This document shows positions 1 to 64,000 of a stretch of 64,000 bases of DNA, piece after piece. Source of the DNA: Escherichia phage JSE. The stretch's first letter is position 1, and each line of letters starts with the position of its first letter. The notes below the pieces were generated by a model. It was not told the DNA's origin. It saw nothing but the letters and a program-made list of their open reading frames with translations, and made no database searches. The translations under genes and the position numbers were made by a program. The stretch lies in sequence record EU863408; one strand, written 5' to 3'.

Positions 1-2109
1 TTAAAATTTAACATTCTTAACCAGTTTCATAAAGTCTTGTGCGCGTTTGTCGTTATGCAGAATACGATACCAGTTATCTACAATATCATACAGTAACGGG
101 CTATTCTCTTTAAACTTCGCACAAACTGCTTTAATTCGTTCGTTTGCTGCCGTGAATTTTTCATCACAGATCTTTTTAGTTTCTTCGTCCATAATCCAAC
201 GAGTATGAAGGAGTAACTTGGAAACCTCTTTATTATAATGACGACCGTACAGTCTGTCAATAAATTCTGGAATACAGCGTTCTAGTTCATCGTCATGAAA
301 CAACATAGTGATCACACCCAGATATTCGCCATACCCCAGATGATTGGTCTTAACCTTCTTCGCCAGACCAGCCAGCTTACCGCGAACAAATTCTAGCGCA
401 CATTCCAATTGTTCGTCAACGAGATATTTTTGTGTCTCGTTTCGAGTAATAATATACTTTGTTACCCCGAAGTAGTCAAGCGCCGTATGTAATGTATTTT
501 CACTATAGATCGATTTACGACTACGGCTTTCGAATGCATCACCTACGCGGAACATGTGCAAGCCTGATAACTCGCGAATCTCTGCCGCTTTCATGTGATG
601 GCTGGTTTTATGCCAACTGTCACCAATCTTTTCCATGATATACACGTTAGGCAGCTTGGGAGTCGCTTCACGTTGTGTACGCTCGGTCTTCTCCGGCTTA
701 ACTGCTTTAGCACGCAGATCATCGGCCTCAGAAACTTTAATCACGGTCATTTCAGAATCATCATAATACTGTTTGATGTACTCGAAAGTCTCCATATGTT
801 TTTCGTTGCGCTGACGGAACACAAGTACCTTTTTATTGATGCCGTATTCCTGGACCATGCCGTTAAGAGTCAGTGCACGCAGTTTCGGTTTATCGGTATC
901 ATCAATAAGACACATAATATCTTCTTTATGCATCCATACAAAATGCGTAATGTTGTATTGACTGCTAACGAAAGCAGGGCGCAATTTACTGATTGTGTGA
1001 CGAGTACGATACAGAGTATACACCTGACCTTCTACGTCATTAGGCGAATCTTTACCCGCATTCACAAACTTATTATAGATTGCTACCGGATCGTCCCATT
1101 GTCCGATCTTACCCATCTTGCTAATAATATTGCGTTGCGTCGATGAATACTCGCTCATAAATTGAGCAAGTTTACGCTCTGTTTTAATGTTGGCGATCTT
1201 TTCTTTAACCTTTTCCAACATCATTTCATTGATTTCTGCAATGCGTTTTTCGATGTTCGCTTTAGTCTCAATTGACAAGTGAACTTCTTCACGCGATGGC
1301 ATCAGGTCCAGATCACCCAACTCAAAATTAATGTAAATGGTCTGGTGCTGGCGGTTTACAGCTTCTAACCATGTTCCGCGAACATATTCATACGGGATCG
1401 GATACTGGATCTTACCCATGATTGCATATACTACATAGGAATCGTTATCACGCCCATTACAAACATAATAATTATCAAAGCTAGGGAAATAATTAATTTC
1501 GATTGCATTGATATTCGGTTTGTGTTCCCCAAAATGACGCAGTACAAATTGCGCTTCTCGATGCCATGTCTGAATGTCTTTTTCTTTCACCGGAATAGTG
1601 ATTTTCAGACCATTGTCTTCACAGGTCGGTTCGTCGAAAATCTGCACCATTTTCGGCATAGAGTTTTGCACAAATGCCGTAAAGCCATAAGCGCGACCAT
1701 TGTAATAGTTTACGATTGTAAAGGTGTCGGTATAGCTATAAGCAGACTTCGCACCTAAACCAAAAGATCCGATATAATCATTAGTCTGGTCTTTTGTTGA
1801 TTCAAAGTAAACCGTAAACAGTTGTTCTAATTCTTTCTTAGACGGAATACCAGTACCATAATCACGCACAGAAAAATACGGTTCGATTGCAGTCGGTAAA
1901 TGAATATCAAACGGACGATCTAATGTTCCGGCTTCTTTGTGAGTGTCGGTAGCATTACATGAATACTCACGGACGCAAGCACGCTCACAATATTGATAAG
2001 TGTTCTTAGAAAGCACCATAAAAGCCTTGCTACTTGCTTTCAGTGAAAAATCAACCGCACCGCTCAAGTCACTGCCAAATACTTCTTCATTATCAATATG
2101 CATTTTCAT
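1..2109 (-). CDS. rIIA: rIIA membrane-associated protein (GHKL ATPase-like domain); C-terminus cut by window edge
   Basis: 702-aa ORF; HATPase_c-like motifs RDYGTGIP and GSFGLGAKSAY; SD GAGGA before ATG at 2107-2109; left end of T4-type map. Confidence 0.85.
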   Translation of the reverse strand: MKMHIDNEEVFGSDLSGAVDFSLKASSKAFMVLSKNTYQYCERACVREYSCNATDTHKEAGTLDRPFDIHLPTAIEPYFSVRDYGTGIPSKKELEQLFTVYFESTKDQTNDYIGSFGLGAKSAYSYTDTFTIVNYYNGRAYGFTAFVQNSMPKMVQIFDEPTCEDNGLKITIPVKEKDIQTWHREAQFVLRHFGEHKPNINAIEINYFPSFDNYYVCNGRDNDSYVVYAIMGKIQYPIPYEYVRGTWLEAVNRQHQTIYINFELGDLDLMPSREEVHLSIETKANIEKRIAEINEMMLEKVKEKIANIKTERKLAQFMSEYSSTQRNIISKMGKIGQWDDPVAIYNKFVNAGKDSPNDVEGQVYTLYRTRHTISKLRPAFVSSQYNITHFVWMHKEDIMCLIDDTDKPKLRALTLNGMVQEYGINKKVLVFRQRNEKHMETFEYIKQYYDDSEMTVIKVSEADDLRAKAVKPEKTERTQREATPKLPNVYIMEKIGDSWHKTSHHMKAAEIRELSGLHMFRVGDAFESRSRKSIYSENTLHTALDYFGVTKYIITRNETQKYLVDEQLECALEFVRGKLAGLAKKVKTNHLGYGEYLGVITMLFHDDELERCIPEFIDRLYGRHYNKEVSKLLLHTRWIMDEETKKICDEKFTAANERIKAVCAKFKENSPLLYDIVDNWYRILHNDKRAQDFMKLVKNVKF

Positions 2110-2123
2110 AATATAATCCTCAC

Positions 2124-2381
2124 TTAATTAAAATCTTCTTTGTCCATCTCTGCGTAGATTACATCCCACGCCCATAAATCAATAAACGCATTATATGTCA
2201 CGGTGCAATCGTTGTCAATCACTTCTTTCGCATATTTCTTGATGTTTTCGTAGGAAACTTGCGGATCAATTTTGTGTTTACGAAGGTGTGCATATTCATA
2301 CCTCAAACATTTCATAAACAGGTCCATCGATTTCTTTTCTCGATGGCACTTGGCGATCAGAAAATCAAAACTTCGACTCAT
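2124..2381 (-). CDS. hypothetical protein (rIIA.1 position)
   Basis: 85-aa ORF directly downstream of rIIA, same strand. Confidence 0.5.
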   Translation of the reverse strand: MSRSFDFLIAKCHREKKSMDLFMKCLRYEYAHLRKHKIDPQVSYENIKKYAKEVIDNDCTVTYNAFIDLWAWDVIYAEMDKEDFN

Positions 2382-2391
2382 TTTCTACTCC

Positions 2392-2586
2392 TTATACATT
2401 TTCAATCACCCATTGCAGATGGGCTTCTGCGTCAACCAGTTCAGCGCGGCTTTTCTCTAAGCACTTGCTGTATTCTTTACGTTCCCACTCGGCAATTTCG
2501 TTTTTCAGGACTTCTTCATAGTAAGCAATTACGCCTTTCAGGTCTGAAACTTTACGGCTTGCCAATTCGATGTAATGGTTACGCAT
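2392..2586 (-). CDS. hypothetical small early protein
   Basis: 64-aa ORF; AGGAGAATCAAA-ATG initiation region; early promoter cassette immediately upstream. Confidence 0.5.
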   Translation of the reverse strand: MRNHYIELASRKVSDLKGVIAYYEEVLKNEIAEWERKEYSKCLEKSRAELVDAEAHLQWVIENV

Positions 2587-2624
2587 TTTGATTCTCCTAA
2601 GTGGTATCTCGTTTCGATGGGGAC

Positions 2625-2653
2625 ATTATGATATATCCCCGATCCAGTGTCAA
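2625..2653 (-). promoter_or_regulatory. sigma70-type early promoter (PeSL-like cassette)
   Basis: minus strand TTGACA, 17-nt spacer, CATAAT; GGGGA/TCCCC inverted repeat around the -10 box. Confidence 0.6.
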
Positions 2654-2660
2654 CAGATTT

Positions 2661-2960
2661 TTAATCTTTTTTCAATGCATCCATTACTCGCTCTGCGATC
2701 AGTTCTCGTAAGCACTGATAACCATGATATTTGATGGCAATGTCACGCAGATCATTAACCAGTTCCCGTACTTCATGGTCTTTCAGATCGTCTCTGTATT
2801 TCGATTTAACCGTGTCTTTAGGTGGATTGTGGATAACCTGAAAACCTTGTTCTGCAATCACTGCGGCTTCGCGCTGGCGTTCATGCTGTACTGTATTTTT
2901 GATCAGGTCTGCTTCCATGAACTTTGCCATACTCATCATCATGTTATTCTTTTTGCTCAT
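2661..2960 (-). CDS. hypothetical protein
   Basis: track ORF 2661-2996; start moved to ATG at 2958-2960 (SD GAGGA) because promoter -10 lies at 2995-3000. Confidence 0.45.
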   Translation of the reverse strand: MSKKNNMMMSMAKFMEADLIKNTVQHERQREAAVIAEQGFQVIHNPPKDTVKSKYRDDLKDHEVRELVNDLRDIAIKYHGYQCLRELIAERVMDALKKD

Positions 2961-2994
2961 TATTAAATCCTCATAAAAGAAAAGGGAGACTCCC

Positions 2995-3022
2995 ATTATA
3001 GAGAATCTCCCTTGTATGTCAA
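2995..3022 (-). promoter_or_regulatory. sigma70-type early promoter
   Basis: minus strand TTGACA, 16-nt spacer, TATAAT, followed by GGGAGTCTCCC inverted repeat. Confidence 0.55.
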
Positions 3023-3582
3023 CTAAAATTTAAAGATGCAAACTCCCCGTGATGAATTTTTGCATATTCATCATATGCTCTAGCGGCTTCCTCCTGAGTA
3101 GCAAACGATCCTATGTATTTTCTGTATCCGTTTATCCTTATTTGTGCTTGCCACGGTCTTTTGCTCGATCCTTTGCGATGAGTAACACCATTATATATGC
3201 TCGTGCACCCGTCCATTTTCTTTTTATTGTACATGTTTTGTTGTTGTGTTGCCTCCCGTAAATTTGGTGGATTGTTGTTTTCTGGATTCCCGTCTATGTG
3301 GTCTATTACCTTAACCTGTGTTCCATATTCAAGAAACCAGACAATTCTATGTACAAGATATGTAGATGTTCTCTTTTTAACCTTATTGTAAACATCTATT
3401 GCCAAATGACCGTAATTTAACTTTTTTGTTTTTACTTTATCACCGACTTGGTAGAAATATCCCTCTGGTAGACCATTAAAAGACGGACTATTTGTTTTGT
3501 GATATAGAACACCTTCCGTGTGTCCAAATCTTCGTTTTAATTCCTCTTGAATTTCAGTATTCCAAAATTTCGCACTTTTCAT
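3019..3582 (-). CDS. free-standing HNH homing endonuclease with C-terminal AP2-type DNA-binding domain
   Basis: 187 aa; HNH core HIDGNPENNNPPNLREAT; AP2-like tail (YNGVT...WQAQI...GSFATQEEAARAYD); start 1 nt after gene 39 stop; paralog at 56960-57535. Confidence 0.8.
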   Translation of the reverse strand: MKSAKFWNTEIQEELKRRFGHTEGVLYHKTNSPSFNGLPEGYFYQVGDKVKTKKLNYGHLAIDVYNKVKKRTSTYLVHRIVWFLEYGTQVKVIDHIDGNPENNNPPNLREATQQQNMYNKKKMDGCTSIYNGVTHRKGSSKRPWQAQIRINGYRKYIGSFATQEEAARAYDEYAKIHHGEFASLNFS

Positions 3583-3583
3583 A

Positions 3584-5407
3584 TTATGACGCCATCCATG
3601 CCTTCCTCATGTCTGAATCTTCACTATAGAGCAAATCGAATAGCTCTTTATAGTTTTCCGGTAACGTGATGATCTCCATGACAGGATCGTTGATCACGCG
3701 ATGATAGTCTGATTCTGTGAGCGATGCTAAACCTTTGATATATCGAATGTTGTAACCTTTGATATTATCTCGGTCGTTCTCGAAATCTTCTAGGTCATAA
3801 TACCATCGAACATCATCACCTTTCTTTGGTTCAGCAATGATAATAGGTGTTTTGATAAACCGGATTCGTCCATCTTCGAACAATTCAGGCCAACGTGCAA
3901 AGAAAGAGATCAGACTAGGTTTAATAGACCCGATCCCGTCAGTATCAGCGTCGGTCATAATCGCAATATTTTTGTATTGCATAACTTCCAATGCATCAAC
4001 ACCAAATTGCAAGCCAGTGATCGCCATGATGTTAAAAATTTCGGCGTTCTTAACGATCTTTGCCTCCGGTTGTTCCCACGTTGTAAGAGTTTTGCCTCGC
4101 AACGGGAAACCTCCATGTAAATCTTGATCACGTACAGAGATCAGATAGTTGATCGCGGAATCACCTTCCGTCAAAAACAGGGTAGTTTCTGCGTCAGTTC
4201 CAATAAGGTTAGCTTTAACGTGTTTTGCTACCTTAGCCCGTTTTGCTGCCTTTGCTGCCTTAGTCGCTGCCGCTTTATCTGCTGCCTCTTTGCGTGCCAG
4301 GACTACAGCAATAATAGGCATGATAATGTTTTCTTTCTTCGCAATGACTTTAGCCAGCTTTTTAAAATCAAGATCAATATGACGCTTGATATCACCAGTT
4401 GGGTTAGTCAAGCGTTCTTTTGTCTGTGAATCAAAACGAAGGTTAGGCAATTCACGAACAATCAAAATACAGGTCAATCCAGACTTAACCGCAGCTTTAG
4501 TAACATCAACCTTATATTCTTTCTTGATTCGTTTTACAATCTCTTCACAAAGATCATCTGTCACGTAGTCTACGTGTGTTCCCCCGTTTTTGGTAAACAG
4601 ACCGTTAGCAAAGGATACTGATTTAAAACCTTCTCCCTCGACCGCCGGAACTAGGGCAAGTGAAAAGTTTTTATCTTCAATGACAAACGGATCATCATTG
4701 TATAGTTTAGCATAATCCTTGAACTTACTAACAATACGTTTACCATTAAACTTAAACGTGATCTTAGGAAATATTACGCTCAATGATTGCAGACGATCAT
4801 GAACAATATCTAAAACAGAGTTGTCCATCATATAACCTTCGAAGTGGTCGAAGTCTGGGCAAAATGTAACCTTTGTTCCCTTCAATTTTGATGGTTTCGA
4901 TGACCATGTGATATTTTCAGCACCGTTTGTACATTGAACGGTCATTTCTGTTTCGCCGTCACAGGTCACACCAGTAAACCAATCGCTAAAGAAATTTGAT
5001 AACGACGACCCAACACCGTTCATCCCTTGCGTTAATCGATTGGTATCATCAAAGTTAGACCCTGCTTTTGTTCGTGTCCATGCGGCTACAGGTTGCGGAA
5101 TCTGCGTACCCTCTGGGGTAGTAACCATATGTTGAGGAATACCGCGACCGTTGTCTGTTACCGTAACAATATTGTTTTGGATATCGACGCTAATCACATT
5201 GGCAAATTCAAAATTAGTGCGAATCGCCTCGTCTACAGAGTTGTCGATGATCTCATCAATGATTTTCACCAGTCCAGGAACATATGAAATTTTTGTCCAT
5301 TTACCGAACAGGAAACGTTGATGTTCTTCGTAAGTTGTTGATCCTATATACATTCCTGCACGCTTAAGGACATGCTCACGATCAGATAAAATGCGAAACT
5401 CACTCAT
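3584..5407 (-). CDS. 39: DNA topoisomerase II large subunit (GyrB-like), gene 39 fused with gene-60 region
   Basis: 607 aa; N-terminus MSEFRILSDREHVLKRAGMYIGS; GHKL ATPase and TOPRIM motifs; one continuous ORF through the region that T4 encodes as gene 60. Confidence 0.9.
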   Translation of the reverse strand: MSEFRILSDREHVLKRAGMYIGSTTYEEHQRFLFGKWTKISYVPGLVKIIDEIIDNSVDEAIRTNFEFANVISVDIQNNIVTVTDNGRGIPQHMVTTPEGTQIPQPVAAWTRTKAGSNFDDTNRLTQGMNGVGSSLSNFFSDWFTGVTCDGETEMTVQCTNGAENITWSSKPSKLKGTKVTFCPDFDHFEGYMMDNSVLDIVHDRLQSLSVIFPKITFKFNGKRIVSKFKDYAKLYNDDPFVIEDKNFSLALVPAVEGEGFKSVSFANGLFTKNGGTHVDYVTDDLCEEIVKRIKKEYKVDVTKAAVKSGLTCILIVRELPNLRFDSQTKERLTNPTGDIKRHIDLDFKKLAKVIAKKENIIMPIIAVVLARKEAADKAAATKAAKAAKRAKVAKHVKANLIGTDAETTLFLTEGDSAINYLISVRDQDLHGGFPLRGKTLTTWEQPEAKIVKNAEIFNIMAITGLQFGVDALEVMQYKNIAIMTDADTDGIGSIKPSLISFFARWPELFEDGRIRFIKTPIIIAEPKKGDDVRWYYDLEDFENDRDNIKGYNIRYIKGLASLTESDYHRVINDPVMEIITLPENYKELFDLLYSEDSDMRKAWMAS

Positions 5408-5510
5408 TATTAAACCTCTTCATAACATAACCATAACTTACTGCAACCGCCACAAAGACGGCTGCAACAATCATATTAAAAATTGAGTGATTGTCAAGTA
5501 TATGACTCAT
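5400..5510 (-). CDS. small hydrophobic ORF (36 aa)
   Basis: hand-translated; ATGA overlap with upstream gene, stop overlaps gene 39 start; one predicted TM segment. Confidence 0.3.
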   Translation of the reverse strand: MSHILDNHSIFNMIVAAVFVAVAVSYGYVMKRFNNE

Positions 5511-5680
5511 GACACGCGCACATTTTTATCATAGTACCCGCCATTAATACCGCGCGGGGCAGTTAATCCCTGTTTGCATTCTTTACCACATTCAGGGCAT
5601 TCTGCCTTTTCACGTTCGGAAATTTTGCGGATTTTCTGAAATTGACCGTGTTCTTCACAAGAATAATCATATAATGGCAT
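5507..5680 (-). CDS. zinc-ribbon protein (FmdB-like CxxC...CxxC)
   Basis: track ORF 5507-5761; likely start MPLYDYSCEEHG at 5678-5680; CEEH...CPEC pairs. Confidence 0.5.
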   Translation of the reverse strand: MPLYDYSCEEHGQFQKIRKISEREKAECPECGKECKQGLTAPRGINGGYYDKNVRVS

Positions 5681-5681
5681 A

Positions 5682-6350
5682 TTATCCCCTTTGTTTCTTA
5701 ACTGAATTTGGATCTGGATTTTCTGGCAAGTCTTCCAGACCCATAGCATAACGTTGTGCATAGATTAGCATAAGAATATCGCGAGCGCAATCATGAATTG
5801 CGTCATGCGCGATAAATCCGTCTAGCGTACCCATTGGTAACGGGCATTCACACATACCACGATGCATCAATGTACGCTCAATGGCGGTGCGAACATCTCG
5901 GATATTCCAGAATCGCACAGGTTCAAGGCTGAACGTCTCTCGTGTATTGTGTGCACGGCGGATCATATCAACTAGTAACGGAATATCAAACGCATTACCG
6001 CGTGACCACATTACGGATTTAACCGGATCTACTCCTACGGCTTCACAGAATGCGTTAAAACGCGCTAAACCTTCTTTAGTTGATACTTCCGTACCATTTG
6101 TGATTAATTGCTTTCTCATGCCTTCTGAGGCGGTATTCTTCCACCATTCAACCACACCATGATCAAACACCCTTACACCTTTCTGGGAAGGAATATCAAA
6201 TTTTACCAGAAAGGAATTGTCAACCAGTTCTTTAAATGTAGGTGGATTGTGCGGATCTTCTTTAAATCCGATTGCCGCCATATTGATAACCGCCCCATCA
6301 GGCGGATAACCTAAACTTTCAAAGTCAATCATTAAATCCACTGGAAGCAT
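5682..6350 (-). CDS. dexA: exonuclease A (DnaQ-like 3'-5' exonuclease)
   Basis: track ORF 5682-6422; start MLPVDLMIDFESLG at 6348-6350 with SD GGAGG; between gene 39 and dda as in T4. Confidence 0.8.
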   Translation of the reverse strand: MLPVDLMIDFESLGYPPDGAVINMAAIGFKEDPHNPPTFKELVDNSFLVKFDIPSQKGVRVFDHGVVEWWKNTASEGMRKQLITNGTEVSTKEGLARFNAFCEAVGVDPVKSVMWSRGNAFDIPLLVDMIRRAHNTRETFSLEPVRFWNIRDVRTAIERTLMHRGMCECPLPMGTLDGFIAHDAIHDCARDILMLIYAQRYAMGLEDLPENPDPNSVKKQRG

Positions 6351-6351
6351 T

Positions 6352-6594
6352 TTAAATATCCTCCGCGATATGCCGGAACAACTCCAGATCGTTTTTATCC
6401 AGAATGAAACCGCTACAATCAATAATCCCGTTACCGTAATTATCGGTTAACAGTCGTTCCGTTGCCATGTATGCGCGTACTTTGTTGTTAAAATTCATTA
6501 CATGTTGTGCATAGTCACAATGAATCTTTTGACGGTTCCACGCGACAATTGATTGTAGATGTATTACATTAGCCACATTATTAATAACAACCAT
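6352..6594 (-). CDS. hypothetical protein
   Basis: 80-aa ORF. Confidence 0.4.
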   Translation of the reverse strand: MVVINNVANVIHLQSIVAWNRQKIHCDYAQHVMNFNNKVRAYMATERLLTDNYGNGIIDCSGFILDKNDLELFRHIAEDI

Positions 6595-6595
6595 A

Positions 6596-6769
6596 TCAAA
6601 AACCTCGCTTAGTGAAATGCTCGATCATTTTATTGATACATGCAGCTTCACTATCGCCGGACACGTTCCAGCCGTATAGACCCCATCTAAAGCACATGGT
6701 AACAGTTCCATTGTGACGGCTTACCGTCACATCATTAAATTCTGGGATACTTCGCATAATCATAATAAT
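6596..6769 (-). CDS. small hypothetical ORF (~57 aa)
   Basis: hand-translated; SD GAGGA before ATG at 6767-6769; fills the gap downstream of dda. Confidence 0.35.
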   Translation of the reverse strand: MIMIMRSIPEFNDVTVSRHNGTVTMCFRWGLYGWNVSGDSEAACINKMIEHFTKRGF

Positions 6770-6773
6770 TTCC

Positions 6774-8165
6774 TCAAATATAGTCTACTCGATACCGCGC
6801 ACGGGTAACACCAACATATAATAACTGCATTGCCAATTCAAAGTCAACATTGTCTGTACACATGCAAGGAGTATACAGGAACACGCGGTCTACGCTGATC
6901 CCTTGTGACTTATGAATGGTGCAAGCTGGTAATGCTTTTACATTCAAGAACATACGCTTCATCGTCCAGAATGAATCCCAATCTGGTTTAAATTTTGGAT
7001 TCTCTTTCTTCATTTCGCGATATTGTCCGGCGACCGTATTCAGATAGATAGAGAAAATGTTCTTCTGACGTTGTTCTGTCAGAATGTTGATTTCTACTAA
7101 ATCCGGTTTATCTGTAGTGATTCCGACTGCATCTAAACCGACTTTCTGATTTAGGATCTCTTTGTCTTCGTCATCATCGACGCTTTCCACTTTCAGAGTA
7201 TATCCTAAAACTGGTTGCGGATCTACCCCCGTACAACGTAATGTAAATTCGCGCGGTATAACCTCTTTAACTCGGATCATCTCACCATTGTTAAAAATAA
7301 CATTAGGAATCTTCTTCCCGCGTTCATCTCGCAGATATTCGATCAATGGTTCCTGAGTAACCAGAATTTCATCTACAATCACTGGTTCATCGGTGTTATA
7401 AACGCGCTTACGGACAATTTCATTGAGTTTTTCGACGCTCTTGTTAGTGTAGGCCAGAATACGGTTTTCTAGAAGGTCTTCCGGCGTTTTAACGGTTTCG
7501 AAATAATGCTTCATAAACTCCGGCAGAGTTGAGCTATGGAATACACCCTCGTTACCGCACTGCTTTTCGAATACCCATTTACCATTACGGACAGCGGTCG
7601 CCACATCAATTATTGGCGCATTAGATCGTTTAATCTCTGTAAGTTCTACATTCTGAAACCTTTCATCCGTGAAGAAAGGAGAGATCGACGTTGCACCGCT
7701 CGGATCAACTGGTCGTAACTGGTGCGGATCGCCAACTGCAATAATAACAATTCGACCGTTGATACTCTTCATGAGAATATCAAATAGTTTCTTATCGACC
7801 ATACTCGCTTCATCAACAATGATGATCTGAACATCATCTAGCTTAGGAGTATCTTTTTGCTCAAATACTTGAGTATCTTCATAGTTGGTCGGGTTTAGTC
7901 GCAGTAGTGCATGTAAAGTAAATGCTTGACGACCTACCGCTTTACTCAAAACTTTTTTAGCCTGGTGGGTAGGCGTTGCCAAAACCACACCAGTTACACC
8001 ACGGCGGACCATTTCCTGAACAATGAATTTCATCATTGCGGTTTTACCAGTACCCGCCGCACCACGGACAGTTGTATGCTTCTTTTGTTCAATGCGTTTC
8101 ATTAGAACATCAAAAGCATGTTTTTGCCCGTCTGTTAACATATCGAAAGTTAATACTCTGCTCAT
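6774..8165 (-). CDS. dda: Dda DNA helicase (SF1B)
   Basis: 463 aa; Walker A GAAGTGKT; near-colinear with recalled T4 Dda (SNAPIIDVATAVRNGKW, YVGVTR). Confidence 0.9.
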   Translation of the reverse strand: MSRVLTFDMLTDGQKHAFDVLMKRIEQKKHTTVRGAAGTGKTAMMKFIVQEMVRRGVTGVVLATPTHQAKKVLSKAVGRQAFTLHALLRLNPTNYEDTQVFEQKDTPKLDDVQIIIVDEASMVDKKLFDILMKSINGRIVIIAVGDPHQLRPVDPSGATSISPFFTDERFQNVELTEIKRSNAPIIDVATAVRNGKWVFEKQCGNEGVFHSSTLPEFMKHYFETVKTPEDLLENRILAYTNKSVEKLNEIVRKRVYNTDEPVIVDEILVTQEPLIEYLRDERGKKIPNVIFNNGEMIRVKEVIPREFTLRCTGVDPQPVLGYTLKVESVDDDEDKEILNQKVGLDAVGITTDKPDLVEINILTEQRQKNIFSIYLNTVAGQYREMKKENPKFKPDWDSFWTMKRMFLNVKALPACTIHKSQGISVDRVFLYTPCMCTDNVDFELAMQLLYVGVTRARYRVDYI

Positions 8166-8479
8166 TATCCTAAAATCCTCACCTTGCGAACACAGATAGT
8201 ATTGAGTTCTCGCCGTACCCGTTCTTTTTCATATTCAGGAATTTTATATTCGATACCATCCCGAACAATTTCAGAAGACCGGATTATGCCAAATTTTCGT
8301 TTAGGTACAACCTTGTATTTCGGTTCACCCGCCAATAGACTCTCACAATAATCTATCTGATCACACATTGACGCTAACGCAGCATCATGTGTTTCGCAAG
8401 TTAGGACGCGACCCTTCGCGTCCACTGAGTATTGAAAGAATCCGTCTTTATCACGATAACATACAGCAAATACATGCAT
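8165..8479 (-). CDS. hypothetical protein (dda.1 position)
   Basis: 104-aa ORF, ATGA-coupled to dda. Confidence 0.5.
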   Translation of the reverse strand: MHVFAVCYRDKDGFFQYSVDAKGRVLTCETHDAALASMCDQIDYCESLLAGEPKYKVVPKRKFGIIRSSEIVRDGIEYKIPEYEKERVRRELNTICVRKVRILG

Positions 8480-9234
8480 TATAAACCTACCTTCGCTTTC
8501 ATCAATTCAATCCACGACGCATCAATCGGAAGCCCGTATTTCACGCGTTCTTTTTGTGCTGGCGTTAAGTTCTCATACTTAGAAAGAGATTCAATCAAAA
8601 CGCTGGTATATTTTAGCACGACTTCGGTATTGTTTGCAATAGCCTTAAGTTTTTCTTCTTTCTTGTTGATTTCGCTAAGGGCTTGCTTGAGATCTGCAAT
8701 TTTCTGATAACGTTCTTCCATACGGAAGAGAGTATTTTTAATAGCTCGCTCGACTGCCTCTGCTTTCTCCGGTTCGTTGTGCTTTTTGTGGCGCTCGATT
8801 GCCAATTTCTTTTCTTCGATTGCTATTTCCTGATTTTTGATGCGATTCTCGTTAAGTTCGATCCACTCTATGTACTTCGCACGTAGGGCAATTTCATCAT
8901 CAGAAAGTTTACCGTTAGTTCCTAGTTCCTGGATCTCTTTAAGAGATTCGATAGTGTGATTGCCACGGAAAGAATTGTATTTCAGTTTAACCGGAATTAC
9001 ATTGCCATCAACATATCCCAGATTGCAATCAATGCGCTCTAAGGAGAGTCCATCATCACCTTCACCGAAAGCCTCACCGGAATAGGCGCAATGAGTCTGT
9101 CGGTAAATGTTACGCACAGTGACTAAGCTCATAGAGAAGTCTTTGTTGCGACGTGAAGCACCAGCCATGATAGAGTTCAGACGGAAAACAACCAGCGCCA
9201 ATTCTTCGTTAGATTTAAAAGCAAACAGTTTCAT
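8479..9234 (-). CDS. srd: Srd-like protein (putative sigma-factor decoy)
   Basis: 251 aa; size and position downstream of dda as T4 srd; coiled-coil C-terminus; not verified by alignment. Confidence 0.5.
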   Translation of the reverse strand: MKLFAFKSNEELALVVFRLNSIMAGASRRNKDFSMSLVTVRNIYRQTHCAYSGEAFGEGDDGLSLERIDCNLGYVDGNVIPVKLKYNSFRGNHTIESLKEIQELGTNGKLSDDEIALRAKYIEWIELNENRIKNQEIAIEEKKLAIERHKKHNEPEKAEAVERAIKNTLFRMEERYQKIADLKQALSEINKKEEKLKAIANNTEVVLKYTSVLIESLSKYENLTPAQKERVKYGLPIDASWIELMKAKVGL

Positions 9235-9262
9235 AATTGATTCTCCTTAGTTGGTATGTGTG

Positions 9263-9292
9263 TATTATTGTCTATCTGGTTTGTGCTGTCAA
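9263..9292 (-). promoter_or_regulatory. sigma70-type early promoter
   Basis: minus strand TTGACA, 17-18-nt spacer, AATAAT/ATAATA; then AAGGAGAATCAA-ATG. Confidence 0.5.
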
Positions 9293-9295
9293 CAC

Positions 9296-9799
9296 TTAAA
9301 TTAAAGAAAATTTGTAAATCTCTATCAGATCGCCATTACACGCGTAAACTTCCTCGATCTCATCAAGGATCATGGTCGTCCCTGTCTTGTATATGCATTC
9401 GCGCTCATCTGCCAACATAGCATACAAAGACAGTCGAGTAGTCGGATTGTCATACTCTTTAGACACCACTCGGTCAATAGCATGTTCGTAATAATTCATG
9501 CAAGGCTTGGTAGGTTTTATTGCAATAATCTTTCCTGTTGCATAAACATCTGTTGCAAAGTCCTCTGCTGTTGATTGCAGTGGCGTAAAGCTCATAGGAC
9601 GCTCTACAACGAAAGAATCACCTACAATTAAGGTATCCAGCTTACGGCCTTCTCTTTTGCTCACACCGCGATACAAGGCTTCATGATGCACTAACCGCTC
9701 AGTCTTTTCAATCAATCCATTAAGGATCGACATATCGATATTTTCTTTAGAGTTCATCACTTCATCAATGATGTTAAGTTCTTCTGGTGTAAATTGCAT
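9296..9799 (-). CDS. ADP-ribosyltransferase, ModA/ModB-like
   Basis: track ORF 9296-9865; start at ATG 9797-9799; R-S-E signature (YRGVSKREG, SFTPLQST, ADERE); T4 mod position. Confidence 0.55.
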   Translation of the reverse strand: MQFTPEELNIIDEVMNSKENIDMSILNGLIEKTERLVHHEALYRGVSKREGRKLDTLIVGDSFVVERPMSFTPLQSTAEDFATDVYATGKIIAIKPTKPCMNYYEHAIDRVVSKEYDNPTTRLSLYAMLADERECIYKTGTTMILDEIEEVYACNGDLIEIYKFSLI

Positions 9800-9808
9800 A
9801 ATAAAAAA

Positions 9809-9832
9809 GCCTCCAATCTTTCGACGGGAGGC
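9809..9832 (-). promoter_or_regulatory. hairpin sequestering the Shine-Dalgarno of the Mod-like gene
   Basis: minus-strand RNA GCCUCC-12nt-GGAGGC then U-run; the 3' arm contains the GGAGG about 10 nt before the ATG. Confidence 0.4.
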
Positions 9833-9880
9833 ATAATAAAACCATTGATTGAGTTTGTCAATCACAAAGTGTATGTGATC

Positions 9881-9888
9881 TATAAATA
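9881..9888 (+). promoter_or_regulatory. candidate T4-type late promoter (TATAAATA)
   Basis: exact TATAAATA about 30 nt before the plus-strand endonuclease ATG; RBS AAAGGAGA. Confidence 0.45.
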
Positions 9889-9917
9889 AGTTTGTTAGAA
9901 CTAAAGGAGATCACAAA

Positions 9918-10838
9918 ATGAACTATAAACGTATTTATGATAACCTGATTGAACGTGCTAAGACTAGAAATATCGACGGATACACAGAAAAGCATCACAT
10001 CATACCACGTTGTATGGATGGAAGCGATGACCCCACCAACCTAGTAAGACTTACACCAGAAGAACATTATATGGCACATCTTTTGTTAGTTAAGATATAT
10101 CCAGATAATAATAAACTGATATATGCCGCTAACATGATGTGCGTTTCTTGTCATGGACAAAGACAAACAAATAAGCGTCACGGATGGTTGCGTAGAAAAA
10201 CGGCGGAAGCGCATAGTAAAAGAATACGCGATAGAATGGAGAACGATCCAGAATATAGATCTAAGGTTTCGGAATGGGCTAGAAAAATGGGTAAAGCCAT
10301 GAAAGGCGTTAAGCGAGGACCGGAATTTAGCAGAAAGTTGGCAGAAAGAAACAGAAATACCGTGATGAGAGAAGAAACTAAACGTAAGATCGGGGAAGCC
10401 AACAAAGGAAAGAAACGTACAGAAGAATATAAAAGAAAACATAGTGAAAGGTATAAAGGTGAAGGTAATCCGATGTATGGTAAACGAGGAAAGGACCATC
10501 CGGCATATGGTACTAAACCGTGGAACAACCAAACATCATTTGTTGAGCAGAAAGCATGGTGGCGGTTCGCTGGCATGTTTTATGACTGGTATCGGAGAGA
10601 TATTGACCGTGGAACACATAAACGCCACGGTCATAAGAGAATGTTGGATGAGTTAGGTTTCGTTGGTTGGCGAGAAAAAGAGCCAGCCGCAGCAAGACGA
10701 TCAATTGAGATGTTCGCTAAAGGCTGGAATCCTTATGAAGACCAAGAATGGTTAGATTATGTTAATACCCGCTTTCCAAACGACGATAGTTTTCCGCGTT
10801 CTTCAACATATACAAGACAAACAGATCCTTCGCAGTAA
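9918..10838 (+). CDS. free-standing HNH homing endonuclease with NUMOD3-type repeats
   Basis: 306 aa; HNH core EKHHIIPRCMDGSDDPTNLVRLTPEEHYMAH; repeated basic ETKRKIGEANKGK-type motifs; the only long plus-strand gene here. Confidence 0.8.
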   Translation: MNYKRIYDNLIERAKTRNIDGYTEKHHIIPRCMDGSDDPTNLVRLTPEEHYMAHLLLVKIYPDNNKLIYAANMMCVSCHGQRQTNKRHGWLRRKTAEAHSKRIRDRMENDPEYRSKVSEWARKMGKAMKGVKRGPEFSRKLAERNRNTVMREETKRKIGEANKGKKRTEEYKRKHSERYKGEGNPMYGKRGKDHPAYGTKPWNNQTSFVEQKAWWRFAGMFYDWYRRDIDRGTHKRHGHKRMLDELGFVGWREKEPAAARRSIEMFAKGWNPYEDQEWLDYVNTRFPNDDSFPRSSTYTRQTDPSQ

Positions 10839-11280
10839 GCCCCAACGCCAAGAATTTACACATAATGAAATGGAGTTGGTCGACGGCTTCTAGGTATGTT
10901 TCCAAACGATCCGCCTCAGATAAATCACTAAAGAGGCGGTTTCGTGCTTCCATATGATTGGCTTTCCAGTGTTTCCACACCGCGCTAGCGTCTTTCCCGT
11001 TAGACATACCACCCAACGCAGTATACAGTTCTCGCGTTTCGTCGTCAAGCGCATTATCATTAGCTCGAATAAAATCTAAAATCTCTCCACATGTTTTCAA
11101 TTCATCAATTTTTGCTACCCACGGACGGTCATTAGATACCTGGTCTTGTAGTGCTTTCTGCATGTCCATCATGTGTTGAAATGGGTTATCACCGTTGGCG
11201 ATAATTTCTTTATATTTTTCTTCTGCAAAATTCAGAGTTTCCGCGTTTACTAAGTGTGCACAAGAATTAAATTCTGACAT
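10762..11280 (-). CDS. 56: dCTP pyrophosphatase (MazG-like)
   Basis: track ORF 10762-11286 (GTG); ATG at 11278-11280 with SD GAGGTG; about 172 aa; immediately downstream of primase as T4 gene 56. Confidence 0.75.
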   Translation of the reverse strand: MSEFNSCAHLVNAETLNFAEEKYKEIIANGDNPFQHMMDMQKALQDQVSNDRPWVAKIDELKTCGEILDFIRANDNALDDETRELYTALGGMSNGKDASAVWKHWKANHMEARNRLFSDLSEADRLETYLEAVDQLHFIMCKFLALGLTAKDLFVLYMLKNAENYRRLESGY

Positions 11281-11294
11281 ATTCACCTCATTAA

Positions 11295-12323
11295 TTAAAA
11301 TTTACAATATTTCATAAACCGCATTTTAGCCATCAGACCTTGTACGGTGTTCTCTTTGATATATTCCATGATCTGGTCGCGTGTAGCGCCCTCGTCCTGA
11401 ATCATGGCATTAACGTCTTTAGAATGCCACGGGCAACGATCCCACAATACAATCTTTTCCCCTGCATTGATAAACTTTTCCAGTCGGTGCATTGTATCGG
11501 CAGATCGTGGTTCCGCATCAAGTACAAACACTCGCTGGTCTGGGAAAGGTATTTCATCTAATCCCAAAGTACCGCCAGTAATTGCACACCCGTTATCAAT
11601 AAACAATGAATCGATCGGACCTTCTAAGAAATACACTGGTTTACTCGGATCGGCGCGTTCAAGACCATAGACCTTACTCGCTAACTCATGAGTTTTAATC
11701 GTCATATATTTGGTCTTTCCGTAATCCTTTCTCAATGCTCGCCCCTGAATGGATTCTATCTTGTTCTCGCGGTTAAAGATAGGAATCACTAAACGCGGCT
11801 CAGGTTGTGGATTCTTGAAAGTATCAGCCTTAATGTGATTTGCTACCTTTTGCCATTCTCTCGTGAAATACAGAAGATCCCATTTATCGTGGGGAATGCA
11901 ACGATCACTGACATACTTTATTATAGGATGATTAGTCGGAAGAGTATCTAATCTCTCGCAGAAAGGCAATGTTTGCACTTTCTTAATCTCCGGCTTTTCT
12001 ACCTTTTTTAGTGGCTTGAACGTGGTGTTCTTGTGGTCGCCTTGTTCCTTCCGTCGTTCCATAAGCCATTCCCTGAATAAGTCCGGCTTATACTGTTTGA
12101 GAAATTCACCTAACGGCTGATTGTAGTTACAGTTGAAACAACCACAACGCAAACTATCCTTATAGGTATAGATACGGAATCGCGCTTGAGTATGATTTTT
12201 CTTTGAGTCACCGCAGATCGGACAACTACAGACCAGCGTAAATGAGCTAGTATGCAACCGTTTAAAATTTCGTTCGCCGTATATGGCTTTTTCCGCTATT
12301 TCATAATCTGCGTAGTAAATCAT
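11295..12323 (-). CDS. 61: DNA primase (zinc ribbon + TOPRIM)
   Basis: 342 aa, same length as T4 gp61; CxxC...CxxC (CSCPICGD...CFNC); TOPRIM acidic motifs. Confidence 0.9.
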   Translation of the reverse strand: MIYYADYEIAEKAIYGERNFKRLHTSSFTLVCSCPICGDSKKNHTQARFRIYTYKDSLRCGCFNCNYNQPLGEFLKQYKPDLFREWLMERRKEQGDHKNTTFKPLKKVEKPEIKKVQTLPFCERLDTLPTNHPIIKYVSDRCIPHDKWDLLYFTREWQKVANHIKADTFKNPQPEPRLVIPIFNRENKIESIQGRALRKDYGKTKYMTIKTHELASKVYGLERADPSKPVYFLEGPIDSLFIDNGCAITGGTLGLDEIPFPDQRVFVLDAEPRSADTMHRLEKFINAGEKIVLWDRCPWHSKDVNAMIQDEGATRDQIMEYIKENTVQGLMAKMRFMKYCKF

Positions 12324-12332
12324 AATAACCTC

Positions 12333-12536
12333 TTATAGCTCAAATTTCATGAAAGTTCCCACACTTTCATTTTCATTCTCTCCGTTTTCATCTAAGCCAA
12401 ATTTGTAGACACTACCATCTGGCGATATGTAAGAGAATACACGAAAACGGCCTACCGGGTCAAGTTCTGTAAATTCATATTCTTTTCCGGCTTCAAAAAG
12501 TGCATATGTGCTTTTAAGACATTTCATCGTAATCAT
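12333..12536 (-). CDS. hypothetical protein
   Basis: 67-aa ORF. Confidence 0.4.
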   Translation of the reverse strand: MITMKCLKSTYALFEAGKEYEFTELDPVGRFRVFSYISPDGSVYKFGLDENGENENESVGTFMKFEL

Positions 12537-12691
12537 TTAAGCGCCACCGATGAGAACATGATAATAATACCAGAATACATAACAGTCTCAGAAATTTTTT
12601 CTGTTTTTGTCTTATATCCAGACAACCCGAAAAAGACAACACCCGAAATAGCCATCACAAGCCCGATAATGAATACAATAAAACTAACCAT
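12533..12691 (-). CDS. small membrane protein (52 aa)
   Basis: hand-translated MVSFIVFIIGLVMAISGVVFFG...; strong SD AAGGAG; ATGA overlap with next gene. Confidence 0.5.
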   Translation of the reverse strand: MVSFIVFIIGLVMAISGVVFFGLSGYKTKTEKISETVMYSGIIIMFSSVALK

Positions 12692-12860
12692 TGTCTTTCT
12701 CCTTTTTGCGTTTTTCTTTACCCGCTACACTAGGTCCACGATTGGTAATAGATCCGCTCGTTTCCCCTGCTGCGATCTTCTCAGGATTGCCGCCAGCATC
12801 GCCAGCGGTCATATCTTCTTTGAGTTTATTTTCTTCAACAAACTGTTTAAAACCAATCAT
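12684..12860 (-). CDS. small Gly/Lys-rich hydrophilic ORF (58 aa)
   Basis: hand-translated; ATGA coupling to upstream ORF. Confidence 0.35.
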   Translation of the reverse strand: MIGFKQFVEENKLKEDMTAGDAGGNPEKIAAGETSGSITNRGPSVAGKEKRKKEKDNG

Positions 12861-13231
12861 AGAATAATCTCTTTCAGTAAGTCAACAATCTGGTCTTTCG
12901 TCAGTTTATCCTGATTCTCTACAATCTTGATAACACAAGCGTTAACATCTTTGCGAGTCACGCGGGAGATCGTTTTAATACGATGAAACGGTTCGTAGAA
13001 ATATACTGCTTCATTATAGGTCGCAGCAATTTTTTGACGCATTTGATCTTTATCGGCCATAAAAACAATTGCAATTTTCGGATCTACACCAGCCACATCA
13101 TAAAGTTCGGCGACTCCCCAGCGTCCTCCCGGTTCAATCATCCCAGCGTGTTTACCGTTAATAAAGATAAGAATGTCTCCGTTATTTGCGGTTTTAAATG
13201 CTACATCTTCCGGCGTAATCATATTCTTCAT
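12857..13231 (-). CDS. hypothetical protein
   Basis: 124-aa ORF between primase and helicase genes. Confidence 0.5.
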   Translation of the reverse strand: MKNMITPEDVAFKTANNGDILIFINGKHAGMIEPGGRWGVAELYDVAGVDPKIAIVFMADKDQMRQKIAATYNEAVYFYEPFHRIKTISRVTRKDVNACVIKIVENQDKLTKDQIVDLLKEIIL

Positions 13232-13261
13232 AATATCGTCTCCTTAGAGTTTCATTATAGA

Positions 13262-13897
13262 TCAAGCGAACGTAGAAAGCAAATGTTTTGTTTCTTTCAG
13301 TTGTCGTTCAAGGTCTTTGCGTTTCTCTTTCAACTGTAGTTTAGCATTGTTTCGTTGTTTTTCAACATCTTTATCAATGTGCTTAGTCCAATTATCAATA
13401 TCAGAATAAGTTGGCATACCCAATTCTAGACCTAATGCGGTTGGATGCAGGGTAACAGTCCATAAACCGCTAATCTTCTTAAATAGGTCTGGGTGTAGTG
13501 TACTATCTACATCTTCCGGTGTCAACTCTTTTTCTTCTTTCAGTGGTGGGATCTCGTCATATGGTTCCAATGCATTTACTTTAATATCAGATACCTCATC
13601 AAAGAATCCGCGTACATCCGCAGGAAATACACAAGCAATTTCCCAACCGTGATCACGCAGAGAAGTAATATTTTTCACTCCCCCACCATGTGTGATGATT
13701 GATGTGACATTGCCATCGAGGTCCACCGAATTTACGAGAAATGGCTTATCGTCTGTCAGATCATTATAAAACTGTGCTTCGGCTGTAGTCATCTCCAGAA
13801 ACAGATCTCGGATCGGACGACCATCAGGTGCGTTACCTTCCTTGAGAGTATAAAAGCGACTTACGATCCATTTTGGCGGTAAAGCATTAGCGATCAT
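13262..13897 (-). CDS. hypothetical protein
   Basis: 211-aa ORF between primase and helicase genes. Confidence 0.5.
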   Translation of the reverse strand: MIANALPPKWIVSRFYTLKEGNAPDGRPIRDLFLEMTTAEAQFYNDLTDDKPFLVNSVDLDGNVTSIITHGGGVKNITSLRDHGWEIACVFPADVRGFFDEVSDIKVNALEPYDEIPPLKEEKELTPEDVDSTLHPDLFKKISGLWTVTLHPTALGLELGMPTYSDIDNWTKHIDKDVEKQRNNAKLQLKEKRKDLERQLKETKHLLSTFA

Positions 13898-13947
13898 GTT
13901 ATATCTCCTATCAAATCATTCACCAGCGCCCCGCAGGGCGCATTTTA

Positions 13948-15360
13948 TTAGAAAGTCATGTTATTTGCTAGCTCGTCGAGTTTTTCTCGTTTCTCGGCTT
14001 GCTGTGCGCTTTGTGGTTTAACTTGTGCATTCTCCTGATCTGCGATCTGGTTTGGTACTTCATACCAACGCTGATTGCCTTTCTTCACACCAACGTTAAA
14101 CCGTGAATAATAGTTCTTGTCACCGTAACGAGACTTGATCTGCTTCATGAGTTGGACGCCCATTTTAGCCAGGTCTTCGGTTTCGATAACACCCAACATA
14201 AAGTCGGCAGTAGCCGGAAGACCTGCTGATTCAGCGGTATCACTCATGTTAAGGTCGGAAGCATCCCAACCCGCGCGGGTAGTCTGTGCCGCAGTCCAAC
14301 CAACAACATCCCACTTAACAAAAAATCCTCGCAGTTCTTCCGCAATCGCCTTAACTAGTGTGTAACTATTTTCAGAGTATACACGCAAGCGAGACGATGC
14401 GCAAATCCCCAGATAGTCAACAATCACAACATCAGGTTTAAACTGTTTCTTGAGTCGCAATTCATTCATTAACGCCTCAAAGTGATTGGAGTTCGCGCCA
14501 CCAGTAGGATACTGCTTGATCATCAATTTTCCAACCGGACGATCTCCGATCTTCTTATTCTTAACACGCTTCATGCGTGCGGAATATTCCGCAAAAGAAA
14601 CATTACCATTATCCAATTCATCTAATGTAATGTCAAGCAAGTTTGCGTCGATACGTTTGGCTACGACATGCTCTGCCATCTCCATTGAGATATACAATAC
14701 ATCATAACCACATTCCATATAATCCGCAGCAAGAGAACACAAGCCAAGCGATTTACCAACGTTTACACCAGCAAGCAACACATTTAGCGTTTTTCTTTCC
14801 GCCCCTCCTTTCGTGATTTTATTCAACATCGGCAGCTTAAACGGGATCTTATTCGCCTTAGTCTGATATAGCAAGAATCGTTTTTCAAAGTCATTAAACC
14901 AGTCATGACCTACATCAGAATCAAACGTAATGGATAGTGCTTCCTGCATGATCTCAGGAATAGCACCCTCACTAGGCAATTTCTTATTCTGTTTCTCTTT
15001 TGGTAGTTGTGCGTTCGCCTGAATCTCTAGCGCCCGTGACATTGCATTATACATGGCACGGTCACGAATAAATTTTTCGGTTTCCTTCATTAACCAATCA
15101 AGGTCTTCCGGTGTATTCTCAAGCGAATCAAGAAGAGTTTTAGCCCCTTCATATGTTGTCTGATTGCCTCTCTCCTTGTCTAAAGCAATCTGTAATGCAG
15201 TTGGTGTAGGAATATTGGAATATTCGTCTACGTGCTTTTTAATCAGCTTATAAATCAGTTTTTCTTCGTCTTCGGTGAAGTAGTCCGCTTTAAGGTGAGG
15301 CCATACATTCGTAAAGAATGCGCCATTGTAAATCAACTGTGAAAAGATAGTTTTAATCAT
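13948..15360 (-). CDS. 41: replicative DNA helicase (DnaB-like)
   Basis: 470 aa; Walker A GVNVGKS; RecA-like core; adjacent to primase. Confidence 0.9.
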   Translation of the reverse strand: MIKTIFSQLIYNGAFFTNVWPHLKADYFTEDEEKLIYKLIKKHVDEYSNIPTPTALQIALDKERGNQTTYEGAKTLLDSLENTPEDLDWLMKETEKFIRDRAMYNAMSRALEIQANAQLPKEKQNKKLPSEGAIPEIMQEALSITFDSDVGHDWFNDFEKRFLLYQTKANKIPFKLPMLNKITKGGAERKTLNVLLAGVNVGKSLGLCSLAADYMECGYDVLYISMEMAEHVVAKRIDANLLDITLDELDNGNVSFAEYSARMKRVKNKKIGDRPVGKLMIKQYPTGGANSNHFEALMNELRLKKQFKPDVVIVDYLGICASSRLRVYSENSYTLVKAIAEELRGFFVKWDVVGWTAAQTTRAGWDASDLNMSDTAESAGLPATADFMLGVIETEDLAKMGVQLMKQIKSRYGDKNYYSRFNVGVKKGNQRWYEVPNQIADQENAQVKPQSAQQAEKREKLDELANNMTF

Positions 15361-15674
15361 ACATATCCCCCAACTACACGCATAACAAAGGTCTTGAGTT
15401 TATACCAGAAAGTTTCTTTTTTCAACTTTTCTTCTGCTTCTTTGATCTGCGCGGTTAACGCCTTAATGACGTGTGGATATACCACATCACGATCTGACGG
15501 CGTGGAGTAGTCGACCACAATACCTTTAGTGTCTGGATCGTATTCAACATTATGAATATAGACAATATGATGTTCTCCCTCTTCATCAACAATTATCAAT
15601 TCCTGAATAACTGTCTTCATTGCTTCTTGAATCAAGCCGTGTGCTTCTTCTAAACTTGTTGGTTTCTTATCCAT
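15357..15674 (-). CDS. hypothetical protein (gene 40 position)
   Basis: 105-aa ORF between uvsX and gene 41; GAGGATTATATT-ATG; positional call only. Confidence 0.4.
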   Translation of the reverse strand: MDKKPTSLEEAHGLIQEAMKTVIQELIIVDEEGEHHIVYIHNVEYDPDTKGIVVDYSTPSDRDVVYPHVIKALTAQIKEAEEKLKKETFWYKLKTFVMRVVGGYV

Positions 15675-15694
15675 AATATAATCCTCTCTAGATA

Positions 15695-15718
15695 TGAAAA
15701 AGGGGCACGTAGCCCCTT
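15695..15718 (-). terminator. intrinsic terminator-like hairpin after uvsX
   Basis: minus RNA AGGGGCU-ACGU-GCCCCU followed by UUUUU. Confidence 0.5.
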
Positions 15719-15729
15719 TACTACCATTG

Positions 15730-16800
15730 TTATGCTAACATATCTTCGATTTCTTTGTCAACTGCTTCGTCGCTGATCACTTGCCCCAGCTTATAATGAT
15801 CGTTGATTGCTTCGTTAAACTTATCGTTTGTCAGAAGTGGTTTCCAGAACTCAATGCTATTGGTTTCTTTAGCACGGAACTTGCGTTCTTCGGTTTCCAT
15901 CTCTCCGGTCTCAGTATTCAGGATTGAACGAGAATACCAGCCGTTTGACGGTTTCACTACCCAGCCTAACTCTACAGCCAACTCCAGCAAACCGGAATAA
16001 GGATCGATACCACCGCTAAATGTTACGCTAATCGGGAACTTAGATTTTTCTTTAACGGTTCGTGATTTTTCCGCATTCAGGATAAAATCATAACCAGTAA
16101 TTTCGGTTCCTTCTTTCTGCTGACGACGACCAATAATGAAAACTTCATTGGCTGAATACATCGCGCCCGTACCGCCGGACATAACGGTCTTACTAAACAT
16201 TTCTTGCGTTTCGTAAGTGTGGTTAATAGCGATGCACGGGATATCATTCATAGTCAGATACGGCGTAACCATACGGAACAAGCCTTTAAGTGCTTTCGCT
16301 CGCGTCATATCCTGTGCGGATTTCTCATTAATCGCGTCTTCAACTTCTTTTTTACTTGCTAAGTTACCGATTGAGTCAATAAAGATGATCACTTTATCTT
16401 CACGGGTAATTTGCTCAAGCTGGTTCATGATTTCAAATTTAAGTTCTTCGATGTTCTTGATTGGAACATGCACCACGCGATCAGGATCTACACCCATAGA
16501 TTCAAGATAAGCGGGTGTAATACCGAACTCAGAATCAAAGAACAAACACGCCGCATCAGGATTCTGTTTCATGTATGCACTAACACAAGTTAATCCCATG
16601 TTTGATTTAAAGTGCTTAGACGGACCAGCAAAGAAAATCAGACCAGATTGAAAGCCTTTTTTAAGATCACCTGAAAACGCAATATTCAGCATCGGGATCT
16701 TAGTGCGAGTATTTGTTTTTTCGTTAAAGAAGCTGGATTTAGACAGTACCGCAGTAGTTTTCAGGGTAGAGTTCTTTTTCAGTTTTTCCAGTACAGACAT
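15730..16800 (-). CDS. uvsX: UvsX recombinase (RecA-like)
   Basis: 356 aa; Walker A GPSKHFKS; RecA-fold motifs. Confidence 0.9.
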   Translation of the reverse strand: MSVLEKLKKNSTLKTTAVLSKSSFFNEKTNTRTKIPMLNIAFSGDLKKGFQSGLIFFAGPSKHFKSNMGLTCVSAYMKQNPDAACLFFDSEFGITPAYLESMGVDPDRVVHVPIKNIEELKFEIMNQLEQITREDKVIIFIDSIGNLASKKEVEDAINEKSAQDMTRAKALKGLFRMVTPYLTMNDIPCIAINHTYETQEMFSKTVMSGGTGAMYSANEVFIIGRRQQKEGTEITGYDFILNAEKSRTVKEKSKFPISVTFSGGIDPYSGLLELAVELGWVVKPSNGWYSRSILNTETGEMETEERKFRAKETNSIEFWKPLLTNDKFNEAINDHYKLGQVISDEAVDKEIEDMLA

Positions 16801-16811
16801 TATTAATACCT

Positions 16812-17039
16812 CTATTCAGTTAATCCGTAATACTTTAATTGCTTCATTGTTATTCGATCTTTGTAGTGCTCTTGAATTAACTTTTTCATCGCATCAACAT
16901 TGATCGTCACAAATACTTCGTTGCTGTGATTTCCGTGAACTTTCTTGAAATGCTCTATGCCTTCCTCACGTTCACGTTTAATCTTTTCAATGTCTCTCAT
17001 AGTATATTTCTCACGTTGGCGGGTATCGTCACCCAACAC
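16812..17039 (-). CDS. hypothetical protein
   Basis: 75-aa ORF; the only ORF between uvsX and gene 43. Confidence 0.35.
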   Translation of the reverse strand: MLGDDTRQREKYTMRDIEKIKREREEGIEHFKKVHGNHSNEVFVTINVDAMKKLIQEHYKDRITMKQLKYYGLTE

Positions 17040-17061
17040 CCGCCATTATACACACTTTATC

Positions 17062-18538
17062 TTAAATGTCAAACAGGTCCGTCAGTGAAGCAACTTTTTC
17101 ATATTGCAGCTTCGCAGCCGTGGTAATGTTCTCCAGTGGTTTGACGAAAGTCTTATTAAACAACAAAGGCCAGTCCAACCACTTCAACACCTCTGATTCA
17201 ATTTCTGGCGGAATACGAGTACCAGACAACCAACCAAAACAGATTTCTCCAAACGGATTTCGGTCTTTAAGCGGTACAATCATAACCTTCTCGCCTTCAC
17301 GAATCGGATCTAGTCCGAATTTTCGAGCATTACGATTATAACACAATACACTCTTAACCGCATACGGACAACCCTTAATCGGATACCCGTTTGAATCGCT
17401 GTATTTCTGTAGGTTGTTTGCAGATGATACCGCAGCAACATCAAGATAGTCAAGTTTTCTAAATTCTTGCTCAAAAATACCGTAGTATTCCTGCAATGAC
17501 TCTTCACCTTCCTGCAACATACGGCGAATACATTCTTTCAGTGATTTCTGGCATGCTTTAGGGGTGGAGCTACGTTGCGTTTCCAAGCCCATGATTTTTA
17601 GCTTAGGTTCAGCAAAGCGCGTTCCTTCCATATCCCAAACATTAAGAGCATAACGCTTTTTACCAGTCCAGAATCCACCGATACCCGCAGATTTCAACGG
17701 AGGACCAGCAATTGCCTCACGGTCCATAAACATCAAGTGCTCATAGTTGTTCATGTACTCGCATAACTCGCGATATCCCTTGTCGATAATAGGTTCCATT
17801 CGATGTTTACCGAAATTATCAAGGAAGTCAACAAGTTTTTCGGTATCGTCGAAACGGTCTTCCCCGCCAACCTTATCAATAACATTGTTAACCAGCACAT
17901 AAACGGAGTCAGTATCACAATAACGAACATATGCAAAATCAGTCGTTCCGCAAAGCTCGTTTAAGTATTCGTTAATCTTACGCTCAATCCACTGAATTGC
18001 AAGCTGACCGAACAGTGTGATCGCACTAGCGTTACGGAGATCATAAAAACGGAATTTAGGATTCCCCAACGCACCATAAAGGGAGTTGATCAAAACTTTA
18101 CGAGAAAGCTGGTTTGTATTGCACAAGATCGACTCGTCTTTACATTCTTCCAGTAATTTCTCTAATGCATCTTTACTCAATTCAGAAAGCATCGATTTAA
18201 ACGCTTCATCGAAGTCGTGACGCACTTCAACGCTATAGCTAATGGTTCCCCCATAAACATGATTTTCATCGTGTAGAATCGCTTTACAGAGTTCAGCATT
18301 GCGGTCACATGCCAACATCATGTTTTTGTACTGCTTACGCTGATCGAATACCTTTTTAATCTCAATCGGTACGATACCGTGAATATCTTTTCTATACATC
18401 CATCCGTTAGGCGAGCAAGAATACTCATCACTCGGACGTGGTGCAGTTTTATTGATATACTCGTGCATCGGTGCAGCATCAAAAGATCCGGCGATTGTTT
18501 CCGGCGAAATATTAACCTGACGGATGATTGATGGATAC
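17062..18538 (-). CDS. 43: DNA polymerase gp43, exon 2 (motifs A-distal, B, C; thumb)
   Basis: track ORF 17062-18468 extended in frame upstream to 18538, adding YPSIIRQVNISPETIAGSFDAAP; contains KVLINSLYGALG and YCDTDS. Confidence 0.85.
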
Positions 18539-19002
18539 CATTATGTTCAGCGTGGTTCGCTACTCCCGCGCCCGTTCTCTTGCGAACTGCTACATGTCAC
18601 CATGTAGATCAGACTATATCACATTCTCATAGAGAATCCTGCCATTTCGAATCGCTTGATTCTACTCTACTCGGTTCGTTACCCTTTCGATAGTCGTTGA
18701 ACAACTGCATCTTTAAGCTCATTTTGATCAAACGGTGTTCTCTTACAGTATCCGCTATAATTCTTCACCCTGATACGGATTAGACACCAGTTTAATGTAG
18801 TCGTTTAATGCTTCCTCGTTATGTATTTCGTACTTTCTTAAAATGTCTTTCATCTCGCGCCTCCAATGTATATCAATATCTATATACATTATAAGACACG
18901 TTAGCTCAAAATGCAACTGCTGCTGATTGTCTCCTTAGAGATTTCCCAGCAATTAAGCAGGTTATTCGATCACTGTCACCAGTGAAAGCCCCATATCAGT
19001 TT
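18539..19002 (-). mobile_element. group I intron in gene 43 (464 nt, no endonuclease ORF)
   Basis: exon 1 ends ...TSL (CCCU|) then in-frame stop; intron AAACUGAUAUGGGG...GAACAUAAUG|; contains UUCAACGACUA and GAUAUAGUCU cores; splicing restores DLTSLYPSII. Confidence 0.8.
18755..18853 (-). CDS. small intron-internal ORF (32 aa)
   Basis: hand-translated MKDILRKYEIHNEEALNDYIKLVSNPYQGEEL; SD GGAGG; no endonuclease motif. Confidence 0.25.
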   Translation of the reverse strand: MKDILRKYEIHNEEALNDYIKLVSNPYQGEEL

Positions 19003-20204
19003 AGGGAAGTAAGGTCAAAGCTCATCATCCAACGGTAAGCATTCGGCACAGGTTCTTTTACGAATGCGCCCGGATAAGTCTGCTTAGGCTGTATCTTGTT
19101 CTCTGGTACTACTTTACCCTCAGCTTTCAGAGATCCGAAGATAATAGCATCCCATACTTTCATCGGGTTATAAACATGGTTAAATTTAATCTTTGCATAG
19201 AAACATAGGCTATACACCAGATCGATAAATCCGCGCTTTTTATCAATCGCCAACACACGGTCAACGTCGCCGATGTTATAATCGATGTAAAGTTGATGGT
19301 TGTCATCACGCAATTTCTTTAACGGACCATCATAATCAACCTTACCGATTCCTGTCTCATATTCAGCAACATAATCTAACGCATATGTTGGTTGAGTCGT
19401 AAAGCTAAATTTCTTGTACAGGTCAATATAATCAAGGCTTTCGATCCCCATGATCGTAAATGCTTCACGCTCGTTGCCAAAATCATCCTGTGAGATTCGG
19501 GATTTAATCTTACCGCACGGGCTTAGACGGTTAGCGGTTCTACTTCCGAACTTATTACTGATACGTTTAATGATATATGGAATATCGAATGTTTCTGTGT
19601 TCCAGCCAGTGAAACCAACGGGTCGGTTTTCCTCAAAGAATCGGATGTATTCTAACAGCAATTCATCTTCTGTGTCATAGACGTTATAAACAACGCGCTC
19701 TACAATATCAGGTCGAAGAATAGACTTGCTAGATTCCCAGATTTCACCGTTTTTTCCTTTCAAATCAAATACAAAGAAACGATCATGTACGGAATCATAA
19801 TGCGTAATTGCATCGATAGGATATTTCGCTTCTTCTGGTTTAGGAAATTCTGGGGCAGTGACCTCGATATCAACCCATGCTACACGGATTTTATTTCGGT
19901 CATATCGAATCTCGCCTTTATACGTATCAGACAGATAGGAGATGATAAAGTCATCCATCCCTAGCGCCTCCTGCCCCATTTCTCCCATCTTTTTACGCCA
20001 TTTGTTGGCCTCGTTCATAGATGGGAATTTTTTAGCAATGCAAGGCTTGCCATAGATATCTTTATAATTCGTAACCATACCAGGCGCGGCATGATGAAAT
20101 AAAGTTGGCGTATATTCAACGTAACGCTCTTGTTCTTGTCCAGCATCATCAATATAACGCTCGTAGATCTTATCACCCACTCGCTCACATGACAGAAAAT
20201 ACAT
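19003..20204 (-). CDS. 43: DNA polymerase gp43, exon 1 (N-terminal and 3'-5' exonuclease domains)
   Basis: track ORF 18996-20234; start at ATG 20202-20204 (SD AAGGAG; MYFLSCERVGDKIYERYID matches T4 gp43 N-terminus); Exo motifs; ends at SFDLTSL. Confidence 0.85.
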
Positions 20205-20236
20205 AATATAAACTCCTTCACTTACGAAAGACACTC

Positions 20237-20265
20237 ATTATAGGGGAATCGACTTAGTTTGTCAA
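20237..20265 (-). promoter_or_regulatory. sigma70-type promoter upstream of gene 43
   Basis: minus strand TTGACA, 17-nt spacer, TATAAT. Confidence 0.55.
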
Positions 20266-20286
20266 TACCCCTATCCCATCAGTATC

Positions 20287-20649
20287 TTAGCGTCCGATCT
20301 GATATTTCTCTATCAGCGTCCACTCTTCTTTCTGTTTGAAAGACAGTACACGGAAATTATTAACTTCGGTAGTTTCAAAATCACTATCAATCAGGGTACA
20401 CAGATTCCACTGCGCAAGAAGTTTTGCAATGTTATTACGGCGTAATTCATCTTCCCACGTCATTTTAACACTACGACCATCTAATTTCAACAACTCCTTG
20501 AAATGAACGATGTAATAGCGCCCTTTCTTCTGGAGAATATGACAAGACTGATACAGTGTCTTGTCTCGATTGTTGGCAATGCCGCAGCGGGTTAAAGTTT
20601 CCTTAATTTTAAGGAAGTTTTCAGGACTAATCAAATTAATTTCAATCAT
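20287..20649 (-). CDS. regA: RegA translational repressor
   Basis: 120 aa; near-identical to recalled T4 RegA (KETLTR, YQSCHILQKKG, NNFRV). Confidence 0.9.
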   Translation of the reverse strand: MIEINLISPENFLKIKETLTRCGIANNRDKTLYQSCHILQKKGRYYIVHFKELLKLDGRSVKMTWEDELRRNNIAKLLAQWNLCTLIDSDFETTEVNNFRVLSFKQKEEWTLIEKYQIGR

Positions 20650-20650
20650 T

Positions 20651-21229
20651 TTACCACCTTTCTATAATCTTTTTAAGTCGTTTCCTTTCTGTCTGATTCT
20701 TAGTAACACCCGCCAAAAGTTCATCGGTCGCATACGGTTTAATGTGCTTCAATAACTTGTCCATATATCCCTTTTCATTAGCCAAATCGAGATAAAACCG
20801 GGCGTCATCCATATTTACACAATATGCTTTCGCCACTGCCATTAAAACCAATTTTTGGTCCAATTCTTCTGTTAGTTTAGCCCATTTACCGTATCGTTTC
20901 CCCTTAGAAATACTCTGTAAAAGATAATCAAAATGCATTTGATCTGGGAGGCCATGACCGATTAAATTCATCACATACGCGCTATATAGGCAATCTGCGT
21001 GCTGGGAAAGAGCGGTGTTAATCCATCTCTGATTATATGCAGAATTGTTTCCCACATTAACACGCTGTTTATCTAAGGTGATATGATCCATCAGAGCAAA
21101 TAATGCATTGTCGGTTTTCTCGGTGAATGTGTCAGCTAATTCAGACACCTTTTCCCAATCACGAGAGCGCCATGCAATTTCATGCTCGTTTAATTGTGTA
21201 TCATCTTCACCGAAAAATTGACCTAACAT
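20651..21229 (-). CDS. 62: clamp loader small subunit
   Basis: 192 aa; QLNEHEIAW and GKRYGKWAKL match T4 gp62. Confidence 0.85.
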   Translation of the reverse strand: MLGQFFGEDDTQLNEHEIAWRSRDWEKVSELADTFTEKTDNALFALMDHITLDKQRVNVGNNSAYNQRWINTALSQHADCLYSAYVMNLIGHGLPDQMHFDYLLQSISKGKRYGKWAKLTEELDQKLVLMAVAKAYCVNMDDARFYLDLANEKGYMDKLLKHIKPYATDELLAGVTKNQTERKRLKKIIERW

Positions 21230-22203
21230 TATACGAACTCCAATTCAACCATTAATTGCATTAACAAAAAGACAATGTGAATCTCTTTATCAGCCGCGTG
21301 CGCAAACATCTGATTATTTTCACCGATAATCTCAGTGAGACGAATAATAGAAGCTGGCTTAACTTGAGTATACAACTCAGTATAAAGTTTCTTGACAAAT
21401 TGAGCGTATGTATTGGTATAGCGTGGTGCGAGTTTACGCACATTAGCAAACTGTTTAGTTTTAAGTGCTTCCACCACATCGGTTACTTCGGTATTGCTAC
21501 TTTCGATAACCATGCTCAATACGCCAGCATCAATTTTACCATGTTTAGCGTAGCGGTCCAAAAGTTTCATTACGCGCCGGAAGTCTGGGAAGTTCTGCTT
21601 AACCAGTTCCGCTAATACGCGCATTTCTTCTACTGGCACACCTTCTTTATCAAGAATTGCTTTACACCGGACGATCATTTCTTTCATCATGCGAAGCTGA
21701 TCATCTTTAGTCGGAGATCCAAACGTGATGGGGTCAAAACGAGATCGTAACGCTGGGATAATACCTTCTAGATCGTTTGCTGTGATAATGAATGTCACAT
21801 TGTTTGAGTATGCCTCAGAGAAACTACGCAAGTGTCTTTGAGCGTCAGCCAACCCCGCTCGGTCATACTCATCGATAATAACAACTTTGCCCTTTTCTCG
21901 TTTTTCTTCATCGAGTGATACACTCTGCGCAAAGCGTGTAATCTCATCGCGGATAAAATCAATCTTACAATCTGCGCCGTTAACAAACAGATAATCAACA
22001 CCCACATCTTCGCAAAGCGCCTTAGCAACGGTTGTTTTACCAGTACCCGGCGATGGGCTATGCAGGATCATAGAAGGGATTCGGCCTTGCTTAACAATCT
22101 GCGCGAAGATCTTTTTATCTGCTTCCGGCAGAATACATTCAGAAATTGATTTCGGACGGTATTTCTGTTCCCACTGAAACTCATTTTCATTAACACTCAG
22201 CAT
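21229..22203 (-). CDS. 44: clamp loader large subunit (AAA+)
   Basis: track ORF 21229-22218; ATG at 22201-22203 with SD GAGAGGTG; Walker A SPSPGTGKTT. Confidence 0.9.
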   Translation of the reverse strand: MLSVNENEFQWEQKYRPKSISECILPEADKKIFAQIVKQGRIPSMILHSPSPGTGKTTVAKALCEDVGVDYLFVNGADCKIDFIRDEITRFAQSVSLDEEKREKGKVVIIDEYDRAGLADAQRHLRSFSEAYSNNVTFIITANDLEGIIPALRSRFDPITFGSPTKDDQLRMMKEMIVRCKAILDKEGVPVEEMRVLAELVKQNFPDFRRVMKLLDRYAKHGKIDAGVLSMVIESSNTEVTDVVEALKTKQFANVRKLAPRYTNTYAQFVKKLYTELYTQVKPASIIRLTEIIGENNQMFAHAADKEIHIVFLLMQLMVELEFV

Positions 22204-22236
22204 ATAATCACCTCTCACAAATTACATCATTAAAAT

Positions 22237-22256
22237 GGGGAGTATTTACACTCCCC
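22237..22256 (-). promoter_or_regulatory. intercistronic RNA hairpin between genes 45 and 44
   Basis: minus RNA GGGGAGU-GUAAAU-ACUCCCC then AUUUUAA, just upstream of gene 44 RBS. Confidence 0.4.
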
Positions 22257-22268
22257 ACAAACATTATA

Positions 22269-22955
22269 TTAGTCGGTGTAGCTGGAGTCAAGGTCACACG
22301 CGATCATATAAGATACGGTTTCACTTGCCAGCCATACAGCCTTACGGCGAGTGAAGCTCAGTTTGTAATCGCCGAAGTCCGTAGCAACCAGTTTCATGTT
22401 ATCTTTACGAATAAAGAAATGGAAGTCTGCGGTTCCGGTATATTCGCCCATATCAAGACAAAACATCTCATTAGGATTATTTTTGTCAATCTCTTCCCAA
22501 CCTTTGATCATCAGACGACCATCAATCGGTAGAAATTCAAGGCGATCCACTTTAAGCTGATTGCTCATTTTCATAAGCTGTTTCAGATCGTCGTTGCTCA
22601 GTTCGTAATCTACATCGCTTGCAGGTGGAGTAACTCGGCCTTTCGGTGATACGATAGCAGCAGCACTAGCACCAGGATAATTAATTTTCAGACGATCATT
22701 AGACACACGAATGTTTCCGGTGCGGTTATCAACCGTAATATCTGCTTCATCGCCCACCAGATTCAGAATGCCCAGGAAAGAGTTAAGATCATAGATCCCG
22801 ATTTCGTGTTCCAGTTCTTGATTCAGAGTCGCTTCACCATATACAACGTTTGTCATGTTTTTGGTGATTAGGACGTTTCCTTTTTTCAGGATGATACCTG
22901 GGTTAATAGCGGAAAAGTTTTTCAGGGTAGCAATGGTTTCTTTAGTCAGTTTCAT
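22269..22955 (-). CDS. 45: sliding clamp
   Basis: track ORF 22269-22958; ATG at 22953-22955; 228 aa as T4 gp45; N-terminus MKLTKETIATLKNFSAIN. Confidence 0.9.
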   Translation of the reverse strand: MKLTKETIATLKNFSAINPGIILKKGNVLITKNMTNVVYGEATLNQELEHEIGIYDLNSFLGILNLVGDEADITVDNRTGNIRVSNDRLKINYPGASAAAIVSPKGRVTPPASDVDYELSNDDLKQLMKMSNQLKVDRLEFLPIDGRLMIKGWEEIDKNNPNEMFCLDMGEYTGTADFHFFIRKDNMKLVATDFGDYKLSFTRRKAVWLASETVSYMIACDLDSSYTD

Positions 22956-22985
22956 CAAATCACCTTTATCATGTTAATCAATTAA

Positions 22986-23363
22986 TTACGGGTTTACTTC
23001 GTGCTCATTTTGAATCTTTAGCATTCTTTCGATAAATTTTTTCTCGGCTTCCTTATCGGATGAGTGAGTATACTTCAATCCAATGTAAGCTGTCAAGTAT
23101 TGTTGCAGAGCATAGACAGTAACAGGATTCTTTGCGGTCTTTTTTCCGTCGAGATATACCAGATCACCACGAACATCAAACGCAAGTTTACGACGAATCA
23201 CATCATCAACAAATTTATCTAGGACAAAATACCACTCAATACACTCTATCCCGTGACGGTAGTTCATTACATCATTATCTTTGATATAGTCAAACGGAAT
23301 ATGACATAATTTACTATTTTGTAGGATGAATAGCATTTGTTCTTTTAAGCTCATACGTTTCAT
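22986..23363 (-). CDS. rpbA: RNA polymerase-binding protein RpbA-like
   Basis: track ORF 22986-23384; positional (just upstream of gene 45) and size match; start choice uncertain. Confidence 0.45.
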   Translation of the reverse strand: MKRMSLKEQMLFILQNSKLCHIPFDYIKDNDVMNYRHGIECIEWYFVLDKFVDDVIRRKLAFDVRGDLVYLDGKKTAKNPVTVYALQQYLTAYIGLKYTHSSDKEAEKKFIERMLKIQNEHEVNP

Positions 23364-23367
23364 TCTA

Positions 23368-23760
23368 TCACTTCCCATCAGCAATTGCGATCAGACGAGT
23401 TACTACTACGCTAGCGGCTTCAATCAGCAGTTCATCAGTGTCAATCTGATAACCCTTTTCGAGAATATCTTTACCTCGAATAGTTTTAGCGCCTTTAGCA
23501 ATTGAATCATCGTAATACTTGCGCATTGCCGCGATCCATTCTTTTTGCACCATATCATCAATATGCGCGTACAGTTCAAAGCGTGCTTGCTGCGGGATAA
23601 CCTTCATTTTAGCTTTCTCGCTTTCTGGCATTTGTAGTACCCATGCTTTACGGATCTTGTTCATTGCTCGGTCAAATTCGAGACTGGTTTTCTTGTTCTG
23701 AATGTCTGCTACAGTAATTTTAGCCAGGTTTGCGGAAGTAGTCATAATATTAATCTCCAA
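23368..23760 (-). CDS. hypothetical protein
   Basis: 130-aa ORF. Confidence 0.45.
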   Translation of the reverse strand: MEINIMTTSANLAKITVADIQNKKTSLEFDRAMNKIRKAWVLQMPESEKAKMKVIPQQARFELYAHIDDMVQKEWIAAMRKYYDDSIAKGAKTIRGKDILEKGYQIDTDELLIEAASVVVTRLIAIADGK

Positions 23761-23775
23761 AATAAAATCAGTATA

Positions 23776-24006
23776 TCACGTTCTAAAGTTTGTTGCAACC
23801 CCAGCATCAGGGTAATCAAGTTTATCAAAGTTGGGGACCAGCATAAACTCATGATGACGACAAGACAACATTTTTGTTATGTCCGCATCGCTGTATATGC
23901 TGTTTTTCATATCCCCCATACTAACTACATATTCTTCACCGGAATATAGATTGATTAATGTATACAATTCTAACTCCGGCTGCGTTACTCTGTCAAATGT
24001 TAACAT
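23776..24006 (-). CDS. hypothetical protein
   Basis: 76-aa ORF. Confidence 0.4.
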   Translation of the reverse strand: MLTFDRVTQPELELYTLINLYSGEEYVVSMGDMKNSIYSDADITKMLSCRHHEFMLVPNFDKLDYPDAGVATNFRT

Positions 24007-25675
24007 TCATTTCAGTGAATCGCCCACGTTTAACCATCTTGAGATGACGGCTAAAATCATCAGGGTTATGGTCACGATGGCTGATAATATACACGTTATC
24101 ATCTAACTTGTCAATGATGGAATCAAGTGCTTTTACGCCCTGAACGTCCGTAGCCCCATCATAAATTTCGTCGAGTACCAACAAAGAAATATTAGTACCA
24201 GATACTTTACCAGCAACATCACGCCATGTAAAGAGCATCGCAAGGTCAATACGTGCCTTTTCGCCTTGACTGAATGATGTATACGAAAACGATTCACGCC
24301 CCCGTGATTTGATTGTTTCGTTAAACTCTTCATCTAGCGTAAAGATATAATCCGCTTCCATGATATCAAGATAATACGCAATCCGATCATTGAAATATGG
24401 AATATATTTCTTGACGATAGACGCCTTAACACCGGAATCCTTCAACATTTCTGTTACAAATCCACGGTGATATTTTTCAAGAACTAGCTTTGATTTTTCA
24501 TTAGTAATCTCTACCAGTTCGTGTTCCAGTTTAGCAAGTTCTTCGGAATTGTCAACCCTTTCTTTTTGCAGTTCCTGCATTGCTTTCTGGATCTGTTTAG
24601 CCCGACCTACAGATGCCGTTAAATTCGCTCTCTGTGACTCTATAGCGCGTTTAATTTCCAAGACCTTAGTTTGTGCTGTCTGGAAAGAATTGGCCTTCTC
24701 TGCGTATTCTACGCGTTTCTCGTCAATCAGAGACAGTTTATGTTCTGCTTGTGCTTTTTGTTCGCGTACAGCTTGATCATTACCTTGAATGATCGGTTGT
24801 GTGCACGTAGGACAGATCCCGCCTTTCTCGTGCATATGGATAACACGGTCAAAGTTCTGGATCTGCGCACCAATCTGTGCGATAGCCGTATTAATTTTAG
24901 CCAATGCCGCGCTAGGATCTTCCGGCATAACAACAGCCAATAGCTCATCGGTCAAGCGCGTTTCTTCGGCTTTAAATGCTTTAGCCGATTCTACCTCTTT
25001 ATCATACATATTCTGCAAACGCTGTAGATTCTCGGCACTAGCCTTGCTCGCGTCCTCTATGTACTTTTTATGAGTGTTGATTTGTTGCTGAACGTGATTA
25101 GCTTTCATTTCCTGCATTTGGATATTCTGGGTAATCTCGCGCACATACGCTTTATTCAGTTTATCCATTTCGCCTAGCGTAGCAATATCAAGCAAATCCT
25201 CGACCAGTTTACGGCGACCCGCTGCCGGAAGACTCATAAACGGAACATAACCAGCAGTGCCTAAAACAACGATCTGTTTAAAGCTGGCTAGGTTCATTCC
25301 TATGATACCTTCAAAATATTCCTGAAAGTCTTTGGTGCTTGCGCTCTCGTCGATCTTTTGACCGTCTCGATGCACTTCGAATACTTCCGGTTTTTGACCA
25401 CGTTTGATATAAAACTCTTTCCCGTCCAGTTCAAACCAGACTTCGACTAACAGTTTCTTTTTGTTGACGCTGTTAATCAATTGGCCTTTCTTGATACTAC
25501 GAAACGGTTTACCGAACAACACAAAGCAAAGCGCCTCGATCATGGTCGATTTACCAGCACCGTTAACACCAGTGATTAGTGTCTTTTTGAATCCGTCTAG
25601 CTGAATCTCAACAGGTTCAGCACCCACGCTCATTATATTTTGATAGCGCAAGGTTTTAAAATTTAACTTTGCCAT
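23993..25675 (-). CDS. 46: recombination endonuclease subunit (Rad50/SbcC-like ATPase)
   Basis: track ORF 23993-25690; start MAKLNFK at 25673-25675; Walker A GVNGAGKST; CPTC zinc hook; long match to T4 gp46. Confidence 0.9.
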   Translation of the reverse strand: MAKLNFKTLRYQNIMSVGAEPVEIQLDGFKKTLITGVNGAGKSTMIEALCFVLFGKPFRSIKKGQLINSVNKKKLLVEVWFELDGKEFYIKRGQKPEVFEVHRDGQKIDESASTKDFQEYFEGIIGMNLASFKQIVVLGTAGYVPFMSLPAAGRRKLVEDLLDIATLGEMDKLNKAYVREITQNIQMQEMKANHVQQQINTHKKYIEDASKASAENLQRLQNMYDKEVESAKAFKAEETRLTDELLAVVMPEDPSAALAKINTAIAQIGAQIQNFDRVIHMHEKGGICPTCTQPIIQGNDQAVREQKAQAEHKLSLIDEKRVEYAEKANSFQTAQTKVLEIKRAIESQRANLTASVGRAKQIQKAMQELQKERVDNSEELAKLEHELVEITNEKSKLVLEKYHRGFVTEMLKDSGVKASIVKKYIPYFNDRIAYYLDIMEADYIFTLDEEFNETIKSRGRESFSYTSFSQGEKARIDLAMLFTWRDVAGKVSGTNISLLVLDEIYDGATDVQGVKALDSIIDKLDDNVYIISHRDHNPDDFSRHLKMVKRGRFTEMNVNI

Positions 25676-25919
25676 TAAGCCACTCCGCAATCACACATTC
25701 CATAATATTAAATGCTAACACATCTTCATCAATGTTGTAAACACTTGCTGCCTTCACTTTAACTAATGTGTCTCTGCGATCTGGCAGCATGATCACATAA
25801 TCCAGTGTCGCAGGATCATATGTCATAAAGGGATCAACATAAATCCCTTTATTCAATGCCAGATATTCGCGAAGACCTTCTATAACCCTGTGTCTAAGGT
25901 AGGTCATCGATAGAATCAT
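25656..25919 (-). CDS. hypothetical protein
   Basis: 87-aa ORF. Confidence 0.4.
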   Translation of the reverse strand: MILSMTYLRHRVIEGLREYLALNKGIYVDPFMTYDPATLDYVIMLPDRRDTLVKVKAASVYNIDEDVLAFNIMECVIAEWLNGKVKF

Positions 25920-26512
25920 TTTAGTTTATGTTCCTCTAAAAATTCTTCAATTTCACCTTGCAGGTCTTCCGCTTGCTGTTCCAGAATATCGCGAAATTCA
26001 CCTACAGTCAAGCGGTAATCACATTTCACCAGTCGATGCGGGAGAATATACCCTTTATACATTGTCTCTGACGCTTCTAGGAATACCCCACTATGCATGA
26101 CAGAGATCCAACCTGTTAACGTCAATGGAGTATTCGGAAAATAATACTTGCTGGATTGTTTCCACTGGACGAAAGCACCATATACAATCGGATTATATTC
26201 ACCAACCACACTCTTAATAATGGATTCTACTTTGTCTTTTACAAAGTCGCCAATGCCCATAGTCACCATCAATTCTTGTGGGTGAATCACTTTAAGGTAA
26301 CGACGGTAGCCGTCATCATACCACAGCTTAACCACTGGCTGACCCCACATTTTAGCAATACGCGCTTTCAGATAACCATAGATCGGATTCTTGTAATATG
26401 ATTGTTTTAGTGTGTACGCGTGCACCAATTCAATAAAATATTCCATTGCTATCGAATCAGGATCAGCCGCGACCATAGTCGTATTCATAATATGTTCCTC
26501 GTTCAATTTCAT
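25916..26512 (-). CDS. hypothetical protein
   Basis: 198-aa ORF. Confidence 0.5.
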   Translation of the reverse strand: MKLNEEHIMNTTMVAADPDSIAMEYFIELVHAYTLKQSYYKNPIYGYLKARIAKMWGQPVVKLWYDDGYRRYLKVIHPQELMVTMGIGDFVKDKVESIIKSVVGEYNPIVYGAFVQWKQSSKYYFPNTPLTLTGWISVMHSGVFLEASETMYKGYILPHRLVKCDYRLTVGEFRDILEQQAEDLQGEIEEFLEEHKLK

Positions 26513-26783
26513 ATTGTTTCAGGTCTTCTAAAAGTTCATCCACTGCTTGTTTCAGCACATGACGCAGCGTAAAGTAATAGCTTTCATCAAATTCTATTTC
26601 CGCGCGAGGAATAGAGCGAATCTTACACTTAACAGTAGTATCGGTGAGTCGCTTTTCGACCATCATCCGAACTTCTTCATGCTCTTTGGAATACCATACA
26701 TCAACGGAGATTCCCTTGCGTCGAGCAAACATAGGCAATGCCGCATTAAATTCCATTACCTTTTGTGCAAGTGTTTTCATCAT
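26463..26783 (-). CDS. hypothetical protein
   Basis: 106-aa ORF. Confidence 0.45.
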   Translation of the reverse strand: MMKTLAQKVMEFNAALPMFARRKGISVDVWYSKEHEEVRMMVEKRLTDTTVKCKIRSIPRAEIEFDESYYFTLRHVLKQAVDELLEDLKQYEIERGTYYEYDYGRG

Positions 26784-27028
26784 ACAGACTCCATAGACCC
26801 ACGAGCAATAACATTCTGGGTAATATCAGCAACCTTACGGGATACGATGTTTGTTAGCCCCTCTTTGGTGATATTTTCACGATCAAATGGGATTTCGTCA
26901 TGAGTCCACAAACCATAGTTAGACCGAAATGATAGCATATACTGACCATCTCGCACAACCTCAAATACATGGATCTTAGTGAATTTCGACAAACCTTCGT
27001 TGATTTCTTTCAGTGCATTAGCAATCAT
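26780..27028 (-). CDS. hypothetical protein
   Basis: track ORF 26780-27040; start at ATG 27026-27028 with SD GGAGG. Confidence 0.45.
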   Translation of the reverse strand: MIANALKEINEGLSKFTKIHVFEVVRDGQYMLSFRSNYGLWTHDEIPFDRENITKEGLTNIVSRKVADITQNVIARGSMESV

Positions 27029-27053
27029 AACAACCTCCAATCAATTTTTAGAG

Positions 27054-27082
27054 AGTATAACGGGGATTTCTCCCCGCGTCAA
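27054..27082 (-). promoter_or_regulatory. sigma70-type early promoter (PeSL-like)
   Basis: minus strand TTGACG, 17-nt spacer forming GGGGA-GAAA-UCCCC stem-loop, TATACT. Confidence 0.55.
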
Positions 27083-28108
27083 CTAACTTTTTGCGTTATT
27101 TACTTCGGCTAAAAGTTCATCAGAAATACGCTTGACCGCCGCAAGTTCTTCCGGTTCTAGGTTTTGTTCTTCCAGATATTCATAGACCATCTGAATAGTG
27201 CTTTTAACTTCAATAACACCTGTTTCCTGTGATGCGCTACTCTCCAGTTTATGGACCACCTTTAGCTTGTGTACAACGGCCTCTAACGCGCTTTCTAACT
27301 TAGTTAACCCATTATCAGCGACCGTTGCGATAAGACGCACACTAAGCCCTTTAAAGCGTTCTACATCGATTTTATCGTCTGACGGGTAAGTGATACGCAC
27401 ATGATAAGTTTTGTCATTCTGAATAAACTCTTTTTTGTGTGTATCGGTATCGAATACCCAAAAACCACGCGGATCGTTTTCGTCACCCGCCGTTAGTGTG
27501 TATGGTGTACCAATATACGTTACGTTACCGCCATCACTGATAGTATGAAAGTGTCCCGAAAACACTTCACGGTATTTCTTGAGGAAGTCCGCGCTATAAC
27601 CTTCGGATTTTAGCCCTTTATAGAAATAGTAGCCAGACAATTCCCAATGGCCTACACAATATTCGCTGAATGAGTTTTGAATAAACTCTAAAATCTCTGA
27701 TTTATTGTCATCACAAAACCACGGGAACAGGTCAAATGATACACCATCAAAGGTAACTGTTTCCGGTTTATCGATAACCTTAATGCAATCATACTGGCTT
27801 AACACTTCACGCGGTGCGTTAGGCTGGATCTTATGACGTTTGAATAGATCATGGTTCCCTACGGTCACATAACAGGTGATTCCAGATTCTTCCAGTAACG
27901 GGATGACCTTAGTACGGTTAAAACTCATCGTCGCATGAGTAATAGCTTTTCGGCAATCAAACCAATCCCCTGTTTGAATCCATGTCTTAATATTATGCTC
28001 TTTGGAGTATTCAACCGCTTTCTTGATGGTATCAAGAATATACTCATGCACCCACGGATCATCGCCACCGATACCAGTATGCAGATCACCTAAAAGCAAA
28101 ATTTTCAT
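27083..28108 (-). CDS. 47: recombination endonuclease subunit (Mre11/SbcD-like phosphoesterase)
   Basis: 341 aa; calcineurin-like motifs (GDLHTG, GDWFD, GNHD). Confidence 0.85.
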   Translation of the reverse strand: MKILLLGDLHTGIGGDDPWVHEYILDTIKKAVEYSKEHNIKTWIQTGDWFDCRKAITHATMSFNRTKVIPLLEESGITCYVTVGNHDLFKRHKIQPNAPREVLSQYDCIKVIDKPETVTFDGVSFDLFPWFCDDNKSEILEFIQNSFSEYCVGHWELSGYYFYKGLKSEGYSADFLKKYREVFSGHFHTISDGGNVTYIGTPYTLTAGDENDPRGFWVFDTDTHKKEFIQNDKTYHVRITYPSDDKIDVERFKGLSVRLIATVADNGLTKLESALEAVVHKLKVVHKLESSASQETGVIEVKSTIQMVYEYLEEQNLEPEELAAVKRISDELLAEVNNAKS

Positions 28109-28199
28109 AGTCTCTTCCTCTCTTCGTTTTCGATGCTCTCACTATATCACAGAAAAATAAAAAGGGAAACCCCTTTCAGAGTCTCCCTTATAAAAGCCA

Positions 28200-28487
28200 T
28201 TACAGCATACTTAATACCGTTTGCCGTGTACTGACCCACATAGCAGAAAGCAGTTCTGGCGTGTGTGGCTGTTTGTAGATATCACGTAATTTTCCGATAG
28301 CGTAGATATACGCATCACGATTATCATCGATGATAGCTTGTTCAGCCCACCGCTTAAGTCGTGCAATCTCTCGCGAGTTCTTACGCAAGATCTTTTCCGC
28401 TTTCTTAGCGGCTTTAGCCTCTAGTTCTGCTTGTACTTTGTCTACTTCATTCACTGCAATCTTGTCATGCTGTTCATCGTAAGTCAT
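28200..28487 (-). CDS. hypothetical protein
   Basis: 95-aa ORF. Confidence 0.45.
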   Translation of the reverse strand: MTYDEQHDKIAVNEVDKVQAELEAKAAKKAEKILRKNSREIARLKRWAEQAIIDDNRDAYIYAIGKLRDIYKQPHTPELLSAMWVSTRQTVLSML

Positions 28488-28488
28488 G

Positions 28489-28722
28489 TTATTTTACCTC
28501 TGGGATATAATCAATTATTAAAGAAAATTCATCTTCTGATACATTATAGCTATGTGAGATTGTACCCGTCAAGACCTCAAGATCCGGTGATTTGATATTG
28601 CACGGATCGATAATCACCGGAACGCCGCAATCTCTCAAAAATAATTTGGCGAAATACGGCACGAGGTCAGTTTCAAACTCTGCTTCTTCCAGCAAACGGG
28701 AAATGTTAATTTTCAATCTCAT
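28489..28722 (-). CDS. hypothetical protein
   Basis: 77-aa ORF. Confidence 0.4.
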
Positions 28723-29239
28723 AAAATTGGTCCAGGCTAGGCAATTCCTCAGTCAATACATCTTCAACCTTTGGCGCTTTCGGTTTATTGACCGATTCCT
28801 CGTAGTTGTTGATTTTATCGTAAATGTCCTGTATGAATGCCTCATCAGCAATCTGGCACATATCAGCGTCGCGTTCGTCATATACATGATGCACAAAATA
28901 TTTGTATTTTGCGGCTGTCGCTGTTCTCTCTTTTTTAATGCGCTGTACAAAAGCATTAAAGCACGCTTGCGTGATGTAAGCATGAGGATTTTTATACTTT
29001 GTCTCGTCAAAATTAATCAAACCCTTGACCGCCGCTTCGATTCCGTCGTCGATCATTTCTTCGCGCCATGTTTGACTATAACCAGAAAAGTTAAAACGAC
29101 GTGATAGATTTTTAGAGATTTGCATAATTGCTAGGCCGATTTGATCGCTCATTGGAACTTGCCGACCTTCTGCTGCAATTTGTTGTTTCCAACGGCAAAT
29201 TTCTTCGTAAAGCTCTTTATTGTTTACATAATCAGACAC
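28706..29239 (-). CDS. 55: late-transcription sigma factor gp55
   Basis: 177 aa, GTG start; [30 protein letters not shown] and FIQDIYDK identical to recalled T4 gp55. Confidence 0.9.
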
Positions 29240-29279
29240 TTCGCACCCTCGCTATTATTTAGGAAATAACCCTTTCGGG

Positions 29280-30749
29280 CTATTCCCCATTGCCATTATA
29301 CTTTCTTTGCTTAGTTATCCACACTCTAACCATCTCTACTGATTCACCGTCAGACGGATCAAGAGTTTTTCCTTTTTTCTTCATGCGATACTTAAATCCG
29401 TTAAATCTTGCATTCTCTTGCTCGTTAAAGTCGAACATCTTTTTAAATGATTTTCGCCCTTTACGCTCACCACATTCTAGCGGAATCATTCGGTCTGTTA
29501 TTACATTGGCATTAGGTAGAAACGTTTTTAGATAATCTACCAACGCCCAATCAGGAACATATAGATTAACATTCTCCTTGCTCTCGTTGTCTCTCAGGTT
29601 ACAACGCAAACATAATTGAAATGCTGGTTCCAGATAATCAGACACATGACGCGCTTTCAAAAACTCGTTTGTCGGGAGATCGCAACTATTAGCAAGACCT
29701 TTTAAAATATCAATCTCCCATCGTTGAGGGTTAAAGCTGAACATCACAGCAACATTTTTATGATGAATGTAAGAGTTAAGACCATAAGATCCGTAAGGTA
29801 TCCGCTCACCAATACCATTTGTGCACGCTTCTCGGTCCCGATTCACGGTATAAATGAAGTCATCGCCACATTCATTTTTAACCATATCAACAAGACGTTC
29901 AAAGGTATTGTTTGTTTCTGACTGGTGACGCGACCAGCGTTCGGAGTCAGTCATAAGGATGATGTTAACTCTATCTGTATTTTTATACTCTTTGAAATAT
30001 AGTCTGGATTCTAGCGCACTCGGAACAAAATCGCAATTTGCATAGTATCGTAGATACTTCCCGCTATATGTATCAAAGAGATTTGCACATGCTATCGTAA
30101 CCTTTTTAAAGTCTCCCCACGTACCGTGTTTGTTATCGTTCAAGAAAACAATTTTCGACCCATTCTTCCGGTGTCCTTCGTTATGTTTTACCATAACGTT
30201 GATTTTCTTCTCTAATAACGCCTCATAAAGCCCTCGAAGAGAAGAATCGATCATATCAGTACCATCCTTTGCACTTTCTATCTTTTCTTTGATAGCGGCC
30301 TTCTCAGAGTCTTTTAGAACTAAGTTCTGTAGGCATTCCGATTCGTCGGCGATTGGTTCGCAATGCTTCGTGATAAGTTCAAGATTAGACTTAAACGGAT
30401 ACTCATTAAATTCAACCAGTTGAGGAACTTCATCAATGTAAAGAGCATAATCACCAAACATTTTTGAACGTTCCATATTAGATAACGCTGTATGTGTAAT
30501 GAATATCACATCAGCACCGTCTTTAACTGATTGCATTATCGACGCTTGCACTGTCTTAAGGCTTCTTAGTCTTGTGCTATCGATCAAGACAGCACGACCG
30601 CCCATTCTTTTAAACTTATTGTAAGATTGTTCACTTAAAACACGAGATGGCGAAGCAATAACCGCTTTTTCTTTTGTCTCTAGGACGTGGGAAAGTATAG
30701 CATCAGTTTTCCCCGCCGCTGGCAATGCGATTAATGTTTCAATCTTCAT
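29280..30749 (-). CDS. P-loop NTPase of unknown function (helicase-like Walker A/B)
   Basis: 489 aa; Walker A LPAAGKT near N-terminus; Walker B-like LYIDEVPQ; no match to a T4 core gene that I recognise. Confidence 0.55.
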   Translation of the reverse strand: MKIETLIALPAAGKTDAILSHVLETKEKAVIASPSRVLSEQSYNKFKRMGGRAVLIDSTRLRSLKTVQASIMQSVKDGADVIFITHTALSNMERSKMFGDYALYIDEVPQLVEFNEYPFKSNLELITKHCEPIADESECLQNLVLKDSEKAAIKEKIESAKDGTDMIDSSLRGLYEALLEKKINVMVKHNEGHRKNGSKIVFLNDNKHGTWGDFKKVTIACANLFDTYSGKYLRYYANCDFVPSALESRLYFKEYKNTDRVNIILMTDSERWSRHQSETNNTFERLVDMVKNECGDDFIYTVNRDREACTNGIGERIPYGSYGLNSYIHHKNVAVMFSFNPQRWEIDILKGLANSCDLPTNEFLKARHVSDYLEPAFQLCLRCNLRDNESKENVNLYVPDWALVDYLKTFLPNANVITDRMIPLECGERKGRKSFKKMFDFNEQENARFNGFKYRMKKKGKTLDPSDGESVEMVRVWITKQRKYNGNGE

Positions 30750-31054
30750 TAGAAACCCTTACGTCGTGCTTTCTGGCATTTCTTGATCATTTTATCAGAA
30801 ATTTCGCGCTTAGGTGCAATCTCTTTCACACCGAAAGCACTAATGCCAAATTCAGAGAGAATATATTCAACTAACAATTCACGCACACGCGCTTTACCGA
30901 TATTCACGCCGTTATTTTTCAGATATGTCTGGCCTTCGACTTGCATCAGATCTAAATCTGCGTCGGTAATATTGATTTCTTCCATGCGCCCAAATCGAGA
31001 ATAAACCATGTGTGCGATTGCATTGTGTACTAACATAATATATTCCTCACTCAA
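30749..31054 (-). CDS. hypothetical protein
   Basis: 101-aa ORF, ATGA-coupled. Confidence 0.45.
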   Translation of the reverse strand: MSEEYIMLVHNAIAHMVYSRFGRMEEINITDADLDLMQVEGQTYLKNNGVNIGKARVRELLVEYILSEFGISAFGVKEIAPKREISDKMIKKCQKARRKGF

Positions 31055-31057
31055 GAA

Positions 31058-31216
31058 TTACTTAATGATACTTACTTTACCAGATCCGTGACAATGAGCA
31101 CAACACCCATCACCACGCAATCCTGTTCCGTTACAGTGTTTACACTTCTTCAACGGTAAAGCCATTATAGCAAATAAAGCAATAATGAACACCGAAACTA
31201 AATTCTCAATAATCAT
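31058..31216 (-). CDS. small membrane protein with DnaJ-type zinc finger
   Basis: track ORF 31058-31282; start at ATG 31214-31216 (SD GGGAG); one TM then CKHCNGTG...CAHCHGSG. Confidence 0.45.
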   Translation of the reverse strand: MIIENLVSVFIIALFAIMALPLKKCKHCNGTGLRGDGCCAHCHGSGKVSIIK

Positions 31217-31475
31217 AAATCTCCCTAAGTTCTTTATAGCCTCCAATGTGCTCGTTGTCAATGAATATCTGGGGGTATACAAATCGGAGGCTCTTTGAGT
31301 TCAGCCTCCCCGCCAGTTCTTCAATCATATCACGGTCGGGAATAATGTCAACCCCAACCTGCTTGAATACTGGTTTAAGTGTATACGGAATACCCAGATC
31401 ATCCAGTAGCTTCATTGCACTAATACAACCATAACAATGATAAGCCTCTTTCGGTATGCCGTATATCTCGATCAT
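31206..31475 (-). CDS. nrdH: glutaredoxin-like protein NrdH
   Basis: 89 aa; CYGC active site; YPQIFIDNEHIGGY. Confidence 0.8.
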   Translation of the reverse strand: MIEIYGIPKEAYHCYGCISAMKLLDDLGIPYTLKPVFKQVGVDIIPDRDMIEELAGRLNSKSLRFVYPQIFIDNEHIGGYKELREIYDY

Positions 31476-31948
31476 TTCTCAGCCTTTAATCGTTCTAGTT
31501 CTTCTTCCAGTTCCTTGATCCGTTGGTCACGTTCAAAGTCACGCTGCAACTTAGTGGCGAATACTCGTTTAAACTGATTGTAATCATCGATTTTAAACAC
31601 TTCTTCTTCGCCATAGCGACGTACAGAAACTTCGTAGTTATTGAAGAATTGTTGCATCATTGCTTCGGATGATAGTTCTGCCGATACTACTTTAAAATAT
31701 TGATCTTCTGTAGGCGAAAACCAATTGCAAGCATAAAGATAAACCTTTTCATTGTCTGGACACTGGTAAGCCTTACCATCGATTTCAATCACAGAAACAT
31801 ATTCAGGTATAGTAGATGAATCAATAGCTAAGACTTTAAACGAACGGTCCCCGATAAACTCGGAGATCACACGATTCGCATCACTGGTTGCAAATGCTTT
31901 ACGCGCTTGTTCGTTTTTCCACTGATAGGTCATACCAACAACAAACAT
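31472..31948 (-). CDS. paralog-family protein (WEVGKTY-type repeat, family A)
   Basis: track ORF 31472-31972; start at ATG 31946-31948; shares N-terminal and beta-rich core with next three ORFs. Confidence 0.5.
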   Translation of the reverse strand: MFVVGMTYQWKNEQARKAFATSDANRVISEFIGDRSFKVLAIDSSTIPEYVSVIEIDGKAYQCPDNEKVYLYACNWFSPTEDQYFKVVSAELSSEAMMQQFFNNYEVSVRRYGEEEVFKIDDYNQFKRVFATKLQRDFERDQRIKELEEELERLKAEK

Positions 31949-31949
31949 A

Positions 31950-32774
31950 TTACCAACCTCGCTCTTTACCAATCAAAAATTCAACTTCACGACGTTTAAT
32001 GTCTTCTTGAAGGTCTTTAATCTTCTGGCGATCTTGCATTATTTCGTCCATCTTGTCAAGTGCTGCGATGAAATCATCGAAACGTTCAAAGGTTTTACCT
32101 TCATTTGCTTCGCCAAATTTAACCATTGTCAGGCCGTAACGACTACTAAACAGACGTTTCAACTGTCCAACGATTTTAGAATCAGTGGTTATAACTTCCA
32201 ATTCTTCTACTTCACGAAAGAATTTTCTATCAGAATCAATAAACCAGCTAGTTCCCTTATGGTCGCTATCTTCTGTTGCGCTCATTAGAGTATGGTCTTT
32301 ACCATCAATTTCAATTACATCAATTTGCCCACATGGACTAACATTTTTAACAGTAAAAGGTCTATAATTTATTGCTCGTGCAATAACATAATTAAGGTTA
32401 GATACGTTTTCAGCATAATGGCAGAAGTCTGTCATAGCATTCGCATCTTTCCAAGTATAAGTTTTACCAACTTCCCATTTCTGGGGAACTTCTTCAACTT
32501 CACGAAAGAATTTTCTATCAAATGGACTAAAGAAATATGTTGCAGTCCAAATGTCTTTTCCTGTAGCAGTTTTCGCCGTATGATAAACACCGTCTAGCTC
32601 TATTGCATCAATCCAACCGTTACCCTCGATCTCGATGATGGTAAATGGCTTGTCACCAATAGCTGCACTAATATCGCTGTTAAGTGGAGAAAGAACACCT
32701 TCTCCGTTAGTAATAAACTCAGTTTTAGCGTTTTCGTCTTTCCAGGTGTAAGTTTTACCAATTTCCCATTTCAT
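31950..32774 (-). CDS. paralog-family protein with two tandem repeat modules (family A)
   Basis: 274 aa; MKWEIGKTYTWKDENAKTEF and QKWEVGKTYTWKDANAMTDF each followed by ...IDVIEIDGK... Confidence 0.55.
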   Translation of the reverse strand: MKWEIGKTYTWKDENAKTEFITNGEGVLSPLNSDISAAIGDKPFTIIEIEGNGWIDAIELDGVYHTAKTATGKDIWTATYFFSPFDRKFFREVEEVPQKWEVGKTYTWKDANAMTDFCHYAENVSNLNYVIARAINYRPFTVKNVSPCGQIDVIEIDGKDHTLMSATEDSDHKGTSWFIDSDRKFFREVEELEVITTDSKIVGQLKRLFSSRYGLTMVKFGEANEGKTFERFDDFIAALDKMDEIMQDRQKIKDLQEDIKRREVEFLIGKERGW

Positions 32775-32786
32775 AATATATTCCCC

Positions 32787-33251
32787 TTAACCGATTTTAT
32801 CAAGTTCGTTTAATGCTTTCTCTGCTTCCTGTATAGCTTGCACCCTTTCCGGCATTTTGTCAAGAAAATCTTTCAACTCTTCAAAACTGGAGATATGACG
32901 CAAGGCGTTAGCACCGATAGCCGCATGTGATTTGCATTCAAAGCGGATTTTATAATTATCCATCGCCAATTTGAGAAGATCAATTAATTTAGATTCTTCT
33001 GGAATAATAATTTCTTCAAATCTGCTACGGTCATGATCCAGAAACCAACAAGATAGACCTACATCGGTTGAACTCATATAAGTTCCATCATGAAGATAAA
33101 CAGACCGCACGTATCCTTTTTTCGCATCAACCGACGCAACTTTAAACGGTAATCTCAGATATTTCAAATAATCAACATCATACCATTTAAAAAATTGGTT
33201 TGCATCTTTTACATCTTTCCACGCATAGGTCTTACCAACTTCCCATTTCAT
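32787..33251 (-). CDS. paralog-family protein (family A)
   Basis: track ORF 32787-33266; start MKWEVGKTYAWKD at 33249-33251. Confidence 0.55.
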   Translation of the reverse strand: MKWEVGKTYAWKDVKDANQFFKWYDVDYLKYLRLPFKVASVDAKKGYVRSVYLHDGTYMSSTDVGLSCWFLDHDRSRFEEIIIPEESKLIDLLKLAMDNYKIRFECKSHAAIGANALRHISSFEELKDFLDKMPERVQAIQEAEKALNELDKIG

Positions 33252-33255
33252 AATA

Positions 33256-33783
33256 TCATCTCTCATTTTTGATACGTGATTCTAATTGGATCATACGGTC
33301 GCGCGTTTGCTTGTATTCGCGGATAGCACCGATCCGGCTAGGCATACCATCAAGCACGCTCTTAATACCTTCTAGGGTAGTAATTTTGGCAATGCTATTA
33401 TGTAACCCCATCTTATCGATCAACTGAATGTCGTAGGCTTCCATAAGCAGACCCAGGCGTTCTAAAGTTAGGTCTTCTTCTTTTTCTTCCGATTCTGGAA
33501 TCTTAGGTTCAATAGTAACTTCGGTAAAGAAACGACGCTCACCCGACCAAAACCACACACCGGAACAGCCAATAGGGGATTCTTTTAACGTCATAGAGTC
33601 GAAATTACTACCAATAATAGTAATTTCTCTAACATCACCATCATCGTCAAGGTCTTCTACCCTAAACGGGCGACCAGCCAACAAGTCCACAATACATCTG
33701 TTAATAGACGACGAAAATTTAGTCAGTTCGGCTTTCGACGCTTCGCATTCAATCTTGTAAGTTTTACCAACTTCCCATTCCAT
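33256..33783 (-). CDS. paralog-family protein (family A)
   Basis: track ORF 33256-33792; start MEWEVGKTYKIE at 33781-33783 with SD GAGGTG. Confidence 0.55.
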   Translation of the reverse strand: MEWEVGKTYKIECEASKAELTKFSSSINRCIVDLLAGRPFRVEDLDDDGDVREITIIGSNFDSMTLKESPIGCSGVWFWSGERRFFTEVTIEPKIPESEEKEEDLTLERLGLLMEAYDIQLIDKMGLHNSIAKITTLEGIKSVLDGMPSRIGAIREYKQTRDRMIQLESRIKNER

Positions 33784-33793
33784 AATAATCACC

Positions 33794-34297
33794 TCAAATA
33801 ATTTTCACTGGAATACTATTAACAATCTTGTATTGTACTTGATTGTCAGACCCCCGCCACGGCTTCTTCGTTGGCATATCTTTAATATAACGCCCATCGA
33901 TGAACATGTCAACTGATTCTACAATTTTTCTTTGCTCATCATTCAATTGGTCAAGGGTATAACCGGACCATAGCCAAATATCTTTATTTGGCATCCATGA
34001 TTTTACTTCATCGATGATCCGCTGTACACCCTTTAAATTGCGTTTATACAACGGATCACCACCTAAGAATGTTAGCCCCTGAATAAAATCAGGTCTAAGC
34101 AGATCCAGAATCAATCCCATTGTATCATCGGTGAATGGTTCCCCGTTCTTAGGATTGAGTAGGCTAGCATTAAAGCAACCATCACATGCGTGTGAACATC
34201 CGGTAACGTAAAGGGAGACTCTCACTCCCTCACCGTTAACCATATCACAATCTTTAATATCGGCATAGCGTAGTTTGCCGTATGTATCAGAACTCAT
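33794..34297 (-). CDS. nrdG: anaerobic ribonucleotide reductase activating protein (radical SAM)
   Basis: track ORF 33794-34303; CSHACDGC radical-SAM cluster motif. Confidence 0.85.
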   Translation of the reverse strand: MSSDTYGKLRYADIKDCDMVNGEGVRVSLYVTGCSHACDGCFNASLLNPKNGEPFTDDTMGLILDLLRPDFIQGLTFLGGDPLYKRNLKGVQRIIDEVKSWMPNKDIWLWSGYTLDQLNDEQRKIVESVDMFIDGRYIKDMPTKKPWRGSDNQVQYKIVNSIPVKII

Positions 34298-34439
34298 ATT
34301 CAATTACCCCGAACTCGTTTACAATCTGCGCTTTATAGTAACCACCGCGAGATGCTAATAGATAAGCTGGGCTTAGGTATTCGTATTCACGGATTTCTAC
34401 TTGTGCGTTTTCAGTTTCCCAAATCAGTAAAGTCCACAT
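34287..34439 (-). CDS. small hypothetical protein (50 aa)
   Basis: track ORF 34287-34514 trimmed to ATG 34437-34439 downstream of promoter; AGGAGAATCAAAT-ATG. Confidence 0.45.
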   Translation of the reverse strand: MWTLLIWETENAQVEIREYEYLSPAYLLASRGGYYKAQIVNEFGVIEYEF

Positions 34440-34481
34440 ATTTGATTCTCCTGTAAAGTTGTATCTCGTCTTGATGAATAT

Positions 34482-34510
34482 AGTATAGGGGATCTCGCGA
34501 TCCCCGTCAA
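34482..34510 (-). promoter_or_regulatory. sigma70-type early promoter (PeSL-like)
   Basis: minus strand TTGACG, 17-nt spacer GGGATC-GCGA-GATCCC, TATACT. Confidence 0.55.
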
Positions 34511-34514
34511 GCAT

Positions 34515-35069
34515 TTATTTAAATTTTTCGAGAGATTTCAACCACAGGCGGCCTGGTAGGTACTCTCCGGCAAACATGAAATTGTCATCTGGATAAGAAC
34601 GCAGCATATTCAAAATAAACTTCCGGCACTCTTCGTAATCTTTACGTTTAAGATAAATCACATTCTCGCCAGTACCGATCACACCTTTTCTGTATCCATG
34701 CTCTTTACGCACAGACCATTGTACAGTATCTTTTTTAACCCGAATCACAACAGGTTCCCAATACCCAGCGCATCCGGCTACACCACACGAACAGGTGAGG
34801 AAGTATTGACCTTTTGCTTTGTTTTCCTCCCACCCGATATTAACCGGATGCCATTCGTGAAACAAGGCTAAAGCATCGTGTGTCTCTTCGATCTGTTTAT
34901 TGTCAATTCTTACCGTAACCATCCATACAGGGATCTTATTTGTTGGTTCATCATCATAACATGAATCATCATCAATATGTTCTAATGTCATGTCAACATT
35001 AATTGATTTTGCGTGTTCCATGTGTCGTTGTGCTTTACGCTTACGATTCAATAATTTAGACATATTCAC
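34515..35069 (-). CDS. hypothetical protein
   Basis: 184-aa ORF; Cys cluster CSCGVAGCAG. Confidence 0.5.
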   Translation of the reverse strand: MNMSKLLNRKRKAQRHMEHAKSINVDMTLEHIDDDSCYDDEPTNKIPVWMVTVRIDNKQIEETHDALALFHEWHPVNIGWEENKAKGQYFLTCSCGVAGCAGYWEPVVIRVKKDTVQWSVRKEHGYRKGVIGTGENVIYLKRKDYEECRKFILNMLRSYPDDNFMFAGEYLPGRLWLKSLEKFK

Positions 35070-35075
35070 CTCACA

Positions 35076-35612
35076 TTATAAACGAAATTGTACGCCATCA
35101 AAATGAGAACTTGCATTACAGCTATTATAGATAATAAATCCTGTATCTGGCGCTTGTACTACAAATTGACTTGCATTAACAGCGGCAACAGTAAAAATAC
35201 GATCCGTGAGACTATGTTTAATTTCTGTCCCAACTTCCAATGGGATGTACTCTTCCTCTTCGACCCCAACACCAAAACAGCCTTCTTCATGGTACGCCTG
35301 AATCTTTTTATCACAATTACACAGTTTAGCAAAATCAAGCGTATACAATTCACGAGAGTTGTCGGTATAAACCAACACAGATTGATTATGATAGCGAATC
35401 ACATACAGGTTATTATCTTCGTCAACGACACAAAAACTACGGATTTGTGTGCCTTCGCCTTTACTCCAGCAGATATTAACAACCGTTCCCATAATAAAGA
35501 AACTTTCTTTTGTACCAAAGCTAGCCAGTGTGCTAGCGTGCATTTTAACAACTACACCATCACCAATTTCTAACTTGCGAATTTTAATTTCTTTATTCAA
35601 TATACAAAACAT
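35076..35612 (-). CDS. hypothetical protein
   Basis: track ORF 35076-35645; start at ATG 35610-35612 (SD AGAGAGGA) downstream of promoter. Confidence 0.5.
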   Translation of the reverse strand: MFCILNKEIKIRKLEIGDGVVVKMHASTLASFGTKESFFIMGTVVNICWSKGEGTQIRSFCVVDEDNNLYVIRYHNQSVLVYTDNSRELYTLDFAKLCNCDKKIQAYHEEGCFGVGVEEEEYIPLEVGTEIKHSLTDRIFTVAAVNASQFVVQAPDTGFIIYNSCNASSHFDGVQFRL

Positions 35613-35633
35613 AATGTTGTCCTCTCTTGTTTT

Positions 35634-35661
35634 CGATGTGAGCATTATACACGAGCTAATC
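35634..35661 (-). promoter_or_regulatory. sigma70-type early promoter
   Basis: minus strand TTGACA, 16-nt spacer, TATAAT. Confidence 0.55.
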
Positions 35662-35667
35662 CGGTTG

Positions 35668-35699
35668 TCAACACCCCAAAACGAAAAAGCCGACCCTTT
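35668..35699 (-). terminator. intrinsic terminator after nrdD
   Basis: minus RNA hairpin CGAUCC-GAAA-GGGUCG then GCUUUUUCGUUUU. Confidence 0.55.
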
Positions 35700-35714
35700 C
35701 GGATCGACTAAAAA

Positions 35715-36707
35715 TTACATGTGCTTAACGCGGTTTACCATCTCGGAGTGTTTCCCGTGGTTAAATGGACGCAGATCAACAGATCCAAGATATCCACTAA
35801 CGCGACGGATAACATTCATCTTTTCCAGATTGTCATTTCCGCAATCAGGGCAAACAAAACCAGACTCGGTCGCTCTCATTTCCTTATTAGATCCGCATAC
35901 ATGACATACATCAGAAGGAGTATTAACACCGAAGTAGTGCAATTTATCCATTGCATAGTCTACTACAGTTTCAAGACCTTTCAGGTTGTTTTTCATGTCT
36001 GGGAACTCAACATAAGAGATCATGCCACCGGACGCCAGCCAGTGATAATCTTTCTCAAAGTCGATTTTCTCAAATGGTGTGACTTTCCGGTCTACGTCAA
36101 GGTGGAATGAGTTGGTGTACCAGTCTTTATCGGTAGCACCCTTAACAATACCAAATTGCTCTCTGTCCAGTCGATTAAATCGATAGCAAAGGCTCTCGGC
36201 TGGCGTACCGTAAAGACTAAACCCAAGTCCGGTTTCGTCCTTCCATTTTTCAGTATAATGACGCAAGATCTTAAGAATATGTTTACCGTATCGCTGCGCA
36301 TCTTCCGAATCAAACGGATGAACACCAAACAGGACGCTCAATACCTCATGTAAACCAATATATCCAAGAGAGATACTAGCGCGACCATCTTTCAGCACTT
36401 CCAAAATTTCATCGTTTTGATGAATACGGAAAAATGCACCTTCTGTATACAGTACAGGAGCAACATTGGCTTTAGCCCCTTTTAAAGCGTCTACGCGACT
36501 CATAAGCGCATCAAAGCAAATAGGCATACGATTAGCTAGCTCTTGTTCGAATAGCTCAATTCTGCGCATTACAGACGCTTTACCAGCACGACGCGCGGCA
36601 ATAAGAGCAATACGCGGAAGATTCAGAGTCACAACACCCAAGTTATTACGTCCGTCTAATACTTCCTCGCCTTTCTCGTTATGCCACACACCCAGGAAAC
36701 TTCTACA
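35715..36707 (-). CDS. nrdD: anaerobic ribonucleotide reductase NrdD, exon 2
   Basis: 330 aa starting CRSFLGVW; glycyl-radical motif RVSGYLG; C-terminal CxxC...CxxC. Confidence 0.85.
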   Translation of the reverse strand, partial: CRSFLGVWHNEKGEEVLDGRNNLGVVTLNLPRIALIAARRAGKASVMRRIELFEQELANRMPICFDALMSRVDALKGAKANVAPVLYTEGAFFRIHQNDEILEVLKDGRASISLGYIGLHEVLSVLFGVHPFDSEDAQRYGKHILKILRHYTEKWKDETGLGFSLYGTPAESLCYRFNRLDREQFGIVKGATDKDWYTNSFHLDVDRKVTPFEKIDFEKDYHWLASGGMISYVEFPDMKNNLKGLETVVDYAMDKLHYFGVNTPSDVCHVCGSNKEMRATESGFVCPDCGNDNLEKMNVIRRVSGYLGSVDLRPFNHGKHSEMVNRVKHM

Positions 36708-37467
36708 CATTATTTGTTCAGGGTAGGTCGCTAATCTACCCCCGCCTTTCGGCTGCTACATGTCGCCATGCAGATCAGACTATATCTTCTATCTTTCGAT
36801 AGTCTACCATTTCGGATCGCTTGATCCTACGCCGCTACATTCATCACGGCTAGTCGTTAGGCATTTCATAGCGGAACTCATATTCATAAGTATTGGTTTT
36901 TCTACCATCAAGAATTGCAGATACATTTTTACGATGCAAGCCCAATGTTTCAGAAAGACTTCTCACGCTTTTAAATGTCTGCTCTTGTCCGGTTTCTTTA
37001 TGGATCGCAGTAACCTTATATGAACGACGTTTGAACTTATAGCACCCGTTTTCGTAACCTTCTTTCGTGTTTTCGCTGTTAGTCCCCCACTCAAGGTTAG
37101 ATGCATCGTTTATAGTTTTATCGTCGTTTTTATGTTTCACATATCGATAGCCGTTAGGATTCGGAATCCAACATTCAGCCACAATAACATGAACACGCAA
37201 ACATAAAGGTTTCTTGTCTCTCCTTACCCTTACTAATGTATATCCGGTATTGTTTTCTATCCAGGTACTCAACTGTTTACCTTTAGGAGAAAACACCCGT
37301 CCATCTTTCGATACCATATATTCGGTATCACGAATTTTTCTAAGTTCCATAATATATCCTCTTATACACATTGGCGTAAAGAGAATATGACCGCTATGTT
37401 TAGCACGGGATTGTCTTCTAGAGAGTTCCCCCGTTTAGGCAGATTTTAGATGAGCTGTTTAAAGTTT
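36708..37467 (-). mobile_element. group I intron in nrdD carrying an HNH homing endonuclease gene
   Basis: exon 1 ends ...SPMG (GGGU|); intron AAACUUUAAAC...GGGGGAACUCUCUAGAAGACAAUCCCGUGCUAAA...CUGAACAAAUAAUG|; cores CCUAACGACUAG and GAUAUAGUCUGAUCUGCAUGG shared with the gene 43 intron. Confidence 0.8.
36850..37350 (-). CDS. intron-encoded HNH homing endonuclease (NUMOD4/HNH_3 with IENR1-like tail)
   Basis: track ORF 36850-37371; start MELRK at 37348-37350 with SD AAGAGGA; HVIVAECWIPNPNGYRYVKHKNDDKTINDASNLEWGT; stop overlaps intron core. Confidence 0.8.
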   Translation of the reverse strand: MELRKIRDTEYMVSKDGRVFSPKGKQLSTWIENNTGYTLVRVRRDKKPLCLRVHVIVAECWIPNPNGYRYVKHKNDDKTINDASNLEWGTNSENTKEGYENGCYKFKRRSYKVTAIHKETGQEQTFKSVRSLSETLGLHRKNVSAILDGRKTNTYEYEFRYEMPND

Positions 37468-38337
37468 ACCCATCGGGCTAACCGGAACACTAGATCCAGT
37501 GATGCTACGGTTATTCTTCGCAGAGATATAATCAGGGTAAAGACGCTTACTAGAACATTCCAATGCAAGTTGCTTAATGTCGTAGTTCGGATCTTCCGGT
37601 TTAAGGTTTAATCCTTCTTCTAAGAACATCACCAGCTTAGGAAACACCGGAGTTATACCGTCTTTACCTAAACCTTTAGTTCGAACTTTCAGGATCGCTT
37701 TCTGAATCAGTTTTTCTTCCCAGCTAGTACCCATACCAAAGGTTAAAGTCACAAAAGGTGTTTGACCGTTGGTAGAGAACAAAGTGTTGATCTCATATTC
37801 CAACGCCTGATATCCGTCTAACGTTTCTTTTTCTGTTTTCTCTTGTGCATAGAGAGTATCAGCTTTGATTCCGTAGGTTTCGGCATCAGCAAGGTGTTTA
37901 TGATATGTTTTCTTAACATACGGCGCTAACACCTGGTCGATGTTTGCAATTGTGGTCCCGCCATATTGATGACTTGCCACCTGTGCGATAATTTGAGCGG
38001 TTACAGCACATGCAACACCGATCGATTTAGGACTTTCGATTTGTGCGCTACCCAATTTAAAACCATTCTCTAACATGTCTTTGAGATTAACAAGACAGCA
38101 GTTAGTAAACGGCATAGCTGGTGCATAATCCATATCATGATAATGAATATCACCGTCTACATGCGCTTTATAGATGTGCTCAGGTAACACGGTTTTAGCA
38201 ATATGTTTAGACACAGCGCCAGCAATCAGATCTCGACGTGTCGGGAATGTTCGCGCGTCTTTGTTCGCGTTCTCTTTGCTTACTTCGTTTTCTTTACCCG
38301 TTGCGATCTCTGTAATGTCTTTGATTAGTTTTTCCAT
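37468..38337 (-). CDS. nrdD: anaerobic ribonucleotide reductase NrdD, exon 1
   Basis: 290 codons ending ...SSVPVSPMG; in-frame stop 2 codons into the intron; joins to CRSFL of exon 2. Confidence 0.85.
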
Positions 38338-38350
38338 TGTATCACCTATG

Positions 38351-38371
38351 AAAAAGCGGGATTTCTCCCGC
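38351..38371 (-). terminator. terminator-like hairpin before nrdD start
   Basis: minus RNA GCGGGA-GAAA-UCCCGC then UUUUUC. Confidence 0.45.
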
Positions 38372-38381
38372 TCGTTGATAG

Positions 38382-38876
38382 TTATTTTACCAGTTCTGCT
38401 AATTCTTTTTCTTTAGCTTCTAGTTCAGCTTTAAGCTGTTTAATCTCTTGTCGCTTCTTATTAGCGGCTTCCTGCTTACTATTTCGGATAACCTGATCTA
38501 GATACAACTCCCAATCCTGAATATTTTTGATAATGTATCCGTCAACATTAATTGGTCGGAGATTCAGTACAGCTTCCAGTTTAGTTGCAAAAACTTTAAT
38601 TGCTGGGGTGAAGTATTCATATTCGTTATCTTCAAACCAATAACCTAGACTTGCATTCTCAATACGAAGATGAAGTTTAAGATCAAGGTCTTTATCATCG
38701 GTATATAGGTCTTTTACACACCCCATAGAATTAACAACAACTTTAAAACGAATTTTATCTACACCACCAAAAACATCTTCAAGAATATCAGCAATTGAGC
38801 TATTAGCGCAAGATTGGTCGCTGAATGCGTCAAGGTTTTCTTTAGTTACAGTATACCAAACATCTTGTACCCACAT
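38382..38876 (-). CDS. hypothetical protein (coiled-coil C-terminus)
   Basis: 164-aa ORF; GAGAGGATTATATT-ATG. Confidence 0.5.
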   Translation of the reverse strand: MWVQDVWYTVTKENLDAFSDQSCANSSIADILEDVFGGVDKIRFKVVVNSMGCVKDLYTDDKDLDLKLHLRIENASLGYWFEDNEYEYFTPAIKVFATKLEAVLNLRPINVDGYIIKNIQDWELYLDQVIRNSKQEAANKKRQEIKQLKAELEAKEKELAELVK

Positions 38877-38906
38877 AATATAATCCTCTCGTTGTTAAGT
38901 GGGAGT

Positions 38907-38934
38907 ATTATAGCATACTCCCTTCGCATGTCAA
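38907..38934 (-). promoter_or_regulatory. sigma70-type early promoter (PeSL-like)
   Basis: minus strand TTGACA, 16-nt spacer, TATAAT inside GGGAGUAU/AUACUCCC inverted repeat. Confidence 0.55.
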
Positions 38935-40109
38935 GCACTAACTTTTTTCTTTACTGCTTTCACCTTCTGGCGAATTACTCGAATCTCTTCGATCTCTTTT
39001 TCAGTCTCTTTAACAATTTCTTTGCGATTCTGAATATCTGTATCGAGATTATCATCAAGTTTAGGCAGCATGTCAATCAAGAACTTTTTAAAGTCTTTCA
39101 GGTTTCGGATAACAGCACCTTCACCCATTACCGCCACACCAACACCATCCGGCAGATCACCAAACAGTTTAACCAGTTCAGACAGATGATCATGGTCTTC
39201 TAATGCTTCCTCCGGTTCAGATGGCAGTTCAACAAAGTTATAACGTTCATCATTGCTGATCAAGTGATACCAGCAAAGCCCGAAAGATTTCGGTGTATAT
39301 TCTACACCATCAATTTCAACCGCGTCAACACTTCCATAATCATCTACTTTAGTTACCTTAAATCCTTGTCCCAGCTTTTGAACAATTTCAACAACATGAC
39401 TTGATACAGTTTCAGCGGTAAACCAATATGGCAAATTATGCTGATTTGGCTTGTAGCGTTCACCTACTTTAAATCTCTGACCATCCGCTTGCATAGCATG
39501 AAATTGTTGTTTCGTGATTTCCGCGAAGTATTCAAATTCGCCACCATCAAACACACAAGCCCATTGATCACAAAAACGATCTGCCTTAACAGTTTCACCT
39601 TTCGCGGTGATCATGGTAGCTGATCCGTGCAATTCTTCTTCAACTAAAAAGCCATATTCGACAAAATCAACAAGTTTCATAGCTTCTTTGTGATCTGGAT
39701 CATGCTCTCCCCAGAATCGCTTAAATTCTTGCAAACCTTCTGGTGTAAACGAATAACATTTACCTTTTTCAAAGTAAGTCGGCATTGCATCCTCTTTCTT
39801 GTTCATCGCTTCGTATGCCTCTTTTGAGATGCGTTTAAAGTATTTACGCTCATCGTGCATAATCATAGTAGCCCAATAATAAACGATATCCTCAGCGGAA
39901 TAAACTACATCTCCAGCTTCAATAGTAATAACATGACCGTTGTCATCTTTTTCTAATACTTTAAAGCCCTTTTCGACGATTTCAGCAACCCGAATATGAC
40001 CACGGCGCGAAGCATCGGTCAGAATAATTGAATAGCGAGAAAAGTCTAGAAACTCATCTTTACCACCTTCACGGAATGCATAGTAATGACCTTCAAAGAA
40101 TTTAGCCAT
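38931..40109 (-). CDS. paralog-family protein with about 3 internal repeat modules (family B)
   Basis: 392 aa; repeated GFKV..., ...IDGVEYT... and KYFKRISKE modules shared with 40173-40733 and 40748-41020. Confidence 0.55.
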   Translation of the reverse strand: MAKFFEGHYYAFREGGKDEFLDFSRYSIILTDASRRGHIRVAEIVEKGFKVLEKDDNGHVITIEAGDVVYSAEDIVYYWATMIMHDERKYFKRISKEAYEAMNKKEDAMPTYFEKGKCYSFTPEGLQEFKRFWGEHDPDHKEAMKLVDFVEYGFLVEEELHGSATMITAKGETVKADRFCDQWACVFDGGEFEYFAEITKQQFHAMQADGQRFKVGERYKPNQHNLPYWFTAETVSSHVVEIVQKLGQGFKVTKVDDYGSVDAVEIDGVEYTPKSFGLCWYHLISNDERYNFVELPSEPEEALEDHDHLSELVKLFGDLPDGVGVAVMGEGAVIRNLKDFKKFLIDMLPKLDDNLDTDIQNRKEIVKETEKEIEEIRVIRQKVKAVKKKVSA

Positions 40110-40140
40110 AATATAATCCTCTCGTTGTTTAAATGGGAGT

Positions 40141-40169
40141 ATCTTACTACTCCCGTTTCATCATGTCAA
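40141..40169 (-). promoter_or_regulatory. sigma70-type early promoter (PeSL-like)
   Basis: minus strand TTGACA, 17-nt spacer, TAAGAT; GGGAGUA/UACUCCC stem. Confidence 0.5.
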
Positions 40170-40172
40170 GCG

Positions 40173-40733
40173 TTAAATGACTTTTTGGATCTCTTTCAGT
40201 TCAGCTACTTTATCGGCGCTGAATTTAGCGTAGGTATCATGTCGAATAATTTCACTTTCAAGAAAGGTTTCCAGCCGAGATCTATTTTCAATAAGGAACT
40301 CTTTCAGGTCTTCCGCGTTCTTGATAAAGATTTTATTGTCAGTAATGTCATCTTCAATCGCAAAGGAGATAGAGCGAACTTTACCAAACAAGTTAATCAG
40401 ATCTTCCAGCGATTCTTCTTTCTTAACTGGTTTCATTTCTTCAAACTGCTTTTTAGTGATGCGTTTAAAGTATTTGCGCTCGCTTGCATCAATCATGATT
40501 GACGCACCCTCATAATCATGAGTTTCTACCAAATACACTTTACCCATAACATTAACCGTAAGAACTTTAAAGCCCCTGTGAAGCACACCATACAGGAACT
40601 TGTTATGTTGTGGATAGCGTTTAACAAATTCCTCTGCGGACTCAGCATTACGGAAAGTGTAATAACGACCTCGTTCAAAAACAGCATCATTTGAAGACTT
40701 AGCTGGATACAATTTATACGTTTTCTGTACCAT
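40173..40733 (-). CDS. paralog-family protein (family B)
   Basis: track ORF 40173-40751; start at ATG 40731-40733 with AGAGGATTATATT. Confidence 0.5.
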   Translation of the reverse strand: MVQKTYKLYPAKSSNDAVFERGRYYTFRNAESAEEFVKRYPQHNKFLYGVLHRGFKVLTVNVMGKVYLVETHDYEGASIMIDASERKYFKRITKKQFEEMKPVKKEESLEDLINLFGKVRSISFAIEDDITDNKIFIKNAEDLKEFLIENRSRLETFLESEIIRHDTYAKFSADKVAELKEIQKVI

Positions 40734-40747
40734 AATATAATCCTCTA

Positions 40748-41020
40748 TCATTTCACTAATTGAACAGCACGAAACAGAATGCGGTCACACGGAAGAAGCA
40801 TAAATTCCCAACGCGGATCAAAGTCTTTAGCGGTATATGTTTTCCCATCAACCGAGATTTCACTTACATAACCAATAGGTGACACTTTAAGAACAGTAAA
40901 CCCATTCTTGATGACTTCGTAGGTATCTTTCAATCCTTCGTAGTCATCCTCTAGGAAGTCTTTACGTGCTTGCTCAGATTTAAAAACATAGGCCACACCG
41001 GATTTAAACATCTTACGCAT
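40748..41020 (-). CDS. paralog-family protein (family B, single module)
   Basis: track ORF 40748-41080 (TTG inside promoter); start MRKMFKSG at 41018-41020 with SD GAAGGAG. Confidence 0.5.
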   Translation of the reverse strand: MRKMFKSGVAYVFKSEQARKDFLEDDYEGLKDTYEVIKNGFTVLKVSPIGYVSEISVDGKTYTAKDFDPRWEFMLLPCDRILFRAVQLVK

Positions 41021-41051
41021 TGTTGATTCTCCTTCTTGATTAGATGGGAGT

Positions 41052-41080
41052 ATTTTACTACTCCCATTTCTTATTGTCAA
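41052..41080 (-). promoter_or_regulatory. sigma70-type early promoter (PeSL-like)
   Basis: minus strand TTGACA, 17-nt spacer, TAAAAT; UGGGAGUA/UACUCCCA stem. Confidence 0.5.
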
Positions 41081-41083
41081 CTA

Positions 41084-41557
41084 CTATCTTAATCTTTGTA
41101 TAAATTGTTTCTTATACTTCTTCGTGATCTCTTCTCTTGTATCAGCGTCACAGTAATCGAAACCTTCTGCGTCCATAATAGCAACCATCTCCGCGCGTGT
41201 CAAGCGTGAAAATCGTTTTACTTTATCAACAGCATATTGAGGATGTAAATGATTGTTGGTGTAGTCTCCTTTGATGTAATTAACATAGTTTGTAGCCCAA
41301 ACAACGAAATCAGCACCTAAAGCACCAACACCAAACCGTTTAAAGTCTCCGGTCAACGATCCTTCTAGGCGGTTGCAACACGAATGAAGCAATCCCCTTA
41401 CACGGCCTTGCCCTTTCCCATCTAGATCGTGGTCGTGGTCAAGATGGTTTTTGCTCATATCCTCAAAAAGTGGCAATTGACAAAGGGGGCAAATACCCCC
41501 CTGTTTTTCGAATAGTTCTTGTTTGTACTCTTTAGCACTCTTAGCAGTCAGTAACAT
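41084..41557 (-). CDS. 49: endonuclease VII (Holliday junction resolvase)
   Basis: track ORF 41084-41572; start MLLTAK at 41555-41557 (SD GGAGGG); 157 aa as T4 gp49; LDHDH...VRGLL...CN motif. Confidence 0.85.
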   Translation of the reverse strand: MLLTAKSAKEYKQELFEKQGGICPLCQLPLFEDMSKNHLDHDHDLDGKGQGRVRGLLHSCCNRLEGSLTGDFKRFGVGALGADFVVWATNYVNYIKGDYTNNHLHPQYAVDKVKRFSRLTRAEMVAIMDAEGFDYCDADTREEITKKYKKQFIQRLR

Positions 41558-41581
41558 AAATTCACCCTCCAAAGAAGGTAT

Positions 41582-41863
41582 TTAACCATGAATCTTGTTT
41601 TTGACTACAAAGGATCGGAACTCATCAAAGCCACCAATATAATCACCATCATAGAAAATCTGCGGCATGGTGGCAATAACTTCTACCCCTGCGCGATCCT
41701 GAATGTCGGCAATGATAGAATCAATCTTTACAGGGCGACCGTTTTCGTCCACACCATCATTGACAGGAATATAGATGTAAGGGATCTTACGCGATTCACA
41801 AAGGCGCTTTGCATTCTGGCAATACTTACAGTTGTAACCTTCAAAACCAAAAATTTCTACCAT
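41582..41863 (-). CDS. nrdC: thioredoxin/glutaredoxin NrdC
   Basis: track ORF 41582-41875; start at ATG 41861-41863; CKYC active site; MPQIFYDGDYIGGF. Confidence 0.75.
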   Translation of the reverse strand: MVEIFGFEGYNCKYCQNAKRLCESRKIPYIYIPVNDGVDENGRPVKIDSIIADIQDRAGVEVIATMPQIFYDGDYIGGFDEFRSFVVKNKIHG

Positions 41864-41871
41864 GTTGTACC

Positions 41872-42684
41872 TCAATCTACGTTAGTTACATAAACTTCTT
41901 GTGTATCAGAAGACTTACCACCTGAACGATCTAGGCAATAGGTCTTATTCAACAGGACGCAGTTTAAATCATTCCGCTTGATAAAGTCAAGGAGATGATC
42001 ATTTACCTTTCCCTTATGATGTGTGACATTACTGATACCAAACCGAAAACCACGCTCCATAATAGATTCTACCCACTGATAGAATTTAATCTCTTCCTCG
42101 TCACTCCAGAACTTATTGTATTCCGCAGAAGTGATAAGGTACGGCGGGTCCAAATAAACGAAATCACCTGGCAAGATCTCGATCTCGTCATAGCGACCAG
42201 ACGTAAAACTGATTCGACCGTCTTTGTTTTCTTCCTTAAAATTCAGGACACGCTCTACCGCGTTTTCGTTAAAAGTCCGGCGACCAAAATTAGCATTAAA
42301 TTCTCCCTTCCTGTTATGGCGGTTAATGTTGCTAAAACTGTGCTGAATCAGAACAAACAGAGATAGCGGATCTGGATTCTCATTATACTTCTTACGGAAT
42401 GCCATGTAAGCGTCTTTATCTTCGCGAGACAAACCATTCTCGGCAATAATCCGCTTGATCGTAGAAACCGGGTCAGGACACTCGTCAATCGCTTTGTACG
42501 CGTCAATTAAGCGGTGATCATAGTCATTAGCCAGCACATCCCCTTCGACGTACAGAGACACGCTCAAGCCGCCACAAAAGGCATCAACAAAGCGGTTATA
42601 GTGCTTAGGGAAATACTTACTAACACCAGGCAATAACTTTTCCTTATTGCCAGTATAGGGAATTAAACCTAATGCTTTCTTCAT
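41872..42684 (-). CDS. dam: DNA adenine methyltransferase (Dam, N6-A alpha class)
   Basis: track ORF 41872-42741; start MKKALGLIPYTGNK at 42682-42684; FCGG motif I, DPPY motif IV; GDFVYLDPPYLITSAEYNKFWSDEEE matches T4 Dam. Confidence 0.85.
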   Translation of the reverse strand: MKKALGLIPYTGNKEKLLPGVSKYFPKHYNRFVDAFCGGLSVSLYVEGDVLANDYDHRLIDAYKAIDECPDPVSTIKRIIAENGLSREDKDAYMAFRKKYNENPDPLSLFVLIQHSFSNINRHNRKGEFNANFGRRTFNENAVERVLNFKEENKDGRISFTSGRYDEIEILPGDFVYLDPPYLITSAEYNKFWSDEEEIKFYQWVESIMERGFRFGISNVTHHKGKVNDHLLDFIKRNDLNCVLLNKTYCLDRSGGKSSDTQEVYVTNVD

Positions 42685-43115
42685 TATCCCTTCCTCAAAT
42701 AAGTTCTCTCGATCTCTACCAGTTCGAAAAATTCTTGCCAATCACACGGAAAATTGCAGTTTCCGAAATGATCCTCTTTGTAAAGTTCTTTACCGGATGG
42801 CAGCTTAATATCTGTTACGCTGTAGTATCCGCAACAATCGCAATCACCATCTGTATATTCTGTTTTAGTCGGAATATCCATCATTGCCAGATACAAAGGT
42901 ACATCGTCTTGCTCAAAGTTCATGTAACCTTCATGGTCGAATGAAACAAAGTTATCATCACCACCGAAAGGGATATAATGGTCATAATCGGTTACAGGGT
43001 GACCGTGTAATTCCCATTCTACAATTTTAACATTACCACTAAACTTTATACCCATAATTTCAACAAGAAAATGAGTATCGTCAATGTAAATCTTACTAGG
43101 GGTTGGATAAACCAT
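42684..43115 (-). CDS. hypothetical protein
   Basis: 143-aa ORF. Confidence 0.5.
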   Translation of the reverse strand: MVYPTPSKIYIDDTHFLVEIMGIKFSGNVKIVEWELHGHPVTDYDHYIPFGGDDNFVSFDHEGYMNFEQDDVPLYLAMMDIPTKTEYTDGDCDCCGYYSVTDIKLPSGKELYKEDHFGNCNFPCDWQEFFELVEIERTYLRKG

Positions 43116-43125
43116 TATATAATCC

Positions 43126-43422
43126 TCATATCTCAGAGAATAGAATCTCTGTTAGCTTCACTGACTGCTCTCTGAATGTTAGCGTATACTCGAAAGGAAA
43201 GTCAATACCCAACTTCAAAAGAGAATAGCCTACCGCCTCTTTATGCTTATCGGTTAGGGCGATCCTAACCAATTCCCGTTGAATCTCTTTAGGCGGTGAA
43301 TGGATAGTAACACGGGTATCATGCAATGTCCAGTCACCATTACGAATCAAGATTAACGGTTTATCGTCATTGAAGATCACCGACCCCTTTCCGGTCGGTG
43401 AGTGTTTTATACTAATCATCAA
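43126..43422 (-). CDS. hypothetical protein
   Basis: 98-aa ORF. Confidence 0.45.
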   Translation of the reverse strand: MMISIKHSPTGKGSVIFNDDKPLILIRNGDWTLHDTRVTIHSPPKEIQRELVRIALTDKHKEAVGYSLLKLGIDFPFEYTLTFREQSVKLTEILFSEI

Positions 43423-43633
43423 ATTCTAAGAAATATTCTGGAACGATATAACCGTTAAAGTCATTACACTTATAAAAATGTGGTGCATTTAATGCTGGAT
43501 GAGCATTAGTAAAGAGTTTACCCTCTAGAAACAGAATGTAATTAATAGGTCTAATACCTACAGAATCAGGGTCTAAACCTTTTTCTTTCAGTTCAGCCAG
43601 CGTTAAAACTCGTCCAGATCGTAACTTAGCCAT
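43412..43633 (-). CDS. hypothetical protein
   Basis: 73-aa ORF. Confidence 0.45.
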   Translation of the reverse strand: MAKLRSGRVLTLAELKEKGLDPDSVGIRPINYILFLEGKLFTNAHPALNAPHFYKCNDFNGYIVPEYFLEFDD

Positions 43634-43919
43634 GATTTACCCCCAATTCATCAAGATTATGTCGCAGCATTTCAGAGTATTTTTCTACTTCCTTAATCTT
43701 AGTGTGGATCTCCACGATCTCATCTTCACTATCAGAAAGTTTAATGGCAATAGCGGTACTTCCTTGACCCGTCTTGATCGCTTCTTTCAGTTCAACCAAC
43801 ATGTCCGCGTGTTTCAATAGCAATTCTTCACGTCGAACATAAGCGACGGTCAAAGCCTCATCAGCGATTTCTAAAGCATTTTCAGCAACACCAACAACCA
43901 TTTTACGAGTAGACAGCAT
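43626..43919 (-). CDS. hypothetical protein
   Basis: 97-aa ORF. Confidence 0.45.
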   Translation of the reverse strand: MLSTRKMVVGVAENALEIADEALTVAYVRREELLLKHADMLVELKEAIKTGQGSTAIAIKLSDSEDEIVEIHTKIKEVEKYSEMLRHNLDELGVNHG

Positions 43920-43933
43920 AAATTCACCTCACA

Positions 43934-44242
43934 TTATTTCACGTTAACGCCGTCATCAATCCAGCCGACGCTATTTGGTTTAACAGTTTTACCATAGGAT
44001 GCATACTTAATCAAGCATGGTTTAACATCATTATCAAATCTTCCTAAACGTACTCCCAAATCAGGAATATCCATGTATGCGGCTTTATATCCCCATGTAC
44101 CGTATTCAGAATCAATCTCAACCGGACGGCCTTTAAAAGCATACACTACACCGTGACGGTCAACGATAACATAGCGATAGCCAGCCGGAAGATACACAGT
44201 TTCGCCGTAAACTTTAACTGGAGTAGCAGAAGAGATAAACAT
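43934..44242 (-). CDS. hypothetical protein
   Basis: track ORF 43934-44278; start MFISSATP at 44240-44242 with GAGGATTATATT. Confidence 0.45.
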   Translation of the reverse strand: MFISSATPVKVYGETVYLPAGYRYVIVDRHGVVYAFKGRPVEIDSEYGTWGYKAAYMDIPDLGVRLGRFDNDVKPCLIKYASYGKTVKPNSVGWIDDGVNVK

Positions 44243-44275
44243 AATATAATCCTCACATCGTTCATTTGATGCGGT

Positions 44276-44304
44276 CATTATATGATAACCGCATTTTCAT
44301 GTCA
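44276..44304 (-). promoter_or_regulatory. sigma70-type early promoter (PeSL-like)
   Basis: minus strand TTGACA, 17-nt spacer, TATAAT; UGCGGU/ACCGCA inverted repeat around -10. Confidence 0.55.
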
Positions 44305-44312
44305 ACAGTTTT

Positions 44313-44619
44313 TTAAAAATCTTCTTCCGGTTTATATCGACCGTCATCGACTGGTTTTGGACTGAATCCTTTATGCGTGCGCGGCTTCGCTTCCGGTTTA
44401 CCAGCAATCATCAAACCAAAACATTTCAGCCCCTTATAACACATAACATTATCAACCACGGTCCACGTTATAGGCCATACGATTGCAGCAATACAAAATG
44501 CTCCTGTATCGACCTCTTTGGTGTCCTTGTCGAATCTGGCGTACAAGCAGAATACTAGATACGAGATCATTGCACCAGTAGTCCAGATATAAAGCACATT
44601 AACAATATCTTGTGTTGTC
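44313..44619 (-). CDS. small membrane protein
   Basis: track ORF 44313-44735; probable GTG start at 44617-44619 (SD AAGGAGG); two hydrophobic segments. Confidence 0.4.
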
Positions 44620-44631
44620 ACATTATCCTCC

Positions 44632-44910
44632 TTACATGTCTTGCAGTGCATAAAAGCATTTTTCTTCATAGTCATAGAAAATGTCAAAGTATGCTTTTTC
44701 CACATACTCGCCATTAATCCAAGCGGCAGTAACAATCAGAGTGGTCCAGTTAGATCCGCTCTCAACGGTAAAGGTTTTAATACCCAGCTTCGCTGCCAAG
44801 TCGAACGCAAACCGGACGCAACCACGGCAGGAAGTGATATTGGAAGTTTTGATTTTAAAGCCACCGCGAGTTTTAGAAATTTCTACTTTAGCGAAAGACA
44901 GGTTGCTCAT
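44632..44910 (-). CDS. hypothetical protein
   Basis: 92-aa ORF; AGGAGAATCAAA-ATG. Confidence 0.5.
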   Translation of the reverse strand: MSNLSFAKVEISKTRGGFKIKTSNITSCRGCVRFAFDLAAKLGIKTFTVESGSNWTTLIVTAAWINGEYVEKAYFDIFYDYEEKCFYALQDM

Positions 44911-44952
44911 TTTGATTCTCCTTAAGAAAGTGTGTTTCGTTTTGATGTGTGT

Positions 44953-44981
44953 AGTATAGGGGATACGTGATCCCCTGTCAA
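44953..44981 (-). promoter_or_regulatory. sigma70-type early promoter (PeSL)
   Basis: minus strand TTGACA, 17-nt spacer GGGGAUC-ACG-UAUCCCC stem-loop, TATACT. Confidence 0.6.
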
Positions 44982-44989
44982 CAAATTTT

Positions 44990-45319
44990 TTATGATTTTA
45001 GTGAATTAACCACTACATCAAAATGATGGACAGAGCACACCTTATTAAACACATACTCATCGTGTTTAGGAATAGCGCCTAACCGCTTTATTTCGCTCGC
45101 TGACACGATAAACCGTTTATCCGGTGCATTTACCTTACATGCTTCAACAACGCACGGGAAACGCGTTTCAGAGAGTTCTGGATAGTTTTCTGAATCCATC
45201 AGGACAATGAATACCCTGTTACATTGATTGTAGAATCCTGTTTTTGATTTCATCAAGTTTTCTTCTCTGTACAATTCGTGCAATCTTCCTTTCATGATTT
45301 CGTTGGTTCTTGTCTTCAC
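44990..45319 (-). CDS. hypothetical protein
   Basis: 109-aa track ORF; true start probably internal. Confidence 0.35.
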   Translation of the reverse strand: MKTRTNEIMKGRLHELYREENLMKSKTGFYNQCNRVFIVLMDSENYPELSETRFPCVVEACKVNAPDKRFIVSASEIKRLGAIPKHDEYVFNKVCSVHHFDVVVNSLKS

Positions 45320-45560
45320 AGTTTACCCATTCAACAAGATCTTTACCCAACTCGAAAGCCCATTCTCGGTCTTGCTTTACGTTTTGTAGGTATGGACTTT
45401 CTGACACTCTACGAAGTGATGTTGTCGTAACAAGAATGATCCCAGGAATGGTCGGATGTTCCTTTCCATATACAATAGGACGCGAGTCACTATCAATACC
45501 TTGTAAGAAGGTGTATCCTGAATCACTTAGAATCATATACTTTTTCATTTCACACATCAC
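45219..45560 (-). CDS. hypothetical protein
   Basis: 113-aa ORF. Confidence 0.45.
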   Translation of the reverse strand: MMCEMKKYMILSDSGYTFLQGIDSDSRPIVYGKEHPTIPGIILVTTTSLRRVSESPYLQNVKQDREWAFELGKDLVEWVNCEDKNQRNHERKIARIVQRRKLDEIKNRILQSM

Positions 45561-45814
45561 AGTTTCCTCAACCAGTTATTAAAGCGAGCAAACCATGACG
45601 CTTTTCGTGCTTCTTTTACTTTATGTGCACGAAAACCACTGAAACACCATTCATAATCATCACCGAAACATGATTCAACAGGAACACCCGCATTTCGTAG
45701 TTCTCTGGTCTTTATCATAAATCCTTGACATAAGGGTCGACCTTCAACAATGATAGGAAGTTTAACTTTTTCCATGAAAGTATACCCAGCACGGTCAATA
45801 ATTTCAATTTTCAT
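45557..45814 (-). CDS. hypothetical protein
   Basis: 85-aa ORF, ATGA-coupled. Confidence 0.45.
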   Translation of the reverse strand: MKIEIIDRAGYTFMEKVKLPIIVEGRPLCQGFMIKTRELRNAGVPVESCFGDDYEWCFSGFRAHKVKEARKASWFARFNNWLRKL

Positions 45815-46059
45815 TTTACATTATCTCCATAGATCTTTCCAGCAATATCAATTTCACCAGCGCGAACATCTAGGATAAGATGCGGTAGGTGTATGCAGTT
45901 TTCCCACCCCACTCGCTTCATTTCTGAAACCGTGACGTAAGCCCATCCGTTCGCTGTAATAAAGTCTACTTCAACCTTGAGAGGAAAGCAAGACTTTTCT
46001 ATGTCTTCAAATCCGATAATGTGTTTTGTCGTTGAATATGGAATATATCCGGTGATCAT
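45811..46059 (-). CDS. hypothetical protein
   Basis: 82-aa ORF, ATGA-coupled. Confidence 0.45.
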   Translation of the reverse strand: MITGYIPYSTTKHIIGFEDIEKSCFPLKVEVDFITANGWAYVTVSEMKRVGWENCIHLPHLILDVRAGEIDIAGKIYGDNVK

Positions 46060-46517
46060 TTTGTGATCTCCTTATACTCAACACACCATAAGCAGGTAGC
46101 CCATGATAAACGCTCATAACGCTGGCAGAAATCGGACCATAGATATTGTGCACCGTTCGGCATAGTTGAAATATGCGTTTTCTCTCCAACTTTCACGAAA
46201 GAAGTATTCGATTTTGTGATCTCGACCGGAGTATATCCGAAAGCGGGTTCCAACTCAACATCTGAACTAAATGCCAATTTAACAGAATTTGTTTTTCTGA
46301 CCGCTGTCCGGTTTCCTTCTGGGTACAGCACAGCAGGTTTAGCGCCTAAGCGGATAAACTCAGTATTTTTAATGAACAGAATATCATGATAACCGTCATA
46401 TTCCGACACTTCCATAGTAACAGGAAAATCGACATGTGCTAAACCTGGTAGATCTCGCATATCATGAAAGGTCGCCATCAACTTTTTCATTCTATATTCC
46501 TCACTCTTCTGTTTCAT
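46056..46517 (-). CDS. hypothetical protein
   Basis: 153-aa ORF. Confidence 0.5.
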   Translation of the reverse strand: MKQKSEEYRMKKLMATFHDMRDLPGLAHVDFPVTMEVSEYDGYHDILFIKNTEFIRLGAKPAVLYPEGNRTAVRKTNSVKLAFSSDVELEPAFGYTPVEITKSNTSFVKVGEKTHISTMPNGAQYLWSDFCQRYERLSWATCLWCVEYKEITK

Positions 46518-46737
46518 TTCTTTTATATGGTACTATAACAGGATTAATACAGCAAGCACCAATTACGTTATGAGCACCACAAGTTAAACATTTATAGTCA
46601 TGGAACTTATTAAGGAATCGACCAAACTCATAACCGACTAGCGCCGCGTGTACTTGAGTCTCGATCTCATCCATATCAGCCAATGTTTTAACCTTCATAG
46701 TATAATCCTCAAATGGTAGTTTTGCGAAGATGGTCAT
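46501..46737 (-). CDS. hypothetical Cys-containing protein
   Basis: 78-aa ORF; CLTCGAHNVIGACC. Confidence 0.45.
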   Translation of the reverse strand: MTIFAKLPFEDYTMKVKTLADMDEIETQVHAALVGYEFGRFLNKFHDYKCLTCGAHNVIGACCINPVIVPYKRNETEE

Positions 46738-46999
46738 TACATGCTTTTAATGCATCAGTCGCGGTGTCATAGCGAGTATTATCATAGCACCAGTAACCAT
46801 CTGTCAACTGATAAATCAATCCGTCCTTTTTAGCTTCGATGAAAGACAATTCTTTGAAAGTTTCTACTTTCTTTGCTGATACTCCACGGTCACGGCGTTT
46901 ATAGAGTTTAGCTAAAATGCGTTCAGCTTGTTCCTCTTTATTGCCAGACAGATCCCAGATGATGTTTCTTATATGCTTGATTAATTGTTCAGTGGTCAT
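46709..46999 (-). CDS. hypothetical protein
   Basis: 96-aa ORF; AGGAGAATCAAAG-ATG. Confidence 0.5.
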   Translation of the reverse strand: MTTEQLIKHIRNIIWDLSGNKEEQAERILAKLYKRRDRGVSAKKVETFKELSFIEAKKDGLIYQLTDGYWCYDNTRYDTATDALKACNDHLRKTTI

Positions 47000-47028
47000 C
47001 TTTGATTCTCCTTAGTTGGTATGCGTGC

Positions 47029-47056
47029 ATTATAGCATTGTGATTATCTTTGTCAA
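47029..47056 (-). promoter_or_regulatory. sigma70-type early promoter
   Basis: minus strand TTGACA, 16-nt spacer, TATAAT. Confidence 0.55.
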
Positions 47057-47061
47057 CACCC

Positions 47062-47093
47062 AAAAACAAAAAAGGCTATCCCGAAGGATAGCC
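47062..47093 (-). terminator. intrinsic terminator after the glycine-rich protein gene
   Basis: minus RNA GGGCUAUCC-UUCG-GGAUAGCC then UUUUUUGUUUUU. Confidence 0.65.
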
Positions 47094-47100
47094 CATAAAA

Positions 47101-47877
47101 TTACACGCGAGCACCGTAGATCGTGCCTACTTTATCCCAGCGTGGAGCATTACCAGTAACGGCTTTACCAGCAGCACCACCGTTATATTCTGTACCGTTC
47201 CCCTGAGTATTACATCTTCCTCCAGCAGCACCAACGTTACCGCCCGCACCGCCTGTATATGCACTAAGAGACCCCTCACCAACAGATCCTTTACCAGGAG
47301 CGGAAATAGTACCAGCAGTTGCACCGGAACTCATATGAGAGGAAGACCCACCAGCACCGAATGGGCGACCACCGCCACCACCAAATACTAGTCGACCCCT
47401 GTTACCGCCGCCACCGCCGCCACCGCCGCCAGCGATAGCACCGTTATTTGTAATTCGTAGACGTGTACCGATAGCGTTATTGATTGCGTTTCCACCAGCA
47501 GCGCCAGCAGCGTTACTACCACCATTACCCCCACGTCCGTAGACAGTCACACCGGAGTTAATGATCAATGTTACATATTCGTTTGTTAACGAGCTAGGGA
47601 AGTCAAGACAAGGAACGCCAGTAGATTGGGAAACAATATCACCAGTGATAGTAATTACTACAGGAGTAGATCCTTGTGCTTTCATCCAGTTAATAAGAGT
47701 GTCTTTATTGTAAGAGTTACTAGCACCAATGCTATAATGAATCTCTTTAGAGCGTCCGACCATTGCCGACATATACGCCGGACGACCTAAGCGTACAGCT
47801 TCCATTGCGGCACTCATCCACCGTTGACCAGTCTCGGACACAGCAGATGATCCTACCCATCCAGAAGATATTGCCAT
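47101..47877 (-). CDS. glycine-rich protein of unknown function
   Basis: 258 aa; C-terminal two-thirds dominated by Gly runs incl. nine consecutive Gly from (GGC/GGT) repeats; own terminator. Confidence 0.6.
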   Translation of the reverse strand: MAISSGWVGSSAVSETGQRWMSAAMEAVRLGRPAYMSAMVGRSKEIHYSIGASNSYNKDTLINWMKAQGSTPVVITITGDIVSQSTGVPCLDFPSSLTNEYVTLIINSGVTVYGRGGNGGSNAAGAAGGNAINNAIGTRLRITNNGAIAGGGGGGGGGNRGRLVFGGGGGRPFGAGGSSSHMSSGATAGTISAPGKGSVGEGSLSAYTGGAGGNVGAAGGRCNTQGNGTEYNGGAAGKAVTGNAPRWDKVGTIYGARV

Positions 47878-47891
47878 AAAATTTCCTCACA

Positions 47892-47913
47892 AGAAAAGCC
47901 CCATTTAAGGGGC
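47892..47913 (-). terminator. terminator-like hairpin
   Basis: minus RNA GCCCC-UUAAAU-GGGGC then UUUUCUU. Confidence 0.45.
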
Positions 47914-47931
47914 ATTGATTGATAATATTAC

Positions 47932-48153
47932 TTAGATGATCTCTGCTTCACCATCCAAGAAGAAAGACCATGTTTTGTTAGGATAGCGAAGCGCCCATGA
48001 TTCGGCAGTTTTAACACCAGTTTCGAACAATTGACGGCTGGTCACTTTAGCCATACCATCTTCGATGGCAACGTTTTCAATAATCATCGGGTACTTAGCG
48101 CCACGCATGAAACCGAAGCCAGCGGAAGATTTGATAATTTTAACAGTTGCCAT
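47932..48153 (-). CDS. hypothetical protein
   Basis: track ORF 47932-48207; start MATVKII at 48151-48153 with AGGAGAATCAAAA. Confidence 0.5.
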   Translation of the reverse strand: MATVKIIKSSAGFGFMRGAKYPMIIENVAIEDGMAKVTSRQLFETGVKTAESWALRYPNKTWSFFLDGEAEII

Positions 48154-48192
48154 TTTTGATTCTCCTAGAAAGTGTCGTGTTTCGATGGGTGT

Positions 48193-48221
48193 ATTATGCA
48201 ATAACACCGGATCGCTGTCAA
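48193..48221 (-). promoter_or_regulatory. sigma70-type early promoter (PeSL-like)
   Basis: minus strand TTGACA, 17-nt spacer, CATAAT; conserved CGAAACACGACAC 5' leader. Confidence 0.55.
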
Positions 48222-48240
48222 CACTTTCTAAGAAAAATTT

Positions 48241-48525
48241 TTAAACTAATCGAATATAGCCCAGAATTTCAGCACCTTTAGCCAGTCCTAAAACTTCCCA
48301 TTCAAGGTCGCCGTAGTCATAATTTGCAACCATCAACTGACCATTTTTCATGCAGCAATCATGAGAGAAAATTTGCCCCGCATAAACTACGATAGTAATA
48401 AACTTTCCTGATTCTGGCGGTGTGGAAGACAAAGCGACCATATGACCATTCAGCTTAGTAACCAGTGATGGAACAATAAAATTCGGGCTTACCTTAATAC
48501 CGTTAAATTCGTTTGTGTCTTTCAT
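48241..48525 (-). CDS. hypothetical protein
   Basis: 94-aa ORF. Confidence 0.45.
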   Translation of the reverse strand: MKDTNEFNGIKVSPNFIVPSLVTKLNGHMVALSSTPPESGKFITIVVYAGQIFSHDCCMKNGQLMVANYDYGDLEWEVLGLAKGAEILGYIRLV

Positions 48526-48872
48526 GCCAGACCTCGCAAAACACTAATAGCATAATCATGCTGGTTATTCATAATATCAATTGCATTGTGATAACGAGCT
48601 AAACCATCAAGGATAAATTCTTGTTTATCCTGTTTCAGTTTGGTATCACGCGCAGCCATAAGAGCATCAAGAACAGGTCCAAAGTGATTATCTAATTCAT
48701 CTTCGGTTGCAATGTTTCCTATTGCCTCGTCTATCCGTGATTCTAATGCTTGCTTTTCGTTGATCACTTGCTGGGTATATTCCAACACATCAAGAATATC
48801 GCGGGTAACGTCGCCATGATAAGGTATTCCCGCATGAAGATGATCAATTAGTCGTTGAATGTCAATGTTCAT
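48522..48872 (-). CDS. hypothetical protein
   Basis: 116-aa ORF, ATGA-coupled. Confidence 0.45.
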   Translation of the reverse strand: MNIDIQRLIDHLHAGIPYHGDVTRDILDVLEYTQQVINEKQALESRIDEAIGNIATEDELDNHFGPVLDALMAARDTKLKQDKQEFILDGLARYHNAIDIMNNQHDYAISVLRGLA

Positions 48873-49207
48873 TTGTAACCCTCCTCTGAAAGCACATCCC
48901 AGATCGTTGAGTCAAGGTGCATTAAATTCCACATAATAGAGTCATAACTACCGAAGCCAGAAGTAAAAATTACATCACACTGGCGATATGTCTTATGAAA
49001 ATCGGTGGCTGTCTCTGCATCAATAGGCATATCGTCACCTGAAAGCACCAGACATTTAAGAATCATAACTCTGTTAGCCGTTGGCGCTTGCTTAGTCTTT
49101 TCAGCATATTTTTCGATGATCCGTTTTGCCTTTTCTTCTTTGATACGTCCAGACCAAATCCGGTTTCGGTATTGATTCATAATAATTTCAATCACATCAT
49201 TTTGCAT
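48869..49207 (-). CDS. hypothetical protein
   Basis: 112-aa ORF, ATGA-coupled. Confidence 0.45.
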   Translation of the reverse strand: MQNDVIEIIMNQYRNRIWSGRIKEEKAKRIIEKYAEKTKQAPTANRVMILKCLVLSGDDMPIDAETATDFHKTYRQCDVIFTSGFGSYDSIMWNLMHLDSTIWDVLSEEGYK

Positions 49208-49406
49208 TCTTCACGGTCTCCATAATGGTTTTGTAAGCCAGTTTAAGATGATCACCGAAAAACTTTGCGGTGTTACCCTTCGGATCGCGGAGCATGGTTT
49301 CTACGATCTCATCGGCAGTAACAATTTCTCCTTTCTTTGCTGCATGTTCTACCATATACTTCAAAGTTTCTTCGGAAGCAAGTGCTGCGGCTACTGGATT
49401 AATCAT
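49197..49406 (-). CDS. hypothetical protein
   Basis: 69-aa ORF; AGGAGAATCAAAA-ATG. Confidence 0.45.
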   Translation of the reverse strand: MINPVAAALASEETLKYMVEHAAKKGEIVTADEIVETMLRDPKGNTAKFFGDHLKLAYKTIMETVKNAK

Positions 49407-49436
49407 TTTTGATTCTCCTTTGTTGTCGATGTGTGC

Positions 49437-49465
49437 ATTATGCTATACCCTATTCCGGTTGTCAA
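49437..49465 (-). promoter_or_regulatory. sigma70-type early promoter
   Basis: minus strand TTGACA, 17-nt spacer, CATAAT. Confidence 0.55.
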
Positions 49466-49470
49466 CACCT

Positions 49471-49506
49471 AAAAACGAAAAAGCCACCCTTTCGGATGGC
49501 TTTTTG
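49471..49506. terminator. bidirectional intrinsic terminator
   Basis: hairpin AGCCACCC-TTTC-GGATGGCT flanked by A-run and T-run. Confidence 0.6.
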
Positions 49507-49735
49507 ATTATATTTTATTCACGTCCATTTGTATAGTAGTGTTTGAATCGACCTTTGCTAAACTAGTTAAACATAGTAACCAATTCACCATCCCTTTCCA
49601 ATGATAACCCTTCCTCGTCTTAGACGGGTCTTCCGATTCGGTAGTAATTGAACACGCGAAAGTATGAGGAAGCCAAATAGTTGTGTTAATGCTAGTATTC
49701 TTTTACTTCTGGTATGCATCCCACGGTGACTAACA

Positions 49736-50134
49736 TTAAGCCAGTCGAGTGAGTTTATAAATTGTTTTAAAGCATAGAGCTTTGATATCGTCTAAAACGC
49801 TCTGTAACGAGCTATCAACATCATTATAAATCTCACTAGCCATTTGCGTTAACTCTTGCAAATAGGCAATTTCGCTAATCTCCTTGCGGACGACCAACTT
49901 TGGCTGATAACGACCAGTGATCCCAATATTGGTTTCAGTGAAATTATCAACCAATTCTTGCATTTCAAGATAGAACTCTTCTAGAGCCTTATGTTTTGCA
50001 TAAGATCCAGGACCAGTTACCCCAAAATGCGCAGAATGCATATAAGTAACACTCATCAGACATTCACCGATAAAGCGGTCAACTTTATTAGCCTTTCCCT
50101 CTTCGGACGTCTTTAGAAAATCACTGAATTTCAT
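49736..50134 (-). CDS. hypothetical protein (weak ferritin/Dps-like pattern)
   Basis: 132 aa; HSAHFGVTGPGSYAKHKALEEFYLEMQE resembles Dps helix A/B; not verified. Confidence 0.4.
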   Translation of the reverse strand: MKFSDFLKTSEEGKANKVDRFIGECLMSVTYMHSAHFGVTGPGSYAKHKALEEFYLEMQELVDNFTETNIGITGRYQPKLVVRKEISEIAYLQELTQMASEIYNDVDSSLQSVLDDIKALCFKTIYKLTRLA

Positions 50135-50423
50135 GTTCTAGATTCTCCATATTATGCAACAGAACAAATTGTTGTGCGGCATATCCCCCCATAATAAAAC
50201 ACTGCCTAGAATCCATACATTTACTACGAGCATACATCTTCATAATATGGGCATGAAATTTCTGGCTGGTTTCAATGGAAGGAGATATTTTGTTTACATA
50301 TACTATCATTGCGCCGTCGAAATAATCAGTAAAGTCACCAGTTGGATCATATTGATCAGCACCGACACTTCCGACCGCAGTCAAGCATATTGCCGCTGTT
50401 AGAGTTTTACGAATAAATGACAT
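50121..50423 (-). CDS. small secreted protein (signal peptide)
   Basis: 100 aa; N-terminus MSFIRKTLTAAICLTAVGSVGA. Confidence 0.45.
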   Translation of the reverse strand: MSFIRKTLTAAICLTAVGSVGADQYDPTGDFTDYFDGAMIVYVNKISPSIETSQKFHAHIMKMYARSKCMDSRQCFIMGGYAAQQFVLLHNMENLEHEIQ

Positions 50424-50456
50424 AAGTCATTCCCCCAGATTGAAAATATTCAGTTA

Positions 50457-50464
50457 TATTTATA
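50457..50464 (-). promoter_or_regulatory. candidate T4-type late promoter (TATAAATA)
   Basis: minus-strand TATAAATA about 33 nt before ATG of 50121-50423, inside a 9-bp inverted repeat. Confidence 0.35.
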
Positions 50465-50491
50465 ATCTGGGGCTTTATTTATGATTAACTC

Positions 50492-51088
50492 TTATTTGGT
50501 AGTACCGTCAATAAAATGTTTACGACACACAGAAACATATTTATCCTCTGCACCAACTTCTATTTGAGCACCATCGCGAATAACATTACCCTCTTTATCT
50601 ACACGAAGGACCATTGTTGCTTTCTTGCCACAATGACAAATACCCTTCATTTCGACCAGTTTATCAGCAAATGCCATTAATGCCGCAGATCCTTCAAATA
50701 GATTGCCCTGAAAGTCAGTGCGAAGGCCATAGCACAGTACAGGGATATTAGCATCATCAACAAGCGCACACAAGCCTAAAACATGCTCTTTAGTCATAAA
50801 TTGGGCTTCATCTACAAATACAGCATCAGGACGCCAGCGATCCGGTCTACGCTTACCTAACGATTCACGATAAACCAAATCGAAAAGATCATCCGATTTA
50901 GTGAAGGTGATCGCTGGGGCACTTAGGCCAATTCGGGAAACGACTTCACTTTCTGAATCTCGATTATCAATCGCTGGCTTAAGAATTAATACTCGCATAT
51001 CACGTTCTGTATAGTTATAAGCACTTTGTAACAGAGAAGTTGATTTGCCAGCGTTCATAGATGCATAGTAGAAATATAATTGCGCCAT
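50492..51088 (-). CDS. tk: thymidine kinase
   Basis: 198 aa; P-loop YYASMNAGKSTSLLQ; C-terminal zinc motif CHCGKKA...CRKH. Confidence 0.9.
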   Translation of the reverse strand: MAQLYFYYASMNAGKSTSLLQSAYNYTERDMRVLILKPAIDNRDSESEVVSRIGLSAPAITFTKSDDLFDLVYRESLGKRRPDRWRPDAVFVDEAQFMTKEHVLGLCALVDDANIPVLCYGLRTDFQGNLFEGSAALMAFADKLVEMKGICHCGKKATMVLRVDKEGNVIRDGAQIEVGAEDKYVSVCRKHFIDGTTK

Positions 51089-51381
51089 TAATTAATCTCC
51101 AAAAATCCAACAAGACCTAAACCGATATAAGTCCAGATACCAATAAAAAAGATGTTAATGCTCATGGCAAGGATAAACCCTTTCAGCGTTTTGGGATACC
51201 CGACCCAATATTCCCGACCATCTTCTAACCGGATCAGTTTATTGCCTTGAGAGTCCATATCAACTACAACATGTTTATTTCGAGATTGCAATAGATATTG
51301 TTTTACAATCTCTACACCCGCCATAATAACAATAACGAAAATAAAAGTCCACACAACAAGATTAATGATAGTCTCAAGCAT
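51088..51381 (-). CDS. small membrane protein
   Basis: 97 aa; two hydrophobic segments; ATGA-coupled to tk. Confidence 0.5.
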   Translation of the reverse strand: MLETIINLVVWTFIFVIVIMAGVEIVKQYLLQSRNKHVVVDMDSQGNKLIRLEDGREYWVGYPKTLKGFILAMSINIFFIGIWTYIGLGLVGFLEIN

Positions 51382-51616
51382 TTTCTATCACCTCCACCCA
51401 ATCAGGTGTTTCCTGAAAGACTCCTTCTCCTTCATGATGGTCGCAACCTTTATTGCTACAATACATCCACCAATCCCACATTCCCCACGGTAAACGCTGC
51501 ATATCGTCGTTACAGCAAGTGAAGATAATAGGCCAACCACATCTAACACATCGGCAGTTTTCTTTCATGTGAGCGGTATTCGGCTTCTTCATAGATGACT
51601 CCAATATAATCGACAT
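51374..51616 (-). CDS. Cys-rich small protein
   Basis: 80 aa; CRCVRCGW...CC...C..C.HHE. Confidence 0.45.
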   Translation of the reverse strand: MSIILESSMKKPNTAHMKENCRCVRCGWPIIFTCCNDDMQRLPWGMWDWWMYCSNKGCDHHEGEGVFQETPDWVEVIENA

Positions 51617-51819
51617 TTACATTTAGGGCAATGCGGTTCTTTAATATAATACCCGTCTGTCTTTGGAACACTAACAGGAGCGGTTTTTATATTGTATTCA
51701 GTGAAACAACGAAAACAAGTTACGTTTTCTACAGACTGACGTTTCACCCAATCACCGGAATATAGATCATTTTTATTTGTCATATTCAACCACCACAATG
51801 TTAATGTCTGGAGTAGCAA
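51589..51819 (-). CDS. zinc-ribbon small protein
   Basis: 76 aa; CFRC...CPKCKC. Confidence 0.45.
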   Translation of the reverse strand: MLLQTLTLWWLNMTNKNDLYSGDWVKRQSVENVTCFRCFTEYNIKTAPVSVPKTDGYYIKEPHCPKCKCRLYWSHL

Positions 51820-52228
51820 TATTAATGATCTCTTCTACACATTCCCACTCAAGGCCACCGATACCGCAACCGATTTTAGGAATATAGAAAGGCTGTATAG
51901 CACCTTCAAAAACATCATTGATAGTCTCAAATCCTTTCAGGATAGCACCATATTCAGCATTTGGACCCGGTCGGAATTGGGTATATAGATTCACCCCGCA
52001 CCAGTTATAACCATTAACTTGATGCGTCCAGACACTAAACCCACCCAGCTTTTCTACCTTACCGCGAGAAGTTTGCTTGTCAATCTCTAACGCTTGCGGG
52101 AACTCTTTCGCGATCTTTGCAGCAATACCAGCACCCATAGTATGAAAACAATTACAACCATGAATTAAATGACCGTTTCCTTGTTTAAACAGGGCGATGA
52201 GATCGCCCTTTACAGTATCAATAATCAT
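51773..52228 (-). CDS. macro-domain-like protein (putative ADP-ribose binding/processing)
   Basis: 151 aa; signature HGCNCFHTMGAGIAAKIAKEFPQA typical of one macro-domain family; SD GAGAGG. Confidence 0.55.
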   Translation of the reverse strand: MIIDTVKGDLIALFKQGNGHLIHGCNCFHTMGAGIAAKIAKEFPQALEIDKQTSRGKVEKLGGFSVWTHQVNGYNWCGVNLYTQFRPGPNAEYGAILKGFETINDVFEGAIQPFYIPKIGCGIGGLEWECVEEIINIATPDINIVVVEYDK

Positions 52229-52243
52229 AATATAAACCTCTCA

Positions 52244-52603
52244 TTAGTCACGGGAAGACAACCCAGCCATAAAACGGCTTAACAGTGTGTCGCGATAAGC
52301 AAAGCATAATTGCTTATCAGGGGCAGTATCACAAAGGTTGCGTTTTGTTTTAGCAAAGCTGGCAATACTCAGATCCCACGCTCGATTTTTTCGTTTTTCG
52401 TCTCGACCTTGTTTGTATGCTTCGTCGAGTTCAAGTGCGATAAAATCACTACACATGTTATCATCATCACAGAAAGTTTTAATGATCTTTTTGTTGATCT
52501 CAAATCCTTTGTATTCGAACTTTGGATAAGGGCGCTCATTACTAGCAAGCGCACCAGCCGAGAACATCATAGCAATCATAGCAATTATTGTCAACTTTTT
52601 CAT
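52244..52603 (-). CDS. secreted protein (signal peptide)
   Basis: 119 aa; N-terminus MKKLTIIAMIAMMFSAGALA; several Cys. Confidence 0.5.
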   Translation of the reverse strand: MKKLTIIAMIAMMFSAGALASNERPYPKFEYKGFEINKKIIKTFCDDDNMCSDFIALELDEAYKQGRDEKRKNRAWDLSIASFAKTKRNLCDTAPDKQLCFAYRDTLLSRFMAGLSSRD

Positions 52604-52610
52604 ATATTCC

Positions 52611-53201
52611 TCAATAGCGTTTAGTCTTAAGAATGCCTTTACTCTTTAGATGGTTAGCCTTTTTTAGTACATCATCAGCATAACCTAACCCGGCTTTATA
52701 GTTCCATCCAGCATTGTAAGAAGCTAGCGCGAGTCGGATATTACCGTTTCGAACATCCAGCCAGTATGCTAACTCATCCATCGCGTAGAATGCAGAAACC
52801 TCGCGATTCATGATAAAGTTGATAGTCTGGCGATCACTCATTTTAACACCGCGCTTTGCATTTTTCGCTTTCACCGTTTTAAGGTAATTTTGAAATAATC
52901 CATAAGCATGATGATTTTTCTTTGGTGCTAAGTTTGCACCCGCGCTTGATTCTTGCCATGCGATACCCGCCAGGATGTGACCTAAACCCTTTCCGTTATA
53001 GCGAATATTCGGATGGTCCTTTTTCAACTTACCGCTTTTCTCGAATTGCTCGCCGTATTGATAGGCGAAATGTAAATTATCTAGTTGGTGTGCTGTAAAG
53101 TTGTCTATCGGCGCTTTTTTGATCGGTGCGCTAGTCGATGCGTGTGTAGCACCAACGGCTAGTGACAGACTCAATACTATCGCTTTTAGAACTTTTAACA
53201 T
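52611..53201 (-). CDS. lytic transglycosylase-like (SLT domain) with signal peptide
   Basis: 196 aa; signal peptide MLKVLKAIVLSLSLAVGATHA; SLT motifs AWQESS, GLFQ, YNAG. Confidence 0.6.
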   Translation of the reverse strand: MLKVLKAIVLSLSLAVGATHASTSAPIKKAPIDNFTAHQLDNLHFAYQYGEQFEKSGKLKKDHPNIRYNGKGLGHILAGIAWQESSAGANLAPKKNHHAYGLFQNYLKTVKAKNAKRGVKMSDRQTINFIMNREVSAFYAMDELAYWLDVRNGNIRLALASYNAGWNYKAGLGYADDVLKKANHLKSKGILKTKRY

Positions 53202-53235
53202 TAATTTCTCCTGTTTGGCTTAACTTTCTGATTCC

Positions 53236-53264
53236 ATAATATAGCCCTATCACCAGAAAGTCAA
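53236..53264 (-). promoter_or_regulatory. sigma70-type promoter
   Basis: minus strand AATGCTTGACT (TTGACT), 17-nt spacer, TATTAT. Confidence 0.45.
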
Positions 53265-53287
53265 GCATTATTTTTAACCAATTTCCA

Positions 53288-53710
53288 TTATTGGTCTACC
53301 TTCAAAACAACCGCCGACATTTTACCCGCCAGTCGTTTTGGATTCTCTATAATCATTCGGCAGCATAGACCGTGATATGGCTTACCCTCTTCGATTAGAT
53401 CTACTGTCATCCCGATCCACATGTTACCGTCAGTAATTTCTAATCGATTCGGTCGGTCTTCCATTTTCAGGAAGTCGAAGATCTCCGGCAAACGAGTTTC
53501 TATCTTATTGAATAGTTCCATTGTCTTATGTTCATCGATATGACGATCGGTTAGACGGTCGATCATATGCGGACTAAAGCGAATGAAAATATACTCACCG
53601 TAACCATCATTCAAGCACTTTTCTTTGATCTGCGCATTGGTTTTGCGCATTTCGGTTTCGAAGAATCTACGCAGCTTACTACGGCGAACATGTACGTTAA
53701 TTGTTTCCAT
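53288..53710 (-). CDS. regB: RegB endoribonuclease
   Basis: track ORF 53288-53752; start METINVHVRRSKLRR at 53708-53710; RLEITDGNMWIGMTV and CRMIIENPKRLAGK match T4 RegB. Confidence 0.75.
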   Translation of the reverse strand: METINVHVRRSKLRRFFETEMRKTNAQIKEKCLNDGYGEYIFIRFSPHMIDRLTDRHIDEHKTMELFNKIETRLPEIFDFLKMEDRPNRLEITDGNMWIGMTVDLIEEGKPYHGLCCRMIIENPKRLAGKMSAVVLKVDQ

Positions 53711-53714
53711 TTTA

Positions 53715-54050
53715 TTATCCTTTCTTAAACAAATTGCGAATCCAGTATACAAACGGGATTTCTTTAAACTTGAATTTCTCTATAGTTAATTCTTTAGTAG
53801 CAAGATGAATACCATAAGCATCATGTGTAACTATATGCCATTTTCTATAGCCCAAATGTGAACAACCGTCTGGATCTAGGTTAATAAGAGTTTCTCGCTC
53901 ACTAGGATTATTTTTCCACAATTTTGTAATAGGATCGCACATAATTCGACCTAGCGTACCATGAATAATCTCACAACGGTAAAGTTTTCCAGCAGTGAGA
54001 TAGGCGCACCCGTCATAGTCGGTATAAACAAACACTTCTTTAACACTCAT
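53715..54050 (-). CDS. hypothetical protein (tandem paralog family C)
   Basis: track ORF 53715-54110; start at ATG 54048-54050 (SD AAAGGAG); DPDGCSHLGYRKW module shared with next two ORFs. Confidence 0.45.
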   Translation of the reverse strand: MSVKEVFVYTDYDGCAYLTAGKLYRCEIIHGTLGRIMCDPITKLWKNNPSERETLINLDPDGCSHLGYRKWHIVTHDAYGIHLATKELTIEKFKFKEIPFVYWIRNLFKKG

Positions 54051-54081
54051 TTTAATACTCCTTTGTTGTTTCGATGGGGGT

Positions 54082-54110
54082 ATATTACTACCCCCGATCA
54101 TGTGTGTCAA
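54082..54110 (-). promoter_or_regulatory. sigma70-type early promoter (PeSL)
   Basis: minus strand TTGACA, 17-nt spacer with GGGGGUA/UACCCCC stem, TAATAT. Confidence 0.55.
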
Positions 54111-54354
54111 CTACTTTTTCAAGATTTTTTTTGATTGCATTCCAAAGACCTTTATTTCCAGGTTGTTTTGGTTCTTCGATCAGTGTCCATGTTCGACCGT
54201 CTAAGTGTGCACAATTTTTAAGGCAAATAAAAATCTGGTGTCCCTTATCAGCACGGATATAACCACTATTCGCAAATCTTTCATGTGGTGTATATTCATA
54301 CAGTGTATTAGGTGTAATATACTTGCGGTTACTATAAGGTGTCATCACATACAT
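54088..54354 (-). CDS. hypothetical protein (family C)
   Basis: track ORF 54088-54372; ...KNCAHLDGRTWTLIEEP module. Confidence 0.45.
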   Translation of the reverse strand: MYVMTPYSNRKYITPNTLYEYTPHERFANSGYIRADKGHQIFICLKNCAHLDGRTWTLIEEPKQPGNKGLWNAIKKNLEKVVDTHDRG

Positions 54355-54548
54355 CATGGTACTAACTCCCAACGATCACCGCGAAGATGAGAACATCCAC
54401 CATCAAGAAGTATCGTAATACGATAACCTATATCATCTTTGATGTAACCGATTGTCGGTGGATTTTCGTCGTCTCGTGCCGGGGTAAAATCATACATCTT
54501 TCCGGGCGTAATATCTTGTCCTTTATTGCTATTGGTATAAACTTGCAT
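54354..54548 (-). CDS. hypothetical protein (family C)
   Basis: 64 aa; ...DGGCSHLRGDRWELVP module. Confidence 0.45.
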   Translation of the reverse strand: MQVYTNSNKGQDITPGKMYDFTPARDDENPPTIGYIKDDIGYRITILLDGGCSHLRGDRWELVP

Positions 54549-54569
54549 TTTCTTAATCTCCTATATTAA

Positions 54570-55268
54570 CTAACCACGGGTATAGTGTTCCAGAACAACG
54601 GTCAGATGAATATATTCTAATAGATCTTTCCAAAAGTCAACATCTGGTTCTTCCGGCATACCGTTTTTCTTTGCCTCTTCACGCGCGAGTTTAACACGCT
54701 CGTAGAGATCTTTCAATTCTTCCCGCACATTATCAAAGGTTCTTTCTCCTAACTTACACGCTAAAATAGAAGAACGTCGCGCGAGCGGGAATTGTAGATC
54801 ACCTGTCTGATAGATTTCAAGTAGCTGATAACCAACACGCAGAGCATGAGAAAGATCTTTCCAGTTACTGAAATACTTTTCAGATTTGGCTACCTGCTTT
54901 TTGAGATAGCCAGACAAACCCCACATACCAACATGATAGAATTTATCTCGATGTGTTCGGATGTATTCCCATTCTCTGGAGGATTCAACCAACATGTTAC
55001 TAGGCGCGTGCACCATATCAATAGCGCCGATATCGCCTTTACATGCCAGATTGATAAACCGTTTTAGACTGAACATATTAACGTCAATATCGTCTTTGGT
55101 GTTCTTGATCCCTTGACCGCTAGTGCTTTGATCATAGTGTTCTTTCATCGATCCTAAGATAATTTCTTTCGCAGTCGGAACAAAGATACCACGATAATCT
55201 TTATCGGAATTTTCAGTATCAAGGCCGTATAAGTGAGATCCGAAGACCATTTTAACCATTGTATGCAT
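54570..55268 (-). CDS. predicted nucleotidyltransferase (pol-beta superfamily)
   Basis: 232 aa; N-terminal GSHLYGLDTENSDKDYRGIF fits the G[SG]...D.D signature. Confidence 0.55.
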   Translation of the reverse strand: MHTMVKMVFGSHLYGLDTENSDKDYRGIFVPTAKEIILGSMKEHYDQSTSGQGIKNTKDDIDVNMFSLKRFINLACKGDIGAIDMVHAPSNMLVESSREWEYIRTHRDKFYHVGMWGLSGYLKKQVAKSEKYFSNWKDLSHALRVGYQLLEIYQTGDLQFPLARRSSILACKLGERTFDNVREELKDLYERVKLAREEAKKNGMPEEPDVDFWKDLLEYIHLTVVLEHYTRG

Positions 55269-55281
55269 AATTAAACCCTCA

Positions 55282-55812
55282 TTAGTATTTTACGTTACGT
55301 CGAACGCCTTTTCGAATCTGACAAATAGCAGACGGTGAAACATTATATTTTCTTGCAAGTTCTACACCCTTCATATGGGGAGAAGATAAAATCTCTTCCA
55401 CTTGGTCGTCGGTAAGTTTTGCGTTTCCGTGGTTCTCTCCCCAATTTTTGTTTAATCCTTCTTCCTTCGCATGAACAAGATTTCGGGTATCTGTCGTCCA
55501 TTCAAGATTATAAAGGTCATAGTTTTGTTTGTTTCCATCCTTATGATTAACTACACGGTAGTTATTTGGATTCGGAATAAACGCAACCGCCATAGCTTTA
55601 TGCATGTTCACGGTTTTTCTAAATCCATCCGGCTTATAACATACTGTAAATTTAGAATAACCAGTTTTACCATAAACACTAATATAATTTCCGGTCTCCG
55701 TATTTCTAACCCTACCATGAGAGCTAATCTCAAATTGAGTGTAGGGCAACAGCGCATCAATCACTTTCCATTCTTCGACAGGATGGTCATCACAATATCT
55801 TTTAATCATCAT
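55282..55812 (-). CDS. free-standing HNH homing endonuclease (NUMOD4/HNH_3 with C-terminal HTH)
   Basis: 176 aa; EEWKVIDALLPYTQFEISSHGRVRN; HKAMAVAFIPNPNNYRVVNHKDGNKQNYDLYNLEWTT; directly after terminator 55822-55852. Confidence 0.8.
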   Translation of the reverse strand: MMIKRYCDDHPVEEWKVIDALLPYTQFEISSHGRVRNTETGNYISVYGKTGYSKFTVCYKPDGFRKTVNMHKAMAVAFIPNPNNYRVVNHKDGNKQNYDLYNLEWTTDTRNLVHAKEEGLNKNWGENHGNAKLTDDQVEEILSSPHMKGVELARKYNVSPSAICQIRKGVRRNVKY

Positions 55813-55821
55813 ATCACCTCA

Positions 55822-55852
55822 TAAAAATAAAGCCAACCCTTTCGGATTGGCT
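55822..55852 (-). terminator. intrinsic terminator after GrcA-like gene
   Basis: minus RNA AGCCAAUCC-GAAA-GGGUUGGCU then UUAUUUUUAU. Confidence 0.6.
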
Positions 55853-55859
55853 TAAAAAT

Positions 55860-56276
55860 TTACATTGCTTCCGTAAAGGTGCGCGAAATAACGTCACGTT
55901 GTTGGTCTGGAGTCAGACTATTGAATCTTACGGCATATCCGCTAACGCGAATGGTTAGTTGCGGATACTTATCAGGATTAGCAACCGCATCGAGAAGAAG
56001 ATCGCGACTCATAACATTGATATTAGCGTGCTGACCACCTTCGACAACCGGAGCACCATTATCTACAATCACCGGACGGAAGCTAGTTGTGTGCAGTGCC
56101 AGAGAATCGACGTCTTCTGCGGTGATCACATGGTCTTCTGCGAAAGTTTTACTAACAATTACTTTAGCGCCGATCAGTGCTTTCGGTTCGGATACCAGAA
56201 TCATAGGCGCGAAGTGTCCACCAATAATAGTACCTTTATGCTCACCTTTCATGATTTGAATTGCTTTAAATTCCAT
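55860..56276 (-). CDS. autonomous glycyl radical cofactor (GrcA/YfiD-like)
   Basis: 138 aa; C-terminus [33 protein letters not shown] near-identical to E. coli GrcA. Confidence 0.8.
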
Positions 56277-56283
56277 AATTCAC

Positions 56284-56412
56284 CTCTTATAGATCAGGAC
56301 GTTCGTCATTAATTTTACCAACCAAAACACCATAGAGTTTATCAGGTTGGACTTTACGATTCTTTTTAATTGTAGCACGGAATCGACGAGCTACGCTATC
56401 TTTATTTTTCAT
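56284..56412 (-). CDS. small basic ORF (42 aa)
   Basis: hand-translated MKNKDSVARRFRATIKKNRKVQPDKLYGVLVGKINDERPDL; TAATG overlap with upstream stop. Confidence 0.35.
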
Positions 56413-56897
56413 TAGTTGATACCTAAGCCAATGAAAATAGGTTGGTCTTCTACATTACCCATCCCAACACTAAGTCGATTCAATTCTAAAAACTGCAATA
56501 CGCTGTCAGTAAATCCGCGCATGGTAGTATCTAGGATAAAAATTGTTTTGTCAAGACTACGACCTCGCCATGTGATCGGATTCAGGAAAGTTCGGATAGA
56601 TGTACAATCTACATCTGAAATATTTACATTTTCACCGCGACCGCGATCTCGGATCGTTTTGGCATGTTCCCGCGTCGTTGAAACGATAAAGACACTATAG
56701 CCTTTTCGCGTATAATGGTCATATAACTTGATTGTAGCGTCTGTATGCCCTGTCTGACGGCCTAAATTGATTGAGACGATGGAATCTAGGTCATCAGCAA
56801 AATTGCGTCGCTTACGGCGTTCTATGATGCCATTTACGGCAGATACACACGCAGCATAAATCAAATCTTTACTTTCTAATTTTACATCAATATTCAT
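56412..56897 (-). CDS. hypothetical protein
   Basis: 161-aa ORF; preceded by inverted repeat ACGGGGAGA...UCUCCCCGU. Confidence 0.5.
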   Translation of the reverse strand: MNIDVKLESKDLIYAACVSAVNGIIERRKRRNFADDLDSIVSINLGRQTGHTDATIKLYDHYTRKGYSVFIVSTTREHAKTIRDRGRGENVNISDVDCTSIRTFLNPITWRGRSLDKTIFILDTTMRGFTDSVLQFLELNRLSVGMGNVEDQPIFIGLGIN

Positions 56898-56959
56898 GGT
56901 AAAGTCTCCAGTGAACGGGGAGAGATCCTTAGATTGTCTCCCCGTTGATGGTTAATATT

Positions 56960-57535
56960 TTATTTTGGATCTGGGAAATTCAATAGAGCATATTCTCCAT
57001 AAAATTTCCTAGCTGCATTATCATAAGCGATTGCAGCTTCGATTTCTGTGTCATATTGTCCAAGAACATGTCTTTGTAGGTTGACCATTATACTAGCTCT
57101 CCATTTCTTACGCAAATCCTTCCTGTTACACTTACTAACACCCTTATACACACTAGAAAACTTTTTAGACTTCTTCTTTCTATTATGTTGATTTTGCGCG
57201 TCGGTTGCCTCCCTAAGATTTGGAGGATTGTTATTAGCAGGATTACCGTCAATATGATCAATTAATCTAACTTGCGTCCCATGTTCTAGAAACCAAACAA
57301 CCCTATGCACGAATAGATGAACTCTAGGAAGACCGTCATCTCTACTATGCCAAAATCTAAGATGACCATCTTTATTTGTTCTGACTTTAACTAAATCGCC
57401 GTGTTTATATCTACTCCCTAATGGTCGTCCTTTGATAGCTTTACTATCGACTCTATAATATAAGATACCCTCTATATGAGCATATCTAAGTTTTATCTCG
57501 TTTTGTAGGGATTCATCCCAATATTTAAAAGCCAT
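56960..57535 (-). CDS. free-standing HNH homing endonuclease with AP2-type domain (paralog of 3019-3582)
   Basis: 191 aa; HRVVWFLEHGTQVRLIDHIDGNPANNNPPNLREAT; also similar to 3019-3582 at nucleotide level. Confidence 0.8.
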   Translation of the reverse strand: MAFKYWDESLQNEIKLRYAHIEGILYYRVDSKAIKGRPLGSRYKHGDLVKVRTNKDGHLRFWHSRDDGLPRVHLFVHRVVWFLEHGTQVRLIDHIDGNPANNNPPNLREATDAQNQHNRKKKSKKFSSVYKGVSKCNRKDLRKKWRASIMVNLQRHVLGQYDTEIEAAIAYDNAARKFYGEYALLNFPDPK

Positions 57536-57580
57536 TTTATAATCCTCACAAAGCCAGCGATTAAGCTGGCTTTATTTTAG

Positions 57581-57970
57581 TTATACCGGGTCTGGATATA
57601 CCTTTTTATCGAGTTCCATATGCGGTCCGTCTTTAAAAGTAACCCAATCAACACCGCAGATAACAGGAACACCCAATTCTCGACCAGCTTGTTTAAATGC
57701 ATCAGCGATCATACGGTAGTATTTCATGTTCCATGTATCCTTATCTTTCGGATACGCTACAACGTCAACCGCGAAACCGTGAAGATGACGAGATTTCATA
57801 GTCTTAGATTTACCTTCCGCAACATATTTCTTTTGCGTTTCTAGACTACGTACACCTTCCGTAATACCAAAATCGACCGGAGTCAGTTCTAACGCACGAT
57901 GAACGACTTTTACCAGGTCTGGATGCACACCAACAAGCCGATCTTTGCTTCTTTGAGATAATTTAAACAT
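57581..57970 (-). CDS. peptidase M15-type cell-wall hydrolase (L-Ala-D-Glu / D-Ala-D-Ala peptidase fold)
   Basis: 129 aa; SRHLHGFAVDV zinc-binding signature. Confidence 0.65.
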   Translation of the reverse strand: MFKLSQRSKDRLVGVHPDLVKVVHRALELTPVDFGITEGVRSLETQKKYVAEGKSKTMKSRHLHGFAVDVVAYPKDKDTWNMKYYRMIADAFKQAGRELGVPVICGVDWVTFKDGPHMELDKKVYPDPV

Positions 57971-57998
57971 TATTCACCCCCTTTGTGAGTGATAATAT

Positions 57999-58190
57999 TT
58001 AGATCCCGGCGATCCTGCATAGAGTTCTTGTATTAGCACCAATAAGGATAGCATTAACGACAACCATTCCCCAATCAACCCACTGATTATTATAAATGCT
58101 AAATCCGTTTGCTAGGCCAAATACAAGCATTCCGGTACACATACTCAGAGCAATAATCAACATCACGGTAAAACCAAATGCAAATCTCAT
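57999..58190 (-). CDS. small membrane protein
   Basis: 63 aa, two hydrophobic helices. Confidence 0.4.
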   Translation of the reverse strand: MRFAFGFTVMLIIALSMCTGMLVFGLANGFSIYNNQWVDWGMVVVNAILIGANTRTLCRIAGI

Positions 58191-58191
58191 A

Positions 58192-58458
58192 TTATTTTCC
58201 TTTTCTCTGTTTACGTTTATAAAAGTAATACATTACCTCATCGCGTCCGGTGATCCAACATGCTAGGGCGGTAAACAGGTTTACAATTCCCAACACACCT
58301 ACTGACGCGGCGCTGTCAACAGACATAGGAACAGTAAAGGCCATAGCTAACATAGCAACGCCACAAATGACATTAAGCACCATTATAATAAGACCGAAGA
58401 AAACCATTGTCAATCCTCCGACACAAGAAAACCAACAATCACGCCAGTGATAAGACAT
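58192..58458 (-). CDS. small membrane protein
   Basis: 88 aa, multiple hydrophobic segments, basic C-terminus. Confidence 0.45.
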   Translation of the reverse strand: MSYHWRDCWFSCVGGLTMVFFGLIIMVLNVICGVAMLAMAFTVPMSVDSAASVGVLGIVNLFTALACWITGRDEVMYYFYKRKQRKGK

Positions 58459-58601
58459 GATGCGCCGCTAATCAGACAACCCGCACCAAGTGATTCCCAC
58501 CAGATCAGAGAAGCGACAATAACACAGAATCCCCATACTACCGCAATCACAACATAGGCAAGGGTCGCCCAAAACATATATTTGTTCATAATAAATCCCA
58601 T
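58410..58601 (-). CDS. small membrane protein
   Basis: 63 aa, hydrophobic. Confidence 0.4.
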   Translation of the reverse strand: MGFIMNKYMFWATLAYVVIAVVWGFCVIVASLIWWESLGAGCLISGASCLITGVIVGFLVSED

Positions 58602-58774
58602 TCACCAAACAAATAAGAAAAAAGCCATATCAACAGAAACGAGGCAATTGATCCGGCAAGCAAAATGATATTAGAGAATCCGCCGTCTATCCAGGCGACA
58701 AAACAGAATACGCCAGTATAGAAGCATAAACCAATTACAAAGCATACTATAAGCAACCATAGATAAAACGCCAT
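58586..58774 (-). CDS. small membrane protein
   Basis: 62 aa, hydrophobic. Confidence 0.4.
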   Translation of the reverse strand: MAFYLWLLIVCFVIGLCFYTGVFCFVAWIDGGFSNIILLAGSIASFLLIWLFSYLFGEWDLL

Positions 58775-58996
58775 AGAAAGCCCTCCATCGAGATAAATTA
58801 GTGCGGGTAGTACATTACCCTACCCGCATTGTTAATCATCGCAGAGCGTGTTCTAGAACGATTCCACACCAACCGCTAACCACACCCAAACACACAGCAA
58901 CAAGCAGATTCATTCGGTCTTTTGGAATCATCGCAAACAGAACAACACCCACACAGAAAGCCATTACCATTGAAGTTAACATTTGTTCAACCATTA

Positions 58997-59335
58997 TCAC
59001 ACCTTTAAAGTCATAGACGCATAAACATTAATGTCAGGCCAGTTAGGTTCGCAATTATACTCAACATCCCACAAATAAAGCGGTTTAGATGTATCAGCCA
59101 AGTTTTTAAAATCTTCTACCCACATTTCAAGGCTATATGATGGATAAACTAGGCTATCATATCCGCCGTAACGTTGGCCTACTGGTCGGTCAGTAAAAAC
59201 TACCTCAAGATCCGGTAATTCTTTTTCAAGGATAACCGCCAGCGCATAAATCAGACGGTCTTCCTTGTTACGCTGCCGAAGGACCGTTGTCAGTGGGTTT
59301 TTCTGGTTCACTAGCAAGCACCTCCACATTTTCAC
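58997..59335 (-). CDS. hypothetical protein
   Basis: 112-aa track ORF; start uncertain (overlaps upstream ORF). Confidence 0.4.
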   Translation of the reverse strand: MKMWRCLLVNQKNPLTTVLRQRNKEDRLIYALAVILEKELPDLEVVFTDRPVGQRYGGYDSLVYPSYSLEMWVEDFKNLADTSKPLYLWDVEYNCEPNWPDINVYASMTLKV

Positions 59336-59588
59336 AGAATGAAATTTTCACAGACACAATTTTACCATAAGTGAAGAATGAATATACATTATCGAGATAT
59401 TCAACGTCACCTACAATCACATCAAACTGCGGATCAGCAACCGCCGCAACATATTCTACCAGTTCATCAAGAGAATGCAACTTAATTTCATCAATTCGGC
59501 TGTATTTGGTTGCATCTTTGATTTTAAAACCACGTTCTTTCAGCTTATCAATTAGAATTTCACGCGGAGTTTCAAACAGTTTGCTCAT
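59268..59588 (-). CDS. hypothetical protein
   Basis: 106 aa; GAGGATTATATT-ATG. Confidence 0.45.
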   Translation of the reverse strand: MSKLFETPREILIDKLKERGFKIKDATKYSRIDEIKLHSLDELVEYVAAVADPQFDVIVGDVEYLDNVYSFFTYGKIVSVKISFCENVEVLASEPEKPTDNGPSAA

Positions 59589-59610
59589 AATATAATCCTC
59601 ACATAGTTAA

Positions 59611-59805
59611 TCAATGGTCAATAATCTTGCACATTATAACAGAAAGAACAAAGACCGCAACCCACATATAGATCCCAGCAATCAATGCAATTTCAATATC
59701 ACAATATCCAAGATATACAACAGGAATAAAAACAAACATACAGACCAGCGCAAAGAAACTAGCAAAGACGCTAGAAAATCCGATAGCAGTATTAGTAATA
59801 TTCAT
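59611..59805 (-). CDS. small membrane protein
   Basis: 64 aa, hydrophobic. Confidence 0.4.
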   Translation of the reverse strand: MNITNTAIGFSSVFASFFALVCMFVFIPVVYLGYCDIEIALIAGIYMWVAVFVLSVIMCKIIDH

Positions 59806-59806
59806 A

Positions 59807-59989
59807 TTAACAATCCTCGCGGCTTAAGTCAACAGCAATTGCATACAGCATAATGAATATGCTAGCCGATCCGAGAATCAATGCACCCTCACATTTTGAA
59901 ACTCGCTCATCAAAATGTAACATTATCCATCCGAGGATGTTAAAGGCGCAGACCGCGCCTATGTTCGCTAACCAATTAATCTTTTTCAT
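59807..59989 (-). CDS. small membrane protein
   Basis: 60 aa, hydrophobic. Confidence 0.4.
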   Translation of the reverse strand: MKKINWLANIGAVCAFNILGWIMLHFDERVSKCEGALILGSASIFIMLYAIAVDLSREDC

Positions 59990-59997
59990 AATATACC

Positions 59998-60324
59998 TTA
60001 GAAAGAAACAGTTTTCAAGAAATCCAGATTTTTAGTACCGAAAACAGAAAAGTAGTGTTTTCCTTTTTCGGTTTTAGAGAAAGCGATTGTCTTCTCTACA
60101 TGGTGACGGAAGCCAGACAGACGATCACCCAGGTCAAGGCGGCAAGCGTAAGTAGTGCCGTTTTCGAAAGTAACCTCGATTTGAGTTTTGTCATATTCGC
60201 TTTCATAGGCTTTTGCTGCCGCTTCCTGTGCTTTACGCTCGAAGTCTTCGAAGTGGAATACTTCGTTTGCGTTAGCGAATACAGAAGATTCAGAGAAGAT
60301 AACTTTAACAGATACTGGTTTCAT
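59998..60324 (-). CDS. hypothetical protein
   Basis: 108 aa; AGGAGTATCAAA-ATG. Confidence 0.5.
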   Translation of the reverse strand: MKPVSVKVIFSESSVFANANEVFHFEDFERKAQEAAAKAYESEYDKTQIEVTFENGTTYACRLDLGDRLSGFRHHVEKTIAFSKTEKGKHYFSVFGTKNLDFLKTVSF

Positions 60325-60366
60325 TTTGATACTCCTTAGTAGTTCGTGTTTCGTTTCGATGGGTGT

Positions 60367-60395
60367 ATTATGCTATACACCCTCTCTCGTGTCAA
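60367..60395 (-). promoter_or_regulatory. sigma70-type early promoter (PeSL-like)
   Basis: minus strand TTGACA, 17-nt spacer, CATAAT; GGGUGUAU/AUACACCC inverted repeat; CGAAACGAAACAC leader. Confidence 0.6.
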
Positions 60396-60402
60396 CAACT
60401 TT

Positions 60403-60591
60403 TTAGTCTTTTTTCATAATTTCTAGAGCAGTTTCTACAGCACCTTTCCAACCTTCCCACATAATGGACATAGTAAGGAAGTTAAAGCACCCGCAGGAAT
60501 CAACCTTTTTAGAGATAAACCATTCTACAAACGCTTCGCTCATACCATGCTCTTTAGCGGATTCGCGTAATTGTTCAATTTGGTCTTCCAT
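60403..60591 (-). CDS. hypothetical protein
   Basis: 62-aa ORF. Confidence 0.4.
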   Translation of the reverse strand: MEDQIEQLRESAKEHGMSEAFVEWFISKKVDSCGCFNFLTMSIMWEGWKGAVETALEIMKKD

Positions 60592-60613
60592 AGTATCACC
60601 TCAACACTTAACG

Positions 60614-60808
60614 TTATTCAAACTCAAACGGTCTATTCATCCTATTGTAAAAGTACATATAACAAGCATAGTTATGTTTTGGTTGTACCGTATCAGATAG
60701 ACACGCTTTTACAGCCTCGCGGTCCGATGGGTCTACACCCTCAGCTTTAAGTAATGCTAAAATCTGGTTATAGCGTACTCTTAGTTGTACTAATGGTTTA
60801 TCCCCCAT
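60614..60808 (-). CDS. hypothetical protein
   Basis: 64-aa ORF. Confidence 0.4.
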   Translation of the reverse strand: MGDKPLVQLRVRYNQILALLKAEGVDPSDREAVKACLSDTVQPKHNYACYMYFYNRMNRPFEFE

Positions 60809-60817
60809 ATTACCCCC

Positions 60818-61039
60818 TTATAGTTGATCAGCGATGTAAGCGTGACAAGCGCGGAGTTTCATTAATGCACTACCTTTCACTTCGCCTACGATGTTCATAA
60901 CTTCTAAGCGGTCGGATGGATTCATCTTAGAGCACCAGATCTGGTTAGCCAATTCCAGTTTACTCATATTTGGTTCCATCTCAAACAGTTCACGCTCAAA
61001 GTCGATAATTTCTTTTGCTGCGTCTTTAAAGTTAATCAT
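60818..61039 (-). CDS. hypothetical protein
   Basis: 73 aa; GGAGAATCAAA-ATG. Confidence 0.45.
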   Translation of the reverse strand: MINFKDAAKEIIDFERELFEMEPNMSKLELANQIWCSKMNPSDRLEVMNIVGEVKGSALMKLRACHAYIADQL

Positions 61040-61068
61040 TTTGATTCTCCCGTTTCGTTGATGGTTGT

Positions 61069-61097
61069 ATTGTAGGGGAGTTATCCTCCCCTGTCAA
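61069..61097 (-). promoter_or_regulatory. sigma70-type early promoter (PeSL)
   Basis: minus strand TTGACA, 17-nt spacer GGGGAG-GAUAA-CUCCCC, TACAAT. Confidence 0.6.
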
Positions 61098-61105
61098 CAC
61101 TTTTA

Positions 61106-61291
61106 TCAGAAATATGCAATATAGTTTGCCAGTCCGACAGAGTCATCATTCGGCATTGCTTTTACTGCCAGTTCAAACCCTGCTTCAACTTTCTGTTTAG
61201 CGGATTCTTCGTTATAACCCCAGATTACCAGAATAGCTACTACGTTTTCTTTGCTTACTGCTTTCAGTGCTTTAGTGATGCGACGTGCCAT
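61106..61291 (-). CDS. hypothetical protein
   Basis: 61 aa; GGAGAATCAAATT-ATG. Confidence 0.45.
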   Translation of the reverse strand: MARRITKALKAVSKENVVAILVIWGYNEESAKQKVEAGFELAVKAMPNDDSVGLANYIAYF

Positions 61292-61337
61292 AATTTGATT
61301 CTCCGTTTAAGAAAGTGTGTTTCGTTTCGATGGGTGT

Positions 61338-61366
61338 ATTATGCTATAGGCCGGATCTGGTGTCAA
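61338..61366 (-). promoter_or_regulatory. sigma70-type early promoter
   Basis: minus strand TTGACA, 17-nt spacer, CATAAT; conserved leader. Confidence 0.6.
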
Positions 61367-61397
61367 CAACTTTTTTTAAAAAAAATTTTTAGGCAAT

Positions 61398-61424
61398 AAA
61401 AAAGCCACTCCGAAGAGTGGCTTA
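61398..61424 (-). terminator. intrinsic terminator
   Basis: minus RNA GCCACUC-UUCG-GAGUGGC then UUUUUUAUU. Confidence 0.6.
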
Positions 61425-61570
61425 TAGGGAAGGTAGCGAATCTTCCTTGTCTCCAACCTGCTAGCGGCCTAGCAAGTGAATGCTTTAGCGTACCGGATCG
61501 CCCATACGCTGCAATAAATGCGGCTAGGTGACGTCCAAATCATTCTAACCGCGCTGTCTTTAGTTCACTA

Positions 61571-61789
61571 TTATTTATATCGCTTTCTCTCGCGACGTTT
61601 TTGATCTTCTTCCTTGATAGAGTTAAATGCATCAAAAAGACACATGACACTAATAATAAACATAACCGTATTTTCTACGATATCCCACGGCTTCGCATCA
61701 GTACAGATCCCCCAAACGGTAAGAAATGCAAATAGTGCAGAAGAGATCACAAGCATGATACTTGCTAAGATATAAAAAGTCATTTTCAT
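61571..61789 (-). CDS. small membrane protein
   Basis: 72 aa; two TM helices, basic tail. Confidence 0.45.
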   Translation of the reverse strand: MKMTFYILASIMLVISSALFAFLTVWGICTDAKPWDIVENTVMFIISVMCLFDAFNSIKEEDQKRRERKRYK

Positions 61790-61980
61790 GGTTTTACCTC
61801 AATTCTTCGATATTCATCACACATCCACGCAGTAAGCAAGAATCCTAACACATAAGCAACAAAATACGTTAATGCTTCTTCTGGTTCTGTGCTGTGTATC
61901 ATCATTAAACCAGCTAGAACGGTCTTAACAATTACATTTAAAATAATTAGCCACGCAAATAATTTCATCGTTTGCCCCAT
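61786..61980 (-). CDS. small membrane protein
   Basis: 64 aa, hydrophobic; ATGA-coupled. Confidence 0.4.
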   Translation of the reverse strand: MGQTMKLFAWLIILNVIVKTVLAGLMMIHSTEPEEALTYFVAYVLGFLLTAWMCDEYRRIEVKP

Positions 61981-62204
61981 TTCGGTCGAGTCTTTTCAAA
62001 CTTATACATTCCGTAACAATCTCGAATCATCCACGTAACAAGAGCACCAGTCAACACAGACAATACACAGAAGAAGTAAAACGGTCCAGTTGCATTATCA
62101 ACATGAGCAAGCCATGTAAAGAAAACACATGCTAAGAATGTAAAGAACATCATAAAACACAAGAAAGCAAAATATTTTATGCTACTCATAGCGCCACCAT
62201 ACAA
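61965..62204 (-). CDS. small membrane protein
   Basis: 79 aa, hydrophobic. Confidence 0.4.
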   Translation of the reverse strand: MYGGAMSSIKYFAFLCFMMFFTFLACVFFTWLAHVDNATGPFYFFCVLSVLTGALVTWMIRDCYGMYKFEKTRPKWGKR

Positions 62205-62292
62205 CAGATCATAAGAAAACCCAACGCAATAAGAATTGCATCAAATTTAGTGAACTCAGGTCCACCTATCAACATCATTCGTTCCTGTTCAT

Positions 62293-62490
62293 TCATAGAT
62301 CACAGAGCCATCTTACAGCACCACATAAAGCGATCAAAAGACTAGGTATAAACGAGATTACAACAAGTTTACAAAAATCATCTAAGGTAACACCGGAATA
62401 GCTACCTACTGTAACAACACCGATCATCAGACACAGAAAGAAAACAAATGCAATCAGAAACAAAGTATTGCTAAACAGTTTAGTGATCAT
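62293..62490 (-). CDS. small membrane protein
   Basis: 65 aa, hydrophobic. Confidence 0.4.
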   Translation of the reverse strand: MITKLFSNTLFLIAFVFFLCLMIGVVTVGSYSGVTLDDFCKLVVISFIPSLLIALCGAVRWLCDL

Positions 62491-62684
62491 TAGACACCCC
62501 CACGACGATCAATTTCAAAAACTTTTTTACCATCAACGAAGCATGTCACAACTGCCTCGTTGACTTCCGCAAATTGTTGTGTCACCCACTTAAGGTCAGA
62601 GCGAAACAATGTTCTATTAATAACAAATGTTTTACCGCTCTTATCCTTACCCATAAATTTTGCTTTAACCATATCCAATTCCAT
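62490..62684 (-). CDS. hypothetical protein
   Basis: 64-aa ORF. Confidence 0.4.
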   Translation of the reverse strand: MELDMVKAKFMGKDKSGKTFVINRTLFRSDLKWVTQQFAEVNEAVVTCFVDGKKVFEIDRRGGV

Positions 62685-62694
62685 ATTATCACCT

Positions 62695-62853
62695 TATTTG
62701 CTAATCGCTAAACCCAATCCGAAGAGAGCACCCGATGCTACAGTATACCCGAAAGTTTCAAATGCAGTAAAGATATCTAAGCCACCAGCTAACAGAGTTG
62801 CAGTAAACAGAGTACCAGCTACGAACATAAAAGTTTTACCGATAAATTTCATT
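62695..62853 (-). CDS. small membrane protein (52 aa)
   Basis: hand-translated MKFIGKTFMFVAGTLFTATLLAGG...; AGGAGAATCAAA-ATG; promoter directly upstream. Confidence 0.5.
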
Positions 62854-62884
62854 TTGATTCTCCTTTCGTTTGTTTGTGGGGGTA

Positions 62885-62913
62885 TCTTACTACCCCCGTT
62901 TCATGTTGTCAAC
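62885..62913 (-). promoter_or_regulatory. sigma70-type early promoter (PeSL)
   Basis: minus strand TTGACA, 17-nt spacer with GGGGGUA/UACCCCC stem, TAAGAT. Confidence 0.55.
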
Positions 62914-62918
62914 TGTTT

Positions 62919-63293
62919 TTAAGAAAATTTTACTTCGTCTACAATGTCTTTCATGACATTGATTTCCATTCCGGTCAGAACACGTTGGAACATGTGCTGC
63001 ACATACGCTTTCAGGTATTCATTTGATGGCTTGCTATCGAAAGTCTTTTTAGTGTAGTAGTCATCACCGAAAGCTACTGTAATTACATTTTCGTCGTCGT
63101 TCCAAGCGATATAAGCAAATTTGCCGTTATCCCAGAAGCGAGCACTAATTGCTACTTTTGTTGAATCGAATCCTACTTCGCTGTGAGATTCAAGAACTAC
63201 TTGCGTACCAGTTTCTTTATGAATGTAGTAGCGGGATACTAAGTCAAAGTTACGGGTGTAGTGACATTCGAATTTATCTTTAAACATCATCAT
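62919..63293 (-). CDS. hypothetical protein
   Basis: track ORF 62919-63362 (alt start inside promoter); start MMMFKDKFECHY at 63291-63293 after AGGAGAATCAAA. Confidence 0.5.
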   Translation of the reverse strand: MMMFKDKFECHYTRNFDLVSRYYIHKETGTQVVLESHSEVGFDSTKVAISARFWDNGKFAYIAWNDDENVITVAFGDDYYTKKTFDSKPSNEYLKAYVQHMFQRVLTGMEINVMKDIVDEVKFS

Positions 63294-63330
63294 TTTGATT
63301 CTCCTAAGTGTGTTTCGTTTCGATATGTGC

Positions 63331-63359
63331 ATTATGCTATAGTCGTTTATGGTTGTCAA
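63331..63359 (-). promoter_or_regulatory. sigma70-type early promoter
   Basis: minus strand TTGACA, 17-nt spacer, CATAAT; conserved leader. Confidence 0.6.
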
Positions 63360-63364
63360 CACCT

Positions 63365-63396
63365 AAAAACAAAAAACCCCGAAAAATTTTCGGGGT
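63365..63396 (-). terminator. intrinsic terminator after 2H phosphoesterase gene
   Basis: minus RNA ACCCCGAAAA-UUUUUCGGGGU then UUUUUUGUUUUU. Confidence 0.65.
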
Positions 63397-63402
63397 ATAA
63401 AA

Positions 63403-63867
63403 TTACAGTTTGGTCGTCCACTCCAGGTCTAGATCTTCGACATACTCATGAGATCGGACAATCTCTAAATCGAACTCTAGGTCAGTGCCAAATTTACGCG
63501 CACCAACATCATAAGAAAGCGTGATATGCGGTACATATTCAGGATAATCCCACGTCGCGCCTAAAGCAGTGCCGATATCGTGTCTGAATTGCATGTAGTC
63601 GCTTTCAAATGCCAACACAAGCGCATTAGTACCGGATTGAGTTTCAAACACTTTCAGATGGCATAGAGAGCCTAAAAACTTTTCACCCTCTTCTGGGATA
63701 AACGGAACATAGACACGAGAATATAAGATAGTGCTATGCAGTTTATCACGAGGAACGGCATTAGGCAGATCGTAGAACTCCTGCAATTTTTCAATGCGGT
63801 CTAGTGTATCCTCAGTGAATTTAACAGCCGCATATGTACCTTTAACGGATTCTCGAAACGGGGTCAT
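63403..63867 (-). CDS. 2H phosphoesterase (LigT/Acb1-like); candidate anti-CBASS cyclic-nucleotide phosphodiesterase
   Basis: track ORF 63403-63873 (TTG); ATG at 63865-63867 with SD GGAGG; two H-x-T/S motifs (H44-S-T, H114-I-T); position corresponds to T4 57B. Confidence 0.6.
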   Translation of the reverse strand: MTPFRESVKGTYAAVKFTEDTLDRIEKLQEFYDLPNAVPRDKLHSTILYSRVYVPFIPEEGEKFLGSLCHLKVFETQSGTNALVLAFESDYMQFRHDIGTALGATWDYPEYVPHITLSYDVGARKFGTDLEFDLEIVRSHEYVEDLDLEWTTKL

Positions 63868-63869
63868 AA

Positions 63870-64000
63870 TCAAGCCTCCGTGATCAGTTCTACTTCCTCT
63901 TCTGCGTCTTCCGCTGCTTCGTCTTTAGGGAGAAGTGCTTTCACTTCTTCGACAATAGCATCAAGGGAAACAGTCCCGTTTTCGTCTGGCTGAATACCCA
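63870..64000 (-). CDS. hypothetical protein, 5' end outside window (C-terminal 43 codons visible)
   Basis: open frame to window edge ending ...EDAEEEVELITEA; stop 2 nt before downstream ATG. Confidence 0.4.
   Translation of the reverse strand, partial: GIQPDENGTVSLDAIVEEVKALLPKDEAAEDAEEEVELITEA

Follow-up and report, generated by a model that had tools for sequence, protein, structure and literature searches.

The 64,000-nucleotide window analyzed here, from Escherichia phage JSE (record EU863408), carries on its minus strand a glycine-rich open reading frame (ORF) that lies among small early ORFs. The locus raises two questions: what the protein is, and how its gene is transcribed and exchanged at this position. 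According to the ORF listing of the window, the frame starts with ATG and encodes 258 amino acids (aa). Glycine makes up 22.9% of the protein overall, 8.8% of aa 1 to 113, and 33.8% of aa 114 to 258. GC content is 0.54 to 0.56 across the glycine-rich part versus ~0.39 in the flanks, as expected from the GGN codons. We rejected the possibility that the ORF is spurious and the true gene lies in another frame: the overlapping ORFs span just 47 to 65 aa, whereas the 258-aa frame has full-length homologues. The first-pass annotation, which had singled out this frame from the sequence alone, was right about the gene, and every glycine-rich motif that it quoted is present, including GGGGGGGGG at aa 150 to 158. 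The gene and its parts, as assigned by the evidence below, are as follows.

47101..47877 (stop codon included), minus strand: gene 38, assigned as a 258-aa long-tail-fiber tip adhesin (receptor-recognizing protein); ORF list, Pfam, PHROG, and PDB match.
47758..47877, minus strand: N-terminal attachment domain, aa 1 to 40, predicted to dock on the gp37 trimer tip; Pfam Gp38_N, AlphaFold2 helices, and S16 alignment.
47104..47745, minus strand: GP38 domain, aa 45 to 258, β-helix plus receptor-binding domain of glycine-rich motifs and hypervariable segments; Pfam GP38, AlphaFold2, and Foldseek.
47404..47430, minus strand: nine-glycine run, aa 150 to 158, codons (GGC GGC GGT)x3; TRF, codons, S16 alignment, and family conservation.

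The protein matches the Pfam family GP38 (PF05268, "Phage tail fibre adhesin Gp38") from aa 45 to 258, over profile positions 1 to 218 of 218 (E = 1.4e-72; 244.5 bits), and the family Gp38_N (PF21721) from aa 1 to 40, over profile positions 1 to 40 of 40 (E = 6.3e-18; 64.9 bits). Both matches score above the cut-offs of their families, the curated cut-off for GP38 being 25 bits. PHROG 2056 ("tail fiber protein; host specificity") was matched over profile positions 3 to 267 of 267 (E = 1.5e-98), and phmmer aligned the protein over its full length with S16 gp38 (PDB 6F45_D; E = 6.7e-51). The protein is 100% identical to phage JSE gp38 and 96.5% identical to Phi1 gp38. The surrounding 2 kb of DNA is 96 to 97% identical to that of ELT3, KFS-EC, Phi1, and RB49 (genus Krischvirus), and annotations of the gene in relatives read 38, adhesin, or receptor-recognizing protein.

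An AlphaFold2 model built from 45 homologues, which is a prediction rather than a solved structure, has a mean pLDDT of 93.2 and a pTM of 0.84. The pLDDT is 89 to 98 across the GP38 domain (aa 45 to 258), with the highest confidence at residues 51 to 200, and the attachment domain has helices at residues 8 to 16, 21 to 27, and 36 to 39. The model contains all three parts of the gp38 fold: a helical attachment domain, a β-helix, and a polyglycine-II sandwich. In a Foldseek search of the PDB, significant fold matches were limited to the gp38 proteins of S16 (6f45_D; E = 3.4e-23; TM 0.81/0.84; 42% identity in the alignment) and PP01 (9v85; receptor-binding domain 9v85_C, E = 3.7e-21). The alternation of glycine-rich motifs (GRM) with hypervariable segments (HVS) is evident in the 45-sequence alignment, where the invariant columns are mostly glycine (G114, G116-117, G128-129, G151-153, G155, G169-170, and others) and unconserved stretches lie between them. 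A likeness to gp38 adhesins had been suspected at first pass; it was understated, since by both sequence and predicted fold the protein is a full-length gp38.

The structure of the S16 gp37-gp38 complex provides a model of how such a protein works. One gp38 monomer caps each gp37 trimer via an N-terminal three-helix attachment domain, whose three conserved tryptophans insert into pockets on the gp37 trimer; ten glycine-rich motifs extend from a β-helix as polyglycine-II helices in a three-layer sandwich, and the short hypervariable segments between them are the distal receptor-binding loops (PMC6851490). In the protein studied here, W7, W20, and Y35 sit at the positions of the three conserved S16 tryptophans. 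W7 and W20 are nearly invariant in the family, and the third docking position is an aromatic substitution, Tyr35 where S16 has tryptophan. By homology to the S16 crystal structure, the three-helix domain (aa 1 to 40) would dock onto the tip of the gp37 trimer, the remainder would form a β-helix with its glycine-rich motifs packed as polyglycine-II helices in a three-layer sandwich, and the hypervariable segments would supply the distal, receptor-contacting loops.

In the RB49 and JSE records, the gene product is labeled "distal long tail fiber assembly catalyst," which would make it a T4-type chaperone that helps gp37 to fold and is not part of the virion. That label is carried over from the T4 gene name. 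Along its whole length, the protein matches the Pfam adhesin family and the structure of the S16 adhesin, the sequence of T4 gp38 is very different (PMC6851490), and RB49 host-range mutations map to gp38 (PMC9569957). We regard the chaperone reading as highly improbable and already effectively refuted. Its sequence instead places this gp38 with the T2/T6/S16 type of adhesin. We concluded, with a probability of roughly 0.96, that the ORF represents gene 38 from a T-even phage of the RB49-like group (Krischvirus) and encodes a monomeric adhesin that caps each long tail fiber and recognizes the host receptor. No observation spoke against this identification. This identification is already known: the family is well characterized, the lineage is well known, and the literature already describes the glycine-rich architecture as well as the unusual position. 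It replaces a misleading label on a protein that, in most T-even-like coliphages, is the chief determinant of receptor choice and a target in phage therapy for predicting and engineering host range.

RB49-type gp38 proteins, which are 96 to 97% identical to the one encoded here, set host range and bind OmpA and certain O antigens (PMC9569957). The substitution E230K in RB49 gp38, with or without Y231S, extends the host range (PMC9569957), and a 2026 preprint assigned OmpA as the RB49 receptor (bioRxiv 10.64898/2026.04.02.716166). E230 and Y231 are both present in the protein encoded here. By analogy, the receptor of this exact allele is probably that of RB49-type gp38.

Within the receptor-binding domain, the nine-glycine run invited a different explanation. 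The first-pass annotation had read its codons as GGC/GGT repeats, which is correct, and had proposed that they could expand or contract in frame. Such a tract might act as a slippage-prone contingency element that varies the length of the run and with it the specificity of the adhesin. Indeed, TRF reports a perfect 9-nucleotide (nt) tandem repeat (ACCGCCGCC x3.1 at 47404-47431). We therefore counted run lengths at the aligned position in 109 full-length cluster representatives, with the following result.

Nine glycines: 59/109 representatives.
Eight glycines: 26/109 representatives.
Seven glycines: 15/109 representatives.
Ten glycines: 2/109 representatives.
Fewer than seven glycines: 7/109 representatives.

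The run thus stays at a fixed position and is 7 to 10 residues long in 102 of 109 representatives; it is exactly nine in 12 of the 13 that are at least 91% identical. A few database proteins do have shorter runs, namely, P0012 (5 residues fewer, at 96% identity) and P0027 and P0029 (3 fewer each), but each of these variants comes from a single contig and may be an assembly error. In its perfect form, the DNA repeat is peculiar to the present genome; in Phi1, GEC-3S, and kvi, nine glycines are retained, encoded by GGC, GGT, and GGG codons in other orders. In the phmmer alignment, the run coincides with an eight-glycine run of S16 gp38 (151-GGGGGGGG-158), which is helix 3 of that structure, a polyglycine-II helix inside the sandwich; it is cited as a long GRM, the central GRM 3 having a saturating hydrogen-bond network (PMC6851490). 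Glycine would be required in the counterpart of this helix, where neighboring backbones are predicted to hydrogen-bond directly. The segment right after the run is hypervariable and differs by subgroup (NRGR-LVF versus YWSPMPQMK-LTF versus SLKNSWPSN), and known changes in specificity, such as E230K, lie in loops (PMC9569957). Expansion and contraction of the tract is thus unsupported, and we consider a slippage switch very unlikely. Since the codons change synonymously while the number of glycines stays at nine, we concluded that the run is a structural element and not a slippage switch.

We then turned to the position of the gene. Proteins of the gp38 family are usually encoded directly downstream of g37, in the late tail-fiber operon. 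In Phi1, by comparison, gene 38 lies at 44,989-45,765 between ORF078 and ORF080, among small minus-strand ORFs between dam/nrdC and rI/tk, and the same flanks are found in the window. The Phi1 tail-fiber genes g34 to g37 occupy 144,965-154,585, with g37 itself (151,643-154,585) followed by ORF252 and the holin gene t. In the phage studied here, g37 lies beyond the window. The usual synteny is therefore absent; adjacency to g37 is the usual state in the family, not a defining one. Displacement of gene 38 was reportedly first described by Desplats in 2002. It is documented for RB49-like phages (Trojet 2011, PMC3157838), and gp38 lies ~55 kb from gp37 in five Krischvirus phages (bioRxiv 10.64898/2026.04.02.716166). 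The first-pass annotation had described a location outside the late structural region as unexpected; the displacement is real, but for RB49-like phages it was already published. The early character that had been ascribed to the region is borne out by the minus strand of the window, on which nine perfect TTGACA-N16-18-TATAAT promoters were counted, versus 0.05 expected. The features around the gene, in the direction of transcription, are as follows.

48193..48221, minus strand: early-type sigma70 promoter TTGACA-17-CATAAT, preceding the 73-aa ORF; 11/12 match; RB49 Pe:46502.
47932..48153, minus strand: upstream neighbor, a 73-aa ORFan of unknown function homologous to Phi1 ORF080; PHROG 7345.
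47898..47913, minus strand: terminator-like or attenuator hairpin GCCCC-UUAAAU-GGGGC followed by UUUUCUU, between the 73-aa ORF and gene 38; scan.
47885..47888, minus strand: Shine-Dalgarno sequence GAGG, 7 nt upstream of the ATG; direct reading.
47073..47094, minus strand: strong intrinsic terminator directly after the gene 38 stop codon; 9-bp stem, UUCG loop, and T-run.
47029..47056, minus strand: perfect sigma70 early promoter TTGACA-16-TATAAT with a TG extension, for the next ORF; 12/12 match; RB49 Pe:45336.
46709..46999, minus strand: downstream neighbor, a 96-aa ORFan of unknown function homologous to Phi1 ORF078; PHROG 14129.

A strong terminator and a promoter belonging to the gene itself had both been reported at first pass. 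The terminator is present at 47094-47073 (-15.3 kcal/mol; z = -4.59), and its RB49 counterpart has a TransTerm score of 100 (Nolan 2006, PMC1524935). The promoter is not: by sequence reading and scanning, no sigma70 promoter was found between the upstream hairpin and the ATG of gene 38, and the perfect promoter at 47056-47029 lies downstream of gene 38, where it serves the ORF that follows. Between the stop codon of the upstream gene (47932-47934) and the ATG there are just the Shine-Dalgarno sequence and the hairpin at 47913-47898, whose 5-bp GC stem folds marginally better than shuffled sequences (z = -1.95); the counterpart in RB49 is a predicted 5-bp terminator with a TransTerm score of 90 (Nolan 2006, PMC1524935). 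The sole promoter-like site within ~2.5 kb upstream of gene 38 is that at 48221-48193. The late promoter TATAAATA occurs as an exact motif three times in the window, the nearest on the gene 38 strand being at 50457-50464, 2.6 kb upstream, and matches with one mismatch upstream of gene 38 were unconvincing. This layout agrees with the published RB49 predictions, in which gene 38 is flanked by terminators, Pe:46502 and Pe:45336 are the early promoters, and the nearest late promoter is Pl:48756 (Nolan 2006, PMC1524935). Scans of the whole window with Rfam and for tRNAs found nothing.

Given that no late promoter is nearby, we infer that the most likely route for transcription of gene 38 is read-through from the early promoter: transcripts starting at 48221-48193 would pass the weak upstream hairpin into gene 38 and would give a modest amount of adhesin. 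Such a route is unusual for a virion protein. It is plausible because a similar arrangement, a hairpin and then a Shine-Dalgarno sequence, precedes the g37-adjacent gene 38 of phage kvi, and because one gp38 per fiber is enough. Alternatively, an unrecognized late promoter or long-range late read-through may drive the gene.

A gene surrounded by small early ORFans, with an upstream promoter solely of the sigma70 type, could also encode an early non-structural glycine-rich protein such as a host-takeover factor or a bacteriocin-like toxin, and a bacteriocin-like domain had been offered as an alternative at first pass. The Pfam scan of the protein found no bacteriocin family at E<=1, leaving that suggestion unsupported; homology to virion adhesins is overwhelming, and phages that carry gene 38 at this site do so without another gene 38 by g37. 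We give a non-structural role almost no credence. Separately, we considered the neighboring ORFs as fiber chaperones and rejected this, as all four match solely PHROGs of unknown function and are kept in phages without gene 38 at this site, the 73-aa ORF among them.

Comparison of filled and empty sites delimited a variable segment.

47023..47931, minus strand: variable segment of 909 bp comprising the hairpin, gene 38, the terminator, and the promoter; filled versus empty site comparison.

In kvi and G2248, the ORF078 homologue is directly next to the ORF080 homologue, and the 909 bp give way to 38 bp, TTG-TTGACA-CGGGGAGAAATCCCCG-TATAAT-GATAACC. On the side of the upstream ORF, filled and empty sites become homologous again exactly at its stop codon, and on the other side within the 5′ leader of the downstream ORF. 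We rejected simple deletion as the origin of the empty site, since recombining the two ends of the filled site would not yield the 38-bp segment, whose spacer (CGGGGAGAAATCCCCG) contains a hairpin. The uninterrupted short form was found in 14 of the 57 phage records that hold the locus, a set that includes GenBank/RefSeq duplicates. All 14 carry a different distal-fiber module next to g37: 11 have an adjacent adhesin gene and 3 have small ORFs, as listed here.

Kvi-type adhesin gene directly after g37: 8 records (kvi, FL20, MIZ4, MIZ5, FL15, KMB43, LF73P4, and FL04).
Adhesin gene of another allele directly after g37: 3 records (Skers, G2494, and G5211).
Three ~100-aa ORFs after g37, with no gp38-sized gene: 3 records (G2248, UPWr_E1, and G37-3).

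Among the filled-site records listed, g37 is followed directly by the ORF252 homologue, and there is no second gene 38 beside g37. The presence of gene 38 at the displaced site is perfectly complementary to the type of distal-fiber module at the g37 locus. This complementarity is a small refinement of published knowledge, as is the finding that the displaced gene has no recognizable late promoter.

In kvi, the stretch that begins in g36 and takes in the first 520 nt of g37 is just 86.7% identical to Phi1, and the rest of g37 is largely unalignable; 99% identity is regained immediately after the g38 stop codon. The stretch covering the end of g37 and g38 is 90 to 95% identical to Tequatrovirus-type phages. 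The kvi gp38 is a mosaic relative to the protein in the window, with 57% identity over aa 1 to 45, 40% over aa 46 to 113, and 82% over the glycine-rich part.

The missing late promoter and the absence of the segment from 14 related records might suggest that gene 38 survives at the displaced site only as a decaying or redundant remnant, with adhesin function residing elsewhere, for example, in the C terminus of gp37. The ORF is intact, however, and is kept in about three-quarters of Krischvirus records; its N-terminal domain is 98% conserved while the receptor-binding part varies as in an adhesin. Moreover, all 14 phages without the segment have a different distal-fiber module at the g37 locus, and RB49 host-range mutants map to gp38 (PMC9569957). 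We attach a negligible probability to the remnant explanation and take the displaced gene 38 to be the working adhesin gene.

The downstream boundary of the segment recalls PeSL elements, units of a stem-loop and a promoter at which recombination was proposed to shuffle cassettes in RB49 and Phi1 (Arbiol 2010, PMC2839356); PeSL mini-circles during infection were addressed by inverse PCR on infected cells (PMC2839356). Downstream of gene 38 the unit is complete, with the terminator at 47094-47073 and the promoter at 47056-47029. Upstream, the hairpin at 47913-47898 has no adjoining promoter, the nearest (48221-48193) being one gene further up. As in PeSL cassettes, close relatives show a replacement polymorphism with breakpoints at regulatory units. 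The PeSL paper (PMC2839356) does not mention gene 38, and by analogy we infer that the gene 38 segment may be linked to these elements. As a tentative possibility, the adhesin gene could be a self-contained, exchangeable cassette of the early region, expressed from an early sigma70 promoter by read-through past an attenuator hairpin rather than from a gp55 late promoter and gained or lost at promoter/stem-loop units together with swaps of the g37 module. If this is true, gp38 would be a virion protein under early-gene regulation and a host-range determinant mobilized by PeSL. It would also revise the published dating of the displacement, which a preprint suggests goes back to the last common ancestor of the genus (bioRxiv 10.64898/2026.04.02.716166). 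That suggestion is qualified by the other arrangement, which is found in at least a quarter of records; these may have lost the displaced gene after acquiring a g37-g38 module from elsewhere, or there may be another cause.

Compared with known systems, the segment resembles the PeSL cassettes of RB49 and Phi1 in having a stem-loop terminator and a consensus sigma70 promoter, in lying in a promoter-dense region, and in being present or absent between relatives. PeSL cassettes were, however, described for small ORFans (PMC2839356), whereas here the gene is gene 38 and the upstream hairpin has no attached promoter. With T4 gp38, the tail-fiber assembly chaperone, the present protein shares a gene number and a role related to the distal fiber, and nothing else: in T4, the receptor-binding tip lies within gp37, and the sequence of T4 gp38 is very different (PMC6851490; PMC4122927). 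The gp38 proteins of T2, T6, Ox2, PP01, and other Tequatrovirus and Mosigvirus phages belong to the same family and have the same modular GRM/HVS design (Trojet 2011, PMC3157838), and the T6 homologue (P0094) is 56% identical to the gene 38 protein. The difference from the T2/T6/Ox2/PP01 type is one of location: there, gene 38 lies directly downstream of g37, and here its setting is an early hyperplastic region that lacks a late promoter.

S16 gp38 (PDB 6F45 chain D; Dunne et al. 2018) is a full-length homologue that shares the predicted fold and has a long glycine run at the same position. It has eight glycines where the present protein has nine and a docking tryptophan where the present protein has Tyr35, and the hypervariable loops differ; S16 gene 38 is described as capping gp37, whereas the gene here is displaced from g37. 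The closest counterparts are those of the same genus. Phi1 gp38 differs from the present protein by nine substitutions, six of them in the receptor-binding part, with no functional difference known. In JSE, Phi1, and RB49 alike, homologues of ORF078 and ORF080 border gene 38 at the same displaced locus, and the flanking terminators and promoters predicted for RB49 match those found here.

We compared 57 Krischvirus records for the 909-bp hairpin-g38-terminator-promoter segment (window 47023-47931), which contains the 258-aa gp38 long-tail-fiber adhesin ORF, and found that the segment is present in some records of the genus and absent from others. A 38-bp promoter segment takes its place in 14 of the 57 records, and all 14 of these short-form records have a different distal-fiber module at the g37 locus. 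Short-form sites in two related phages are as follows:

L004 2440-2500, short-form (empty) site in phage kvi
L005 2440-2500, short-form (empty) site in phage G2248

It has been suggested previously that the displacement of g38 goes back to the genus's last common ancestor. We conclude that the polymorphism of the g38 segment qualifies this dating.

Three Krischvirus records (G2248, UPWr_E1, and G37-3) lack a gp38-sized gene at both sites. Each has three consecutive ORFs of ~100 aa between the 3,045-nt g37 and the ORF252/Dc5 homologue (in G2248, at L007 12408-13314); these ORFs may represent a different tip or chaperone system.

The gp38 protein itself varies. Relative to the window gp38 (47101-47877), the kvi gp38 (L006 7299-8078) is mosaic: identity is 57% in the attachment part and 40% in the beta-helix part, and rises to 82% in the glycine-rich receptor-binding part, where the stretch GGGGGGGGGNRGRLVFGGGGGRPFGAGGSSS is identical in both. 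This pattern would fit recombination at glycine-rich motifs. In a few database gp38 proteins, the long glycine run is contracted in frame, being shorter by 5 residues in P0012 and by 3 in each of P0027 and P0029, with a single assembly behind each protein. Each contraction reflects either genuine slippage or an error in the assembly.

At position 35 of gp38, the family consensus is Trp and the window protein has Tyr (codon at window 47773-47775), which may reflect covariation with the RB49-type gp37 tip. This Tyr replaces the third of three tryptophans with which gp38 of Salmonella phage S16 docks onto gp37.

No tRNA genes were found in window 1-64000, consistent with the published absence of tRNAs from Krischvirus genomes, and no Rfam family reached threshold over the same range.

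Nine perfect TTGACA-N16-18-TATAAT promoters are present in the window, all on the minus strand, versus 0.05 expected by chance:

232-260, minus, perfect promoter
2190-2218, minus, perfect promoter
2995-3022, minus, perfect promoter
17045-17072, minus, perfect promoter
20237-20265, minus, perfect promoter
35644-35671, minus, perfect promoter
38907-38934, minus, perfect promoter
44277-44305, minus, perfect promoter
47029-47056, minus, perfect promoter

Perfect promoters of this kind are characteristic of the early/PeSL (promoter/stem-loop) class in RB49-like phages. Late-promoter-like motifs (TATAAATA, CATAAATA, and GATAAATA) form a cluster on the minus strand (50457-50464, 50476-50483, and 50538-50545). 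This cluster lies at the 5′ end of the rI homologue or immediately upstream of it, and its position matches that of late promoter Pl:48756, which Nolan (2006) predicted for RB49. At the kvi empty site (L004 2440-2500, minus strand), consensus -35 and -10 hexamers flank a 16-nt spacer, CGGGG-AGAAAT-CCCCG, that is itself a perfect GC hairpin. The promoter/stem-loop arrangement here is compact, whereas described PeSLs have the stem-loop upstream.

Follow-up and report, generated by a model that had tools for sequence, protein, structure and literature searches.

The T4-like rI-vs-vs.1 region of a Krischvirus genome and its M15 endolysin

The interval 50121-57970 of the window, by which we mean the whole 64,000-nucleotide stretch that was analysed, is very probably (about 0.9) the Krischvirus equivalent of the T4 region rI.-1-rI-tk-tk.1..4-vs-vs.1-regB-...-e, and encodes RI, a sole soluble endolysin of the M15 type, and two putatively exported proteins, the lytic transglycosylase Vs.1 and Vs. 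The window corresponds to the first ~64 kb of the genome of a Krischvirus (an RB49-like T-even phage), covers ~40% of that genome and is 97-98% identical to Krischvirus genomes. The four ORFs singled out in an earlier sequence-only reading are present, all on the minus strand (Table 1), and each begins with ATG and is preceded by a purine-rich Shine-Dalgarno sequence. They are real and already known genes, namely the RB49-like versions of T4 rI, vs and vs.1 and the characterised RB49-type peptidase endolysin. In tblastn comparisons rI.-1, tk, tk.4, vs.1, regB and vs.6 are collinear with T4, and the T4 order rI-tk-tk.4-vs-vs.1-regB-vs.6 is the order of these genes in the window. Pfam and PHROG assignments in the region comprise RI, SLT, M15, RegB, Macro and Vs.

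Table 1. Features of the region by position in the window (a slash marks the predicted signal-peptide cut)
Feature	Position	Strand	Remarks
rI, periplasmic antiholin / lysis-inhibition regulator, 100 aa	50121..50423	-	Predicted signal peptide, cut after ~residue 22 (VGA/D)
T4-type late-promoter box TATAAATA, perfect	50457..50464	-	34 nt upstream of the rI start codon
vs homologue, 119 aa	52244..52603	-	Predicted Sec-type signal peptide (ALA/S after 20); mature four-cysteine helical protein
vs.1 homologue, 196 aa	52611..53201	-	Predicted signal peptide (THA/S after 21); SLT/GH23-type lytic transglycosylase domain, predicted catalytic Glu84
Sigma-70-like promoter match (TTGACT-17-TATTAT)	53236..53264	-	Just upstream of vs.1; 10/12 positions in a consensus scan, pattern match only
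Free-standing HNH/AP2 homing-endonuclease gene	56960..57535	-	Directly downstream of the endolysin gene; Pfam HNH_3 2.6e-10, AP2 2e-5 (below cut-off)
Endolysin, EndoRB49-type zinc L-alanoyl-D-glutamate peptidase (M15C), 129 aa	57581..57970	-	No export signal
Variant last 26 endolysin codons	57581..57661	-	Linked to the neighbouring homing-endonuclease gene
RNA hairpin	57964..58001	-	Pairs the endolysin Shine-Dalgarno sequence and AUG with upstream sequence
Late-promoter-like box TCTAAATA	57996-58003	-	On the 5' arm of the hairpin; mismatch at position 2

The M15 protein matches Pfam PF13539 Peptidase_M15_4 (33.9 bits against a cut-off of 25) and phrog_465 endolysin (5.5e-63). Its strongest matches in the PDB are 23ri (E 2.3e-77) and 8q2g (E 2.9e-74), the latter named L-alanyl-D-glutamate endopeptidase and taken by us to be EndoRB49; EndoT5 (2mxz) and Serratia ChiX (5opz) are also matched, as more distant relatives. 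Over residues 1-103 the protein agrees with 23ri throughout, and with 8q2g at all positions except F66L and P102S. The zinc-binding signature SRHLHGFAVDV, on which the M15 assignment had originally been based, lies at residue 60. The active site of EndoRB49 (MEROPS M15C) has been defined as the zinc ligands H62, D69 and H117, the catalytic D114 and the conserved W109 (PMC10487532), and all of these residues are kept at the same positions in a protein of equal length. Both proteins lack a signal sequence; the hydrophobic window of the protein studied here reaches a maximum of 0.8, and no export segment was recognised by the heuristic described below. The RB49 endolysin is known to act on peptidoglycan (PMC8140593, PMC10487532), and by analogy the C-terminal variant encoded here would likewise hydrolyse L-Ala-D-Glu in murein. 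Other Krischvirus genomes have the endolysin gene at the same position.

T4 lysozyme has no match in the window (tblastn, best E 0.8), in agreement with the sequence-only reading, whose suggestion that the M15 peptidase is the endolysin equivalent is correct and was already established. The enzyme would act as a cytoplasmic peptidase of the EndoT5/EndoRB49 type that gains access to the murein by way of the T holin and cleaves peptide stems there, and would thus do the job of the unrelated muramidase E from roughly the map position of T4 e. The two enzymes share a holin-dependent endolysin role and a comparable site downstream of regB and vs.6; however, the M15 enzyme has no sequence or fold relation to T4 lysozyme E (GH24), and its target is the peptide stem instead of the glycan.

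The likeness to T4 e extends to a predicted hairpin at the start of the endolysin gene. Its minimum free energy is -15.9 kcal/mol (z -3.3), and T4 e has a hairpin arranged in the same way (-15.1 kcal/mol, z -4.0), whose 5' arm contains TATAAATA boxes. The hairpin sequence is invariant among Krischvirus genomes and therefore offers neither a covariation test nor covariation support. The endolysin is probably translated late, because the hairpin that hides the ribosome-binding site would be missing from a transcript begun at the late-promoter-like box on its 5' arm, as in T4 e.

We called signal peptides with a heuristic of our own that combines the K/R count, a 10-residue Kyte-Doolittle window and small residues at -3/-1. 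The N-termini of RI, Vs and Vs.1 have 1-2 K/R followed by a window with a mean of 2.3-2.6 and small residues at -3 and -1, which agrees with the classic signal peptides recognised in the earlier reading, and in pairwise alignments T4 RI, Vs and Vs.1 carry matching N-terminal signals. Our prediction of signal peptides draws on these features, on their conservation across the families and on published experiments with T4 RI.

RI belongs to the antiholin family (Pfam PF24205 Antiholin, 9e-23, 80.3 bits against a curated cut-off of 27; phrog_1246 'lysis inhibition', 1.8e-24), and its homologue is annotated as rI in relatives. Identity to T4 RI is only 27%, and the T4 antiholin structure 6psk is a weak match; the two proteins nevertheless share a cleavable-type signal peptide, a periplasmic domain of ~75 residues with both mature-domain cysteines kept, and a gene position between rI.-1 and tk, although rI.1 does not intervene between rI and tk here. 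The N-terminus has two K/R and a hydrophobic window of 2.28, and its VGA/D at 22 aligns near IEA/N at 24 of T4 RI, for which cleavage after Ala24 has been demonstrated (PMC8385771). By homology, RI would be exported through Sec and its signal peptide then removed. T4 RI has been solved with the T holin (6psh), the annotation of the relative KMB43 includes a T-type holin, and RI presumably binds the Krischvirus holin and would impose lysis inhibition in this way. The 64 kb contain only 3 perfect late-promoter boxes; one of them is the box upstream of rI, and its position suggests that it may function as a late promoter.

The vs.1 product is 49% identical to T4 Vs.1, whose SLT similarity was published in 2006 (PMC1524935). 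The motifs noticed in the earlier reading were all located (AWQESS at residue 81, GLFQ at 101, YNAG at 162), and Pfam SLT (PF01464) scores above its cut-off (26.1 bits against 21.3, E 6.6e-6). Across 21 family members of 39-90% identity, no variation is seen at E84, S86, G101, F103, Q104, S161, Y162, A164 or G165 and almost none at N163; the signal peptide, YG-FQN and SYNAG are likewise invariant. The AF2 model (pLDDT 82.4) shows the lysozyme-like alpha-helical fold of this family: its top 21 Foldseek matches in the PDB comprise only lytic transglycosylases (MltD, Slt, Cj0843 and others) and a GH23 chitinase. Most of these matches reach a probability of 0.93-1.00, yet their E (0.02) and TM (0.41-0.50) values are modest. 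The E-S, GLxQ and SYNAG motifs, the signal peptide and the predicted MltD/Slt catalytic-domain fold are thus shared with T4 Vs.1 and the Slt70/MltD family-1 enzymes, whereas Vs.1 differs from bacterial Slt70 and MltD in being a single small domain of ~175 mature residues that lacks superhelical or LysM domains. No activity data or phenotype for any Vs.1 protein was found in the literature searched. Vs.1 is probably a lytic transglycosylase that is exported to the periplasm; its predicted catalytic Glu-Ser motif is intact, and the protein is kept across T4-like phages.

Encoded immediately downstream of vs.1, Vs would be a small exported helical protein with four conserved cysteines. It matches phrog_1256 'valyl tRNA synthetase modifier' (1.8e-33), its homologues carry PF26829, and it resembles T4 Vs (31% identity) in size, tk.4/vs.1 position, signal peptide and four cysteines. 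C45, C51, C91 and C100 are invariant in 15 diverse homologues of 24-83% identity, and the core of the AF2 model (pLDDT 86-96) consists of four helices. We saw no difference from the T4 Vs family; the mismatch is between the export-type sequence features and the annotated cytoplasmic target. Our best guess is that Vs and Vs.1 may contribute to early, local remodelling or turnover of the host murein, apart from end-point lysis.

Two other explanations of the region's wall-directed proteins can be weighed against the assignments above. The M15 peptidase could be an accessory wall hydrolase, with the true endolysin encoded in the part of the genome beyond the window. A second endolysin was looked for in the complete genome of KMB43, the 97-98% identical relative, where the only T4 e-like sequence is the tail-lysozyme domain of gp5 (3e-36) and no soluble e-type enzyme was detected; because of this, we regard the M15 enzyme as the endolysin. 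The KMB43 annotation lists one endolysin (the M15 gene), one T-type holin and one spanin in T4-like positions, and relatives too annotate the M15 gene as endolysin. Since, in addition, the RB49 enzyme lyses cell walls at ~3200 U/mg (PMC10487532) and the gene has a T4 e-like translational control architecture, an accessory role appears extremely improbable. The hydrolase genes do lie outside a recognisable lysis cassette, as had been observed, but this is not unusual, as scattered lysis genes are the normal T-even layout, with the holin gene beside the tail-fibre genes, the spanin near pseT and rI next to tk. The sequence-only reading had also offered the three secreted proteins as superinfection-exclusion factors or periplasmic lysozyme inhibitors, directed for example against incoming tail lysozyme. 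T4 Spackle protects in this way against the tail lysozyme of incoming phages, RI, Vs and Vs.1 are all predicted to be periplasmic, and a small exported Vs directly after the gene of a muralytic enzyme is compatible with an enzyme-regulator pair. RI reacts to superinfection, but by delaying lysis and not by excluding the second phage (PMC8385771), and the known action of the antiholin family is on the holin rather than on phage entry. Vs.1 has the fold and intact catalytic motif of a muralytic enzyme, not of an inhibitor; the Vs model has no PDB match better than E 3 and none to a known lysozyme-inhibitor fold; and several Aeromonas-type phages have Vs.1 without Vs. With RI an antiholin and vs and vs.1 conserved T4 genes, we consider the proposal very unlikely and do not retain it.

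The site of action of Vs is less clear-cut. As annotated, Vs would be a cytoplasmic modifier of valyl-tRNA synthetase whose N-terminus is unused, or only partly used, for export, with its adjacency to vs.1 simply inherited. [quoted passage not shown] Of the 41 closest loci, 38 have a Vs-like gene directly after vs.1, but because synteny among T4-like phages extends over the whole region, adjacency alone is weak evidence for a functional link. The signal peptide and the four conserved cysteines, as far as sequence can tell, fit poorly with the annotation. A canonical signal peptide is present in 34/34 unique family members, one of which appears to have replaced the usual signal with a lipoprotein signal (LSGC), and exactly four mature cysteines are found in all except one truncated copy. 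Full-length T4 Vs is, moreover, insoluble when produced in the cytoplasm. The purified valyl-tRNA synthetase factor is reportedly about 10 kDa, nearer to the computed mass of mature T4 Vs (11.0 kDa) than to that of the precursor (13.1 kDa). We regard the cytoplasmic role as a serious possibility, though one that falls short of being probable. That the Vs family are Sec-exported periplasmic disulfide proteins made together with Vs.1, with the cell envelope as their true site of action, is a tentative proposal that may well not hold. If Vs does act in the envelope, it might regulate or target Vs.1, or affect a murein turnover that is important in minimal medium; the classical association with valyl-tRNA synthetase would in that case be due to a mis-assigned ORF, to a small fraction that escapes export or to binding once the cells are broken.

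The 3' end of the endolysin gene departs from EndoRB49. At codon 104 identity changes sharply to dense substitutions, and the last 26 residues form a distinct variant, VICGVDWVTFKDGPHMELDKKVYPDPV. The homing-endonuclease gene next to this end is absent at the corresponding position of KFS-EC. The variant end is likewise absent from KFS-EC, and from both PDB sequences, and is common to the three compared genomes that have the endonuclease gene.

The four open reading frames (ORFs) named in the sequence-only reading are all present at the coordinates it gave, on the minus strand, each with a purine-rich Shine-Dalgarno sequence ahead of its ATG start. The three signal peptides it had proposed are borne out: the N-termini carry one or two basic residues, a hydrophobic 10-residue window (mean Kyte-Doolittle 2.3-2.6) and small residues at -3 and -1, and the same inspection found no comparable N-terminus in the M15 peptidase ORF. 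The motifs AWQESS, GLFQ, YNAG and SRHLHGFAVDV were all found and had been read accurately. The observation is accurate, its main inference, that the M15 peptidase is the endolysin equivalent, is correct, and everything central to it is already known: the replacement of T4 lysozyme by a T5-type peptidase in RB49-like phages, RI as a secreted antiholin, and the SLT domain of vs.1 have all been published. Some novelty may lie only in a tentative reading of the Vs family as periplasmic proteins that act on the envelope with Vs.1.

Features discussed in the text, with predicted signal peptide cleavage at the slash
Coordinates	Strand	Feature	Cleavage site
50121-50423	minus	rI (RI antiholin)	VGA/D
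50424-50491		68-nt spacer between rI and tk	
51773-52228	minus	macro-domain protein	
52244-52603	minus	vs homologue	ALA/S
52611-53201	minus	vs.1 homologue	THA/S
54570-55268	minus	nucleotidyltransferase	
55282-55812	minus	HNH/NUMOD4-type homing endonuclease	
56960-57535	minus	HNH/AP2 homing endonuclease	
57581-57970	minus	M15 peptidase (endolysin)	
57581-57661	minus	variant last 26 endolysin codons	
57964-58001	minus	endolysin translation hairpin	
57999-59989	minus	seven small ORFs	

The gene vs has been known in T4 for 50 years. The protein encoded by its homologue in the window matches the PHROG family 'valyl tRNA synthetase modifier' (2e-33) and is 31% identical to T4 Vs, whose own N-terminus reads MTKILVLCIGLISFSASASA/D. 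We surveyed the neighbourhoods of 69 viral loci that encode relatives of Vs.1. In 38 of the 41 closest, a gene for a Vs-like protein begins no more than about 20 nt from the vs.1 stop; each of the 34 unique Vs proteins has a predicted signal peptide and, apart from a single truncated copy, each has exactly four cysteines in its mature part. A word-indexed search returned five close relatives and an exhaustive HMMER search 16 homologues, including more distant members; C45, C51, C91 and C100 are invariant in the family down to 24% identity. The 16 are all small phage-type proteins, and no bacterial relative that would give a functional clue is among them. The AlphaFold2 model of Vs has a confident four-helix core (pLDDT 86-96); a fold search with this model gave no PDB match better than E 3, its matches to saposin and designed helical bundles were not informative, and a search of PDB sequences gave no match. 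The signal peptide and the four conserved cysteines suggest that Vs may be periplasmic. One distant metagenomic homologue (P0034) appears to carry a lipoprotein-type signal (…ALSGC) where the others have a signal-peptidase I site, which independently supports a site of action outside the cytoplasm for the family.

The annotation implies instead that Vs binds the host valyl-tRNA synthetase (ValRS) in the cytoplasm, a role that the features of the family, hallmarks of an exported disulfide protein, fit awkwardly. The calculated mass of T4 Vs is 11.0 kDa for the mature form and 13.1 kDa for the precursor; the purified Vs factor was once reportedly described as about 10 kDa. Upon cytoplasmic expression, His-tagged full-length T4 Vs was insoluble (PMC8076793). 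A preprint on a transposon screen reports vs as the most depleted T4 gene in minimal glucose medium and states the role of the ValRS modification as unknown (bioRxiv 10.1101/2025.11.20.689424). We found no discussion of Vs export in the literature searched, a set that excludes the main T4 genome review, where an earlier remark is possible. Two points speak against a functional pairing of Vs with Vs.1: the whole region is syntenic regardless, and several Aeromonas-type phages have Vs.1 but lack Vs. We give a probability of about 0.3 to a periplasmic Vs family that acts together with Vs.1 in the envelope. If Vs is periplasmic, the standard annotation, which has been copied into hundreds of phage genomes, would be misleading; Vs.1 and Vs would form a conserved early periplasmic pair, and the action of T-even phages on host murein before lysis would become a tractable question.

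The putative partner is 49% identical to T4 Vs.1, and its match to Pfam SLT exceeds the gathering score. Among 21 aligned homologues (39-90% identity), all complete sequences start with a predicted signal peptide. E84, S86, Y100-G101, F103-Q104-N105 and S161-Y162 do not vary and correspond to the E-S, GLxQ and AYNxG motifs of family-1 lytic transglycosylases. The top 21 PDB matches of the AlphaFold2 model (pLDDT 82) are lytic transglycosylases (MltD, Slt, Cj0843 and others) or a GH23 chitinase, with probabilities of 0.93-1.0 for most, modest E-values (0.02) and TM-scores of 0.41-0.50. A search of PDB sequences yielded chance immunoglobulin matches only. The SLT similarity of vs.1 was noted in 2006, with 'some role in cell lysis' suggested (PMC1524935); we found no experimental work on Vs.1 in the literature searched.

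The suggestion that the secreted proteins act in superinfection exclusion or as lysozyme inhibitors is unsupported, given the transglycosylase motifs of Vs.1 and the identity of the first ORF as RI. The latter matches Pfam 'T4-like virus antiholin' (9e-23, 80 bits against a cut-off of 27) and the PHROG family 'lysis inhibition', its counterparts in relatives are annotated as rI, and it aligns with T4 RI at 27% identity with both mature-domain cysteines kept. The signal peptide of T4 RI is a normal one with cleavage after Ala24, and the mature protein, once freed into the periplasm, binds the holin T (Mehner-Breitfeld et al., PMC8385771); the equivalent predicted cleavage site in the window RI lies two residues earlier. 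The family match and the T4 protein both point to lysis inhibition upon superinfection, not exclusion. A perfect late-promoter box, TATAAATA, stands 34 nt upstream of the rI start, and only three perfect boxes occur across the window. This box occupies the spacer between rI and tk, where a homologue of rI.1 is absent.

The M15 protein matches Pfam Peptidase_M15_4 and endolysin PHROG 465 (6e-63). It is near-identical to the solved structures 23ri and 8q2g, the latter named 'peptidoglycan L-alanyl-D-glutamate endopeptidase', and more remotely related to Serratia ChiX and the phage T5 endolysin. The purified RB49 enzyme lyses cell walls, with zinc ligands H62, D69 and H117, catalytic D114 and conserved W109 (PMC10487532; see also PMC8140593 for a related study), and the window protein has all five of these residues. 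A T4 lysozyme query finds nothing in the window, as the sequence-only reading had claimed for e-type muramidases. It had also allowed that a canonical endolysin elsewhere would make the M15 gene accessory, but no such enzyme turned up: in the whole genome of the related phage KMB43, T4 E resembles only a part of the gp5 'baseplate hub + tail lysozyme' gene. In the KMB43 annotation the M15 gene is the one endolysin; a single holin adjoins the tail-fibre genes and a single spanin lies near the gene for polynucleotide kinase, scattered over the same positions as in T4. The hydrolases do lie outside a lysis cassette, but this is the norm in this phage family and nothing unusual. The seven small ORFs (52-71 aa) just upstream of the endolysin in transcription order have predicted membrane helices (two in six of them, one in the other) and no detectable similarity to one another, and are not paralogues; the four that were scanned match PHROG families of unknown function only. 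On these results, and since the relative already has an annotated T-type holin at another place in its genome, we rejected a reading of these ORFs as a holin cassette.

The M15 gene is preceded by a 28-nt spacer that folds as a hairpin (-15.9 kcal/mol, z -3.3) in which the Shine-Dalgarno sequence and AUG pair with upstream sequence. Its 5' arm holds a box, TCTAAATA (57996-58003), that departs from the late-promoter consensus at one position. The layout ahead of T4 e is the same (-15.1 kcal/mol, z -4.0), with two TATAAATA boxes on the 5' arm, an arrangement published as the basis of late-only lysozyme translation. We infer a T4 e-like translational control of endolysin expression. The shared architecture suggests that the regulatory design was kept when the enzyme was replaced, T4 e being unrelated to the M15 gene. 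The stem is invariant in five Krischvirus sequences and so offers no covariation. Other M15 loci (n = 79) lie in unrelated genomic contexts.

The endolysin is the same as the RB49/KFS-EC type through codon 103, followed by an abrupt, densely substituted end that still keeps W109, D114 and H117. The HNH/AP2 homing-endonuclease gene lies immediately downstream. The variant end is found in the three compared genomes with this gene (the window, phiS and KMB43), and neither in KFS-EC, which is without it, nor in either PDB sequence. Its pattern resembles what endonuclease homing leaves behind, either a co-conversion tract or a cleavage-resistant allele.

The interval is matched at 94-98% identity by 57 phage records; Krischvirus phages of Escherichia or Shigella, which belong to the RB49 group of the Straboviridae, make up nearly all of them. 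KMB43 (vB-Eco-KMB43) is collinear with the entire window over its own positions 1 to ~61.9 kb, from rIIA on. The T4 record has the order rI.-1, rI, rI.1, tk, tk.1-4, vs, vs.1, regB, vs.3-8, denV, ipII, ipIII, e, and window proteins give collinear tblastn matches in this stretch to rI.-1, tk, tk.4, vs.1, regB and vs.6; the region is therefore an ordinary T-even early region. The M15 gene lies a few genes past vs.6, roughly at the place of T4 e. The nucleotidyltransferase (Pfam RlaP) is 45% identical to T4 NrdC.11 and is encoded downstream of regB; in T4, nrdC.11 is found beyond rI on the opposite side, so the gene order has been rearranged locally between the two phages. The macro-domain protein matches Pfam Macro (1.3e-6) and shares 44% identity with T4 Tk.4, a T4 ORF with a macro/A1pp motif. 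A 2025 preprint names a T4 macrodomain protein AdfM and proposes that it counters the DarT2 defence toxin; we assume that AdfM is Tk.4. The free-standing HNH/NUMOD4-type gene, between the nucleotidyltransferase gene and vs.6 (glycyl-radical, GrcA-like), is present in phiS and absent from KFS-EC and KMB43, and its presence or absence accounts for the 86-94% coverage classes in the genome comparison.

Follow-up and report, generated by a model that had tools for sequence, protein, structure and literature searches.

Two accessory genes of phage T4, and the families to which they belong, provide the closest described systems for the genes considered here. Knockout of T4 tk.4 renders the phage sensitive to DarTG2, and the gene has been named adfM, for anti-DarT factor macrodomain; the evidence that T4 Tk.4 counters DarTG2 is genetic only (HIDEN-SEQ preprint, doi 10.1101/2025.11.20.689424). 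In vitro, a chimallivirus macrodomain, PhiKZ gp104 AdfM, clears DNA of the ADP-ribose added by DarT2 (Cell Rep 2026, PMC13309987). The second T4 gene, nrdC.11, is non-essential and deletable and has shown no phenotype in the published screens consulted. Its product has been placed in RlaP cluster 5, and bacterial RlaPs add one or two NMPs to an RNA 3′-OH and do not act on DNA or protein (RlaP preprint). Three catalytic Asp residues are strictly conserved in RlaP (PMC12776372).

We analyzed a 64,000-nt stretch of Escherichia phage JSE (EU863408), referred to here as the window, which is RB49-like Krischvirus DNA with 95 to 98% identity to phages Whisky, Phi1, and RB49. The initial annotation proposed a macrodomain-like ORF at 51773-52228 and a Pol-beta-type nucleotidyltransferase (NTase) ORF at 54570-55268. 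Both ORFs exist at exactly these positions, both of the peptides quoted from them occur in the translations, and profile searches place each in the proposed fold (Table 1). Each is the RB49-group version of a T4 accessory gene that already has a name, tk.4/adfM and nrdC.11, respectively, and the locus is an ordinary one that is for the most part already explained. Both are genuine genes, with a Shine-Dalgarno GAGG 7 to 8 nt before the ATG and hundreds of homologs, and for both the present analysis establishes fold, family, orthology, intact active-site residues, and purifying selection. We consider it likely that they represent an anti-DarTG2 tk.4/adfM ortholog and an RlaP NTase orthologous to nrdC.11, two independent accessory genes in the early region of a T4-like Krischvirus.

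Table 1. Features of the tk.4 and nrdC.11 region of the window, with the distant Mod-like gene
Feature	Position	Strand	Basis
Mod-like ADP-ribosyltransferase; context only, not in a system with the macrodomain	9296..9865	-	PHROG 832, 5.6e-21
tk.4/adfM ortholog; 151-aa stand-alone macrodomain, TARG1/DarG-like clade	51773..52228	-	Profiles, T4 Tk.4 identity, AF2, Foldseek
Core of mosaic (recombined) patch in macrodomain gene, relative to Krischvirus-like metagenomic contig	51882..52031	-	Nucleotide identity, dS
Codons Y82-T83-Q84; Gln84 at catalytic Lys position of TARG1 (K84) and DarG (K80)	51977..51985	-	Alignments
Codon N26, equivalent to active-site Asn of DarG (N22) and PhiKZ AdfM (N23)	52151..52153	-	Alignment; 120/120 homologs
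vs (valyl-tRNA synthetase modifier), conserved upstream neighbor of tk.4	52244..52603	-	PHROG 1256, 1.8e-33
Sigma-70-like promoter match in regB-vs.1 gap, between NTase and macrodomain genes	53236..53264	-	Consensus scan only, 10/12 matches
regB endoribonuclease, between macrodomain and NTase genes	53288..53710	-	Pfam REGB_T4, 1.7e-48
nrdC.11 ortholog; 232-aa compact RlaP-family (PF10127) Pol-beta NTase	54570..55268	-	Pfam, PHROG, T4 homology, AF2
Junction (residues ~129-136) where ~105-aa module of T4-type NrdC.11 is absent	54861..54884	-	Alignments
Third catalytic Asp (D84)	55017..55019	-	Invariant in 30-sequence family alignment
Catalytic core motif G10-S11 ... D22-x-D24	55197..55241	-	Invariant in 30-sequence family alignment
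HNH/NUMOD4 homing endonuclease; insertion immediately upstream of nrdC.11	55282..55812	-	Pfam and PHROG matches
Terminator-like hairpin, 10-bp stem and T-run, between vs.6/GrcA and HNH-nrdC.11 pair	55830..55853	-	Consensus scan only

The macrodomain ORF matches Pfam Macro PF01661 (1.3e-6; 28.7 bits, where the cutoff is 22), PHROG 335 (1e-61), and the DarG profiles of NCBIfam (8e-13; 48 bits, where the cutoff is 250) and PADLOC (4e-14). It is 44% identical to T4 Tk.4 from end to end (E = 9e-45), and the vs-tk.4 adjacency is common to T4 and many T-even phages. TARG1, Poa1p, and DarG macrodomains are the top Foldseek matches of its AF2 model (pLDDT 96.5), with E values of about 1e-8 to 1e-9 and TM scores of 0.75 to 0.79 for the DarG and TARG1 structures, and the gene has a dN/dS of 0.14 to 0.36. 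The Phi1 counterpart is annotated tk.4 'phosphatase', the label given in RefSeq together with an A1pp motif, which raises the question of whether the protein is a Poa1p-type ADP-ribose-1''-phosphate phosphatase or an O-acetyl-ADP-ribose deacetylase that clears NAD-derived by-products and has no anti-defense role. Poa1p is matched by profile (8e-13) and by fold (1.9e-8), and JGI labels of homologs read 'O-acetyl-ADP-ribose deacetylase'. However, DarG and TARG1 score equally well or better, the T4 knockout is sensitized specifically to DarTG2, and many macrodomains have A1pp phosphatase activity in vitro that is not their biological role, making a metabolic function quite improbable. The Krischvirus macrodomain would most likely shield phage DNA undergoing replication from DarTG2, a toxin-antitoxin defense of the host, by stripping the ADP-ribose that DarT2 places on thymidines in ssDNA. 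Since the C-terminal DarT-binding domain of DarG is absent from it, the protein would act on the modification and not on the toxin.

The active site differs from those on which the glycohydrolase mechanism is based. Gln84 was placed at the catalytic Lys position by HMMER alignments to 5m3i and 4j5r, both single-sequence and profile, and by a MAFFT alignment with references. Gln occupies this position in 118 of 120 homologs, T83 is conserved to the same extent, and Y82 is present in all 120. The Asn aligned with N26 has an active-site role in DarG and PhiKZ AdfM (PMC13309987). Besides this Asn and the ADP-ribose-binding loops, H23, D50, K60, N80, and Y82 are strictly conserved in the clade (n = 120 homologs). 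Because the equivalent of DarG K80 and TARG1 K84 is Gln, the DarG mechanism cannot simply be carried over to the T4-type clade, in which catalysis is putative. The Krischvirus protein would act without the Lys used by DarG, TARG1, and PhiKZ AdfM, since the entire T4-type clade has a conserved Gln there. The substitution is also consistent with a macrodomain that binds ADP-ribosylated DNA, DarT2, or an ADP-ribose-derived signal without catalysis, or that hydrolyzes another linkage, for example in ADP-ribosylated RNA. The genetic character of the T4 evidence leaves room for such a role, and the anti-DarT factors AdfA and AdfB do work by binding. Nevertheless, invariant ADP-ribose-binding loops and Asn, together with the other strictly conserved residues, suggest an active site, and binding alone would presumably leave the modified template blocked for replication. 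With respect to a different target, T4 carrying tk.4 remains strongly restricted by the mRNA ADP-ribosyltransferase (ART) CmdT. We thus regard a non-catalytic or differently targeted protein as unlikely, and favor removal of ADP-ribose from DNA.

The macrodomain had also been cast as the eraser to a Mod-like ART as writer. The ART gene is real, in that it has a PHROG match, adjoins srd (8479-9234) as in T4, and encodes a product 33% identical to T4 ModB and 23% to ModA, whereas a Pfam search of the ORF returned no match; the span first given for it, 9296-9799, uses an internal ATG, and the longest form starts at a GTG. A second potential writer, alt, is encoded by Phi1, and ADP-ribose hydrolase activity is plausible for the macrodomain, so that it could in principle reverse or tune ADP-ribosylation by the Mod-like or Alt ARTs of the phage itself. 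The linkage chemistry of the families is mismatched, however. Alt/Mod enzymes are arginine-specific protein ARTs, whereas TARG1/DarG-clade macrodomains act on ADP-ribose linked to DNA thymidine or to acidic residues; Arg-ADP-ribose is removed by ARH-type hydrolases, and TARG1/DarG-type macrodomains are not known to cleave it. Moreover, the sole known phenotype of the T4 ortholog concerns the host DarTG2 system, its documented target being a host defense toxin and not a phage ART, and the ART and macrodomain genes are 42 kb apart, with no co-localization in T4 either. The writer-eraser framing is not supported, and we judge such a pairing very unlikely.

The NTase ORF is placed in RlaP by Pfam PF10127 (2.3e-14; 54.1 bits, where the cutoff is 23) and in PHROG 388, 'nucleotidyltransferase' (2e-79), and is homologous to T4 NrdC.11 (E = 6e-51). 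Its AF2 model (pLDDT 91.8) consists of an NTase and a helical domain, and its catalytic core conforms to the hG[GS]...DxD pattern of Pol-beta NTases. By family, the protein is predicted to be an RNA 3′-end nucleotidyltransferase of the RlaP type. Thus, as the T4 tk.4 phenotype would extend by homology to the Krischvirus macrodomain, the RNA activity of bacterial RlaPs would extend to this NTase. In favor of this, the phage partner genes pseT and rnlA are present in Phi1, a close relative, although they lie about 75 kb away there; RNA ligase and kinase genes are not adjacent to the NTase gene. A role outside RNA repair is raised by Foldseek, which matched the model to the Pol-beta NTases HalB, ANT(4'), and LinB in a PDB set that did not include the PfRlaP structure. 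With Hailong HalB and aminoglycoside/lincosamide NTases as the best structural neighbors, the enzyme might instead synthesize a signaling nucleotide or oligonucleotide, such as a mimic of the HalB oligo-dA that silences that defense, or it might target phage DNA or a small molecule for modification, and both its compact form, without the basic linker of canonical RlaPs, and the lack of a known RNA-repair phenotype for T4 nrdC.11 are compatible with this. The structural matches are weak, however (TM about 0.4, 11 to 15% identity), and reflect the common Pol-beta and helical-domain plan, whereas sequence profiles assign the protein specifically to RlaP, for whose characterized members RNA is the sole substrate. 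We find such a role doubtful, and retain the RlaP assignment.

The length of the RlaP-type protein requires comment. Short-form NTases are 232 or 234 aa long and nearly all other homologs 302 to 344 aa, the difference being an insert of ~105 aa that nearly all other T4-like NrdC.11 proteins have and that includes the KYGxKGSR and YGER motifs, both highly conserved. Loss of such residues could mean that the gene is a T4-type nrdC.11 in decay following an internal deletion, but this is exceedingly improbable given an intact reading frame and set of catalytic residues, a dN/dS of 0.02 to 0.06 among Krischviruses (0.19 in comparison with a short homolog of the same architecture at 57% identity), collinearity of the Pfam RlaP model with the short form, a compact and confident AF2 model, and a short clade that is sister to the long forms and not nested among them. 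Also absent is a short basic linker that insert-free RlaPs of the outgroup retain. Since it has neither insert nor linker, the compact NTase may differ from other RlaPs in substrate binding.

The initial annotation described the two genes, without naming a strand, as close together downstream of tk (50492-51088), which is correct in plus-strand coordinates only; both are minus-strand genes upstream of tk in the direction of transcription. A 2.3-kb interval separates them and contains six ORFs, comprising vs, vs.1, regB, and three small paralogs. The ATG start of regB at 53710 agrees with Phi1, and the longest ORF begins with TTG at 53752. No HNH/NUMOD4 endonuclease is present at nrdC.11 in Phi1, RB49, or GEC-3S (91% coverage matches); phiS, L003, and L005 have it. 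A functional link between the macrodomain and NTase genes is not supported, on several grounds, and nothing points to a shared pathway. The two are arranged differently in T4, nrdC.11 lying between vs.6 and regB in the window and beyond tk/rI/mobD in T4; a promoter-like site intervenes and a terminator-like hairpin is present just upstream of the HNH-NTase pair; their distributions differ (2730 phage records for the macrodomain, 1619 for the NTase); and the NTase family is associated with RNA repair and not with ADP-ribosylation. They are best explained as independent accessory genes, not a linked writer/eraser system. The suggestion that they are counter-defense effectors is reasonable for accessory genes, and for the macrodomain it is backed by the T4 tk.4/adfM knockout genetics, but it does not extend to a joint function. 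The macrodomain gene carries an internal recombined patch, the core of which has 67% nucleotide identity to a Krischvirus-like metagenomic contig, with flanks at 98 to 100%; against this contig, codons 51-112 have a dS of 2.46 and a dN/dS of 0.12, and codons 1-50 a single synonymous change.

Compared with known systems, the Krischvirus macrodomain resembles T4 Tk.4 (AdfM) in length, domain content, vs neighbor, YTQ motif, and conserved residues, although 56% of residues differ. The tk.4-tk interval holds tk.1-tk.3 in T4 and genes for two zinc-binding-domain proteins and one other in the window. The DarG2 antitoxin macrodomain (T. aquaticus, M. tuberculosis; PDB 5M3E, 5M3I) and human TARG1 (4J5S) share its macro sub-fold, Gly-rich loops, and active-site Asn, whereas their catalytic Lys is replaced by Gln84 and TARG1 D125 by Gly. 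PhiKZ gp104 AdfM, which counters DarTG2 and likewise consists of a macrodomain alone, is homologous (hhalign probability 97%), but it has only 26% identity, in a local alignment whose register is uncertain by two residues, and keeps a DarG-type Lys, K78 (PMC13309987); it also undergoes import into the phage nucleus, a structure without parallel among T4-like phages. The N- and C-terminal regions of the NTase are orthologous to those of T4 NrdC.11, a 336-aa protein with the insert, and both genes lie directly downstream of HNH homing endonucleases that are unrelated to each other. Unlike the P. fluorescens and P. aeruginosa RlaPs (PMC12776372), the NTase is not encoded beside an RNA ligase, but it shares with them PF10127, the three catalytic Asp residues, and an N-terminal NTase domain followed by a C-terminal helical domain with a terminal helix, and its 232 aa fit the canonical RlaP length of about 230 to 250 aa.

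The two ORFs that the initial annotation had singled out, and the motifs it had quoted for them, are real, and profile searches place both above the Pfam gathering thresholds of the expected families (Macro PF01661 and RlaP PF10127). For the first, the 151-aa product scores 28.7 bits against the Macro model (cutoff 22), with residues 22-135 covering model positions 1-118. An AF2 model built from 61 homologs (pLDDT 96.5, pTM 0.91) has the three-layer alpha/beta/alpha macro fold, and its 153 PDB matches at E <= 1e-3 are headed by macrodomains, the nearest being TARG1 from human, Poa1p from yeast and the T. aquaticus and M. tuberculosis DarG macrodomains (TM 0.75-0.79, E about 1e-8 to 1e-9). TARG1, DarG and Poa1p are the closest neighbors in both sequence and structure. 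The top NCBIfam and PADLOC matches are DarG models (7.9e-13 and 3.9e-14), covering only the macro part of the model; the DarG antitoxin profile NF048014, whose equivalog cutoff is 250, gives 48.4 bits over model positions 2-141 of 338, and the 151-aa protein lacks the C-terminal DarT-binding domain of DarG. The protein is 44% identical to T4 Tk.4 over 150 of 151 residues (E = 9e-45), and the gene vs is its upstream neighbor here, in T4 and in many T-even phages. Judged by sequence and position, the macro gene is a full-length ortholog of T4 tk.4/adfM. The family occurs in 2730 of 50,697 phage records searched by tblastn, an ICP1-family match among them, and dN/dS values of 0.14-0.36 indicate purifying selection.

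DarTG2 resistance in the Tk.4/AdfM group is known for T4 alone, and the role of the JSE protein is predicted from it. Challenge of a T4 transposon library with DarTG2 gave tk.4 as its only hit, and a clean tk.4 knockout was sensitive to DarTG2 in plaque assays, for which the gene was named adfM; this evidence is genetic, and enzymatic removal of ADP-ribose is called only "likely" (doi 10.1101/2025.11.20.689424). A distant relative, PhiKZ gp104 (also AdfM), strips DarT2-made ADP-ribose from DNA in vitro (PMC13309987). We considered ICP1 AdfB as a further macrodomain precedent and set it aside, as its paper shows that it acts by binding DarT and does not call it a macrodomain. The study of CmdTAC, an mRNA ADP-ribosyltransferase system, found T4 strongly restricted although it bears tk.4, and reported no macrodomain test.

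The protein differs from the known enzymes in its active site. The catalytic lysine of TARG1 (K84) and of DarG (K80) directly follows a conserved threonine, in ITK and PTK motifs. The matching position in JSE Tk.4 is Gln84, within N80-L-Y82-T83-Q84, a placement obtained from three alignments (single-sequence HMMER, family profile, and MAFFT with the reference sequences), and the YTQ motif is shared by T4 Tk.4. In the 120 homologs compared, position 84 is Gln in 118, Lys in one and Arg in one; N26, D50, N80 and Y82 are each invariant (120/120), T83 is found in 118 and H23 in 116, and position 60 is Lys or Arg in 119. Because Gln occupies the catalytic-lysine position throughout the clade, T4-type AdfM forms a distinct subfamily. 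PhiKZ AdfM, by comparison, retains the DarG-type N23 and K78 (PMC13309987). It is only 26% identical to JSE Tk.4, and in BLASTP and hhalign alignments its K78 falls two residues out of the TARG1/DarG register. In view of this shift we confine the claim to the absence of a conserved basic residue in the strand: under either register, none was found at residues 80-86 among the 120 homologs. If T4-type AdfM is a glycohydrolase, the clade does not use the TARG1/DarG lysine. We found no paper commenting on a Lys-to-Gln difference in T4-type AdfM.

The macro gene also carries a recombined patch. In L005, a Krischvirus-like metagenomic contig, the neighboring genes are 97-100% identical to those of JSE, and identity drops to 67% inside the macro gene. 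Codons 1-50 differ by a single synonymous change, and codons 51-112 have a saturated dS of 2.46 with dN/dS of 0.12. Positive selection within the patch is ruled out by this low ratio at saturated dS, which points instead to recombination with an old allele; one segment of the gene has been exchanged for that of another allele, with the YTQ motif kept.

The second ORF had been assigned to the Pol-beta nucleotidyltransferases, and this too holds. It matches Pfam RlaP at 54.1 bits (cutoff 23; residues 7-191 on model positions 24-198 of 249) and PHROG 388 at 2e-79, and its GS motif (G10, S11) and three catalytic aspartates (D22, D24, D84) are invariant in a 30-sequence alignment, consistent with the three strictly conserved Asp residues described for RlaP (PMC12776372). 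The AF2 model (pLDDT 91.8) has a beta/alpha core at residues 1-96 followed by helices at 98-230, matching the plan of an N-terminal nucleotidyltransferase domain and a C-terminal helical domain. In a PDB copy that lacks the PfRlaP crystal structure of PMC12776372, sequence searches gave no meaningful match and fold searches returned Pol-beta nucleotidyltransferases with helical domains (Hailong HalB, ANT(4'), LinB, AAD(9)) at TM of about 0.4 only. HalB, the top fold match, was set aside as a functional clue, since at this TM the matches are generic Pol-beta enzymes. According to a 2025 preprint, the RlaPs of P. fluorescens and P. aeruginosa extend RNA 3'-OH ends by one or two NMPs, favor the broken end of a cleaved-tRNA mimic and use neither DNA nor protein as substrate; they are proposed to replace, before ligation, nucleotides cut away by "smart" ribotoxins such as RloC, and T4 NrdC.11 falls in RlaP cluster 5 (PMC12776372). 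NMP addition to RNA 3'-OH ends by the JSE enzyme is predicted by family, the assays having been made on the two Pseudomonas enzymes. The T4 gene is non-essential and can be deleted. In JSE, nrdC.11 is not adjacent to RNA ligase or other RNA-repair genes; the related phage Phi1 has pseT and rnlA elsewhere in its genome, so RNA-repair partners exist in the Krischvirus group, outside the window and away from nrdC.11.

JSE NrdC.11 is unusually compact. Among its best 120 homologs, 118 are 302-344 aa long, 72 of them exactly 336 aa as in T4, and the only short forms are the Krischvirus protein (232 aa) and a metagenomic relative, P0122 (234 aa, 57% identical). The short proteins lack a module of about 105 aa in the middle of the sequence, flanked by the conserved motifs KYGxKGSR and YGERAR...GID. 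This module is present in 118 of these best 120 homologs and absent from the JSE protein and P0122. The Pfam RlaP model is collinear with the short forms (P0122 residues 6-221 on model positions 23-229 of 249), whereas T4-type proteins either match over their N-terminal half only or require an insertion of about 100 residues. RlaPs of one Bacillus phage and one Mycobacterium phage, about 250 aa long, likewise lack the large module but still have a short basic linker, now missing from the Krischvirus form. A neighbor-joining tree places the short forms as the sister group of the long forms as a whole, which allows either gain of the module in the T-even branch or its loss in Krischvirus. Decay to a pseudogene is ruled out by dN/dS of 0.02-0.06 among Krischviruses and 0.19 against P0122. 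By tblastn the family is present in 1619 phage records; 57 of them carry the short form (at least 95% identity), and all others fall below 60%.

Features of the macro-nucleotidyltransferase locus and of the ADP-ribosyltransferase neighborhood (positions in the window unless marked L005)
Feature	Position	Strand	Remarks
Mod-like ADP-ribosyltransferase	9296-9865	-	
HNH/NUMOD3 homing endonuclease	9918-10838	+	opposite strand, immediately beside Mod-like ADP-ribosyltransferase
Site of extra DNA in L005	~49553-49578; L005:10184-12156		about 2 kb, missing from the window
Small ORFs, Pfam "Phage zinc binding domain"	51374-51616 and overlapping 51589-51819	-	PF23895 5.6e-34; PF23903 1.8e-23
Macro gene (tk.4/adfM)	51773-52228	-	L005:7532-7987
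Divergent patch in macro gene	51882-52031		67% identity to L005
Three tandem small ORFs	53715-54110, 54088-54372, 54354-54548	-	PHROG 6261 / 15978, same or related
Nucleotidyltransferase gene (nrdC.11)	54570-55268	-	
HNH/NUMOD4 homing endonuclease	55282-55812	-	inserted between vs.6 and nrdC.11
Terminator-like hairpin	55853-55830		consensus match only
vs.6, GrcA-like autonomous glycyl-radical cofactor	55860-56276	-	Pfam Gly_radical 4.7e-15; TIGR04365 3.9e-37 (below equivalog cutoff)
Second homing-endonuclease-like ORF	56960-57535	-	HNH_3 and AP2 DNA-binding domain; upstream of vs.8

JSE is an RB49-like Krischvirus (Straboviridae), and the 6 kb around both genes are 95-98% identical in nucleotide sequence to Whisky, vB_EcoM_011D4, phiS, KFS-EC, RB49 and Phi1 (57 records). 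Every gene from about 49.7 to 57.5 kb lies on the minus strand, in the transcription order vs.8, a 41-codon ORF, vs.6, the HNH homing endonuclease, nrdC.11, three small paralogous ORFs, regB, vs.1 (SLT-like), vs, the macro gene, two small zinc-binding-domain ORFs and one other, tk, rI and rI.-1. The description of the two genes as close together downstream of tk is therefore partly apt: 2.3 kb and six ORFs separate them, and they follow tk in plus-strand coordinates but precede it in transcription. The three small ORFs between nrdC.11 and regB form a local paralog family and have no match in Pfam. The two zinc-binding-domain ORFs, whose Pfam families were defined only recently, occupy the tk.4-tk interval, which contains tk.1-tk.3 in T4. 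Phi1, RB49 and GEC-3S lack the NUMOD4 ORF, which is carried by Whisky, 011D4, phiS and the metagenomic contigs L003 and L005/L006; the site of the second homing-endonuclease-like ORF is the endolysin gene region in Phi1. Just past rI.-1, the extra L005 segment encodes a 715-aa ORF with a faint Ig_2 match, and this edge of the tk-rI block is an indel hotspot between the window and L005.

We find nothing in this arrangement that ties the two genes together. A strong terminator-like hairpin follows vs.6 and precedes the HNH-nrdC.11 pair, and a sigma-70 scan found a promoter-like site between regB and vs.1, both consensus matches only; a MotA-box-like middle-promoter pattern was uninformative (one match against 1.9 expected by chance). 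In T4, 4.5 kb separate nrdC.11 from tk.4, with tk, rI and mobD in the interval, whereas here nrdC.11 lies between vs.6 and regB, and the two families are distributed differently among phage records (2730 versus 1619). Their biochemical contexts, by analogy with characterized relatives, would also differ: removal of ADP-ribose from DNA for the macrodomain and repair of RNA 3'-ends for the nucleotidyltransferase. These different positions, intervening signals, distributions and contexts give no support for linkage. In both T4 (mobD) and JSE an HNH gene lies directly upstream of nrdC.11, but the two are unrelated (E = 1.2), and joint movement of nrdC.11 with a mobD-like homing endonuclease was rejected on that ground.

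The initial annotation had further set the macrodomain, as eraser type, beside a Mod-like ADP-ribosyltransferase, as writer type. The transferase itself is well founded: the ORF at 9296 matches PHROG 832 (5.6e-21), ModB (33% identity, 1e-10) and ModA (2e-6), adjoins srd and has no match in Pfam. The NUMOD3 ORF beside it is the sole plus-strand gene in that neighborhood. Alt and Mod enzymes ADP-ribosylate arginines of host proteins, and the Arg-ADP-ribose linkage is not known to be a substrate of TARG1/DarG-type macrodomains; the one phenotype known for the T4 ortholog relates to a toxin of the host. Co-presence of writer and eraser is true of the gene content but does not amount to evidence for a system.

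Each of the two genes is the ortholog of a T4 accessory gene that already has a name, and both the function of tk.4/adfM and the activity of the RlaP family have been described recently. The identities are hardly new, the T4 names having been used in RB49-group genomes since 2007; the Phi1 RefSeq record lists tk.4 as "phosphatase" and nrdC.11 as "nucleotidyltransferase." Labels such as "phosphatase" or "hypothetical protein" in dozens of Krischvirus records could nonetheless become "AdfM-type anti-DarTG2 macrodomain" and "RlaP-family RNA nucleotidyltransferase." Phi1 (114300-164270) also carries 30.3, alt, pseT, rnlA and a second small "polynucleotide kinase" ORF. In T4, 30.3 is AdfN, a NADAR anti-DarTG1 factor; with 30.3, pseT and rnlA in Phi1, Krischviruses probably encode the two anti-DarT enzymes along with a complete complement of tRNA-repair genes outside the window. 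In host-range prediction for phage therapy, carriage of both tk.4 and 30.3/adfN suggests that the phage resists DarTG of either type.

Three observations merit attention: the clade-wide Lys-to-Gln difference, the insert-free NrdC.11 and the recombined macro patch. We tentatively entertain, while thinking it rather doubtful, a reading that takes in all three. T4-type AdfM, the JSE protein included, would be a mechanistically distinct DNA ADP-ribosyl-glycohydrolase that dispenses with the TARG1/DarG lysine, possibly relying on H23, N26, D50, K/R60, N80, Y82, T83 and Q84; the exchanged residues, about 51-112, would tune specificity to different DarT2-like toxins or ADP-ribosylated substrates; and Krischvirus NrdC.11, as a minimal RlaP, would still repair ribotoxin-trimmed tRNA. 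Regardless of that reading, biochemists gain a minimal phage RlaP in this naturally insert-free NrdC.11, and the Lys-to-Gln difference, a cheap mutagenesis target for mechanism, sets T4-type AdfM apart from both DarG2 and PhiKZ AdfM.
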